Shown: piece after piece, positions 1 to 64,000 of the stretch
How the letters are laid out: each line of letters starts with the position of its first letter
Position numbering within the stretch: the first letter of the stretch is position 1
Assembly: GCA_002269645.1 (NCBI GenBank)
Contig: NIVC01001330.1
Span: forward strand, 248,222-312,221
DNA: 64,000 bases
Direction: 5' to 3'
Source of the DNA: Macrostomum lignano
Lineage: Eukaryota
The notes under the pieces: generated by a model
The model's database searches: none
The model's input: the letters and a program-made list of their open reading frames with translations, nothing else
What the model was told of the DNA's origin: nothing
Made by a program: the position numbers and the translations under genes

Positions 1-120
1 CAGTCGATCCGGAGCCAAGCAGCCGCATCCAAGCAGTGCCGCGGCTGCACCTGCTGCCAATGCAAGTGCCGCCTGATCCGGCCCAGAGCGCAGCAACGCA
101 CGGCCGGCAAGTCGGCTTCC

Positions 121-3100
121 ATGGAAGTATTGCTGGAGGAGAATCCAACTGAAGCGCACGATTTCTCCTACCTGGGCGGAGCCGAGCTCACGGCTGCGAT
201 GTCCTTCGATCGGGGCGCCGCCGCTGCAGCAGCAGCCGCCAGCGGAACAGGGGGAGTCGCTGCCTCGGCTGCCAACAGGGCGGGCAGCGGGGGCGTCATC
301 ATTGCCGGTGGCGGCGGGGGCGCTCCCGGGGTGCCGATCTCCTCCTCGGGCGATCTCCGCCAGTACCGGCACCAGCAGCAGCGACTCGGAGCTCTGACTC
401 GGACGCCGCGTCAGCGCAGTGTCACTGCCGAGTGCAGCTCCATCAAGCCCGGCGACCGACTGGAAGAGGACGACGCCCTGATGGGTCACCGAAGGCACAG
501 CGACACAATGATCAACGAGACTGGTGCTGGGGAGCATCATCACCACCACCATCATCATCACCACCACTGCTGCGCCAGGCGGACCGAGCGCTCCTCGGAC
601 GCTTCCCGCAGTCGAAGCGGTCTGACAGACGTCGGCGCTGACTTTATGCGAGTCAACGGCGCCATCTCGGGCTTCAGGCAGCTAAAGAGAGTCCAGGCGC
701 TGTCCAGCCGAGGCTCCTCATGCGAGGAGGACAGCCGCACCAAGCAGCCGCAGCAGCAGCAGCAGCTGCAGCATCAGTCATCAACGTCGCACCAGTCGCA
801 GCACCTGCTGCAGCAGCAGGCATCGCAGCAGTCACAGCAGCTGCAGCCAGATCCCGATGCTGGCGCTTCGCTGATTGGCCACGCCGCTGGGAATGACTAC
901 CTGCAGGGCGACGCGACTACCGGGATGAGCCAGTCGCCCAGCCACAGCCGCAACGTTGGCTACAGACTGGGCCGGCGACGGCAGCTGTACGAGAAGCGGA
1001 AGCGACTGTCCGACTACGCCCTGGCATTCGGCATGTTCGGCATCGTCATCATGATTATTGAGACCGAACTCACGATGGCTAAGCAGTACACCAAGGTTGG
1101 TTTTTTAGTTCATTTGTGATTGCACTTGGTCTCTTAATGCCCATTGAGGTGGGGGGGGGGGCTTGCAGCGCTGCCGTACAGTCGACAGTCGACTCCTGTA
1201 CAACAGACAACAAGGTTGTACATGGGGCTTCTTTGAATTTCTAATCGCCAAGCATGATGTACACTCACTGATGTACACTCTCTGATGTACACTCTCTGAT
1301 GTACACTCTGTGATGTACACTCTCTGATGTACACTCTCTGATTTACACTCTCTGATGTACACTCTCTGATGTACACTCTCTGATGTACACTCTCTGATGT
1401 ACACCCTTGAGGGTTGGCCTTTGGATGATTTGGATGAATGATGTGATTTCGAAAACACACTGGCAGTGTGTGCAGGCAGACACTGTAACCTCTTTGTACA
1501 GTGTAGGCTCACCTTCTGACTCATAATTTTCAAAACCCACTTTGAGGCCGCGCCTTCAGTGTACATTGAGGGGCAGAGAAATTAAAAGCGATCGATCATT
1601 CTACAGAGATGGACGGCACTGCTAGCCGCAGACTGTGGTCCAAAAGTACAATAGGCCTAATTATCTTAACGGAGTTGAGTAATCCCGGCTTCACTCCGAA
1701 CGTCAAGAACGCCAGAGCTATTCATGATTTATGGAACTGCCGGGCTGAGGGGTGGCAGGGGTGGGGGCCGATCGAGCTGATGGCAGTCTGCTCGCTTTCT
1801 GGGAAAGGCGAAATGCTTAACCCTCGGATCCCCCGGGCCAATTCGCTGATTGCTTCTCCCCTTCTCTCTCTTCTCTCTCTTCTCTGGCTGTCTAACCCTC
1901 TGTCTCAATTCCGCTAAGCAGAGAAATCTGAGACTTCTCTCTGCCCGTATCAAAATAGCCCCCCACCACTAGGCAGTTCCTACGCAGCCGTGGCTGTGCA
2001 GCCGACTTTTTATCAAATTACCCAACCTCCGAGCCTCGCTTTTGCGTTCTGAGACTCACGTGCTCTGGGGGCTATCTGACTGAGATTAGGGATTAGCGGC
2101 CACCCTATGACGGTTCGATTCCACCCTAGGAGGGACTTTACAGAGATTTACGCGTGCCACAGAAGATCCCATAGGAGCAGCACAGAGGCCTTGGGTACAG
2201 TCTTGAGTGATTTTAATACTCAATAGGGCAAATGTAATTGAATTCAAAAACGAATTTTTACTCATATTGGCTGACTTCAATATCTTGCTTGGGAAAATTT
2301 ATACAAGCCATAGGCTTTAAATTCTTCCTAAGAACCTATTCAAGGGATTTGGCACTGGTCCCAGGGCGTTATTCCAGTATCTGAAGGACTCGTCGAGTGT
2401 CTGGCCTCGCTGAACCGACGCTCCTCTTGAACTGGTTCAAAGCAGCGGGCATCCCTGCTGCTAAATAATGCACAGCCAGCTCTGTCTGTCTGTCGCAATG
2501 ATGCAGCAGGAAATGCAAAACTATAATCAGATTCCTTCGGAGCGAGAAGCGAGTTGGGAAAGAGAAGGGAGAATTTCCCAAGGGGACTGGGCTGGCTGGA
2601 GCCGCACTGCACCCCCCTCTTTTGCCCCGACATGACAGCGGCAGGAGGGGGGATGGAACTGGGAAGGATAAAGGCAGAAATAACGAATGTTTTTTTGTAA
2701 ATGAAGCAGCTTCAAGACGTCCATCGGTGGCTCGAGTCCGGGAGGCAACCCAGATAAGAGCTGCCCCACTTGATGGATGCGAGGGCGTCGGTCGAAACAA
2801 GGAGGTGGGGGTGGCATGAACAGCCGGCCTCCTCTTATATCTCTTCTGAATTTTTCCAATCATTTTAGGAAAAATGAGCGATGCAGTGCCAAGTGAGTCA
2901 TTTGGAGATGCATGGGCAGCTGGGGAGTTGAGCAACTGGGCATTGTTTGGTGGCATGGGCTGGTTAGCTCAATAATTCACTATTTTATATTAATGCCATC
3001 AACTATAAACGACGCTGGCTGCCCCTCTAAATTCAAAGAACTGGAACTGCTTTCTCTCTCTGAGGAAGTGGCTCCCCGCCTCTGAGAGCTCTGGAATGGG

Positions 3101-6100
3101 ATTTAATAACATTATTCGTCATCAATGATGCATAAAGCCGACGCGCAGGCATTTTGGGATGGGGAGGGGAGAGCAGCAAAGCAAAGGCAAGAAGGCGTAT
3201 GGCGATGATATTACTGAGTCACAGCCCATTATTGACTGAAGCCCCTGGATAAACACACAGAGCGGCAGAACTAACGCTTTTGAGGAGAAGCGGCAGCAGT
3301 GCGAACTCCTACTGCTCTGATTTCTGAGCTCTACTCCTCTCGGAATCCACTGCTGGGGGCTTCTATATTTAGCTGAGAACTCGTTTGACAGGATTGCAAA
3401 GCCTGCGTGATCTCTTGATCGAATCTGGGTGCTGACAAACAGAAGTCATCGGCTTCATATAATTTATTCATATTTGACTCATTTTCTTGGTTATACAAAA
3501 ATTAGCAAGGCCTCTAGGGCTGGATGGAACTCCAGAGAAAGTAACCTGAAATGTCTTTGGGGGAAATGGAAAAGTAGCAAAGAGCTATAATCATGCTCCC
3601 CCCAAGGCCTTGTGGTCATTTATTAGTGACTGAGAGTGCATTAGCCCAGAGAAAAGGCAGTCAAACAGAAGCGAAAGTCTCTAATGGGACATCCTTCTAA
3701 GCAGCCCCAAAGTCTGGTTTTCTGGGGCCAACGTAGGCCTCTTCTCATCCTCCGGAGTCCCCCGATGAACTACTAATCACCGTCCAGCTTTTGACTGAAA
3801 GTATCCCTGGCAGAATGCAGCAAGATTCCAATCCGGTCTTTGCCTCTCCTTCATCGTAGCAAGAGATCTTTAGCGAATCTTCAGTCTCCTGAGCCTTTCA
3901 AGCCCCATCCTCCTTGATGGCGAGGCGGAAAAGGCCCTCAGCCCACGAGTGAGTATCTCTTTTAGAGACGAGAGAGAAGAAGATCCGTCTCCATATTTCC
4001 CCATGTATCAACAACCCGCAGGCGGACATCTACTCCAAGGTGCTCCGCTCGCTGATCAGCATCTCCACGGTGATTCTGGTCGGCCTGATTCTCGGCTATC
4101 ACATGCTTGAGATACAGGTAAGTACTGGAGACTTTTGATAACTGCTCTTACCGTTTCAGTTTGGTATCGCGAAACTCGATAAGCGACACCCTGAGCCCGA
4201 TGTTAAAAGATAACAAAGTCGATTCCGTGTGACTAATAATAAAATTTTCAGCCCAAGAGTGTCCTGTGCTAAATATAGAAATCAAGTGCAGTAAAACGGT
4301 CCAGCTAGAGTTGAGGCAACATTCGCCAGTCTCATAGAACTCATCATCTTGTTGTTAGTCGGCAAGTCAGGAACTTGTCCAACCACTGAAAAGTGCAACT
4401 AGATTACAGATTTGGCTCCAGCAGCCCGGGCCGGCCTCATCAAATTCTGAGCGTGCGCATGAGCTACTAAGCCATCAGTTCTTGCTCTCATCACGCTGTC
4501 CTGTAGACCAGCTGTGCTCAGGCCTCTCGCTTGAGAAGTCCACATCCTGCAGTTGACAGGTCGGCAATGATGTCTCAGGACAGCCAGACACTTGAACATG
4601 GCACAGTGAGCCGGACTCAACAGGACTCAAACTGCTCAGCTGATCCATCTGGGGTATTTATTTCTAATTGAAGCAGCTTCCCGAGAGGCTGACAGAAGCT
4701 CCTGACCTGCAGCCGTCGATATTATACGATGAGGTTTTGCAGGAGGCGGGGGGCAAGCAGATACATAAATAATAAGGACTAGCGAGATGCTGATACAACC
4801 TCACTTCATCGCTGCAAAGGTGACGTTGAATTATTCATCACTGTCCGTAGCGCATTTTCAGTAGCGTAGCCGAAAAAAAAAATTTTGAAAAACAGGCCCC
4901 CGAGATGCCCTAGGGAAGCGCGAGGGGTGCAGATGTACATCAAGTCACGGGGGGATTCGCGCAAGGCAGACAGAGATAAGAGACCTGAGCGAAGTGCTGT
5001 CTTTCGGCCTTCACCTGACCCCATAATTGAGACACTGCTTTCAAACTGTATTTACGACAGCAACGAGGACAGAAATACCTACAGCGGGTCCGGCTATGCG
5101 CAAAGTCGGAGCAGGAAAAATCCCATCGCAGTTGAAGCCGGTTTACCGCCTTTTTATCGTTCGCCAGCGGCTGCCCCAAGCAGACTTGGCAAATGCCAAC
5201 AACAAGCAATATCACTTTCTGCCTCTGGTGGAAACTTATTACTTTCTGTCTGCTTTGCCCCGAGGCACCTCAAGGGCTGGTCCGCGTTCGCTTAGCTTTT
5301 ACCGCAGCTGCGGCATCCGCATTTTGCTATTCGGACTTTAATGTTTTGTCCTCCCATTAACCTGCAACTTGGAAGCCAGAAAACGTTTGCCTTACCCGTG
5401 CAAACCAGAGACGAGACGGACCACAGAGGCCTTGTCAGCAAAATTGCTTCTTACTACTACAGCTTGTATGCTCTCTTTCTTGTACCCAAGTGCAAGCTGC
5501 TTGAAGTCTACTGGGACATTCTGTATAGTATGGCTATGGAAGCAGCGAATTAACGTTTCTCTTTAAGTCTACGTCTAAAGACGGTTTTTCATCTGTGACA
5601 GACAATTACCTGTAGTACACCTGTTCGTACAGGACTCATCCTAGCTAGCTAGCGCGGCGCTCTGATGTGCCAGCGGCCCATGCTTGATTCCAAGTGCAGT
5701 CCCAATTATTTGGGGCTAAATTGGAACCTCGGCTTGGCTCTGCTAGTGCAATTTACGCCCTTGAGGACCAGCTCCCAAAGCACAATAAAATAGGGCCGCT
5801 GTAAACACCTGTGTGTGTGTGTGTGTGCGTATGACTGCGTACGTATCCGCGCGCTTGTGTGCCTGCCTAGGGGAGTTGATGGAATGGGCAGCAATGCCTC
5901 TCGCCGGTTGTGTGACAATGTCGCTTGAAGTGCGCCACGCGTGCACACACAGCCCCCATATCTAAAAAAATCCTCTGAATTTTTATGTGTATTTGAATAT
6001 CAAAGCTTCTGGGTTGCAATATTGTTATTCATACGTACTCACTGACTCCACCGCAATTTCAGCTGTTCAGCATTGACAACTGCATAGAGGATTGGCGAAT

Positions 6101-9100
6101 CGCTATTACGACAAGAAGATTGACGCAGATGCTGATGGAGGTCATCGTCTGCGCAATCCACCCGGTGCCCAACGATCTGACGTTTAACTGGGAAACCTAC
6201 GTGCCGCACGACAGAAAGAAAGTATCAGTATTGGTGCCCATCGACTTATTCCTGTCGCTGCCCATGTTCCTGCGGTTGTACCTCATCTTCCGGGTGATGC
6301 TGCTGCATTCCAAGCTGTTTACAGATGCCAGCTCCAGAAGTATCGGCGCCCTGAACCGGATCTCGTTCAACACGCGATTCGTACTGAAGACGCTGATGAC
6401 AATGTTCCCCGGCACTGTGCTGCTGGTCTTCATTCTGTCGCTATGGATCACCGCCAGCTGGCTTCTGCGGGCTTGCGAGAGGTTCGAATTTTTTGAGATT
6501 TTTTGTTCTTAAGCTTGGTGTCATCCTCAAAGCGGCTTGACGATTCACAGGCCTGATGCTTCGTAATTTCTCTTTTTCAAGCTCGCTACATTGCCAGCTC
6601 AATACTTTACCAGCTCGATACTTTACCAGCTCAATAGTTTACCAGCTCGATAGTTTACCAGCTCGATACTTTACCAGCTTGATACTTTACCAGCTCGATA
6701 CTTTACCAGCTCGATACTTTACCAGCTTGATACTTTACCAGCTCGATACATTACCAGCTCGATACTTTACCAGCTCGATACTTTACCAGCTCGATACTTT
6801 ACCAGCTTGATACTTTACCAGCTCGATACTTTACCAGCTCGATACTTTACCAGCTCGATACTTTACCAGCTCGATACTTTACCAGCTCGATACTTTACCA
6901 GCTCGATACTTTACCAGCTCGATACTTTACCAGCTCGATACTTTACCAGCTCGATACTTTACCAGCTCGATACTTTACCAGCTCGATAATTTACCAGCTC
7001 GATCCTCGATGTTCGAAGTTTCACATTGTCTCCAGTAGTGATTTTTTATCACGTGACTTAAGTAAAAATGGTTATCGCTTTAAAATTTCGAGCTTATGAT
7101 GCTTTGAGCTTCCTAGTGGGTCGAATAGCTTGTATCATTACAGGCTCGTTAATGACATACGTTGTCTATAGTAGCTGACAGCATTTTTGCCACAGTCCTA
7201 ACTAATTAAATAAAGGTAAATCCTCACGTATTTCCCTTTTCAGCTACCACGATGCTCTACACGGAAATATACTCAACTCAATGTGGCTGATCTCCATCAC
7301 CTTCCTGAGCATTGGCTACGGAGACATTGTGCCCAACACCTACTGCGGTAGGGGCATTTCCATTGCCACTGGAGTAATGGTAAGTTTGCAGAGCCGAAAC
7401 CCAATCGATCCTAACGTGAAGAAAAATCAAGGTTTGATCACATGTCGCTGCTTAGGCACAAACTAACGCAAGGAAATCTTCAAGAGCTTTGCTTTAAAAA
7501 ATCTGACGCACCGTACAATGCGAACGCCCTGCCGCCTTTCCGCTGTTTGCCAGGTTTCAGGCTTATGGGTTAAAAATGTCTAGATTGAGTCCAGGAAATG
7601 AATAGGGGTTGGGCAAATCGATTGATTGACTAGCTACCTCGGTTAGACAAGTTTGACTCCGAGTACGGGACTGAAAATGCTTGCCAGATCTGAAAGCTCC
7701 ACAAGAGTTTAAAAATGTTTGTGATTGTTTCTGCCGGTTGAGCAGAAAAGTTTAGCAAAGGAATCAGACGGAAGCTAAACACGTTCTTTACTGGCACTAA
7801 AACCCGTCTCCTTGTTAGTCCTTTCCGAACAAAGTTCTCAACTGGCTGTCAGCCTATTTTCTCTAAAGTTCTTGCTATAGCAACGTCACTTGGCTCAGCT
7901 CCATCACCGCCGTTACACACACAGCTGCCCTGTTTCTCCACACCTTTGTTTGTCTGGCCTATCTCGGAGGCCCAGCTGTAGAGAGCTGCTCTCCGAATGC
8001 GTTGCAAGTTTTCGAGGGCCGGGCAGCGTATAGTCTTCTTTAGTACTTGTAGGTGGGGCAACTCTGGCCGGGGCCTCGCTTTTTCTGGCAAATATTCGGC
8101 GCGAGAGAGCAAATAATCAGCTAGGAAGAGGAGAGGATAAAGATGGAAAGAGGGGATGGATGGAGAGATCTTCTGGGAAGGAGGGCTCCGCCGATGGTGC
8201 TGGGGTGTATTGGCTCAATTCTACTGTGCCTTTAACCATGCCATTTTCTCCTTCTATTTCACAGCTAGCAGGGGATCAGAAACCAACAAAGTTGGCCACA
8301 CCCAAAGCCTCTCCTTTTCACCCCCCCCCCACCCTGGAATTAAGCCCTCAGCTCTAGCGATATGATAAGCCACTCCAAACTCGACCCTTATTCAAGCTCT
8401 AGCCGCGCGGAGTCAGGCAGGGGTCGGCCATATGCATCACTTGGGTCTGGCTGATCCACTTTTCTCGAAAAAGTTCTCACCATCGCAGGCTGGCCCACAC
8501 CAGCAAAAATCTGCCTCATTGATTCCGGTGGGAAGCCGCTCCCTATATCTCCACAAAGTAGGCCAAGCAGAAAACCTGAGACATGCGTGTCAGATATGCA
8601 GGTTATTTCGTCGCTCTGTGCCCCTACTCACTCAGTTTTCCGCCTTGAAGATAAATTTCTGCTCTAGATGTCTGTCTTAAAGGCTTTCAAAACCAGGATT
8701 CACGCAAGTGCATTTTAAAAAAATCTCCAAAGTCCATCTCAGCTCTGTAACTCCCGCCAGGGATTACGACTTTCAATGGGAGCTCGCTTCTTCAAGCCTC
8801 AAAGTCTCTCATTCTGATAAAGCAAAAAAGCACTTCATTTCGTATGCAACCAAAAAACGTGCTAAATAGACCAACTATTGGCTGAGGAATTCTCCTCTCT
8901 ATACTGCCCTTTTCACATGCCTCACTGCCTCTAATGCAGGCAATCTTCTTGAGAGGCTTAATCCCTGGAAAGAGGTGAGGCGTTGCCTAACGCTTTCAAG
9001 TGGCCCGCCCGGCTTAAGGTGGCCATGCAGGGTTAAGTCGCTCCGTTTGAAGTGGGCTCTGCTTTGCAACGGAAAATTCTAGAAAAAAGGATCAAGCCAA

Positions 9101-12100
9101 CTCCATCAGCTGAGGATGGCCATAATTTCAAAGACAGAGGAAAAAGGGGGATTTAGAATTCTAGACTAGAAGAGGCTACAAAGTGATTTTAGGGAGAGAA
9201 TTCGATTGTCTTTGTCATTCGAGTAGCGTGGGTGGTGCAGTCGGCCTAATAACCAGCTTTGTTATTCGATTTCTGGCGGCTTGCTTGGAAAGAAGCTGCA
9301 CCAGCCTCCCCGAAAGCCTCCCTCATCCCGCTGAGCCTCTCATCAAAGCGTCGGTATTATTCGCGCGAATTCCCTTTTGTGATGATGAGGGGGGGTTCTA
9401 CGGTTAGAGAGCTTTGTGCAGTTGGGGGGTAACTGTTTATCCTTCAGCTATGTATAGACAGATTCCGGCATTCAAACCAGCTAAAAACGTTTGGCTCAAT
9501 TGTCATTTCTACAGGGCAATTCCACTCCAAGAGGCAGTCAATGCATTAGCATGCTAGATTAGCGGTGCACAATGGCAGCTTCAGTAGGTATCAGTCTCAG
9601 TGCCCCATAGCAACGCATCCATCGTTATATCCTACTACAGCGCTATTATTTGTTTTCTCGTAGCTGATAAAAGGTTCACGTGGCATTATCGAGTTACAGA
9701 TCAGCTCAATATGTGTACCTGACTAAGCTAACTAATTGTACCTAATTATAATTGTTAGTCCTAAATAGCAATCCACTATTTTCTGGCCACGTGCTTCTTA
9801 CGTTCCAAACTATACTGTTGGTAGACAACTTGTTTCTGTCTACAGACTTCTCGTTCACACGGTATACCTGCAGGCGTACATATACCTTTGGGATCTTCAA
9901 GAAGATGCAACCGAGAATATTTTAATTTAAGAGCGGTTTCATGGGGCATTAATCGAACTACTCGTAGTTGAACCTAAGCGCTACATTCGTCAAGGGAATC
10001 AAGTCGAACATGCTGCTGAAGTGAGAGTGGCACTTAAGTGCTCATGTACCCACTCACGGTCGAGGGCTAAGTGCGCCTGATTTTGGTACGGATACCTGGA
10101 TTGCTAATAACCATATCGGTTACTTCGCCTGTCTCTGCTCTCTCTAGTTCTAATGGTGACTACTTTGGCTCAGAAACTTTCTCGCGAGAAAATGAATGAT
10201 CGCCAAGTCCAGAGGAGCTAAAGGATTGGAGAGAGAGAGCGATAGCATCTTCTAGGGGAAACGATCTCACGGAGAGGAGAGGTCTGCGAGATTTCTCTTT
10301 GCCATCCACACGGCCTAGCTCGCACGCATGCGATGGTACTCCGGCATGCACCGATTTGAGCACAGTGTGAGCAGCCGATCTGCCGATCAGCTTACAAAGG
10401 CGACGCTCAGGGGCGTTGGCTGGGTCTCTCATGCGTGCGGAATGGCTCGCTAAGAAGGGGGGGGCGGTGCCTCATCGGGCCAGCGCGTGTTGCAAGATGA
10501 GATGCATGAGCAGAGAGGACAGGTAGTTAAGAGCAGACACGCTTGAGACATGTTAGGACAGATGCTCTGCTCATTAAACCGTCTCAATTTCAGGGCTCCT
10601 CGTGCACAGCTCTAGTCGTGGCCGTGTTCGCTCGCAAGTTGGAGCTCTCTCGAGCCGAGAAGCATGTGCACAACTTCATGATGGACACGGCGCTAACCAA
10701 ACGGGTGAGGGACAGGGCGATGATTGGGGCATCGATTGCAGGATTTATTCGAATTCTTATGCTTAAGCTCCTTCGCATATAGCGAGATGAGTACTGCAAC
10801 TCGGGAGCGAGTTTCATTTGTACTCGTATGGTGCCCGATAGTTTCTCATTAGATTTCCCTGAGTCGTTTCAACTTGAATCGAATTCTAAGTAAAATTTAC
10901 ACAGAGTTCTCGGATGTCCTCCATTGCAGCTGCTGTACCTGTCGCAGCATACCTTAGCGAGGGAAGCAGTTATTATCGAGCTAAAGTGTCTCACGAGTCT
11001 GATATTTGAAGTCAATATTCTGTAGAAATTTGAGTCTTGAACTTGCAGTCAGCCAGCTCTCTAATTTAATTCTTGGGGAAGAATGCTTAGAGCCCTAAAG
11101 CCAACTCGCACGGGAGATATACAAAACCATATTTAGCTGAGTTGCCGTAGAGCAGGGGTGGGCAAACTCCGGCCTGCGAAGCCTCTCCATCCGGCCATCG
11201 GGTCCTTTGAAACTTCGCAATAGCAATCCGGCCCGCCCAATGCCCGCCCAATCCTTTCTCTCTACTCTCTCCTCTCCTTTCCTCTCTCTCCTCTCCTCTC
11301 TCTTCTACTCTCTCTTCTCCTTTCCTCTCTCCTCTACTTTCTCCTCTTCTTTCCTCTCTCTCCTCTCCTCTCTCTTCTACTCTCTCTTCTCTTTTCCTCT
11401 CTCCTCTACTCTCTCCTCTCCTTTCCTCTCCTCTCCTTTCCTCTCTACTCTCTCCTCTCCTTTCCTCTCTACTCTACTCTCTCTTCTCTTTTCCTCTCTC
11501 CTCTACTCTCTCCTCTCCTTTCCTCTCTCTCCTCTCCTCTCTCTTCTACTCTCTCTTCTCTTTTCCTCTCTCCTCTACTCTCTCCTCTCCTCTCCTTTCC
11601 TCTCCTTTCCTCTCTACTCTCTCCTCTCCTTTCCTCTCTACTCTACTCTCTCTTCTCTTTTCCTCTCTCCTCTACTCTCTCCTCTCCTCTCCTCTCTCTC
11701 CTCTCCCCTCCCCGCGTCTAATCTTTTCTCCTTTTTTCCTTCACCTGTCCCTTCACCCTTTTCTACTCCCTCTCCTCTCTCCCTTCATCCGGCCCGCAGT
11801 CATGCTTTAGGTTCTCTTCTGGCCCTTAAAGGTAAAAAATTTGCCGACCCCTGCCGCATAGGTTTTGAATTCAGAATGCCTAATGTTTATACTCGTAGCT
11901 ACGACGTCATTATGGTATGCCGCTATTTTCGCCACATCTCTTAGCTGAAGAACTCGGCAGCAAATGTGCTACGCGAGACCTGGCTGATCTACAAATACAC
12001 CAAACTGGTCAAGCGGGTCAATCCGTCTAAGGTGCGCACGCATCAGAGAAAATTTCTGCACGCAATTCACAGGTGAGTCGCATCAACATCAACAAGTATA

Positions 12101-15100
12101 TTAGTCTGTTTGCGAGAGAACCCTGACGGACGTACGGACGTTCTTCACTTCTAAATTCAGAAGTGTGCAGACTAAATGATTTGAGACATTGTTAAAAGTG
12201 TGTGGTTGTGGCAAAAGGGTCTACGTTGAGTGGATTTTTACTCGTAAGTGACTCGAGTGACTCGCCTCGGCACTGGTTGTGGGACGTCGCCGAAGTCGTT
12301 GCGCCAGGGTGCTCACAGCCGGCCTTCTGTGAATATTCTTCATTTTTGAAACCACTACGGATGTGTAGGACTAAAAAAATAGCGACAAAAAGTGTTCTAA
12401 AATAGTTAGATGCAATTTCTCGCGGTATGGGTGAGCTCTTACCTACACATGTGTAAATGTGTACGGATTTAGTCTCAAAGCTAGTCTCAAAATGAGAAAC
12501 CTCATTTCAGCCTGCGCAAGGTGAAGCGAGACCAACGCAAACTCATGGACAATGCCAACACGCTGGTGGACTTGGCCAAGGTGAGCCTGTCAGTCATTCT
12601 TGCTGGAAGTACTTTAAATACAAGAGAGTGGATGCATACTTTCATAAACTGTACAGCGATAAAAACTAGCTTGCGTATTTAAACCTATAGTGTTTTTATA
12701 ATCCAATTCTATATATATTACAATATTCTAGAAGTGAGATGAGTAAAATGATACTAAACAATATATGCCCGTAACAATAACCTTTGCTGAAAACACTGCG
12801 ATTCTTAAATGGATGACTGCTGACTGTCTGACAGATGGCCGCATCAGCAGAATAACAAACGTACTCGGGAACAGAATTGATTAACCAATATAAATCTATA
12901 TTTTGAAAATACAACAACGCAAATTAGATTAAACAGTGATACGGCAAAACATTCGTTTGACGTAAAAGTACATCGAGATCTGAGTCATTTAATTTATTTC
13001 CTATCTTTCCTTTGCATCGAAAAAGAGAAATAAAATATCTTTTTAAAACAGTCACTTTAATTTGTCTATGAGTCAGTTGCGGGCCAAGTTGCATTCTGTC
13101 TACAAAATGCCGTTTTACAAGTAGTGAATGCGTTTTGTTAATTTATTGTTTGCTTTCTAGAAACATGTGCTTCCAAATAAAATTACTTAATAATTTAGAC
13201 TTTAATATTTGCAACAAATTTTACTTTGGCACCTCAACCAATATGAGATGCAACTTGCAATTCGTTGCACTGTTTCCTAAATCAATTTTGAACTAAAACT
13301 TTTTTTGGCATTCAACGTACCTACAAAATTTGTTCAGTTAGCTATGTACGTCACTTTTAATAATTTGCCTAATACTCCCTCAGTCCCTGCAACTGTGCTC
13401 AACACTTAAAATCAGTTTTTTGTTATTTTCATCTGACACCGCCGATAATTGTTAATAATAATTAAACTGGTTTTTGTTACAACTTTTTTTTCAAACCAAC
13501 ATCCCCCTGCCGTTCTCTAGACCAATCACGACGCCCTTATTAAGCAGCCAAGGGCGTACATTTCAAAACCGCTGGCCGTGTACAGTCAGGTAGAGCCTTA
13601 TCTATAGCCAACTCAAATAATCTTCTCACCTTTTCTGATTTAAATCCGATCTCGCGCACCTTATTTTAACATACAGTAGTAACAATTGAAGTCTGATTTT
13701 GCACGCGATGGTGCAGTTATAGTTATTCATGTGCGGCGCAAGTTCTCATTCTTGAGTAAGCGTAGGCAAAATATTAATATCTGCATATAGTGCGGATATT
13801 TTGGCTCGTCTATACTGGAATGGAATATCAAATTAACAGTTTTTTTTGGTTTGTATGGTTCCATTTCAGACGTGACAAGCTATAATGAAAAATGCATGAA
13901 AAAAACGAATTTTTGTGAAGCGTAACCTTGTCAGAAGTTGAATCTAATTTTCAAAAAAATACGATAAAATACGAAAACTTATTTAGAGGCTCAATGTCTT
14001 TCTGCGTTACATGGCTCTAATGTTAAAACGATATATGTATATAGTAGGGAATGTGAGTACTAAAGTTTGGGAAACTTAAAAAATTCCATGAAAATTATAC
14101 GTGTCATCATATTAATGTGATTTTTCTTAATCAGTTTAGTGTAAAATATTCTAAGAAACAAATAGAAAAAAGTTGAGAAAAACAAAAAGATTTATGTGCG
14201 TACATGTATTAGCTAATTGCAGAAAGCACAGAATGTGAGAACTTGTTTAAGACAGTAAAATTTCTCTTGCCGATGCACTTTAGGGCGAATTTTGACCTTC
14301 AAATATAACTACTTGAAAAGTTAGAATCAACTTTTGACCAGTTTTTTAACAAAATACTCATTTCTATTTTTCTCCTAGCTGCATCGAAATTCTTTACTAG
14401 CTAGTGGGAGCATTATCTGTAGCTATCATATCTGTCTTTCATTTTCCCATATTAAACCTACGGCCCGTGTTTAGCTATACTCAACAGTTACACGCTGCTA
14501 ATAAATTAGCCAATTTTGTATACACAGTAGTCTCTGTGTGTGTAGTCTCAGCTGCTCTCCTAAATGAACTACAAATTGAAACAATGCTGCAATAAACTGA
14601 GGCCTCGATCTGTTTGTCCTGACCAGAGTCACGGAACAAGAGACGAATTGACGTCGAATTTATCTTGCAACCAAGCAAAACCAAAAAAATAGTCCACTTC
14701 ACTGACTCATAGGCTCGTTAAGGTGACTGTTTTTTTCTCTTAATTTTGCCCAATTATGTTATATTTCTTGCTCTCCAGCTCGAGTTGATAATAGTTTACA
14801 ATTTAAGAGCCGCAAATAGAACTTCTACTATAGGCATTTTATAACAAATCGCATTTTAACAAAGTCAATGGAGAGAGAGACTATTTTTCTGGTTTCGTTT
14901 GTTAATTAATTAAGAGTCGAAATATTGACCTCACTTAGACAGCGAAAAATACCACGTACGCAAATATATAATAGTTTTAAAATACAGCTCGTATTATATG
15001 CTGCATTGCGCTTGACTGTGTGTTGGTAGTCGGGTAGCCGTACTTACAGTTAGTAGTTCCGCAACGCGCACAGACGGTGTCAAAGCTATCATCAGAACTG

Positions 15101-18100
15101 CTATCGAACACACAACACACATACCCGCTTGTTGTAGTTCGGAATTTTTTGTTTTTTTATTTCAGTTTTTTATTTCATTTTTTGTTAAGCTTTTTATGTG
15201 AGTAGAGTAGAAGCTAAGGTTATAAATTATGAGTCCAAACCCCGTATTTCTGCTTGACCAAAGAGAATTTTGGTTCCGCTTTGAATAATATAGCTTTTTT
15301 TATGTTGCAGTTTAAAAAAATTAATTCCGCTTCAATGTGATCAGTATTAATTATTTCAATTATTAATAATACATGTACATGCTTCTTATTAACTATTATT
15401 ACTGACATTCTATCGAACCGATTAAAATGCTTCCGTTATTTTTTAGTATATCTATTCATCCAACAATGTACATCCACTCAGCAAAGCGAAACAGCATATG
15501 CTGGCCACTCCCCCCAAAACCCTAACAATGTACATCCACTCAGCAAAGCGAAGCAGCAGATGCTGGCCACTCCCCCACAAACCCCAACAATGTACATCCA
15601 CTCAGCAAGCGAAACAGCAGATACTGGCCACTCCCCCCCAAAATCCCAACAATGCATGTACATCCACTCAGCAAGCGAAGCAGCAGATGCTGGCCACTCC
15701 CCCCCAAAACCCCAACAATGTACATCCACTCAGCAAAGCGAAGCAGCAGATGCTGGCCACTCCCCCACAAACCCCAACAATGTACATCCACTCAGCAAGC
15801 GAAACAGCAGATACTGGCCACTCCCCCCCAAAACCCCAACAATGCATGTACATCCACTCAGCAAGCGAAGCAGCAGATGCTGGCCACTCCCCCCACAAAC
15901 CCCAACAATGTACATCCACTCAGCAAAGCGAAACAGCAGATGCTGGCCACCCCCCCCCACAACCACAACAATGTACATCCACTAAGCAAGCGAAGCAGCA
16001 GATGCTGGCCACTCCCCCCACAAACCCCAACAATGTACATCCACTCAGCAAAGCGAAACAGCAGATGCTGGCCACCCCCCCCCCACAACCACAACAATGT
16101 ACATCCACTCAGCAAAGCGAAGCAGCAGATGCTGGCCACTCCCCCCACAAACCCCAACAATGTACATCCACTCAGCAAAGCGAAACAGCAGATGCTGGCC
16201 ACTCCCCCACAAAACCCCAACAATGTACATCCACAACATGTACATTGTGGACTACAAAGCAAAACAGAAGACTTATCCACAGTCATTAAACAAGTCGCCA
16301 AACTCTAGCCAATCATACCTATTTTAACAGCTACTGTTCTGCGCAGAACAGTTCAATTATTACAGATACTCAAACAATAACGGCTCACACAACCCCACTG
16401 TCCCCGATCCGCAGACTCAGTCGGACATTTTCGGCACAGTGCAGGCGATGCACAATGAGCAGGACTGCCTGAGAGAGCGAATGGACAAGATTGAGGACTA
16501 CCTGATGATGCTGCAGGTAAATCGATTTATGATGAGCTGTAATTGATCGTATAGAGGGTAGTCGGAGGCGTAAAATCGCGTACATCATCATCTATCAGAG
16601 ATTACTCAAGAGTGTCTTAGTTCTGAGCTTCTAGCGCAGTGTCAGGGATCTGAAGCACTGTCTCGATTCCATAACTTTATTCCTGGTTTAATTTTATCTC
16701 TCTCTCAGTAGCACAAATGGCATAAACTGCGTTTAAGCCGCCAGCCTACCAACCTGAAGACAGGGGCGCCCATCTTAAAGACAAAGGGCGCCTAACTAAG
16801 ACACAGGGGCGTCAACCTAAGAGACAGGGGCGCCAACCTAAAAGACTGGGGCGCCAACCTAAGAGACAGGGGCGCCAACCTAAGAGACAGGGGTGCCCAC
16901 CTAAGAGACAGGGGCGCCAACCTAAGAGACAGGGGCGCTAACCTAAGAGACAGGGGCGCCAACCTAAAAGACAGGGGCGCCAACCTAAAAGACAGGGGCG
17001 CCAAACTAAAAGACAGGGGCACCAACCTAAAAGACAGGGGCGCCAACCTAAGAGACAGGGGTGCCCACCTAAGAGACAGGGGCGCCAATCTAAGAGACAG
17101 GCCGGGGCGCCAACCTAAAAGACAGGGGCGCCAACCTAAAAGTCAGGGGCGCCAACCTAAAAGAAAGGGGCGCCAACCTAAAAGACAGGGGCGCCAACCT
17201 AAAAGACAGGGGCGCCAACCTAAAAGACAGGGGCGCCAATCTAAGAGACAGGGGCGCCAATCTAAGAGACAGGGGCGCCAACCTAAGAGACAGGGGCGCC
17301 AACCTAAAAGACTGGGGCGCCAACCTAAAAGACTGGGGCGCTAACCTAAAAGAAAGGGGCGCTAACCTAAAAGACAGGGGCGCCAACCTAAGAGACAGGG
17401 GCGCCAACCTAAGAGACAGGGGCGCCAATCTAAGAGACAGGGGCGCCAACCTAAGAGACAGGGGCGCCAACCTAAGAGACAGGGGCGCCAACCTAAGAGA
17501 CAGGGGCGCCAATCTAAGAGACAGGGGCACAAACCTAAGAGACAGGGACGCCAGCCTAAAAGACAGGGACGCTAACCTAAAAGACAGGGGCGCCAATCTA
17601 AGAGACAGGATCGCCAACCTAAAAGACAGGGACGCTAACCTAAAAGACAGGGACGCCAACCAAAAAGACAGGGGCGCAAATATTCACCTAGAAAAAATCT
17701 AATGAATAGTGCGCATAATTTAAGTTGAACGTTTTTTCCTCTCCTGAAAAATTCTGAATTGAAAAAAATGGATCGCGGAGAACTGGTCCATTAGCTGAGG
17801 CTCTTTTATCGAAGCGATGACGGCCCTATTGTGAGCAATTTAGCCGGCAACTGTCTGGAAAGTCAGTGAATGATCTCACTGATTGCAGCTCTATTGGATT
17901 TCCTATTTGCTTTCACTCCGCCTGACAAAAGCCGAGAATCCGAAATCAGTTTAAAAAATAGAATCAAATATGCGTGCGCATACCAAAGAGCTGGGAGATC
18001 TCACGCAGATTAATGATTCTTCGCGAATTCAAAAATATAATTAAACGGACTCTGATCTCTGATTATTGATTTCCCAAGAGGATTGCTCCAGGCGTGAGAG

Positions 18101-18711
18101 GGTGCTGGTCGAGGGATTTCTCCTGGGAATCAATATCGCTGTGAGGGACTTGCACAGCGGCCATTGCAAGTGGATATTTGCACTTATGAACTGATAATAT
18201 TTTGGATTCATTTTTTATAAAATGGCTAATGAGTGTCGAATAGTTCTGAATGTCCTTCTATGCAACTCTTGAGACCTCTGAGCATGAGGACAATAGGTCA
18301 TAAGTCAGTACAATGAGCATCAGTGAGGGTTCATGAGTCAGCACAATGAGCATCAGTGAGGGTTCATGAGTCAGCACAATGAGCATCAGTGAGGGTTCAT
18401 GAGTCAGCACAATGAGCATCAGTGAGTGTTCATAGGTCAGCACAATGAGCATGAGTCAGGGTTCATGAGTCAGGGTAATGATAAATAACTTAAAGATTAT
18501 TTCGTCCTAAACATTAAAAATCAACATGCTCATTAAAACTTTGTCAACCTTGGCATTGCAGCAACAGATGTTGAATCTGCCAAGACTTCTGAGAGACACA
18601 GCAGGCAGTTCGCAGCAGCAACAGCAGCAACAGCAACAGCAGCAGCAGCATCTACCTACTAGAAGAAACATTCTGGCCAATGCTTCTTTCAACCAGACCA
18701 TTGGCCATTAA
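121..18711 (+). CDS. KCNN: Small-conductance calcium-activated potassium channel (SK/KCNN family), 9 coding exons
   Basis: Exons read from GT/AG boundaries with consistent phase: 121-1095, 4022-4117, 6063-6481, 7244-7379, 10594-10704, 11945-12072, 12511-12580, 16415-16516, 18562-18711. Hallmarks: [19 protein letters not shown], pore [14 protein letters not shown]6 [26 protein letters not shown], calmodulin-binding [16 protein letters not shown]...RKFLHAIH...NTLVDLAK. The last two exons are less conserved and less certain. Confidence 0.95.
1253..1405. repeat. 14-bp minisatellite (TCTGATGTACACTC)n in SK intron 1
   Basis: About 10 near-identical tandem units visible. Confidence 0.9.
5718..5957 (-). 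mobile_element. Interspersed ~240-bp repeat (SINE-like, unclassified), copy 1
   Basis: Shares long blocks with 52817-53048 (AAATTGGAA.CTCGGCTTGGCTCTGCT.GTGCAAT; TGCGTATGACTGCGT; GCAATGCCTCTC.CCGGTTGTG.GACAATGTCGCTT). A partial inverted copy lies at about 32912-32950. Strand and class are tentative. Confidence 0.7.
6590..7003. repeat. 16-bp minisatellite (TTTACCAGCTCGATAC)n
   Basis: About 25 tandem units in an SK intron. Confidence 0.95.
11153..11853. mobile_element. Non-autonomous hAT-type (Charlie-like) MITE with CT-rich interior
   Basis: Termini CAGGGGTGGGCAAA...TTTGCCGACCCCTG; imperfect 8-bp flanks CCGTAGAG / CCGCATAG (6/8 match); interior about 11255-11710 is a (CT)-rich low-complexity tract. 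Confidence 0.75.
15460..16250. repeat. ~60-bp minisatellite (CCAACAATGTACATCCACTCAGCAAAGCGAAGCAGCAGATGCTGGCCACTCCCCCACAAACC)n
   Basis: About 13 tandem units; explains the overlapping repetitive ORFs here. Confidence 0.95.
16758..17678. repeat. 21-bp minisatellite (CAGGGGCGCCAACCTAAGAGA)n
   Basis: About 43 tandem units. Confidence 0.95.
18295..18455. repeat. 33-bp minisatellite (GTCAGCACAATGAGCATCAGTGAGGGTTCATGA)n
   Basis: 4-5 units just upstream of the last SK exon. Confidence 0.85.
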
Positions 18712-19429
18712 CTGACCAGAGAGTTAATTTTGAGTCACTGTTTAACCTCTCTGCTATTTTTAAAAGCAATGCTATTTGTTTGTCAACACAATATTGTCTT
18801 TTTCTCGGCATAGTCATTCAACTAAAGTGCATATAAAAAACAGGTTATTATTAATCATATTGCCTCTCCATCAGGTTCTATCATTCTCGAGTACTTTTTG
18901 TACCGGGGAGCACTGCTCACAACTGGACAGGACGGAATTTAAAGTCGATAAATTGATTCATCTCAGTGTGTGACATTCCGCAACTGCACATGCTATATAT
19001 AACCATGTTAAAGTGCATGCTGGTAGTAATGCTTTCACTTGTACATAGGCAGCGAGTCAGTGACCTGTGACAGTAGATTATAGGGATAATCCATAAACGC
19101 ACCCCACCACCTGTACACACCTATACCTGATTGGTTAGCTATTCAATAGTTTGTTTGCATAAAACCGATGACGCACCTGAGAGCATACATATGATGAGAG
19201 CATGAAATCTTTAATTTGGTAATGCTCTGTGGGAGCCATGTGCTTGACTCTGACTCTTATATACTGTCTTTTTATTTTACATGAAATATACATAACTCTG
19301 TTTCATTTTTAGTCGCATGAATAAACTTGCAAAAATACACAAGACAACTCGTTACTATAAACAGCAGTTAAAATGCAGGGCTGCCGCCTTGGAAATATTG
19401 ACTTTCCTTGGATCATTTGCGAAGTTGTC

Positions 19430-20585
19430 AACCATCTGCCTCATCTGACACCCCTCTGCCCTATCTGACACCCAACTCATGCCCTATCTGACACCCAACT
19501 CATGCCCTATCTGACACCCATCTGCCCCATCTGACACCCATCTGCCCTATCTGACACCCAACTCATGCCCTATCTGACACCCATCTGACACCCATCTGCC
19601 CTATCTGACACCCAACTCATGCCCTATCTGACACCCATCTGCCCTATCTGACACCAAATTGCCCTATCTGACACCCAACTCATGCCCTATCTGACACCCA
19701 TCTGCCCTATCTGGCACCAAATTGCCCTATCTGACACCAAATTGCCCTATCTGACACCCATCTGCCCTATCTGACACCAAATTGCCCTATCTGACACCCA
19801 TCTGCCCTATCTGACACCAAATTGCCCTATCTGACACCCATCTGCCCTATCTGACACCAAATTGCCCTGACACCCATCTGACTCATCTGACACTCAACTG
19901 CCTCATCTGACACCATCTGCCTCATCTGACTCCCAACTGCCCCATCTGACACCATCTGCCTCATCTGACACCCATCTGCCCCATCTGAGACCCAATTGCC
20001 TCATCTGACACCCATCTGCCCCATCTGACACCCATCTGCCCCATCTGACACCTAACTGCCTCACCTGACACCCATCTGCCCTATCTGACACCCATCTGCC
20101 TCATCTGACACCCATCTGCCTCATCTGACACCCATCTGCCTCATCTGACACCCATCTGCCTCATCTGACACCCATCTGCCTCATCTGACACCCATCTGCC
20201 TCATCTGACACCCATCTGCCTCATCTGACACCCATCTGCCTCATCTGACACCCATCTGCCTCATCTGACACCCATCTGCCCCATCTGACACCCATCTGCC
20301 CCATCTGACACCCATCTGCCTCATCTGACACCCATCTGCCTCATCTGACACCCATCTGCCTCATCTGACACCCATCTGCCTCATCTGACACCCATCTGCC
20401 TCATCTGACACCCATCTGCCTCATCTGACACCCATCTGCCTCATCTGACACCCATCTGCCTCATCTGACACCCATCTGCCTCATCTGACACCCATCTGCC
20501 TCATCTGACACCCATCTGCCCCATCTGACACCCATCTGCCTCATCTGACACCCATCTGCCTCATCTGACACCCATCTGCCTCATC
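19430..20585. repeat. 20-bp minisatellite (CATCTGACACCCATCTGCCT)n
   Basis: More than 50 units, more homogeneous toward the 3' end. Confidence 0.95.
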
Positions 20586-21127
20586 AAGAAAAAACTGTTG
20601 GTCAAGAAACAGTTTCGGCACAAAAATATCGCAGAAAAACATTGATGCTCACGGAGAACGGACAGTGGCAGAATGACTCAAGCAACAGTCGCGAGTCATT
20701 TCGCGATGCCGCAACACTTTCTGGCAAATGCATAGAAAAAATCTTTTAAAACAGCAGCAAGCATGAAAGCTTTGGCCATCGCCAAGCGGACCCGAAAACT
20801 CGACAGAAAACCGGATTAGGGCGCTTGGCAAATCGACTATCGATTGCTCAGTCCCCAGCCTCCTTCATCTGCCGCGCCGAGCTACAGCAGTAAAGTTGTT
20901 GCTCGTTTCCATCCTCTTCCACGCAGTCTCCCTCAAGTTGAGTCCTCCAACTCAAACCAAGTTTTTGTGCTTTTCAGCCGCGAAAAAAACCGTCAATGAT
21001 GTTGGAGTGGCGGCGAGAGAATTCTGCCAGAGAAAAAATAGTCAATCCACAGCTCCATCACAGAGGCGACAAAAAGCTTGAAATTGGTCGCAAATTCAAT
21101 GAAAACCTTAGAAAATTTCGCTTCTAT

Positions 21128-21790
21128 CCTATAGAGAGTGTACATTGGGGTCGCTTGATTTAGATTCTGTCCTATAGAGAGTGTACATTGGGGTCGCTTG
21201 ATTTAGATTCTGTCCTATAGAGAGTGTACATTGGGGTCGCTTGATTTAGATTCTGTCCTATAGAGAGTGTACATTGGGGTCGCTTGATTTAGATTCTGTC
21301 CTATAGAGTGTGTACATTGGGGTCGCTTGATTTAGATTCTGTCCTATAGAGAGTGTACATTGGGGTCGCTTGATTTAGATTCTGTCCTATAGAGAGTGTA
21401 CAATGGGGTCGCTTGATTTAGATTCTGTCCTATAGAGAGTGTACATTGGGGTCGCTTGATTTAGATTCTGTCCTATAGAGAGTGTGCATTGAGGTCGCTT
21501 GATTTAGATTCTGTCCTATAGAGAGTGTGCATTGAGGTCGCTTGATTTAGATTCTGTCCAATAGAGAGTGTGCATTGAGGTCGCTTGATTTAGATTCTGT
21601 CCAATAGAGAGTGTGCATTGAGGTCGCTTGATTTAGATTCTGTCCTATAGAGAGTGTGCATTGAGGTCGCTTGATTTAGATTCTGTCCTATAGAGAGTGT
21701 GCATTGAGGTCGCTTGATTTAGATTCTGTCCTATAGAGAGTGTGCATTGAGGTCGCTTGATTTAGATTCTGTCCTATAGAGAGTGTGCAT
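21128..21790. repeat. 43-bp minisatellite (CTATAGAGAGTGTACATTGGGGTCGCTTGATTTAGATTCTGTC)n
   Basis: About 15 head-to-tail units without spacers; variant units cluster at the 3' end. Confidence 0.95.
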
Positions 21791-22650
21791 TGGAGTTGCT
21801 ATGAGTATGAGCTATATTTACCTGCTATTGCTAAACCAAGTCGATACAGAAAGTCTCACGACCTGTAACACCAAATACCCTACAAGAGAAATGTTTCGGC
21901 CTTCATAAAAGCTAAAGAAGTCACGCAGTTATGGAAATCAATAAATTCTGCTTTTCCGAACCTTAAAAAACATTATGTCGTAGCAAAACAATTATTGAAA
22001 AAGAGGGCCAAAACTGATTAATATTCGTTACTTTACCAGAGTGACGAAAAAAACTCAAAATCGAAGAGGACTACCCGGAATAGCAAGGCTGCTTTTAGTT
22101 AATCCAGAATCAACGCGGCTTCCTGCCAGCATGCTAACAGACGCGGTGCTTCAATACTGAAGAAGAAACCCAGCACGTGACTGTTAATCAAGATCTGCAA
22201 AACCTATACGAAAGCCTTAGTGTGGATGAAGAAGAAAAACTCAATTAAAAAGAATCCACAAATTGTAGAAAATGAAACAAAAGATAAGAAATGGAGATAA
22301 CAGAAACTGCTCTAAATTAAGATAGGCTACGAGCAGGTGGCACCCCTATCGCGGCGAGGGACAGGTGCGCACAGCTCTGTGTGTTTCATCAACTGCATGG
22401 ACTACAGAGTTGTAGTTGTAGTTTTTTGCCGTACCGTACATGATGTGCGCAGTGGCGTCGCCTCCTGGGGGGTGGAGCACAAAGGAGGGACATTTCCCCC
22501 AGTGAAAGCTATGGGGAGAACATGCCAATTCATATTCCCTCCCCCACGTTATGAGACGTTATGGAAATCAATATTTTTTGCTTCAGGACGCCAAAATATA
22601 GCGATTCTTCCGATAAAATGACCGCCTGAAGAGCCAAAATAATTGTCTAT

Positions 22651-23295
22651 GGCGCCAAAACGAGTGTCTGCGGCGGCAAAATGAGTGCCTGCAGTGCCAA
22701 AATGAGTGCCTGCGGTGCCAAAATGAGTGCCTGCAGTGCCAAAATGAGTGCCTGCGGTGCCAAAATGAGTGCCTGCGGAGCCAAAATGAGTGCCTGCGGA
22801 GCTAAAATGAGTGCCTGGGGCGCCAAAATGAGTCTTTATGGCGCCAAAATGAGTGCCTGCGGAGCCAAAATGAGTGCCTGCGGCGCCAAAATGAGTGCCT
22901 GCGGAGCCAAAATGAGTGCCTGCGGAGCCAAAATGAGTGCCTGCGGAGCCAAAATGAGTGCCTGCGGCGCCAAAATGAGTGCCTGGGGCGCCAAAATGAG
23001 TGCCTGCGGAGCCAAAATGAGTGCCTGCGGAGCCAAAATGAGTGCCTGCGGAGCCAAAATGAGTGCCTGCGGAGCCAAAATGAGTGTCAGCGGAGCCAAA
23101 ATTAGTGCCTCCGGCGCCAAAATGAGTTCCTGGCTGCGGCGCCAAAACGAGTGCGCCAAAATGAGTGCCTGCGGCGCCAAAATGAGTGCCTGCGACGCCA
23201 AAATGAGTGCCTGCGGAGCCAAAATGAGTTCCTGCGGAGCCAAAATTAGTTCCTGCGGAGCCAAAATTAGTTCCTGGCTGCGGCGCCAAAACGAG
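22651..23295. repeat. 21-bp minisatellite (GCCAAAATGAGTGCCTGCGGA)n
   Basis: About 30 units; produces the spurious SAGTHFG/MSACGAK ORFs. Confidence 0.95.
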
Positions 23296-24597
23296 GGCCT
23301 GCGGCTGCATGGCAAGCTGCATAGCTGGTATGGCAACTGCATGCGTACATTCAAAGGAAATCGGAAACCCGACCCGCGTCTTAATTGATCCCTTTCATCA
23401 TGAAAAGGAAGTCAAACAGACGGGCACATGTAAAGAAAAGGGGGGGGATGTTTTAAATCAAGATAAGCTTCTATTGACGAGGTCTGTAACATGCCAATTT
23501 TGACATGTTTACAATTTCAATGGCTGACAGTAATGAGACGGGGGTGCAGCGCTTGTTTACCAGTGAAATATCAAAATATAAGGTAATTACCCGTAAATCT
23601 GTAAAAGTGCAACTACAATAGTGGTAGTTTCACTCCTAACAGGGGTTAACAGCATTGATTGAAATACATGCAGATTAATTAGGTACATTTACAGAGAGTT
23701 GGCTCCTCATAAAATATTCACCAAAAGCTCCCGTATTTGATTCCACGTACATTGATACGCTGCTCGTGTAGAGTACAGAAATCAAACGCAAGGACTACTA
23801 AAGTAGAAGGGCGCAACACTCGAAATCTATGGAAAATGTTTTGAAGGCCACTTTTCGCCAAAAAATGTACTACGGAGATAGGAATTTTTCATCTTTTCAG
23901 CACAAAAATGGTTACTGCATTCGATAGGAGGCAGAGCCAATGTTCATTTTTAGATATGTTGTGCCTTATAGCTCTATTGATATTCATAAAGCTTTTTGTT
24001 CAGAAAATTAGGATTCTGTGTTAATTTTTGATTCTACGTACAATTTCATATGTCCCGTGCCTAAGAACCATTTAAATTTTTATTGGTTGTAACAAATATG
24101 TGTAACAAAGATAATAAAATAGAATCATAAAACCAAAGATTCGAGCTGTGCCATTTATTATTATGATTTTTAGGTACAGGAAATTCCATTCGTGGAATAT
24201 GTGAAATTATAAGACTATAAGTTTTAAAAAAGACCAATTATATTATAGCAAACTTAGTTATACTCGTATACTCGTTATGCAATTAAAAAAACGAATAGTA
24301 AGGAACCTTCAGAGCGTAGCATCAGCTGAAAGCATTCAAGCAAAAGATTAAAGCCTGCAATTTCTAGGCAAGCGTATAATTGGAACAGTCTTCCTTATTT
24401 TCTGAGAGGATTATTAAAGGATTTTTTTGGACCAACTGAACTGGAATTGAAGCTTGCGAGCTAATGATTATAGCTGCTGTCAGAAGGTCTAAAAGAAGCC
24501 CTGTTTTGGTAAGTTAACTCCGAGTTGCCACAGAATTTCCGACGTTAGTGGCGCATGCATAGTCAAACTTCAATTGATAGATCATTGATCGAAAGCT

Positions 24598-25432
24598 TTT
24601 GGCAGTGGATGAGTAACTCCTTTGACAGTGGATGGGTGACCCCTTTGGCAGTGGATGAGTAACCTTTTTGGCAGTGGATGAGTAACCCCTTTGACAATGG
24701 ATGAGTAACCCCTTTGACAGTGGATGAGTAACCCCTTTGACAGTGGATGGGTGACCCCTTTGACAGTGGATGGGTGACCCCTTTGACAGTGGATGAGTAA
24801 CCCCTTTGACAGTGGATGGGTGACCCCTTTGACAGTGGATGGGTGACCCCTTTGGCAGTGGATGAGTAACCTTTTTGGCAGTGGATGGGTGACCCCTTTG
24901 ACAGTGGATGAGTAACTCCTTTGACAGTGGATGAGTAACCTTTTTAGCAGTGGATGGGTGACCCCTTTGGCAGTGGATGGGTGACCCCTTTGACAGTGGA
25001 TGAGTAACCTTTTTGGCAGTGGATGGGTGACCCCTTTGACAGTGGATGAGTAACCCCTTTGACAGTGGATGAGTAACCTTTTTGGCAGTGGATGGGTGAC
25101 CCCTTTGACAGTGGATGGGTGACCCCTTTGACAGTGGATGAGTAACTCCTTTGGCAGTGGATAAGTAACCTTTTTGGCAGTGGATGAGTAACCCCTTTGG
25201 CAGTGGATAAGTAACCCCTTTGACAGTGGATAAGTAACTCCTTTGGCAGTGGATGAGTAACTCCTTTGGCAGTGGATGAGTAACCCCTTTGACAGTGGAT
25301 GATTACCCCTTTGACAGTGGATGATTACCCCTTTGACAGTGGATGAGTAACCCCTTTGACAGTGGATGATTACCCCTTTGACAGTGGATGATTACCCCTT
25401 CGACAGTGGATGAGTAACCCCTTTGGCAGTGG
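24598..25432. repeat. 23-bp minisatellite (GACAGTGGATGAGTAACCCCTTT)n
   Basis: About 36 units. Confidence 0.95.
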
Positions 25433-26007
25433 TTGTGAAAAAGTCCAGACAACAGCTCCAGGAAATTTCTTTGTGTAGGAAGTCCTCAAGCACTTGCATA
25501 TCTAGTGCGATAGCAGCAACGGAGCATTTAGCGGTTTTTTAGGCTAAACAAATCCTTGATTCCTAGCCCATAAACAGTGAGCCAGAGTGTTATTAGCAGG
25601 AGAGCTTGCACTGCACAGACGACAAGTGGAAAAGTATTTTGGCCGCTAAAAGGAAGGAAGCTCAGCCAAGGGCCACGGCTCCAAGGTAGATTTTATGAAC
25701 ATTACGTATATTTTTTCACTCAAAGGCTTTCTGCTTTATGCTGAGGCCCGATTGCATCCTGGAGATGTCATTGATTTACAACGCAAAAGCCAGGGTGCGA
25801 GAAATCAACGCCTGCCGCTGAAGGGGCCGCGACAAAAAAACACGGTCTTCTCGGCTTGGTGCTGATGTTTATGACCTCACTTCCTTACAATAACCTGTTT
25901 ATTGAGAAATTTATTGACTTGGCTAAGGGTGTGAATCAAACTGAAGGTACGAGAGGAGCGGCTCAGCGAAGGATGTTATGCGACAGAGACAGACTGAGAT
26001 ATATTCA

Positions 26008-26016
26008 GACAGGCAT

Positions 26017-26070
<54 letters not shown>

Positions 26071-26110
26071 GGACGGACAGACAGGCAGGTAGACAGAGAC
26101 AGACACACAC

Positions 26111-26164
<54 letters not shown>

Positions 26165-26206
26165 GGACGGACAGGCAGGTAGACAGAGACAGACACACAC
26201 ACAGTC

Positions 26207-26258
<52 letters not shown>

Positions 26259-26300
26259 GGACAGACAGGCAGGTAGACAGAGAGACAGACACATACAGTC

Positions 26301-26360
<60 letters not shown>

Positions 26361-26402
26361 GGACAGACAGGCAGGTAGACAGAGACAGACACACACACAG
26401 TC

Positions 26403-26446
<44 letters not shown>

Positions 26447-26488
26447 GGACAGACAGGCAGGTAGACAGAGAGACAGACACATACAGTC

Positions 26489-26520
<32 letters not shown>

Positions 26521-26690
26521 GGTCGGACAGACAGGCAGGTAGACAGAGAGATAGACACACACACAGTCAGAGAGACAGACAGACAGACGGTCGGACAGAC
26601 AGGCAGGTAGACAGAGACAGACACACACACACAGTCAGACAGACAGACAGACACACAGGCAGTCAGACACAGACAAGCACACAGGCAAAG
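26008..26690. repeat. Compound (GACA)n microsatellite with higher-order structure
   Basis: GACA runs punctuated by GGCAGGTAGACAGAGA. Confidence 0.95.
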
Positions 26691-27061
26691 ACAGTCGGTG
26701 AAATACCAACCCATCTCCAAAAAAAGCAGACTTCAAATTAAATAAAAAAAAATTTTAAAACTCGCATGTTGTTGTGCGACAAAGGATCAAAACAGGGACA
26801 AAATCGAATCAATGCCAGTGAAGAAGTATAATACATAATATAATCATAATCATATATTCATAATGCCAACCTACAGAGTCAATATGAATGGCCAATTTAC
26901 TAAGGAAGCAAAACGTTAATCAGGCGAACGAAAGACTTCCAATAAAAAAGATTAATAAAACTGTTTGAAAAAATGAAATCAGAATTAGCAAATTCAAGCC
27001 TTTAAGCAGTCACGGCCCACATGTTGTCCATTGCTCATCTCTACATATAAAAATCAAAACT

Positions 27062-30000
27062 TCACCATTTAATAGCCATAGGGTTGATGATTTCAACTCG
27101 CTCCACTTCGTGATATTCGGTGTGCAGATAGTCGGCCCGCTGCTCCGGCGTCCACTGCTGCCAGGCTGACATCAGCGGCTCCGGCTCAGACAGGGGGTTC
27201 GCGATGGAAGGCAAGGAGCTGTACACAGCGGACACCGCCTGCAGCAGCTCGGCTGGGCTGGAAGCCTCCGGATCGGCTGGCCGCAGCTGACCGCCCCCGT
27301 TCAGGCAGCCTGCGGCAGATTGGAGTGAGTTCGGGTAGTTCAGAATAGGTTCGGGTAGTTCAGGATGGGTTTGGGTAGTTCAGGATGGGTTTGGGTAGTT
27401 CAGGATCGGTTCGGGTAGTTCAGAATGGGTTTGGGTAGTTCAGAATGGCTTTGGGTAGTTCAGAATGGGTTCGGGTAGTTCAGAATGGCTTTGGGTAGTT
27501 CAGGATGGGTTTGGGTAGTTCAGGATGGGTTTGGGTAGTTCAGGATGGGTTTGGGTAGTTCAGGATGGGTTCGGGTAGTTCAGGATCGGTTCGGGTAGTT
27601 CAGAATGGGTTTGGGTAGTTCAGGATCGGTTCGGGTAGTTCAGAATGGGTTTGGGTAGTTCAGGATGGGTTCGGGTAGTTCAGGATCGGTTCGGGTAGTT
27701 CAGAATGGGTTTGGGTAGTTCAGAATGGCTTTGGGTAGTTCAGAATGGGTTCGGGTAGTTCAGAATGGGTTTGGGTAGTTCAGAATGGGTTCGGGTAGTT
27801 CAGGATGGGTTTGGGTAGTTCAGGATCGGTTCGGGTAGTTCAGGATGGGTTTGGGTAGTTCAGGATCGGTTCGGGTAGTTCAGAATGGGTTCGGGTAGTT
27901 CAGAATGGCTTTGGGTAGTTCAGAATGGGTTCGGGTAGTTCAGAATGGGTTTGGGTAGTTCAGGATCGGTTCGGGTAGTTCAGAATGGGTTTGGGTAGTT
28001 CAGAATGGCTTTGGGTAGTTCAGAATGGGTTTGGGTAGTTCAGAATGGCTTTGGGTAGTTCAGAATGGGTTCGGGTAGTTCAGGATGGGTTTGGGTAGTT
28101 CAGGATCGGTTCGGGTAGTTCAGAATGGGTTCGGGTAGTTCAGAATGGCTTTGGGTAGTTCAGAATGGGTTCGGGTAGTTCAGAATGGGTTTGGGTAGTT
28201 CAGGATCGGTTCGGGTAGTTCAGAATGGGTTTGGGTAGTTCAGAATGGCTTTGGGTAGTTCAGAATGGGTTTGGGTAGTTCAGAATGGCTTTGGGTAGTT
28301 CAGAATGGGTTCGGGTAGTTCAGGATGGGTTTGGGTAGTTCAGGATCGGTTCGGGTAGTTCAGGATGGGTTTGAGTAGTTCAGGATCGGTTCGGGTAGTT
28401 CAGAATGGGTTCGGGTAGTTCAGAATGGGTTCGGGTAGTTCAGAATGGGTTCGGGTAGTTCAGGATTGGTTTGGGTAGTTCAGAATGGGTTCGAATAGAT
28501 GGGTTTAGGTTTGGGTGCGGGTGAACCAATGTTTTCAACCCGTCAATCGGCCTCTTACCTGACGGACAGGCCATAATTTCCAGGAAATCGTATTTGCACT
28601 TCTTCCGTTTAATCTGCTGCACAATATTTTGGATGTTACGAAATCCATAGGCCAGGGCAAAGCGCAACTTCTTGTCAGGATCAGACGGGCTGGTGACCTC
28701 GATTTCCTGGATGTCCTTGTTCCTGAAAGCAGAAAAAACAATGAAAACATTTTGCAGGCACTTTTAAGAAACTGGGAATCTCACCTGAGATTACAGAGAA
28801 ACTGGGAATCTCCCCTGAGATTACAAAGAAGTTAGGAATCTCACCTGAGATTATACAGAACTGGGAATTCCCCTGAGATTATAAAGTTAGGAATCTCATC
28901 TGAGATTATACAGAAAATGGGAATCTCTCCTAGAATTACACAGAAACTGGGAATCTCACCTGACATTACACAGAAACTAGGAATCTCACCTAAGATTATA
29001 CAGAAACTGAGAATCCCATATGAAAGCTCACTCGAAAAAACAGGTACAAACAAACAATTCTCACCTGAGCGAAGTGAGCTTCAACGGCAGTTCAGGCTGG
29101 GTCCCAAGTAGTCGCTGACTGGACAACCTCAGGACGCAGTCCAGGTACCCACCGGAGCCGCCGCCATCGTGGCTGATCAGGGGGTCGCCGAAACTGCAAA
29201 GTTGATATTTGAAAATTTGAAAAAATCAGTAATTAATCTGCCCAGAATGTACACAATACCTGCCAACCTTTTCCCCCCTAATTACCCAGCCGTCAATGCA
29301 CACCCTACCTGGACAACCCAACCCTCCCCCTAATTAGCCAACCAAACCTCCCCCTAGTTAGCCAGCCAACCTTCCCCCTAATTACCCAGCCGTCAATGCA
29401 CACCCTACCTGGACAACCCTCCCCCTAATTAGCCAACCAACCCTCCCCCTAATTAGCCAGCCGTCAATATAGACCCTACCTGGCCAACCAACCCCCCTAA
29501 TTAGCCAGCCATCAATGTACACTCTAACTGACCAAGCCTCCCACTAATTGATCAGACGTCAATGTACACCTAGCCAACAACCCCTAAATGTACACACCAT
29601 ATGGACAACGCCCCATTTACATAAGAATAAATGTTGTCTCCTGTACAATCTACAACAGGTGCGTCATAAAAAACACAATTTCATAAATTCTTATGATGAA
29701 CTAACATTACTTAAAACCCAGACAAAAACAAAGATGTCTAAAAATAAAAAAGCATGAAATTAGCACCTTCGGTTAGGGAGCACAGCGGGCTTAATTAATA
29801 ACTAATGACCAGATATTTCCTTGCACAGGAAAAATCGACTTTCCAAAAAATGATATTCGGCTTCAAAAACAGCCGAGCTCGAAATGCCTAGAATTTAGCC
29901 GCTAATGAGCAGTTCAAATATGAAGTTAACTAGTGCTCAAAGTAAGACACACTCAGATTTCATGTTCAATTTTCCTCATTAGCAATGCCGAGTCAATAAC

Positions 30001-32839
30001 TGATAATTAAATTAATGAGGCGCCTCTTTGACAGTCAGTCAGCAGGGAATCAGTCTGCTCAAATGCAAACTCTACAAGGTGGAGAATATTTAGAATTCAT
30101 AGCTAGCTGCAAATGTGACATATTAGCCTACTGACACTAGCAGTATGGAAATATTTAATCTGTTTTTAATTTACACCAAGTATACGCATCACATCTACCT
30201 GGATGTTCCAAACCTAGATCCAACGCCCAAGACATGAGACCCCATTCAGACCCCATACTAGAGATCCCATCCAGATCTCATACTAGATATTCCATCTAGA
30301 TCCTACAACAGAGATCCCATACTAGAGATCCCATCCAGATCCCATACTAGAGATCCCATCCAGATCTCATACTAGAGATCCTATCCAGATCCCATCCAGA
30401 TCCTACAACAGAGATCCCATCCAGATCCCATACTAGAGATCCCATCCAGATCCTATACTGGAGATCCCATCCAGATCCTATACTGGAGATCCCATCCAGA
30501 TCCCATACTAGAGATCCCATACTAGATATTCCATCCAGATCCTATACACTAGAGATCCCACCCAGATCCCACACTAGAGACCCCACACTCACTCCATATC
30601 TAAATCCTGTCCCGCGCTGGCCCACAGCGAGTCTGAGTCGTCTCCAATGGCCACCCCGTAAGCCTCGAGCAGCGAGTCCATCTCCAAGGTGCTGAGAACC
30701 ATGTCAACGTCTCTCTCGCCATCAGCATCGGCGAAGTCGTCTCTGCTGGCCTCCAGCTTCTTGTCGAAGCAGGGCATAACAGTGAGGTGGTACACCGAGA
30801 CGGCCTGGGTGTCCCCGTCCTCCTCGCTTCGCTTCCATTTGGCCGGGAGCCACCGCTTGACCAGCGCGCCCGATACCTATGGGGTGGAGAGCGGTTGCGC
30901 TAAGAGATCCCATCATCCCACACTCCAAACCCACAGATCCCACACTCCAAATCAACAGATCCCACACTCCAAATCCACAGATCCCACACTCCAAACCCAC
31001 AGATCCCACACTCCAAACCCACAGATCCCACACTCCAAATCAACAGATCCCACACTCCAAATCCACAGATCCCACACTCCAAACCCACAGATTCCACACT
31101 CCAAAGCCAAAGATCCCACACTCCAAACCCACAGATCCTATTATCCGACACTCCAAACCCACAGATCCCACACTCCAAACCCACAGATCCCACACTCCAA
31201 ACCCACAGATCCCACACTCCAAACCCACAGATCCCGCACTCCAAGCACACAGATCCCAAACTCTAAACCCACAGATCCCACACTCAAAACCTAAAGATCC
31301 CACACTGCATTTTCTGATCCCACACTGCATTTTCTGATCTGACACTGCATTTTCTGATCCCACACTGCATTCCCAGATCACACACTGCATTCCCAGATCC
31401 CACACTGCATTCCCAGTTCCCACACTGCATTCCCAGTTCCCACACTGCATTCCCAGATCCCACACTCCATTCCCAGATCCCACACTGCATTCTCAAATCC
31501 CACACTACATTCCCAGATCCCACACTGCATTCCCAGATCCCACACTCCAAACCCACAGATCCTATTATCCGACACTCCAAACCCACAGATCCCACACTCC
31601 AAACCCACAGATCCCACACTCCAAACCCACAGATCCCACACTCCAAACCCACAGATCCCGCACTCCAAGCACACAGATCCCAAACTCTAAACCCACAGAT
31701 CCCACACTCAAAACCTAAAGATCCCACACTGCATTTTCTGATCCCACACTGCATTTTCTGATCTGACACTGCATTTTCTGATCCCACACTGCATTCCCAG
31801 ATCACACACTGCATTCCCAGATCCCACACTGCATTCCCAGTTCCCACACTGCATTCCCAGTTCCCACACTGCATTCCCAGATCCCACACTCCATTCCCAG
31901 ATCCCACACTGCATTCTCAAATCCCACACTACATTCCCAGATCCCACACTGCATTCCCAGATCCCACACTCCATTCCCAGATCCCACACTCCATTCTCAG
32001 ATCCCACACTCCATTCCCAGATCACACACAGCATTCACAGATCCCACACTGCATTCCCAGATCCCACACTCCATTCCCAGATTCCAAACTCCATTCTCAG
32101 ATCCCACACTCCATTCCCAGGTCCCACATACTATTCCCACATCCCACACTACACATCCAGCTGATCCCATACTCCATATAACAATTTGCCACACTAAATT
32201 ACAAGCGGACATATCTTTCATTATCAGACTCCAGACTAAAGACTAAAGAAGACCAACCTGTTGCGGAGAGCGAACCCTTGACACCAGAGGCAGCAGTGCC
32301 GGGTGAGTCTTCTCAGCATAGCAGATCCAACCGGGACACGCCGAGGCCAGCATTGGCAGGCGCTTCTCAAGACCATCATCTCCCCGCCGCTGCCACCTGT
32401 CACAGAACTCCTCAGCCATCTCAGCCAGGCACAAGCTCCTAGCAGACGAGCTGTTCAGCACAGTCCTGGCGCCGAGACGGAGTTTTAAAAATGCGGCTAG
32501 TCGGCGAAAGCATTCGGCGAAACCGCCATTGACTTGGTGACGGGCAGCCAGACTTGAGCAGGACTGAGGCGAGATGGTCACCACCAAAGCTTTGGAAGCT
32601 GCTGGCAGGGTAGGCAGAACCGACAACAACGCTGTGTGGCTTTGTTGCTCAACCAGCACAGCCTCCGCTGAGGTCACGCAACCACTGCAGGCGAGACAAT
32701 CAGCCAGGGTGATCTCAGCCTTCGGCAGCTGGTACTCCTTGCCATCCTCAGTGACCCCCGTGTACTGCCCATCCTCTCCGATGCGGATGCGGGCAGTGCG
32801 ACCCACGCTCTTGTCAACTCTGACTGGCTTAATGCATTC
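27062..32839 (-). CDS. CIAO3: Cytosolic Fe-S cluster assembly factor Nar1/NARFL (CIAO3), iron-only-hydrogenase-like; first coding exon not located
   Basis: Minus-strand exons 32839-32258, 30876-30593, 29193-29065, 28722-28559, 27309-27062, all with AG/GT boundaries and consistent phase. Motifs ECIKPV, ITLADCLACSGCVTSAE, LASACPGWICYAEK, TVMPCFDKKLEASR, GGGSGGYL, FALAYGFRNIQN, LEIMACPSGCLNGGGQ, LHTEYH; terminal IKW*. Confidence 0.95.
27330..28500. repeat. 20-bp minisatellite (TTCGGGTAGTTCAGAATGGG)n in the last Nar1 intron
   Basis: Nearly 60 units. Confidence 0.95.
30240..30585. repeat. AGATCCC-based minisatellite in a Nar1 intron
   Basis: Repeated CCAGATCCCATACTAGAGATCCCAT variants. Confidence 0.85.
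30905..32150. repeat. Compound minisatellite (CCCACACTCCAAACCCACAGAT / CCCACACTGCATTCCCAGAT) with a ~424-bp higher-order duplication
   Basis: Two related units; the marker CTATTATCCGACACTCC occurs at about 31138 and 31562. Confidence 0.9.
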
Positions 32840-33728
32840 CTGCGATGGTGGGGTTTAGTGGGTTGGTGATTTGAGATAGGAGGGCCATGGGCACCTTGGT
32901 GTATTTGAATTGACATTGTCACACAACTGACAAGAAGCATTATGACCTATTTTGCCAACTCTCATTGAGGAAGCACTCATAGGCCTATATACACAAAGAA
33001 GTGTACAGTGACCCTAACTTATTGTTGGGCATATGCACTACATTGCGCCTTGGGGTTTGGCCTTTAAAATGGAGGGGGTAAGTAAAAATCACAATTCCAA
33101 AAAGTGCTTTCTAGCATAAATCCAAAATAACACAAAATCAAATACATTGATTGGCATAATTTCATTAGGGACATTTGTGTCTAGGTACTCATTGACCATC
33201 CAATTGAACTAGGAGGCTCTAATAGAAAGGTCAAAATAGATAAGTCCTATTTTAAGTAAATTAACATTTTTTCAGGGTGCATATAAGCCTAGCCAATAAG
33301 TGCTAAGAATGGTAAAATATAGTACTTAGAAATGCATGATGGTGCCAGTTAAGGATCAAACCATATGCTTTTCAAGTTGTATATTAAAGAATTCCTATAG
33401 TGCAAGATGTACCTAGAAAATGCACTTAGTAATTATCATATTAGACTTGTAAATATACTTAACTAATAAGTTATTAGACTTAGCTCAAACTTGACATCTT
33501 GTTCAATGTTTATTAGTTTATTTCTAGTTATGTTTTATTATTAGAAATGAATTTGTACATGGATTTGAGTTTAGTAAATAATTTCTAAAGATTACAAAAG
33601 TTGCACACATAAAGGGCCTGTCAACTTAAGCTCAAAGTAAAGCCCAAGCAACCTAGATATACAAATAATATGCTATTCTGCTTATGGTGATACCAAGAAG
33701 CTAGCTTTAAAAAATCAAACTTGGGATA

Positions 33729-34086
33729 GGGAATAACAATTGCAAGTGAGATAATTAGGTCTATTTTATGAGCTTTATGTGATAATATAATAAAGGAGGA
33801 AAGAGATGAGATTGTAGAGATGAGAGAGATGAAAGGAAAGATGAGAGAGTAGAGATGAGAGATGAAGGAAGAGAAAGCAGAGTGCAGAGAGATGAGAGAA
33901 GAGAATAGAAAAGAGAGAGTATAGAAGAGAGAAGAGAAGAGAGGAGTAAGGAAAGAGAGGAGTCAGAAGAAGGGAATGAAATATTTTTCTCATCTCTACA
34001 ATCTCATCTCTTTCCTCTCCTTTATTATATTATCACATAAAGCTCATAAAATAGACCTAATTATCTCACTTGTAATTGTTATTCCC
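33729..34086. mobile_element. Fold-back MITE (Tc1/mariner-like, TA-flanked)
   Basis: Near-perfect ~100-bp inverted arms (about 33726-33825 vs 33988-34089), termini GGGAATAACAATT...AATTGTTATTCCC flanked by TA on both sides; (AG)-rich spacer. Confidence 0.8.
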
Positions 34087-35569
34087 TATAGTATATACAT
34101 TACCAGCTAGTTGCACATTCAAGTTGGGTTTGTGTATTCTGATATACAAGGGCTTTTCAATCTTCCAAATATACTATCTTTCTATATACTAAATCTTTAA
34201 ATTTAAAAGAAATTTACATTATTAAGATACAAAACAACTTTTAGTAATTCTGCTTCATTTTGTTGATGAATTCTTTCAGCTTGTTTTAACTGTTGATGAA
34301 TTTGACTTCCTCCAATTTCTCATATTTTAGGTCTGTTGACAAATTAGATGTTGACAAATTTGGTAAAGCGCAATATTTTGCATAGTATCCTAGCCCAGCT
34401 AACAATATCAATGCTTGCTTCAAATCCTCATTTTACATGAATGTACACTATTTTATGTTTAACTTTATCCTAACTATTAACAAGTTTTTGTTTGAGTTTG
34501 ACCTTAGATTTTAGAATATATACAAAAAAAATTCTAGGGAATGGAGTTCCCTGGGTTTAAAATCAGCGGGTTTCCATAGCTTATAGCCTTTAAACAAAAT
34601 TATTATTTTATTTTTTTATAATTTGCTTTCCTTAAATTATATTAATTAGGGGGCCTAGGCCTTAATAGATCTTAGACCTAGGCAAAATTGCCTTATTCAA
34701 TAGACCTTTGTTGAAAAGAATGACATTATTATTACCTGACCATACTATTATTAGAAGGACTATAAAGCCTACTAATCAGGCCTAATTGATTCATTTGAAT
34801 TTTTTTAAATACCTGGTATAAAAGGTAAAATAGGCCTATTAAAGCCAATGTCATTGATTAAGCCAAGGTATATTATTCTTTATTATCATGCAACATACCT
34901 GGGAAGGTGTTATAAAATCATTTAAGTCTGTCAGTCGAACTACAGAATTCAATGAGTTACTCATTTTACAGATAGTTTTGCTTTTGGATTCTAGTTATAT
35001 TAAAATAAAATGAATATTAATTTCAAGACTGAATTTTGCTTTTCACCAGTTTATGGGGAAAAACACAATTAGAACTTAGAAGGTAAGTGCTTTCTCAAAG
35101 CTTGAAATTAGAACTCGACAGACGGGTAAAATTTTGTGATAGTAACAAAACGAATAAGTTTTTATGAGTCAGTTATCAATAAAATTAATAGTATATTGTC
35201 TCCTTTTAAATCAATCTTGTCAAGCACGATGTCTGCTATTTAAAAAAATTATCTTTGCCGGGTTGCTGTTTTCCAAAAGAGTAAAGCTTAACAAAACGTT
35301 AGCTTAAGATGTTAAAAGAAACTATAAACAAGTTATTTCGGCAGAGCATGTATAAGTAATTAAGTTGTTTTCTTACAGTAAAAATATTAAATTTTGCTAT
35401 TGGTTACAACTAGCTGTAAAGCAAAATGAGAGATTTCAACTTTTGTTTATTTAGCATTTTTGAGGAAGAGTAACTTATTTCCTTGTTCGTCAGTTAATAC
35501 CTGTAGGAGTTCGTTTTATACTGTTTCAAAGTAGCTACTTTTCGTCTGCTGTGTGGATCAAATACAAAA

Positions 35570-38500
35570 ATGCTGGCTTCTCAAGGCATTGAGAAGGAGC
35601 AGAACTCGGCGGTCTCTGTCGACGAACTGCTGGTGGATTTCGAAAAGACTTTAATCGACACTCTGAAGGCGCCAGAAAAGAATGTGATCGGGAACCTGAC
35701 CGGGATGGTGGACGGCTACCTCAGTCGTAAAGATAGCGCCGCTATCTGTCCTCGTATCTGCAAGATCATTGAGCGAAGATTAAATGAAGTAAGTTTCTAT
35801 ATTTTTTTGTTTAGGCCACCAAGTGAATCAAAACTATCTTAGTTGTAGGCCTAATTCTTTTGCTCGAACTCAAACCTATTATTGCAAAGGCGCAAATCGT
35901 TGTTACTCTGTTGTTCGTAAAGTTTTATTTCTGATTGGCATAACTGACGTTTCGGCTCTTTCTTCATGCTTCAATTCAGTGTTAAACCACAAACGATTTT
36001 AGTAGAGTTGTGTACTTTCTGACTACTTACTTTCAGTAGCAGTAGCGAGCATTTAGCACGTATTTTTGCCTAATTTTTTCTTAACCTAAGGCTAAACATC
36101 CCACTCTCTCACTAATTTCAGGTGCAAGTTAACAGGAAGCTGGCTCACCTCTACTTGATGGATTCCATTGTAAAGAACTTCAAGACCTCCCAATACCCGA
36201 AGCTGTTCGGCGCCAACCTGGTGCAGAACTTCGCCAACGTGTTTCGCAAAGGCGACGAAAAGATGCGCAAGAAATTGTTCGAGCTGCGAAAAACTTGGCC
36301 AGAGCATTTCAGCCAGTCGGTGTTGCATAGCTTGGACCTAGCGGTGCGGGAGATTGATCCCGCTTGGCCCATCCTGGCCCCTCAGCCGCCGGAGCAGCAG
36401 CAGCAGAATGGCAGCAATGTGGTTGGTGTTGCACGCAAGCGCTGCCACTCACCGGATTCTCCAGACTCCACCACCAGCCAGCAGCAGCAGCAGCAGCATG
36501 GGTTAGGCGAGTCCAGCAGTCGAAAGCGATTGTCGGTGGCCAACCCGCAGGCCGCAGCCAGCGGCGGCGGCGACTTTGTCATCGACACGGTCGGCGACCC
36601 GAAAGCGGCGGAGTCTGTTGCTACGGGAGTCCGACAGGGCAGGCACAGCCAGCCGCAGCAGCAGGCCGCTAATGATGTGGACATGCGCAGAGGCTGGAGC
36701 CAGTACAGGCGGAGGCACAGCGACCAGTTTGCTGCGGCAGCTTCTGATGTTGATATGCGCCAATTCCAGACAGTAAGTTGCACCCCAAAGCTGCGCGAGG
36801 GTGCCGTCCACCGGCTCAGGTCTGCACACACAAAGTATATCGGTACCTGCATTTTGTCTTTCTTATCCTCTAGTCAGAGCTTTAGCGTTTCCAATTCAAG
36901 TCTTGAAGTCCTCGCAAAAATTTGCATTCATTTATTTATATATTATAATTTTTACACCAAAGTCAACAAAATACAAGCAAAGCAAATGATGTGCATCTTA
37001 TTGTTTGCAGATTACTGCTATTATTGTACTTTTTTTTATTTTTGACTCTAGTGAATGAAAAGAAAATACAAAAAAGCGTGTCTGATGTTCCTTACAGTTC
37101 CTACTTCCATTGTTAACCCGTAAACTGTTTGAATAACGCTTCACTTTTCATTATACTGTTCCGTGTTTCTGTTTCATATTTGTCTGCTTGAAGAATTAAA
37201 AAAAAGCAAATTCGACTGACCAAACTGAATTAATAACTACATGTGCATGGAACAGAGGATGTGTCACTGCCAACAACGATATTAAAAAATGCACAATAAT
37301 AATAAAGCATGCAGTGACAGTGTCGGCACTCTAATTCTGTTCCACTGTTTGCCTTTGTTTTTACTTCTAAACTGTTCAGAAGAGACATTTAAATACTGTA
37401 GATATATATCAGTGTCAAAGCTATTTAGCTAAAGGATTAATGTTTTAAAGTTCAAGACTGAACTAGATAAAATTTTGTTGCTTTTTTCATTCTAATCGAT
37501 TATTGTATTATATTGAATCGTTGATAATCATTTTACCTGTCTACTTACTTTGTACTGTATGCAACTGTTACTCTGAGACACACTGTGCTCCTAAGAAGTT
37601 CACTAACTTGTCTGAATCTCTGTTTTTTTCTATCTGTCGTTTAATCGTTAAAATGTTATTGATTTCATGGCGTTCGAAATTGGAATCGTTCTTAAGTTTA
37701 GGATCGAGATTCGAATCTTTTACGACAATTAGTAACTTTATTATCACCGATGGGTCTCGTTCTTAGACTCCACAAAGTTAAGTCTCAATTCAGGGATTCG
37801 TCCTCAGTCTAGGTTTTATTTAGGAAACTAAAATTTAGGATTAATTTAGAACTTACCAAAAAGGCTTTGACTCATTAGAAAGATTAGGGTTTAGGAATCG
37901 CCTTTAGTGTTTCGCTCATTTAGGAAGCTAAAATTAGGTTATAAGAATCGTCTTTAGTGTTCCACTCCATAGGAAACTAAAATTAGGTTATAAGAATCGT
38001 CTTTAGTGTTCCACTCCATAGGAAACTAAAATTAGGATTTAAGAATCGCGCTTAGTGTTCCACTCCATAGGAAACTAAAATTAGGATTTAGGAGAAATCG
38101 CCCTTAGTGTTTCATTCCATAGGAAACTAAAATTAGGATTTAGGAGAAATCGCCCTTAGTGTTTCATTCCATAGGAAACTAAAATTAGGATTTAGGAGAA
38201 ATCGCCCTTAGTGTTTCATTCATTAAGTAATTAAAATTAAAAAATTAGGAAATCAAAGACTAGGGGCGATTCCTTAGCTAGGATTTAGGAATCACCCTTA
38301 GTCTTTGACTCCTTTATAGGAAACTAAAACTAGGATTTAGGAATCTTCCTTATTTAGGAACCTCCCCTAATTATTAGGAAACTAAAATTAGGCTTTAGGA
38401 ATCGCCCTCAGTCTTGAATTACTAGGAAAATAAAATTAGAAATCACTCCCTCAGTTTCGGGATGATTTGGAAACTAAACATTTAATAAAAATCTGCCCTA

Positions 38501-41500
38501 CTTTGTTTCGAGCTGATGAAGTTTGTATCTAATTCTCTGTTTTTTTAAACTGAATGGCCATCCACTTGAGTCTTTGTCACAAAACCGCACACTTCACACC
38601 GAAGGCCCCCAGCCCTCTCCCTTGTATCGCCGCTCACGATTTCAATCTCCCGTCAACTCTCGCGCAGGAGGCCGCCAGCGGACCGGCCGAAAGTCGAGAG
38701 ATGATGGAGCAACAGGCTGCGCAAATCCGGCGGATGCTGGCGGCTGGCGGACTCAAACCCGAGATGCGTCAGCAGTTAACTGGCTGTTTGAGAACACTCG
38801 AGGCCGAGTTCGCTGCCGCAGCCCCTGTTGCTCAACAGAAACCCTGCCAGCAATCGACTTCTTCTTCTAGCAGCAGCAGTAGTCAGATTCCTCAGCATGT
38901 TGACAGTCTGCTTGACGCCCTGCTGGGGCAACAGGCTTCTGACAGTTGCCAGCCGCTGCCGCCACCGCAATCGATGCCTCCGCCAGGCCGTCAGCACCAG
39001 CAGAGTCGCGTCCGGCCTGAGCCAGTCTTCAAAGACCTGTTTCGCTGGCGGGTCAATGTGCCCGACATGCCGGAGTTTCCTCAGATTGGCTGCGATCCGA
39101 GGCTGCTCGCTCCGCTAAGAGACCGCTTTGAGGCAACTAAAAATATCCAGATTGATGGAGAGATTCGCCAGGTGAGGGAGGAGCTAAACCTGGGCTGATG
39201 CAAATTTAAACCATATGGCTAGCGCCTTTTAAAATTTTATTTTCGAGAATAACAACACAGAGAATCTCCCCTTTGACTACCACAAGAGTTGGATCTTTAA
39301 CTACCACAAGAATCGCCTCTTTGATTACCTTAAGAATCGCTCTTAGACTACCTTAAGAATCGCCCCTAGACTACCACAAAAATCGCCCCTAGACTACCAC
39401 AAGAATCGCCCTAGACTACCACAAGAATCGCCCCTAGACTACCACAAGAATCGCCCCTAGACTACCACAAGAATCGCTCCTAGACTACCTAAAGAATCGC
39501 CTTCAAACGACAAGAATCCAATCCAAGTGTCTAGCAATCGCCCATGGACTCATACTTCACAGCCCTATCCCTTGAGCTATCCCTACACCCCATCTCACCC
39601 CTCCAGGTGGTGCTGGACCGCATCCAGCCTCTGCTCATACTGGACGAGCAGCCGCGAGCCCTTCGCTTCAAAATGCCGCCAGGCGGCAGGATTCTGCTCA
39701 GAGTGGACTCCCATCAGCCTGTTGAGCTGCGCATCAACTCCTGCACCAAGGTGCTGTTTAACCTTCGGCCGCACATGGTCTGTCTTGGCGGCCCATTTCA
39801 CGAGCTCATTGTGCACGGCCGGCCGTTCAATGTGCAGTTCAACGACCCCAACCCGAAGACCATCACTCTCGGACACGGCGCCAGCGGCCAGTTCTCTGTC
39901 CGCCTACAGGCCCTGCTGTCCAATGGCCGGCCGGTCACTCCATCCTTGGACATCTGTCCGACTATTCCCAGATCTGTGCTGCGCTGGGCTACCGACGGCG
40001 CATTCGGCAGTCCGCAGCATTTGCACCTGCCGCCTTTGAATCCTGAGGTGCAGATGCAGCAGAAGGCCCAGCAGCAGCAGCAGCAACAACAGCAGGTGCC
40101 TCAGGGACCGCCGCAGCCACCGCAGCAGCCTCCGGAAGCACCTCAGCAGCCGCAGCAGAAGCCAGCAACAGTAGTGGAACTATTCGAAAATCTGGTCAAA
40201 TTTGGCATCATCAAGAAGACAGACGCTGCGAATGCTCCGGAGCCCGATCTGACCAGCTTTGAAGGCATCGACAGGCCGCTGCCAATGATCACTAAGCGTC
40301 TGTACGAGGGCTACCAGTGCCCGCAGTGCGGTCTGCGCTTCAACAGCGAAGAGGCCCCGGAGTGCCGCGATCATCTCGACTGGCACTATCAGCGTCGCGC
40401 CGCCCTGTTCGGCGTCACCATTCGGTCTAGAAATTGGTTTCCGCACTGGACTGCCCTCGTCAAAGGCGAGGACCCCGTTGAGGCCGCCGCCGCTGCTGCC
40501 GCCGCCGCTGCAGCCGCTGCCGCCGCTGCGAAAGCCGCCGCCGCCGCGGCCAATAAAAACCGATCGGCCAAGTCTGGCGGCAGGGGGGCCGCTGCCGGTG
40601 GCTCGCTCGACTTTATGGCGAGAAAGGTGGGTTGGGAACGAGGATTAGAGAGATCGACGACTGCATTGGATTCGAGGATTAAGGATTAGGCTTAAAGGAT
40701 TAAGGATTAGGATTCAAAGATTAGGAATCAAGGATTAAGGATTGGTATTCGAGGATTAAGAATTAGGATTCGAGGATTAAGAATTAGGATTCGAGGATTA
40801 AGGATTGGGATTCGAGGATTAAGGATTGGGATTCGAGGATTAAGGATTAGGATTCGAGGATTACGGATTAGAATTCGAGGATTAAGGATTAGGATTCGAG
40901 GATTAAGGATTAGGATTCGAGGATTAAGAATTAGGATTCGAGGATTAAGAATTAGGATTCGAGGATTAATGATTGTCATTGATTGGGATTCGAGGATTAA
41001 GGATTGGGATTCGAGGATTAAGGATTAGGATTCGAGGATTACGGATTAGAATTCGAGGATTAGGAATCGAGGATTAAGGATTAGGATTCGAGGATTAAAG
41101 ATTGGGATTTGAAGATTAAGGATTAGGATTCGAGGATTAGGAATCCAGGATTAAGTTTAGGATTTAGGAATCGAGGATCAAGGATTAAGATTCGAGGATT
41201 AGGAATCGAGGATTAAGGATAAAGATTCGAGGATTAGGAATCGAGGATTAAGGATAAAGATTCGAGGATTAGGAATCGAGGATTAAGGATTAAGATTCGA
41301 GGATTAGGAATCGAGGATCAAGGATTAAGATTCGAGGATTAGGAATCGAGGATTAAGGATAAAGATTCGAGGATTAGGAATCGAGGATTAAGGATAAAGA
41401 TTCGAGGATTAGGAATCGAGGATTAAGGATAAAGATTCGAGGATTAGGAATCGAGAATTAAGGATTGGGATTCGAGAATTAATGTATTCTGGTTTGGAAT

Positions 41501-42709
41501 CTGTCTAAAGATGCTTCAGTTATAAATGACACAGAGACTTCTTCTGTCTGGTTTTAATGGTTTATAACGGAGATTGGATCATCTTTTAGATCTAGAGTAT
41601 ATAAACCAATATTGAAGAGTATTTGAAATCTGTCAGTTCCTGAACTCATTTGAGATTAGTAACAATCTGCATCAAACTAAAATGGATCTGTAATGTATCA
41701 TACTCAACACCTGCAGGATCAGGCACAGCAGCACCACCACCAGCAGCACCAGCAAGTCAGTCGAGTCTCCGCCTATCCGGAGCCCGAGCGTAACGTATGC
41801 GGCGTCTGCTTCGAGACATTCGACAACCGTTGGGACGACGAGGCCGAAGACTGGATGCTGCTGGACTGCGTGCGGCTACCCGACGGCGGGATTTATCATC
41901 CCGTGTGCGCCGAGGATGCTGGCAAGGTGCGCGTAGATGAGAATGATGACGATAATAAAGCGTCCGAGCTGCTCACCAACCCGGCGGCCGCTCTGATGAA
42001 CATCCTGCAGCACAGTCGGCCGCAGTCCTCTGCCAGCGTTGAAGCCATGGACGCTGCGGACGCTGAGAAGCCCACTGAGCTTAAGCTGGAACCTGGTGAT
42101 GTCGCACCAGCTGCCTCTGAGGCTGCCGCCGAGTTCAAAGTCGAACCCCAGGATCCCGAATCTGAGGCTGATCACGGACCGGCTGATGACGATGCTCATA
42201 CACCGGTTCATGACGATGCTCATACACCGGCTGATGACGGTGGTCATAAACCGGCTGGTGACGATGCTCATACACCGGTTCATGACGATGCTCATACACC
42301 GGCTAATGACGATGCTCATACACCGGCTGATGACGATGGTCATGCACCAACTCATGACAATGCTCATACACCGGCTGATGACGATGGTCATGCACCAACT
42401 AGTGAGGATGCTCATAAACCAACTGGTGACGATGCTCATACACCGGCTGATGACGGTAGTCATGAACCAACTGGTGACGATGCTCATACACCGGCTGATG
42501 ACGATAGTCATAAACCAACTAGTGACGATGCTCATACACCGGCTGATGACGATGGTCATACACCGGCTAATGACGATGGTCATAAATCAACTTATGTCAA
42601 TGCTCATACACCGGATAATGACGATGGTCATGCACCAACTAGTGAAGATGCTCATAAACTGGCTGATGACGATGCTCATGGACCCGGTGATCCAGACGCA
42701 AGCAATTAA
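35570..42709 (+). CDS. PCF11: Pre-mRNA cleavage complex II / termination factor PCF11, 5 exons
   Basis: Exons 35570-35788, 36122-36772, 38668-39171, 39607-40626, 41717-42709. CTD-interacting domain (KLAHLYLMDSIVKN, LFELRKTW), two zinc-finger halves (YQCPQCGLRF...DHLDWH; CGVCFETF..WD...DW.L.DCV......YHPVC). The exon 3 acceptor is less certain. Confidence 0.9.
37880..38470. repeat. ~45-50-bp degenerate minisatellite (AGGAAACTAAAATTAGGATTTAGGA...CTTAGTGTT) in a PCF11 intron
   Basis: About 11 diverged units. Confidence 0.85.
39270..39510. repeat. ~22-bp minisatellite (AGACTACCACAAGAATCGCCCCT)n
   Basis: About 10 units in a PCF11 intron. Confidence 0.85.
40660..41482. repeat. GAGGATTA-based minisatellite (GGATTCGAGGATTAAGGATTA)n
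   Basis: 21-bp units and a longer two-part variant in the last PCF11 intron. Confidence 0.9.
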
Positions 42710-44189
42710 GCCGTCAACTCTGCCTTCCGCTTGTGGCTGCAGCATCGAAATGCGTTTTAATTTGGAGATTAACACAAACTCCTGCAAATGTTTTAAAATT
42801 CTAAAAATAGAATCGTTAATAAATCCTGCACAGCTGGTAGCTTTCATCGTATATCTTGTTTTATTTTTCAATCATACCAACATGCTATTGATGTTAATAA
42901 TAGTAGTATCACTCAGCTATCATTCACTTTGCCTTCTTCGTTTGCCTGTGTGTCAACTTGAAAAAAACAAAGATTAAAAAAGTTGCATTATTAAATCTGT
43001 GTTCTTGCTGTTGTGAAAATTTGTCCTAAATCTGACCTAATTAATAATAATAAATTAGCCTTAATGCATATAAAGCCTGCATTTGTCATGAGTAAATAAT
43101 TCCTTGCTTATAAGATAAAAATCCTATTTCATATATAATACGTAGTTCATCATACTTTAGTAAATTTGCAAGCTTCTCATTTCAAGACAAAAAGAGTTTG
43201 AGAATAAAAAATTGTTAATATTCCTGCCTTCTGTCAGCTTCTTTCTCAGACAAATTATATTCATGTTCAATAATAATTACGGTTTTTGTTTTAAATAGAT
43301 AAATTTCCAAGGAATCAGTGCTACAGGAAGCAGCACTCGTCCTTTCTAGGCTGCCCTCATTACACAGTTATTTGAATTCTGTAATTTAATTATAAAATGT
43401 TATTTAGAAATATTTTCCCGTTGTTTTGGTGACTATTTGTTTATTTAAATCTATTATTATTTTTAATCACTCGATGTTAAATAGCCAACGTGTGTCATCT
43501 GTGCGTCATGTGTAAACTATTTCGGCTGTACTCTTGGAATAGTTAATAAACTGGACAAACAAACAAAAAATGATTTCTGTGTTGTTTATTTATTATTCAA
43601 TTTGCGCTAAGTAAAATGTCTTTTGAAATATCTTACCTTAAGCTTTTTTACACTTGGTGCGATTACTACTTATATTGCTACTTAAAGTAGACAAATTAGG
43701 ACACTTAAGTACATGAAATCGAAGCCAAATAATCAGTGGAATTGCAAAATCTTACAAAACAGCATGGAGTGAAGAATTTGATACAAAGGCGATTCTGTGT
43801 TCTAGTAATTAAATTCTCTCAAATTGATTAAAATGATTGTCATCCGAAGTGATTATAAGACTCGATCTATCGCATCTCATCAATTTGAGATTCAATTATC
43901 CGTAGAAGTGGGATTTTCGTCATAGATCCATCCAAATTAGGTTTTTTTCAACCTCCCCGTGGCGACTATTTCAACTAATTATATTCTGATTAAAAATTGC
44001 TAATTAGGATTATGATACAGCTGCACCTGTGTTTGATCAAAATTTTTATGAAGACTTAAATTTTTTCCAAACCAGAGCTACTTGCAGTTTATTAGCCAGT
44101 TTTAATAATGATTCTATTGATGTTTGTGTACCAGCAGTATCAGATTACTGATTCCTGTTTACCATTTTATAGTAGAACATCAAATATCC

Positions 44190-45215
<1,026 letters not shown>

Positions 45216-46225
45216 TGTCTGTCCTAGCGCCTTTCGTAGTGTCTGTCTTCTGTCTTATTGTCTTCCTTAGTGTCGACGTCTATTTTAGTGTGTCTTATAG
45301 CTTCTGTCTTTCTAAGAACCTAAAGAAGTGTCTATTTGAGCAGAAACAAAAGAAACCGTGTGTACTGCAATAATTTGTCATTTTTTGTCTCCCACGTTAT
45401 CAGTGCTCAATTATCAGTGCTCAGTGATCAGTGCTCAGTGATCCCTGGGTTTCAATTCTGGCACAAATAGATATGAGACTGGCTGCAGGCAGATGCGATA
45501 TGTATATGAAAAACAAAATAAACAGCCACTCGGACAGGGAACAGAGTTTTTTCGCCCGACCGCAGTTCTTCCTCTCCGTGTGATGCAGCTCGCAGCTTCC
45601 CAACCCGGCCTCCCCGCGCAGGCTGGGGATCAGTCACGCCAACTTTATGCTCGAGCTGCTCCCAAGCCGGCAGCCAGCATCCGTCAGACACAGCAGGCGA
45701 TGGGGGAAGGTGGTAATCCTCACCTGCCCGTGTAATTACTGCTTCTCAGAATGTCCTCGCCAACTTGGACAGGGCATGGCGATGGGATCTCAACTCTCCG
45801 ATGCTTACACCTGAGCTGACCGGGCTGCAAACTGACTGGTTGAGCAGCAGGGATGGACTCGAAACATCTCCTCTCCTGGCCCAGTGCTCAGCCTCCTCTC
45901 TCTCTTTCTTTGAGCAAGTCCGATGCGATATGAGACTCGAAGAGTGGGCTGGAAGCAGTCTGCAAGTCTTGAGCCCCGGACACGGCAGGCCTGTCAGTCC
46001 CGTTCGCCACGGCAATTCATGAACAGAGAAGTGGAAGCAATCACTGCTGATTGACTGACTGGCCGCGCACTGCAACTCGATTAATTAGCAGGTAAAATAA
46101 AATATCTGCTGTCCTGGCCTGTGACTAGACTTATCTACTTGTACGAGCTGCACTCAACTATCAAGTCAGTCAGCGGCCCTAAACTATACAGAGCTGTTCT
46201 CCTCACCAATTTACATTGTATCTAC

Positions 46226-46392
46226 CTGTGCCTGAGCAGAAGACACTGACTCACACACAGAGTCCCCACCTGTGCCTGAGCAGAAGACACTGACTCACAC
46301 ACAGCACCCACCTGTGCCTGAGCAAAAGACACTGACTCACACACAGTACCCACCTGTGCCTGAGCAGAAGACACTGACTCACACACAGCCCA
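46226..46392. repeat. 42-bp minisatellite (CCTGTGCCTGAGCAGAAGACACTGACTCACACACAG...)n
   Basis: 4 units just upstream of the 262-aa ORF. Confidence 0.85.
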
Positions 46393-46408
46393 CCCCGCCC
46401 CGCAGCAA

Positions 46409-47197
46409 ATGGGTCACTGTCTATCAAAGCGCTGGCACCGCAGTCGAGCTCGCAGGCCGAGCTTCAATCCCGAGGAAAAATCGGACGACAACAAAGACAG
46501 CAGCAGCTGCAGTGGTCGACACCAAGCCAAGGACGTCTCAAAGCCTCACAGCCGAGCGTCAACGCCTGGCATGTCCGAAAAATTCGATGAGCCGCCCACC
46601 GATCAGCCTCGTCGAAGGTCGATGTTGAGCAACTGCTCAGCGACCGGCGACTCGGATAAGCCAGCAGCCGAGGGCAGCTCCGGTCGTAGGGTATCTTCAG
46701 CAGTGCCGCATCGTTGCTACGTGCCGCAGGCGGACCAGCAGCTGCACCAGAGCCAGCACGCTAAGCGCTACCGCCAGAGATCCGCGTCGACTCCGGCGGT
46801 GCCGAAGTTTAAGCCGAAGTCGGCGTCGCCCTCCTCCTCGGCTACCGGCAAGCGAAAGTCGGCCCGCGATGAGTTGTTCGGCGAGCTGCCAGAAGGCGCT
46901 TCGCCAGCCGCCCGCGAGGAGATCGAATTCCTGCAAGGCCTCGTCAAAGCCGGCCTCCTGCCCGTCAAGTCCTACAAGAAGATCTCGCTGGAGGTCCTGA
47001 TGGACGACATGGCGACTTGCAGCGGAGGAGGCTCGGCACCTCCGTCCGAGCTGCCAACGCTTGACGAGGAGGAGTGCGGAGTCAGCGACGGCGGCGGAGA
47101 CGGCAGGCTGTCGACCAGCTGCGCGGCAGGCGACGACAGGAAGGGCCGTCGTAGTCATGGCAACGGGAAGAAAGGTCGAAATTCCTGCGCCAACTGA
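46409..47197 (+). CDS. Hypothetical 262-aa intronless protein with N-terminal MG..C..S (possible myristoylation/palmitoylation)
   Basis: GC-rich open frame with codon usage like the host exons; mostly disordered with a short helical segment (ARDELFGELP...EIEFLQGLVKAGLLP); no recognised family. Confidence 0.6.
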   Translation: MGHCLSKRWHRSRARRPSFNPEEKSDDNKDSSSCSGRHQAKDVSKPHSRASTPGMSEKFDEPPTDQPRRRSMLSNCSATGDSDKPAAEGSSGRRVSSAVPHRCYVPQADQQLHQSQHAKRYRQRSASTPAVPKFKPKSASPSSSATGKRKSARDELFGELPEGASPAAREEIEFLQGLVKAGLLPVKSYKKISLEVLMDDMATCSGGGSAPPSELPTLDEEECGVSDGGGDGRLSTSCAAGDDRKGRRSHGNGKKGRNSCAN

Positions 47198-47827
47198 TGG
47201 ACAGACTGGAAAGAGGGGGGATGGGATCGACCGCTGTGATTTCATAACTCAATGATGAAGTTACATGTACAAGCTACTAATAAGAAACTCGAAAATTATT
47301 GCCTGTATCCGGTCTGTGACTGATGAATTTGCATCATTGATACAATTTCCTTATTCAATCTACGAGAAAAGGGGATACAAGAATGGAAAATAGGAAAAGC
47401 CCCTGGGAGACCCGCTACGCTCTCTCCATGCAGTGCATTGCAGGCAGTGGGCAATAGCAGAGATCCTGCTCTGCATGATTTCGATTTGCCAAAACAAGAT
47501 TTGAGCCAAAATAAGTTAATAACTATATGATCAAGTAGAAAGCACGGATTTGGGAAATTAGAAAACAGAAAGAGCCTTGTCCTTTCATGATGTGCCATGA
47601 AGGATTGAGGAAATGAAGGCAGACCTCACATCTCATGGTCTCGGGCTTTCTCTCTGAAGCCATACAATCCTATTTTACCAATATGCGGGACTTCTCATGA
47701 CCTGATTGAATGAAATAGGCTTATAGCGCTAATTTTGGAGTTTCATTGGGAAACATCCGATTTTCAGTATCTGTGCATGCTTCTGCGGAATATTGCTTTG
47801 CCAGCTGTTTTGTACTTTTTCATTTAG

Positions 47828-48975
47828 TGAATAGGCGCCAAAGGAGTCAGTGATGGGGCGCCAAAGGAGTCAGTGATGGGGCGCCAAAGGTGTCAGTGAT
47901 GGTGCGCCAAAGGTGTCAGTGATGGTGCGCCAAAGGTGTCAGTGATGGTGCGCCAAAGGTGTCAGTGAATAGGCGCCAAAGGAGTCAGTGATGGTGCGCC
48001 AAAGGATTCAGTGATGGTGCGCCAAAGGTGCCAGTGATGGTGCGCCAAAGGTGTCAGTGATGGTGCGCCAAAGTGTCAGTGATGGTGCGCCAAAGGTGTC
48101 AGTGATGGTGCGCCAAAGTGTCAGTGATGGTGCGCCAAAGGTGTCAGTGATAGTGCGCCAAAGGTGTCAGTGATGGTGCGCAAAAGGATTCAGTGATGGT
48201 GCGCCAAAGGAGTCAGTGATGGGGCGCCAAAGGAGTCAGTGATGGGGCGCCAAAGGAGTCAGTGATGGTGCGCCAAAGGAGTCAGTGATGGGGCGCCAAA
48301 GGAGTCAGTGAATAGGCGCCAAAGGAGTCAGTGATGGGGCGCCAAAGGTGTCAGTGATGGTGCGCCAAAGAAGTCAGTGATGGTGCTCAAAAGGATTCAG
48401 TGATAGGGTGCCAAAGGATTCTGTGATGGGACACCAACTGAGTCAGTGATGGTGCACCAAAGGTGTCAGTGATAGTGCGCCAAAGGTGTCAGTGATAGTG
48501 CGCCAAAGGTGTCAGTGATGGTGCGCAAAAGGATTCAGTGATGGTGCGCCAAAGGAGTCAGTGATGGGGCGCCAAAGGAGTCAGTGATGGTGCGCCAAAG
48601 GAGTCAGTGATGGGGCGCCAAAGGAGTCAGTGAATAGGCGCCAAAGGAGTCAGTGATGGGGCGCCAAAGGTGTCAGTGATGGTGCGCCAAAGAAGTCAGT
48701 GATGGTGCTCAAAAGGATTCAGTGATAGGGTGCCAAAGGATTCTGTGATGGGACACCAACTGAGTCAGTGATGGTGCACCAAAGGAGTCAGTGATGGGGC
48801 GCCAATTGATTCAATGATGGGGCGCCAATGGAGACTCAGTGATGGGGCGCCAATGGAGACTCAGTGATGGGGCGCCAATGGAGACTCAGTAATGGGGCAC
48901 CAATGGAGACTCAGTGATGGGGCGCCAAAAAAGTCTGCGATGGGGCGCCAAAGGATTCTGTGATGGGGGCGCGAG
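47828..48975. repeat. 23-bp minisatellite (GGCGCCAAAGGAGTCAGTGATGG)n
   Basis: About 49 units with an internal block duplication. Confidence 0.95.
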
Positions 48976-49679
48976 GTGCCATATCCAATGATTTTGGAAG
49001 CTGAAAAGTTTTTCTATTTTTCTCGCATAAAAAAAACACCGTAAACAAGAATTTTCAGTCAAATCCGGTAAATTGATGGTGACGTCTTGACAATCAGAAT
49101 GTGCGGCGAATTGACAAGTGTTTCTATTCCTGTTGCCATGACAACCAAGCAGACCGCTAAAAATACGATGAATAGAAATTGGAATTCAATCAACCGCTAC
49201 TAAAGACAAAACTGAGTCTGAGTTTGGCAGGAAAATTTCTGTGACAAAAAATCTGTCAGAGCCTCATCCCCAGGAATAAAAGCTCCCAGGAAGCTGCACC
49301 AGGAAGCTGGAGAAAGAGATTTCATTGTCTTTATTCAATTCAGGCCTGATGCGAGCTGCCACTGGGAGAAAATGCTTATATAAAATCAATGACAATATTT
49401 TTCACCTAAATTTGTGAGACGCTGGCGACCAAGAGATATTTCTGTTTCTAGAGAGACTTTCTGTCTGAACTTTGAGTCGCGATCGTAAGCTGGTGAGTTG
49501 CTTTAAGAAGATTCTAAGAAGATTAGAAACTGCGCTGCTTTTTCTATGAAAAAAATAGCTTGATTTTTTTGTATTTTAGATCGTGGATCTTAGACTTTTA
49601 GTTCAGTTAGAGTGCAGACTGTAGCAATACATGCAGATGTGGATACTGCATATGGCTAGACAATTAAAAAAAATGACAC

Positions 49680-50520
49680 ACTTTAGAACAAGGTGACACT
49701 GCAAAACAATGTGAGACACTCTAAGACTGAGTGACACCTCTTAGAAAGGGTGACACACTTTTGGATAATGTGACACAGTCTTAGACAGGGTGACTCACTC
49801 GTAGACAGGGTGACACAGTCTTAGACAGGGTGACTCACTCGTAGACAGGGTGACACAGTCTTAGACAGGGTGACTCACTCGTAGACAGGGTGACACAGTC
49901 TTAGACAGGGTGACTCACTCTAGACAGGGTGACTCCCTCTTAGAAAGGGTGACTCACTCTTAGACAGGGTGACTCACTCTTAAACAGGGTGACACACTCT
50001 TAGAAAGGGTGACACACTCTTAGACAGGGTGACTCACTCTTAGACAGGGTGACTCCCTCGTAGACAGGGTGACTCAATCTTAGCCAGGGTGACTCACTCT
50101 TAGACAGGGTGAATCACTCTTAGACAGGGTGACTCAATCTTAGCCAGGGTGACTCACTCTTAGACAGGGTGAATCACTCTTAGACAGGGTGACTCAATCT
50201 TAGCCAGGGTGACTCACTCTTAGACATGATGACACACTCTTAGACAGGGTGACTCACTCTTAGACAGGGTGACTCACTCTTAGACAGGGTGACTCACTCT
50301 TAGACATGATGACACACTCTTAGACAGGGTGACTCACTCTTAGACAGGGTGACTCACTCTTAGACATGATGACACACTCTTAGCCAGGGTGACTCACTCT
50401 TAGACAGGGTGGCTCACTCTTAGACGGGGTGACACTCTTGGATAATGTGACACAGTCTTAGACAGAGTGACACAGTCTTAGACAGAGTGACACACTCTTA
50501 GACAGGGTGACACACTTGAA
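49680..50520. repeat. 21-bp minisatellite (TTAGACAGGGTGACTCACTCT)n
   Basis: About 38 units. Confidence 0.95.
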
Positions 50521-50630
50521 GACAGGGGGACATCTACACCTTGTGAACTTCAGGTGTTTTGAAATTTTGGCCTTTTGAATCTCCTCCCCAGCCTAACAGA
50601 CCTCAGCTGAGAGCTCAAACAAGCACCCAG

Positions 50631-53307
50631 ATGGCTTCGCTAGCTTTGCTCTGTTGGCAGTTGGCAATGCTTGCCGTCACTGCCCAGAGCTCTCTTCCTA
50701 TGTCAACCAGCGGTCAGTTCCTTCGCCGAGAAGTCGGCAACTGCCATCCGTGGCCGTCGGCTCTGAAGATACTGCAGGAAATCCAACAGCAACCGATGGA
50801 TTGCGTGAAGCTGTGCTCTGCCGTCTCTGGCGTCAGCGTGGTCCAGGTGCAGACGCAGGTTAACGGCGGCTTCCAGTGCGAGTGCTTCACTGGTGACATC
50901 CAGTACACGGAGCCGAGAGCCGGCTGCCAGCGATGGAAGCTCACTGACTATGCCTTGACGCCTGCGGAGATGGTGAGGAAAACTGTGGGTCTGGTGGGAG
51001 GTTGTGGGTCTGGTGGGAGATTGTGAGTCTGGTGAGAGATTTGGGTCTGGTGGGGAGATTTGGGTCTGGTGGGGAGATGTGGGTCTGGTGGGGAGATTGT
51101 GGGTCTGGTGGGGAGATTGTGGGTCTGGTGCGAGATTTGGGTCTGGTGGGGAGATTGTGGGTCAGGTGGGGAGATTGTAGGTCTGGTGGGGAGATTGGGG
51201 TCTGGTGGGGAGATTGGGGGTCTGGTGGGGAGATTGGGGGTCTGGTGGGGAGATTGTGAGTCTGGTGGGGAGATTGTGGGTCTGGTGGGAGATTGTTGGT
51301 CTGGTGGGGAGATTTTGGGTCTAGTGAGGTGTTTATAGTTTCAGTGTGTGTTTATCGGTCTAGTGGGGTGTTTATGGATCCAGTGGGGTGTTTATGGGTC
51401 TAGTGGGGTGTTTATGGATCCAGTGGGGTGTTTATGGGTCTAGTGGGGTGTTTATGGATCCAGTGGGGTGTTTATGGGTCTAATGGGGTGTTTATTGATC
51501 TAATGATCTGCTTACATGTATAGCGGATGTAGCTTACTGCAGAACCACTCAAGTAGGTAAACGCGACGGTACCTCAGAGGAGCACGGCATAGTTGCTAAT
51601 TAACAGGACTGAACACAATCTCAAGTTATGTTAAATCTCTTAGGTCACGCGCATTAGTCACGCAAAAAATCCACGAAAATATCCACCTCAGGAAAGCTGG
51701 ACAAATCTCTCGCCACACTGGCATCCGGTACGGCTCAGCAATCAGCTTCTGTTTGTCGCCACTGATGCCCTCTCGAGTGCCGCGGCCGCGTCAACTGCCT
51801 GCGCTTCCGCTGTACCCGGTGCCCGCCTGCTGGCGGTGAACAGTCTGCAGGATCTGGTTAATCTGCAGGTACGGTATTGATCTGCGTGTGGAGTTTCTCT
51901 CTGAGAGAGGGTTCCACTGGCTGTCAGAGAGAGGGTTCCACTGGCTGTCAGAGAGAGGGTTCCACTGGCTGTCAGAGAGAGGGTTCCACTGGCTGTCAGA
52001 GAGAGGGTTCCACTGGCTGTCAGAGAGAGGGTTCCACTGGCTGTCAGAGAGAGAGAGAGAGAGAGAGGGTTCCACTTGCTGTCAGAGAGAGGGTTCCACT
52101 TGCTGTCAGAGAGAGGGTTCCACTGGCTGTCAGAGAGAGGGTTCCACTAGCTGACAGAGAGAATTAAAATGCCATACAAAGGCACGAAAATATGAAAAAC
52201 ACTGTTGTGCTGTTTACGATACTTAAAGATAGGCTGTGGACTTCAAACAGTTATGCTGAATAAATAAGCATATCTGCCCGTCATACTACTGACAAAGTGT
52301 TTAATCAGTAGCCCAAGTAGCATCTCGAAAACTCAGGATTTCAACTCGTGTCTGATCCCTTCCAGAACTATCTCTCCCATCGTCTGCGTGCCCTGATCCT
52401 GCTGAACGCCTCCTTCTGGATCGACAACCAGTTCAAGCCGGGTCCAGCCGGCCAGTGTCACGTGATCGGCCCAGACGGCTCTCTGAGTAGCTTGAGCAGC
52501 TGTAACGGAGCCACCCTGCATCCAGTTTGCCAGTTGGACCTCTGCTTTCCTGACAACTCATCCAGTAGCAGCGTTGCTTCAACGGGTGAACAGCTGATGG
52601 CTTTTGTCCGCAGGAACGGCTCTCTCGTCTGCCTGAGGTTCGACTTGACGCCCGAGTTTCTGGCCAGCGACTTGTGCGGAGGCAGCGCCGGGCTGGTGAA
52701 GCTGAACTCCGATCTCGCCTTCGCTCAGGTTAAGGATGCTGTGCTGGCTAATGAGAATCGTAAGTGATTGACTTCATTGTTATTTTAAACTCTTAGTTAG
52801 GCACCTGAGAGATGAGAAATTGGAATCTCGGCTTGGCTCTGCTCGTGCAATCAACTCCCTTATGGGCCAACCCCCAAGGCCCAGTGAAGTGTACATGCCT
52901 AACGATAAATAAAGTTAGGGCTGCTGTACACTCCTGTGTGAGTGTGTGCCTGTGCGTATGACTGCGTCGACGAAATGGGTGGCAATGCCTCTCACCGGTT
53001 GTGCGACAATGTCGCTTAAAGTACACCAGGGTGCACACGGGACCCCCCTACCTCGCGCACTGCAGTTCGCAACCAGTCCCTGTGGATCGCCGGTCCCTCC
53101 CTGGTGCCGCTGATCACCACCCGAACCGGCATCGGCAGCGGCTGCGTTCAGCTGCGCCTCAGCGACGACTCGGGTGCGTTCGATGCGACGTCGATCAGCT
53201 CTGCTGGCTGCAGCAGCTCCTCTGCGATGCGCGTCTGCGAGCAGACGGTGGCGACTCAACCTGATGACTCCATCCTGCCGGTTGGTTTGATTGAACTGTT
53301 TGTTTGA
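50631..53307 (+). CDS. Secreted cysteine-rich protein: signal peptide, PAN/apple-like N-terminal module, two degenerate C-type lectin-like domains; 4 exons
   Basis: Exons 50631-50972, 51644-51868, 52366-52759, 53066-53307 with GT/AG and consistent phase; hydrophobic N-terminus MASLALLCWQLAMLAVTA; CTLD-like patterns C...GARLLAVNS, FWID, C...C...VCQ and LWIAG...C...C...VCE. Domain calls are by pattern only. Confidence 0.65.
50975..51490. repeat. 19-20-bp minisatellites (GGGTCTGGTGGGGAGATTG; GGGTCTAGTGGGGTGTTTAT)
   Basis: Tandem units starting right at the exon 1 donor. Confidence 0.9.
51896..52165. repeat. Minisatellite (GAGAGAGGGTTCCACTGGCTGTCA)n, inverted relative of the 53437-55629 array
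   Basis: The reverse complement TGACAGCCAGTGGAACCCTCTCTC matches TGTCAGCTAGTGGAACCCTCTCTC at 22/24 positions. Confidence 0.9.
52817..53048 (-). mobile_element. Interspersed ~230-bp repeat (SINE-like, unclassified), copy 2
   Basis: Same family and orientation as 5718-5957; sits in the last intron of the lectin-like gene. Confidence 0.7.
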
Positions 53308-53436
53308 ATATTCTACTGTTACTATTGATTGAATTCCTTATAAGTAGTTTTTAAAGAACTTATTTATAATAATCAACAGTCTATCATCAAACATGACAGT
53401 GCTAAGCGATTTCTCTATGTCTGCTAGTAAAACCAT

Positions 53437-55629
<2,193 letters not shown>

Positions 55630-55897
55630 AGTAGTATAGAAAAAGACGCTTCTAGACCCAGAGCACTTTTTTAATGACCGTTTTAAGGGTCTAGAGGGGG
55701 GACACGGGGGGTAAATAAAAAAACACATCTAAACACCATTAATACATCTAATCACCCATAATCACCCCTAACAATAAAAATCACTTCCCAACACTTCCAA
55801 ACACTCCCCAACACCCCCCTCGCGTCCCCCCTCTTAAGACCTTAAAAACGGCCATTAAAATAAGGTCTGATCTGTAAGCGTCTTTTTCTATACTACT
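55630..55897. repeat. Terminal fold-back: ~82-bp imperfect inverted repeat around a G-free spacer
   Basis: 55630-55651 AGTAGTATAGAAAAAGACGCTT is the exact reverse complement of 55876-55897; pairing extends imperfectly (55630-55711 vs 55814-55897); 55712-55821 contains no G. Confidence 0.9.
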
Positions 55898-55954
55898 ACT
55901 CTATAACCCCTTGCCCGCGCCGCAGGCGCGAAGGGTCTTTTTCTGTTACTAAAA

Positions 55955-56269
55955 ATGACCCGAGTTTACACCTTTTCTGTTAGTGATACTTTTGAGACTG
56001 TTGCTAAAAATGCAGAGATAATAAAACAACATATTTTGAATGGAATAATTGATGAAGTTTATTTAAAATATGACGACAAGCATGACCTAAAGCTTTATCC
56101 ATTAGAGCTAGATGAGATGTATGATTTAGAACAAGAGGGTGAGTTAATATTTCAACTTGGAGATTATTTAAATTCGGATGATTGGGAGGTTAGATCAACA
56201 GATTCCGAATCAACAAATAGTTCATATGAAACCAGTGATTCAGAGAATGAAAGTGAAATTTTTATGTGA
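55955..56269 (+). CDS. Polinton hypothetical protein, 104 aa, acidic Ser-rich tail
   Basis: Intact ORF preceded by TAAAAATG; no recognised family. Confidence 0.65.
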   Translation: MTRVYTFSVSDTFETVAKNAEIIKQHILNGIIDEVYLKYDDKHDLKLYPLELDEMYDLEQEGELIFQLGDYLNSDDWEVRSTDSESTNSSYETSDSENESEIFM

Positions 56270-56285
56270 AAAAAATATTTAAAAA

Positions 56286-56510
56286 ATGAACTATTATTCT
56301 ATAACAGAAACGACGTTTATTATGAAAAATATATATAAAAAAATGAAGGTAAATTATTCCTACATCGGAAATGTTCCAATTAATGAACTTAATGAAAATT
56401 TAAGTTTGATAACAGTTGAACAAATGTCAATAATAATATTAGTAACAATAATAGTAATAATATTGTTTTTGTTTGTAATAAAAAATTTACTACCATGTTG
56501 TCTTAAGTAA
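56286..56510 (+). CDS. Polinton small single-pass membrane protein (74 aa or shorter) ending ...KNLLPCCLK
   Basis: Strongly hydrophobic segment SIIILVTIIVIILFLFVI; TAAAAAATG start, with an alternative TA(n)TG start at MKVNYSY. Confidence 0.55.
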   Translation: MNYYSITETTFIMKNIYKKMKVNYSYIGNVPINELNENLSLITVEQMSIIILVTIIVIILFLFVIKNLLPCCLK

Positions 56511-56520
56511 CTGTTTGAAC

Positions 56521-58128
56521 TTAGTTCGCAGACATTATCTGGTTCTCATAAAAAGAACCCAATATTTCTTCACCATCCTTATCAGCAATTATATAGGTTG
56601 TAGGATTTGTATTTAAAACTTTACTGATGGTAAATTTCTCACTTATTTTCCAATATCCTTTTCTTCCCTTTTCAAACTTATCTTTCCATTTATAGATATA
56701 AACAGAATCACCAACCTTAAAACCTTTAGTTTTCTTTTTTTCAAAATCTCCAAAAGTAACCCTAACATTTTCAGGATTGTTATAAGCTTGTTGAGGAGTC
56801 ATCTTTATCGCCGAATGATATGAATTGTTATAATCTTTCACTACCTCTGGTAATATTTTTACCCATTTTTGGTTACCATTAAGACTAAACTGAAACCATA
56901 ATTTCTTACCTAAAGTTCTATTAAATCTTTCTATTAATGCGTTTTTACTCTCTCCATAAATAGAATAAATTTTATTAATATACTCCCCATTCGCGTCCTT
57001 TTTCCTTTCTTGTCCTTTTTCAAAATGATACAATTTATACATGTGAGGATTGTAAAATTCTTTTCCTTCGTCAACACACAACCTTTCACTTTTTTCTCCA
57101 AGACTTCTAAAAGCAGCAGCAACCTCCTCTCCCTTTTTGGATTTTAAAGGAACAGCCCACGCGTATCGAGTAAAACCATCTAATATGGTTAAGATATATT
57201 TATATCCTCTTTCGTTCGGCATCGACATTAAATCAGCATACCAAATTTCATTCTTTTTGAAGTTCATGATTTTTCTATAAAATTTAGGTTTTCGATATTC
57301 TTTATGAAGAATCTTTGCCTCATCAGAACTTAACCCGCCGCCACTTAACAACAAACACTCAACACAATTATTTCCATGTTGATTATAATTAATTCCCAAA
57401 CCAAATTTAACTTTAGACTGCAAGATCTTTTTAACCATCCACCTAGTTAATTTTTGACCTACCGATAATCCCTGCAAGTTATCTAATCCTTGAATCATTT
57501 TTTGATCGGCTTCATGTTTTAATCTTAATGCTTCCTCGGGTGTGTTCTTATCAGCATCTCTGTATGCTAAGTCATGATAGTATGCTAACCAATCAATTCC
57601 ATTTATGGGAATTGAATCGGCTTTTGGGGTGTCATCAGGATTTAATCTCAAATCTAAGCGAGTGCCGGGTAGTTTACCCTCAATCTTTCGAAAGAGGCTG
57701 GAGCACACCTTAAGCGGCGATAATTACCGCCCATCTCCGTCTGCTCTCTGAACCTTCTCCTTATATTTAAAATACTTAGGAGCTTGGCTGCGCATTGCCA
57801 CCGTGTCTTCAAGCTTTTTACCATCGAACCATAGGTTCGCGGACGAAGTCCGATTGGGAAGAGGAGTTACCTCTGTTCCTTCAAAAGATTTCTCAATTGA
57901 AGTGGTACTTGAAGCTGTATGACGGGTTTCACGCAATTTGGAGATGTCGCCACAAATAGTGACTAGCAAGGACATTGCCTTCCTCACTCAGGCCACGGGT
58001 TAACCTGTGAAGTTCATTGATGGTAGGTGTAGCTCACCCGTATACCTCCCAGTAGTAAATATTGGTGGTAAGCTTGTTAATCCTTTTTGAACATCTAAAA
58101 ATCCTCCTTCAAATACTATTTGGTTCAT
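56521..58128 (-). CDS. PLA2X (parvovirus-VP1-like phospholipase A2)-retroviral-like integrase fusion, two exons separated by a group I intron; predicted 424 aa after splicing
   Basis: Exon 1 58128-58003 (MNQIVFEGGFLDVQKGLTSLPPIFTTGRYTGELHLPSMNFTG) joins in frame to exon 2 57669-56521 (PGTRLDLRLNPDDTP...PINGIDWLAYYHDLAY...). This restores the ELHLPxxNFTGPGT Ca-loop and the HD catalytic motif. Integrase DDE triad: WYADL, LCVDEGKEF, ALIERFNRTL; C-terminal FKVGDSV and GSFYE. Confidence 0.88.
57670..58002 (-). ncRNA. Group I intron, subgroup IC1-like, 333 nt, no homing endonuclease ORF
   Basis: Sense strand: P1 exon CAGGU with GCCUG (U.G at the 5' splice site); P2.1 CUAGUC...GGCGAC; P3 AUCUCC (57945-40)/GGAGAU (57738-33); P motif AAAUUGCGUGAAA (57939-27); Q CAAUGCGCAGCC (57797-86); P5a CUUCAAGU/GCUUGAAG with an A-rich bulge; P5b CUUCAA/UUGAAG with GAAA loop; P6 GCC/GGU and CUCCU/AGGAG; R GGUUCAGAGAGCAGA (57754-40); P8 GGCGGU/AUCGCC; S AAGGUGUGCUCC (57711-00); P9 with GAAA loop. 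The last base reads A rather than the expected omega-G. Confidence 0.9.
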
Positions 58129-58612
58129 TTTTAATGTTTAAAAAACATGTTTCTATCAATTTAATAATTTCTAAATATTGGTCACCATATAAAAAATTTA
58201 AAGCAAATTCCCCAGTTAACAAGGTAACTCCATTATCAAATACTTTTTGTACGGGGTTTTTAGTAGTATTATTAATGCAAATATAATATAAATCAAATTC
58301 GGGATTAACATATTTAAATTCTAATAACTTTTGAATATTTCTAAATCGACTTGATGAATTATCTGTGTTATCAGAAGATTTTAACTCTAACGCAACTTTT
58401 CTTTCTGTATGAATTAAATCAATTTTATTTACTTTTTCAAAACCAAAATGTTTAATAGCTAATAATTCATAAAGAGATCCAAGTCTCATTTGTATTGTTT
58501 TAATACGGTTTGCAATTATTAATTCATCTTGAAATATTTTATTTAGTATTCTGTCAGAACCAACTTTATCATAAATAGGCTTACAAAGGTGGTCTTTTAT
58601 TGTTTCATCCAT
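58109..58612 (-). CDS. PD-(D/E)xK nuclease resembling type II restriction endonucleases (Eco47II/Sau96I-like), 167 aa
   Basis: Motif order G.LYE...IDLI.....ALELKS..NTDNSSS; probable start at the TAAAATG (58612) rather than the upstream TTG; its stop overlaps the start of PLA2X exon 1. Family call is from motif memory, not a search. Confidence 0.6.
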   Translation of the reverse strand: MDETIKDHLCKPIYDKVGSDRILNKIFQDELIIANRIKTIQMRLGSLYELLAIKHFGFEKVNKIDLIHTERKVALELKSSDNTDNSSSRFRNIQKLLEFKYVNPEFDLYYICINNTTKNPVQKVFDNGVTLLTGEFALNFLYGDQYLEIIKLIETCFLNIKNEPNSI

Positions 58613-58640
58613 TTTATAAAAAAATAAATTTAACAATTAA

Positions 58641-59312
58641 TTAAACTCCAGTATGTCCAGCAGCTTTCGCAGCAGCTAAAACAAGTTTTCGCGGTGTTTT
58701 AAATCCATCACCAACAGCTGGTTTGTTATTTATAGAATTAACAATCCATTTATACAAGCTGGTATTTTTAACAGCTCCTCCTAACTCATCATAAAAAATT
58801 CTAGCACTTATTAATTCATCCCTAGTATATAAATCGGGGTTAAATTTTACCCTAGGGTTCGTAATAATATTAAATGCTCCGCCCAATTCTCTATATAGTT
58901 CATTTCGATCTTTAACAACGTTACCAATTCGATAATTACCACCACCTAAATCTGTCACAGCAATACTAGTTGGTGCAGGTCTCGGATATTGTTCAACTCC
59001 ACCCCTAATCTCTTCACGTCTAATTTCTGCAACTCTAAATATTGCTTGATCAGTCTCATAAGCAGGCGGCTCATCCAAAATTTCATCCTCTTTTGGCTCC
59101 GTATTTTTAGCAATTTTTTCCAGAAGATCTTTATCTGTTTTTTCTAGTTCACTAATTTTCCCAGTAATAGGATTAACAAAAGGAGCAGCAAATCTTTCAC
59201 CCGCTAATTGTATTCCTAACTTTCTTTTTTGTAAATTCCTAACAAAATCAGAATATCTTTGCTTCTCTTTATAAATCGCTAACTCTCCATCAACGTCCAT
59301 AAATTGACTCAT
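58641..59312 (-). CDS. Polinton hypothetical (possible virion core) protein, 223 aa
   Basis: Intact ORF with TAAAAAATG start, divergent from the capsid gene; N-terminal charged helix followed by PF..PI; function not assignable. Confidence 0.7.
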   Translation of the reverse strand: MSQFMDVDGELAIYKEKQRYSDFVRNLQKRKLGIQLAGERFAAPFVNPITGKISELEKTDKDLLEKIAKNTEPKEDEILDEPPAYETDQAIFRVAEIRREEIRGGVEQYPRPAPTSIAVTDLGGGNYRIGNVVKDRNELYRELGGAFNIITNPRVKFNPDLYTRDELISARIFYDELGGAVKNTSLYKWIVNSINNKPAVGDGFKTPRKLVLAAAKAAGHTGV

Positions 59313-59346
59313 TTTTTAACATAAAAAACTTTTTTAACTTAAAAAA

Positions 59347-60883
59347 ATGGCTGAAACAAAAACTATGTGGAGTGATAAATTTCATTTCAAAAAGCACCGA
59401 CAGTATATTAATGAGGTCAGAGCAAGAGATTTAAATTATACCCTACCAACAAGTGATAATTCAAATAACTTTACTACTGGAACGGTAACTTTTGACATCG
59501 GCGCAACCAACACTATATTGGATATGAAAAATGCGTTTTTCCGCGTTAGATGGTTGTATACTAGAAATGATGGAACTGCTCTTGCAGCCGGAGATATCGC
59601 AGATCGATCCGGAATAATAATAGAAAATGATTGGTTTTATAAATGTTTTTCCCAAGCAAAACTGTTAATGGTGCTGAGGTTGAGACATCATCAAACCCCG
59701 CAGAGATTAATGGAGTTTTGAAACATTTAAATTATACTTATTTATCAAAACAAGTTGGTGATAATGTTGGGTGGATGCCGGATAAAGGTAACGGTCAAGC
59801 AGTAGTTTTCCCTAATGTACAAAACGCAGCCGGTGCAGATACTGCAGCGCTAATTGTTTACCTTAATACAAACATAGTTCCAGTTGTAACCACTATGACT
59901 AATACAAAAGATATTAATACTGGTTTTATAGATCGTCAGAATAAATTCCCAGTCGCGGTTTTAACCACAGCAACAGCATATGAGCAGGACTTTTCAATCT
60001 TTCCACTATTTGGGTTTTCTCACCAAATCGGGTATGGAAAGGATTAAAATTTGGGATACAGTTGCAAATATCTGGTGGATATCAGCCTAGGATACTTTAT
60101 GGAACCTCAATTTCAACCGATATAGCAGTTCGTATAGATTCAATTCAATTAGTCGTACCAACTATTGAGGTAACAGCCCCACTTTTAAAACACATCGATA
60201 ATCAGTTAACGCATGATCAGGAAATATTTTATTTGAATCGTCGACATTTTATGCGAACCATTAATAATAACCAGGATTCATTCCAGTGGCAAATACTGAC
60301 ATCAAAACGTCGGGTGAGATATATTTTTGTTTGGTTTAAGATAACAAATAGAAGGAGTAAAAGAGCAAATGGGATTTATATTGGCTTCAATCCGGTGCGC
60401 ATAGCAGAACAAGCAGCCACCGCAACAGACAATGCGGCTGCAGCTATTAACGAGTTTAATGTTCAGAATATCCGCCTGCAGGTTGATGATCAATATTATC
60501 CGGTTAAAGACCCCCTAAATTTAAATATAGCAAATAATAATGTTAATGATTTTATAAAATATTATCAAGATTATGCTAAAAATGAAGCGTATGCCGTCCC
60601 TCAGTACACACACAGAGTTTCTAAACATTCATCCAGTGGTTGTTTATGATCTAACGGCACAGAAAGAAAACGTAGCCAATATTGGACTTAATTATATGTT
60701 AGAGATTAATAAAACCGGTAATCAGGCACTTGACGCCACGTATTGTTTCTAGAGGAATATATGTCAATTGCTAAAGCTGATGCACGATTGTTCGGGACGC
60801 ACTTTAGCTCGCACTGCAAAGCATCAACACCTGTAAAAATGGTGCAGGTCTCGACCGTCGCGCTATTTAAATTATTTCTTTAA
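59347..60883 (+). pseudogene. Major capsid protein (double jelly-roll, hexon/PY-like), broken by several 1-nt indels
   Basis: Fragments in shifting frames: ILDMKNAFFRVRW...ENDWFYKCFSQAKL.VNGAEVETS.NPAEINGVLKHLNYT; IDSIQLVVPTIEV; FQWQILTSKRRVRYIFVWFK; NIRLQVDDQYYP; YDLTAQKE. Size and position fit a Polinton MCP; the C-terminal end is uncertain. The indels could be sequencing errors. Confidence 0.75.
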
Positions 60884-60884
60884 A

Positions 60885-61669
60885 ATGGTAAAGGCAAAAC
60901 ACGATAAGATATTCCAAATGATCCTTTTCTTTGTTTAGTAATTGGTGGTCGGGTAAAGGAAAAACACACTTGTTTATCGATTTATTAACAACGATGGAAT
61001 GCTAGACTATAATAATTTAATAATATTATACTAACAAACCTAGAATAAAATATTATGAATTTCTTAAACATGGATTAAAAAACAAATTAAAAAAAGATGT
61101 CTTGTTTAGAATGTTAAGAGCATATGAGCAATATGAGGATGATGACGAACCGCGATTTAATCTAGCAGACATTGAGGATTTATGTAAAACAATGGCACAA
61201 CAGCCAGAAAACATCACCGATCGCCCCGAAGGGTCGCGGACTTCGTCCGATCGCCCAACTGTATAGAGTATCAACCCGATTAGCCTATGATCAAATTCCA
61301 AACATGATAAAACACTAATTATTTTTGATGATTGTATTAATGACGGTGATCAAGAATTGCAAAAGGAAATTTTGTTAGTGTGTAGAGGAGATGGAATTGG
61401 AGCTTTTTATCTTACTCAATCCTTTAGAGAATTAGAATCGATTATAAAAAAGAATGCTAGCTTGTTGTGTAATGTTTGATTTAGATAACTATGATCTACA
61501 AAATATTCACGCTAGATTTAATCCCGGGATTGGATGCAAAACCATTTAAAAGTATGTGTAAAAAAATTTGGGATGATAGCCAATACAAACATATTTATAT
61601 CAATCCGAGGTTAGAAAGGAAAAATAGAATTTAAAAAATTTGATAAAAGACGATGAGGAAGAAGAATGA
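60885..61669 (+). pseudogene. Genome-packaging ATPase (A32/FtsK-like), frameshifted
   Basis: IPNDPFLCLVIGGR[G]KGKTHL (Walker A with one base missing), KTLIIFDDC (Walker B), AFYLTQSF and KKNAS; in-frame stops and indels present. Confidence 0.85.
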
Positions 61670-61719
61670 TCGTCCCATAGGTCGCGTACCTCTCGGTACG
61701 TTAATTTCCCACTATAAAA

Positions 61720-62501
61720 ATGACTACAAATTTAAATACTATAAAACACATTGGTAGATCGAACTAATTCAAAATTTAGTACAACATTACAGTTATAATG
61801 ACAACCAGCGAGCAACGGATTCAATTGCGCGATCCATTACAATTGATCAAAGCCTAAGTTATCAAATAGGTTTAATACTATTTTCGGTTTTCAACATGCC
61901 TCAATTAATTAATGCAACAAATAATCAATTTAGATATTTAAGATTCCGGAGCCAATTGGAACAACATTTAGCGCTTAACCCAGGAGCGTATAGCTATACT
62001 GATTTGAATGCTTATATAGAAGGAGAATTAACAACTAATGGTGATTGGTAGCAGGAGCAATTGTTATAGGTGTTGATTTACCGTCTGGCAGATTCACACT
62101 ATCACTAGGATCCGGATATCAGGTTGATTTCACAATTGCAAATTCACTCAGAACCATACTTGGATTTAATTCCCGAATAGTTACCACATCAAGCACCGGT
62201 GATACAGTTGGAAATATAGAGGGTGGAGTAAATACAATTAATATAACAACCGACATATCAAACGGTGGTTATATAACAGACGATAACGGAGTTTTGGTTC
62301 AACGTGGAATTATTTATTCAATCCCATTTCTTGCTGTTCCAATTGGAGAGAAAATGATTGTATCACCTCAAACCCAATATATTACCCATTAAATCAATAT
62401 AATGTTCAATCAATTTATATTAGGATTGTAGATGAAAGCGATAGATTAATAAGTTTTGGTGGGCATCAATAACATAATTTTTACGTATAAAACAGGTTTA
62501 A
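61720..62501 (+). pseudogene. Minor capsid protein (penton, single jelly-roll), frameshifted
   Basis: LRTILGFNS...VNTINITTDISNGGY...GIIYSIPF.AVPIGEKMIVSP...IRIVDESDRLISFGG pattern typical of Polinton pentons. Confidence 0.75.
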
Positions 62502-62513
62502 TCGTATGTAAAA

Positions 62514-62693
62514 ATGGGTAATAATAATATAATTTAACTAAAAAAACAATCAGAAAAAGTTAAAAAAGCTGAAGATAATTACGAACTAGAACTAGCAAAA
62601 TTAAGGCAGTTACAAGCTGATAAAATAAGAAAGGAATTGTTAAAACCCACACCTACGAAACTAACTAAAACCAAGAGTTTTTCAGGAACATAA
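62514..62693 (+). pseudogene. Small coiled-coil ORF (~59 aa) beginning MGNNN, one apparent indel
   Basis: TAAAAATG start; KKQSEKVKKAEDNYELELAKLRQLQADKIRKELLKP after restoring one base. Confidence 0.4.
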
Positions 62694-62694
62694 A

Positions 62695-63130
62695 ATGACC
62701 ATGACGTGGGATGATTTTAAACAAAGATATGGAACGACACAACAAGCAATATCGAATTAACAAATTGGGCGAGGCAGTTAAAAATAAAACCATTCAGATG
62801 TGTTATGCGAGATGAGATAAAGACTTACCACAATATGGATCTTTCATTGTTAATATTGAAACAACAAAAGAAAATGGTGTTCATTGGTCAGCAGTTTATT
62901 CAAAACCAAAACTTGTTTATTTTTGATTCATACGCGCTTCCTCCGTTACAGGAAATAAAAGACAAATTTAATCATACTAAAAATCGTTTATGTGGAGATC
63001 ATCACGAACAATTTCAAACTTTGATAAAAGTTATTGCGGGCAAGCGGCGTTGTATTTTTTATATCGACTTTCGAATGAAGCTCGTGTAAACCCCGAAGTA
63101 TTTAAGACTATTTTAGACTCTATAAAATAG
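62695..63130 (+). pseudogene. Adenain-like (Ulp1 family) cysteine maturation protease, frameshifted
   Basis: Catalytic H-D-Q-C in order: IVNIETTKENGVHWSAV, FIFDSYALPP, FQT.DKSYCGQAALYFL across 1-nt frameshifts. Confidence 0.85.
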
Positions 63131-63140
63131 ACAGTAAAAA

Positions 63141-64000
63141 ATGTTATTTTCTGGAACACCCTCATGGAACGGAACAACAAGTAGTCTGGTGGTGGCACAT
63201 CTGGGGAATAAGTGTTACATTTGGAGATAATCGATATATTAATGAAGATGAAGGTTATAAAAAAAGTGAAGTTGATACTAAACTAAATTTAAAAAGAAAC
63301 GTTGCAGATTCCTATACTAAAACTCAAATAGATGATTCACTAAATCTGAAACGGAACGTAGCCGATTCCTATACCAAAACCGAAGTTGATAATTCATTAA
63401 ATTTAAAACGCAATACAGCCGATTCTTATACCAAAACGAGAGTTGATAATTCATTAAATTTAAAACGCAATAACGATTCTCTTATACCAAAACCGAAGTT
63501 GATAATTCATTAAATTTGAAACGGAACGTAGCCGATTCTTTATACCAAAAACCGAAGTTGATAATGGATTAAATTTAAAAAGAGATGTAACTGATTCTTA
63601 TTTCGAACTGATTCTGATTCACGTTATGTTCAAACCCCGCAAACGCGGAAACCTAGATATGAGCAACAACCGAATTATAAATGTTTCAATTACAACTAGT
63701 GATTCAGTGGTTGATAGAACTATGTCGATAATCAAAGTTGCCACTCGTTGGTAATATTAATATGAATAATTTTAAATTAACAAATTTATTATTTGGAACA
63801 GAGAACGCAGACTCGATAACTCTAGGCCAAGTAACGAGCGAGCTAATGCAACCGACGCCGATATTTTTACCACGCCGCTTACATCAAATACTTCAAATCC
63901 TGATGTTGTTCTTACAGCATCTGAAAATGGCAAACAGCTTTTCGAGTTGGAGATGGAAGCCTTGCGACACAATGGTCACCAATACCGGAACACAACCAAT
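63141..64000 (+). pseudogene. Fibre-like protein with 19-aa (57-bp) tandem repeats KRNVADSYTKTEVDNSLNL, frameshifted, runs toward the window end
   Basis: About 6-7 repeats at 63260-63605 followed by LDMSNNRIINV...YVDN, a pattern common in viral fibre/tail proteins. Confidence 0.6.

Follow-up and report, generated by a model that had tools for sequence, protein, structure and literature searches.

What keeps a group I intron inside a protein gene of a virus-like element that is integrated in an animal genome? A 2024 review describes nuclear group I introns as confined to rRNA genes, and the class as absent from animals save basal lineages and some sharks (PMC10964413). Here, in the genome of Macrostomum lignano, a group I intron interrupts a gene for a phospholipase A2 (PLA2) and integrase protein in well over a hundred integrated copies. 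We analysed one of these copies in a stretch of 64,000 nucleotides (contig NIVC01001330.1, positions 248,222 to 312,221; hereafter the window). A preliminary description of this DNA noted that the intron opens with an in-frame stop codon, and suggested that it might act as a switch on the life cycle of the element, dependent on Mg, GTP or a host factor, or might simply be a parasite of the parasite. Our analysis indicates that the intron is likely to be the shield and hitch-hiker of a nuclease, and not an on/off switch.

Results

A Polinton-like element in an animal genome

The element occupies the right-hand end of the window:

55630 to 64000, plus strand: left-hand 8.4 kb of a Polinton-like element that is integrated here, with a terminal repeat from about 55630; ended by the contig end; contains no GGNCC

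The host genome is that of an animal, as judged by 86 Wnt matches. The left end of the element is present in the window, and the copy stops before its gene for pPolB, which was identified in a sibling copy (PF03175, 67.8 bits). The sibling C3967 is about 17 kb long and has terminal inverted repeats that start with AG and a 6-bp target duplication, both ends having been read separately. The A32 ATPase was recognized in the sibling L141 (Pox_A32, 30 bits), and the capsid and protease candidates gave no Pfam match. Among six copies that are identical to the window over 801 nt and whose left end could be read, five different flanks were found, two copies sharing one flank (one more copy gave no end); the form seen in the window has therefore moved recently. 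Relative to L141, the capsid-region, ATPase and later open reading frames (ORFs) of the window (59347-63513) are fragmented, by decay or by assembly error. The left terminal repeat (55630-55900) contains an inverted repeat of its own of about 260 nt, and each end could form a long hairpin.

The intron interrupts the PLA2 domain

The gene lies on the minus strand and comprises three segments:

58003 to 58128, minus strand: first exon, of 42 codons; aligns with the N-terminal part of homologues that lack the intron
57670 to 58002, minus strand: group I intron, IC1-like by our assignment, 333 nt, no ORF; Rfam 61.1 bits; ends set by intron-less copies and G-ending relatives; structure backed by covariation and a fold z of -2.6
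56521 to 57669, minus strand: exon 2 of the PLA2-integrase gene; 382 codons and a stop

Exon 1 starts with the ATG at 58128, and its 42 codons end in NFTG and are followed in frame by TAA, exactly as the preliminary description had read them. Natural intron-less copies in the same genome cross the site in one open frame (424 amino acids in L064, 423 in L065). Because these copies fix the junction, exon 2 begins at 57669 and the intron extends from 58002 to 57670; the 424 residues of the protein reconstructed earlier match the frame of L064. As also described before, exon 2 encodes the remainder of the PLA2-like domain, including its HD motif, and the rve integrase, whose core lies entirely within this exon (31.9 bits in the window against a cut-off of 32.6, and 39.5 bits in a sister copy).

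Alignment of the reconstructed protein with its homologues places the exon 1 segment contiguous with exon 2 in eight database proteins, where it runs on into GPGT, and in three intron-less genome copies, and the full-length product therefore requires splicing. The PLA2-like profile PF08398 is matched over positions 2-72 of 80 in an intron-less copy (31.6 bits, over the cut-off), compared with positions 21-72 only in the window exon 2 alone (16.9 bits). The intron therefore interrupts the early part of the PLA2 domain, at a GPG motif. Its location in this domain, as originally claimed, is thus upheld; by analogy with parvoviral PLA2, the motif may be the Ca-binding loop. The label PLA2X in the earlier name is loose, since no protein-X domain was detected in the protein (no Adeno_PX match at E 0.1); a separate ORF gave a weak Adeno_PX match (E 0.04). 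A PDB sequence search with the PLA2 part returned no match.

An in-frame ATG at 57498, downstream of the PLA2 HD motif and upstream of the entire rve core, would give a product of 325 amino acids, and ten ATGs lie between the stop after 42 codons and this ATG. The proposal that phospholipase and integrase both depend on splicing, unless an internal start is used, holds for the full-length product; the rve core lies wholly behind this in-frame ATG. When table-11 starts are used, ORF calling begins the gene at GTG 57708 inside the intron, as the preliminary description had noted.

The PLA2 domain is bracketed by an LSGG motif (exon 2, about 57340-57320) and an xxGG motif at the start of exon 1, which are also present in homologues. 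We take these motifs to resemble adenovirus-protease sites, and PLA2 and integrase may be separated by cleavage there.

Structure and ends of the group I intron

Two features within the intron are referred to below:

57700 to 57748, minus strand: P7 strands; the guanosine-binding G-C pair 57746/57701 is intact
57824 to 57853: GC-rich double hairpin of 30 nt inserted in the P5 extension; some copies only

The Rfam model RF00028 matches positions 58012-57679 of the minus strand with 61.1 bits, against a gathering score of 50, and related introns score 80.6-88.9. The exon sequence CAGGU pairs with GCCUG of the intron to form P1, in which the last base of exon 1 is the U of the U-G pair at the 5' splice site. 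The predicted fold contains P2, P2.1, P3-P6, P5abc and P8. Across 11 related cores, 94.9% of the cells are paired and 16 of 61 pairs have changed on both sides, as against one to three in slid controls and with 0 of 500 shuffles as high, a shuffle result that is not a probability, as the rows are related sequences and the window copy itself supplied the structure. In P7 four of six pairs have changed on both sides, and the G-binding pair is invariant in all 11 rows. P5a/b/c, an extension characteristic of subgroup IC1, and P2.1 fold in the prediction; our tentative IC1 label itself follows the P, Q, R and S motifs.

The last base of the intron (57670) is A, a departure from the usual G. Position 57670 as the 3' end is supported by G-ending relatives with the same spacing, by P9.0 and by the intron-less copies; a 3' splice site at the end of the Rfam match (57679, a G, in frame, adding three codons) is a minor possibility. 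Public contigs from six runs presumed to be RNA and one of unknown kind were compared with the window and with an intron-less copy. Intron-containing pieces were present, and neither a spliced joint nor a bridging contig was found; because such contigs lose rare forms and may be DNA, this comparison is uninformative either way. Contig ends at 58003 are accounted for by a variant 30 nt away. Splicing of the window copy, with its terminal A, is a prediction from sequence and structure.

Double hairpins of about 30 nt and rich in GC, like the one in P5, also occur at about 61237-61265 and at the exon 1 starts of L056, L061, L068 and L075. Present in some copies and absent from others, they lie in intron loops and also, without breaking the frame, within genes, and have the look of tiny mobile elements.

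Distribution of the intron and the switch proposal

The genome yielded 511 candidates for an exon 2 start, of which 150 were scored, and 81 places belonging to the family of the window copy, picked by similarity and not at random, were examined. The intron is carried by 78 of these 81 copies: 46 have the intron type of the window (type A) ending in A, 12 have type A ending in G, and 20 have a second type (type B); three are intron-less. The sister family (about 60% identical) includes further intron-less copies, and its introns end in G in all 17 callable cases (three without a call), as does that of the metagenome contig L161. Type-B introns (L061:890-1223 and 19 other copies) occupy the same 5' site and have P2 and P5abc in common with type A but different core motifs, which we take to be IE-like. 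Their 3' end is ambiguous, for no candidate G exactly restores the intron-less reading. Rfam detects none of the type-B introns and also misses three divergent type-A loci.

These counts bear on the idea that the A-ending lineage splices poorly or never, its copies spreading on PLA2-integrase supplied by other copies or on the 325-residue integrase from ATG 57498. A terminal base that departs from a near-universal G opposite an unchanged G-binding pair fits this idea, as do the position of rve entirely downstream of ATG 57498 and the presence of G-ending and intron-less copies in the genome. Yet A-ending copies are the majority and are diverse, 29 of the 46 retain an exon 2 frame of at least 370 codons, and five different flanks surround those that match the window exactly over 801 nt. 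P9.0 and the core pairs are kept as well. In exon 1 and the 57 codons before ATG 57498 most substitutions are synonymous (8/5 and 12/3 in L075, for instance), a signal that is confounded by homing into old haplotypes. Moreover, the hexacoral mitochondrial intron ND5-717 is a natural A-ending group I intron that splices (PMC8146996, PMC6545197). We regard poor or absent splicing of the lineage as very unlikely.

The distribution also bears on the suggestion of a switch, according to which the intron would be retained as a gate on PLA2 and integrase, regulated by Mg, GTP or a host factor and tuned down by the terminal A. Unspliced RNA does stop after 42 codons, ten ATGs precede the next useful start, and the full-length product depends on splicing; but that dependence would be true of any such intron. 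Of the 58 type-A copies, 46 have A as the last intron base, and for the A-ending ND5-717 intron PMC6545197 gives less efficient splicing and raises retention as possible regulation. However, the stop in the first codon is not conserved: TAA or TAG occurs only in the intron lineage of the window, TAC being found in 19 introns of the sister family and TAT in the metagenome intron L161. Introns whose first codon is not a stop still reach one at codon 5, or at codon 9 in type B. We thus rejected the initial stop as a design feature and consider the in-frame TAA incidental. Intron-less copies with open frames and the 20 with another intron at the same 5' site likewise disagree with a gate, no sensor-like element was seen in the intron, and the site and nuclease linkage described below are accounted for without regulation. 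As an explanation of why the intron lies where it does, a regulatory gate is in our view quite improbable, and the life-cycle switch put forward earlier is not borne out. In a weak form, slow splicing may lower output since the intron ends in A.

A nuclease gene in or beside the intron

Immediately upstream of exon 1 lies a further gene:

58109 to 58612, minus strand: gene for a 167-residue Eco47II/EcoO109I-like PD-(D/E)XK nuclease, free-standing; shares 20 nt with exon 1; relatives encode it within the intron

Pfam PF09553 (Eco47II) was matched in all 12 aligned members of this nuclease group, the window protein scoring 20.6 bits, under the cut-off of 25.9. A structure model (pLDDT 89.5) finds its closest fold in EcoO109I (Z 9.7, rmsd 3.7, 166 residues aligned; Foldseek E 2.8e-4), the next having Z 6.0, and residues E49, D65, E76 and K78 are retained in all 13 copies read. 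A PDB sequence search with the nuclease gave no match.

In the sister family an intron occupies the same site and houses the nuclease gene in its P2.1 loop, after exon 1 and ahead of the ribozyme core; this layout was seen in 16 of the 18 loci retrieved and also in L070 and L074. The exceptions are L159, in which the gene is free-standing, and L160, which is truncated after the ORF. The independent metagenome contig L161 also has the nuclease in an intron at this site, in a host gene that is 39% identical, the nuclease being 54% identical. Six of nine near homologues of the nuclease in the database continue into a translated ribozyme core; in L070:473-1156 and L161:160-786 the nuclease frame extends through the core, so that the same nucleotides encode protein and form structural RNA. 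The wider nuclease family comprises 296 representatives, among them P0050, a 542-residue fusion of a C5 methylase with this nuclease family. None of the 12 PF00145 matches in the genome (best candidates scored) lies on a contig listed with the nuclease, and scans of viral contigs found nothing.

Within the family of the window, the slot upstream of exon 1 holds the nuclease gene in 29 of 81 copies and another ORF, mostly HNH-like, or none in 52. None of the three intron-less copies has the nuclease, which is not significant (chance about 0.26). Between the window and L064, L062 and L046 this slot swaps among the PD-(D/E)XK gene, Cys-rich ORFs of 189-205 residues and an unrelated ORF of 155 residues. 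By their motif we take the Cys-rich ORFs to be HNH-like; they gave no Pfam match. A candidate rule that intron type tracks upstream nuclease type was rejected, as both intron types are found with both ORFs.

EcoO109I recognizes RGGNCCY (PMC3299994), and an Eco47II homologue is assigned GGNCC (PMC10305163). From its family and modelled fold, the nuclease encoded here is predicted to cut GGNCC.

Loss of GGNCC outside the intron site

The empty intron site is a Gly-Pro codon pair, and its DNA must therefore read GGNCC; the intron is inserted after the third base of this word. The element in the window (8,371 nt) contains no GGNCC, compared with 10.8 in shuffles (0 of 100 as low), and L172 has none against 13.9 expected. 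In each of three sets, the window element, copy C2574 and sister stretches, GGNCC ranks first for depletion among 256 spaced words, the next word standing at 0.41-0.55 of expectation. In 24 long frames of both families, from which two G+C-rich, host-like frames had been dropped, four GGNCC occur where about 44 are expected, and all four are empty intron sites; 27 control frames near other pPolB genes have 85 against about 137 expected, bearing in mind that the controls are richer in G+C (43-62% versus 29-40%) and that the copies are not independent. At the protein level, Gly-Pro is found nowhere in intron-bearing copies and once, at the site, in each intron-less copy. Stray words occur at L176:9117 and at L185:1843; a sister copy with the nuclease lies near the second. 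Copies without this nuclease (52 of 81 have another ORF or none in the slot) lack GGNCC to the same degree, and its loss therefore mirrors a shared gene pool and not a gene in cis. In the 55.6 kb of host DNA within the window, GGNCC occurs 76 times.

These data also speak to classical homing alone, with a long nuclease target centred on the empty site, an intron that is a neutral parasite, and a loss of GGNCC that has another or older cause. The coexistence of intron-encoded and adjacent free-standing nucleases fits known homing and collaborative homing (PMC3984707), copies differ less from one another in the intron (4.5%) than in exon 2 (6.6%) or exon 1 (10.5%), and a long target would spare the host. 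The mosaic signal is modest: three of 435 copy pairs have near-identical introns but an exon 2 at least 4% apart. A long target, however, explains neither the loss of every GGNCC nor that of Gly-Pro from all the proteins, and the nuclease is small (167 residues), its nearest families being restriction enzymes with short sites. We therefore judge homing of this kind alone to be unlikely.

Discussion

Our analysis establishes the structure and site of the group I intron, the predicted fold of the nuclease, the location of its gene within or next to the intron, and the depletion of GGNCC. On the basis of these results, we lean towards the following explanation, holding it probable with a fair margin of doubt: the intron in this animal Polinton gene persists as the partner of a nuclease predicted to cut GGNCC. 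GGNCC has disappeared from the element everywhere but at the conserved Gly-Pro pair; in the DNA that one site is broken up by the intron, and the message would be made whole by splicing. A switch accounts for the position of the intron less well than do the GGNCC word and the nuclease encoded within or next to the intron, and the alternative offered alongside the switch, a parasite of the parasite, comes near to this reading, with the amendment that the mobile intron is partnered with a nuclease.

During replication, the nuclease would cut GGNCC in intron-less rival copies and perhaps in other DNA. The lineage would have recoded every GGNCC that it could, leaving the site fixed by the PLA2 loop to be hidden by the intron. 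Breaks at empty sites may be repaired from intron-bearing copies, spreading the intron by homing, which in the family of the window would be collaborative homing by a free-standing nuclease gene. The intron would thereby act as a methylase-free immunity. With 76 host sites in 55.6 kb, an enzyme with a 5-bp target would be harmful to the host if it were not confined, and we surmise that expression of the nuclease is limited to the replicative phase.

The near fixation of the intron (78 of 81), the loss of GGNCC, the nuclease linkage and the absence of a methylase on the nuclease contigs all count for a shielding role. Counting against it are the sub-threshold Pfam score of the window nuclease, the loss of GGNCC in copies without the gene, the stray sites, the host sites, the modest mosaic signal and the terminal A. 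A bolder version seems to us conceivable but somewhat more doubtful than not, namely that an animal-infecting Polinton carries a methylase-free restriction system, in which a short-site GGNCC nuclease attacks rivals or host DNA, the virus has recoded all possible sites, and an A-ending ribozyme intron active in the animal nucleus hides the one site that the protein fixes.

Should splicing occur, these copies offer a natural test of ribozyme splicing in animal nuclear mRNA, including that of an A-ending form. That a single DNA word has vanished across an element of 17 kb predicts the target of a nuclease beforehand. It further implies that these Polintons co-replicate and compete as viruses, which bears on an active viral phase of animal Polintons.

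Comparison with known systems

A literature search, with most subscription papers outside its reach, found no description of group I introns from animal Polintons; PMC10748475 and 10.64898/2026.10.13.758929 touch on introns only briefly. The nearest precedent is that of RF00028 introns in Polinton-like viruses of Rhodomonas lacustris, Paulinella micropora and Desmodesmus armatus (PMC12220804). Like the intron described here, they match RF00028, measure about 310-375 nt and interrupt a protein-coding gene in a Polinton-like element that has been integrated. They were reported for a few protist groups only, in a short gene that lacks annotation and precedes the capsid gene, and no nuclease was assigned to them; the present intron is in an animal, in a PLA2-integrase gene, and has a linked nuclease.

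The adintovirus PLA2X protein combines a parvovirus-like PLA2 domain with a C-terminal protein-X domain (PMC8502044). It resembles our protein in placing a PLA2 domain in an animal Polinton, but here the domain is fused to an integrase and no protein-X domain was detected. The window nuclease shares with the Eco47II family (PF09553) and EcoO109I a profile match, the predicted fold and the E...D...ExK residues; unlike type II restriction systems, it has no methylase found alongside and its gene is located in or beside an intron. The ND5-717 intron differs from that of the window in being mitochondrial, obligatory and at an unrelated site.

A masking role has a parallel in Bodo saltans virus, in which endonuclease-bearing group I introns in viral protein genes were proposed to mask the target and to harm intron-less competitors (PMC5871332). 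That system concerns a giant cytoplasmic protist virus with HNH and GIY-YIG enzymes, and its splicing was demonstrated by RT-PCR; ours is read from sequence. Phage introns can home collaboratively, with the help of a free-standing endonuclease encoded next to them (PMC3984707, PMC11296320), F-CphI/psbA being a listed case (PMC6083498). There, as in the window, an ORF-less intron stands beside a free-standing nuclease gene, and in relatives the same nuclease lies inside the intron. The present system differs in that it belongs to an integrated eukaryotic virus and in that it combines a nuclease of a type II restriction family, a predicted 5-bp site and the loss of that site throughout the element.
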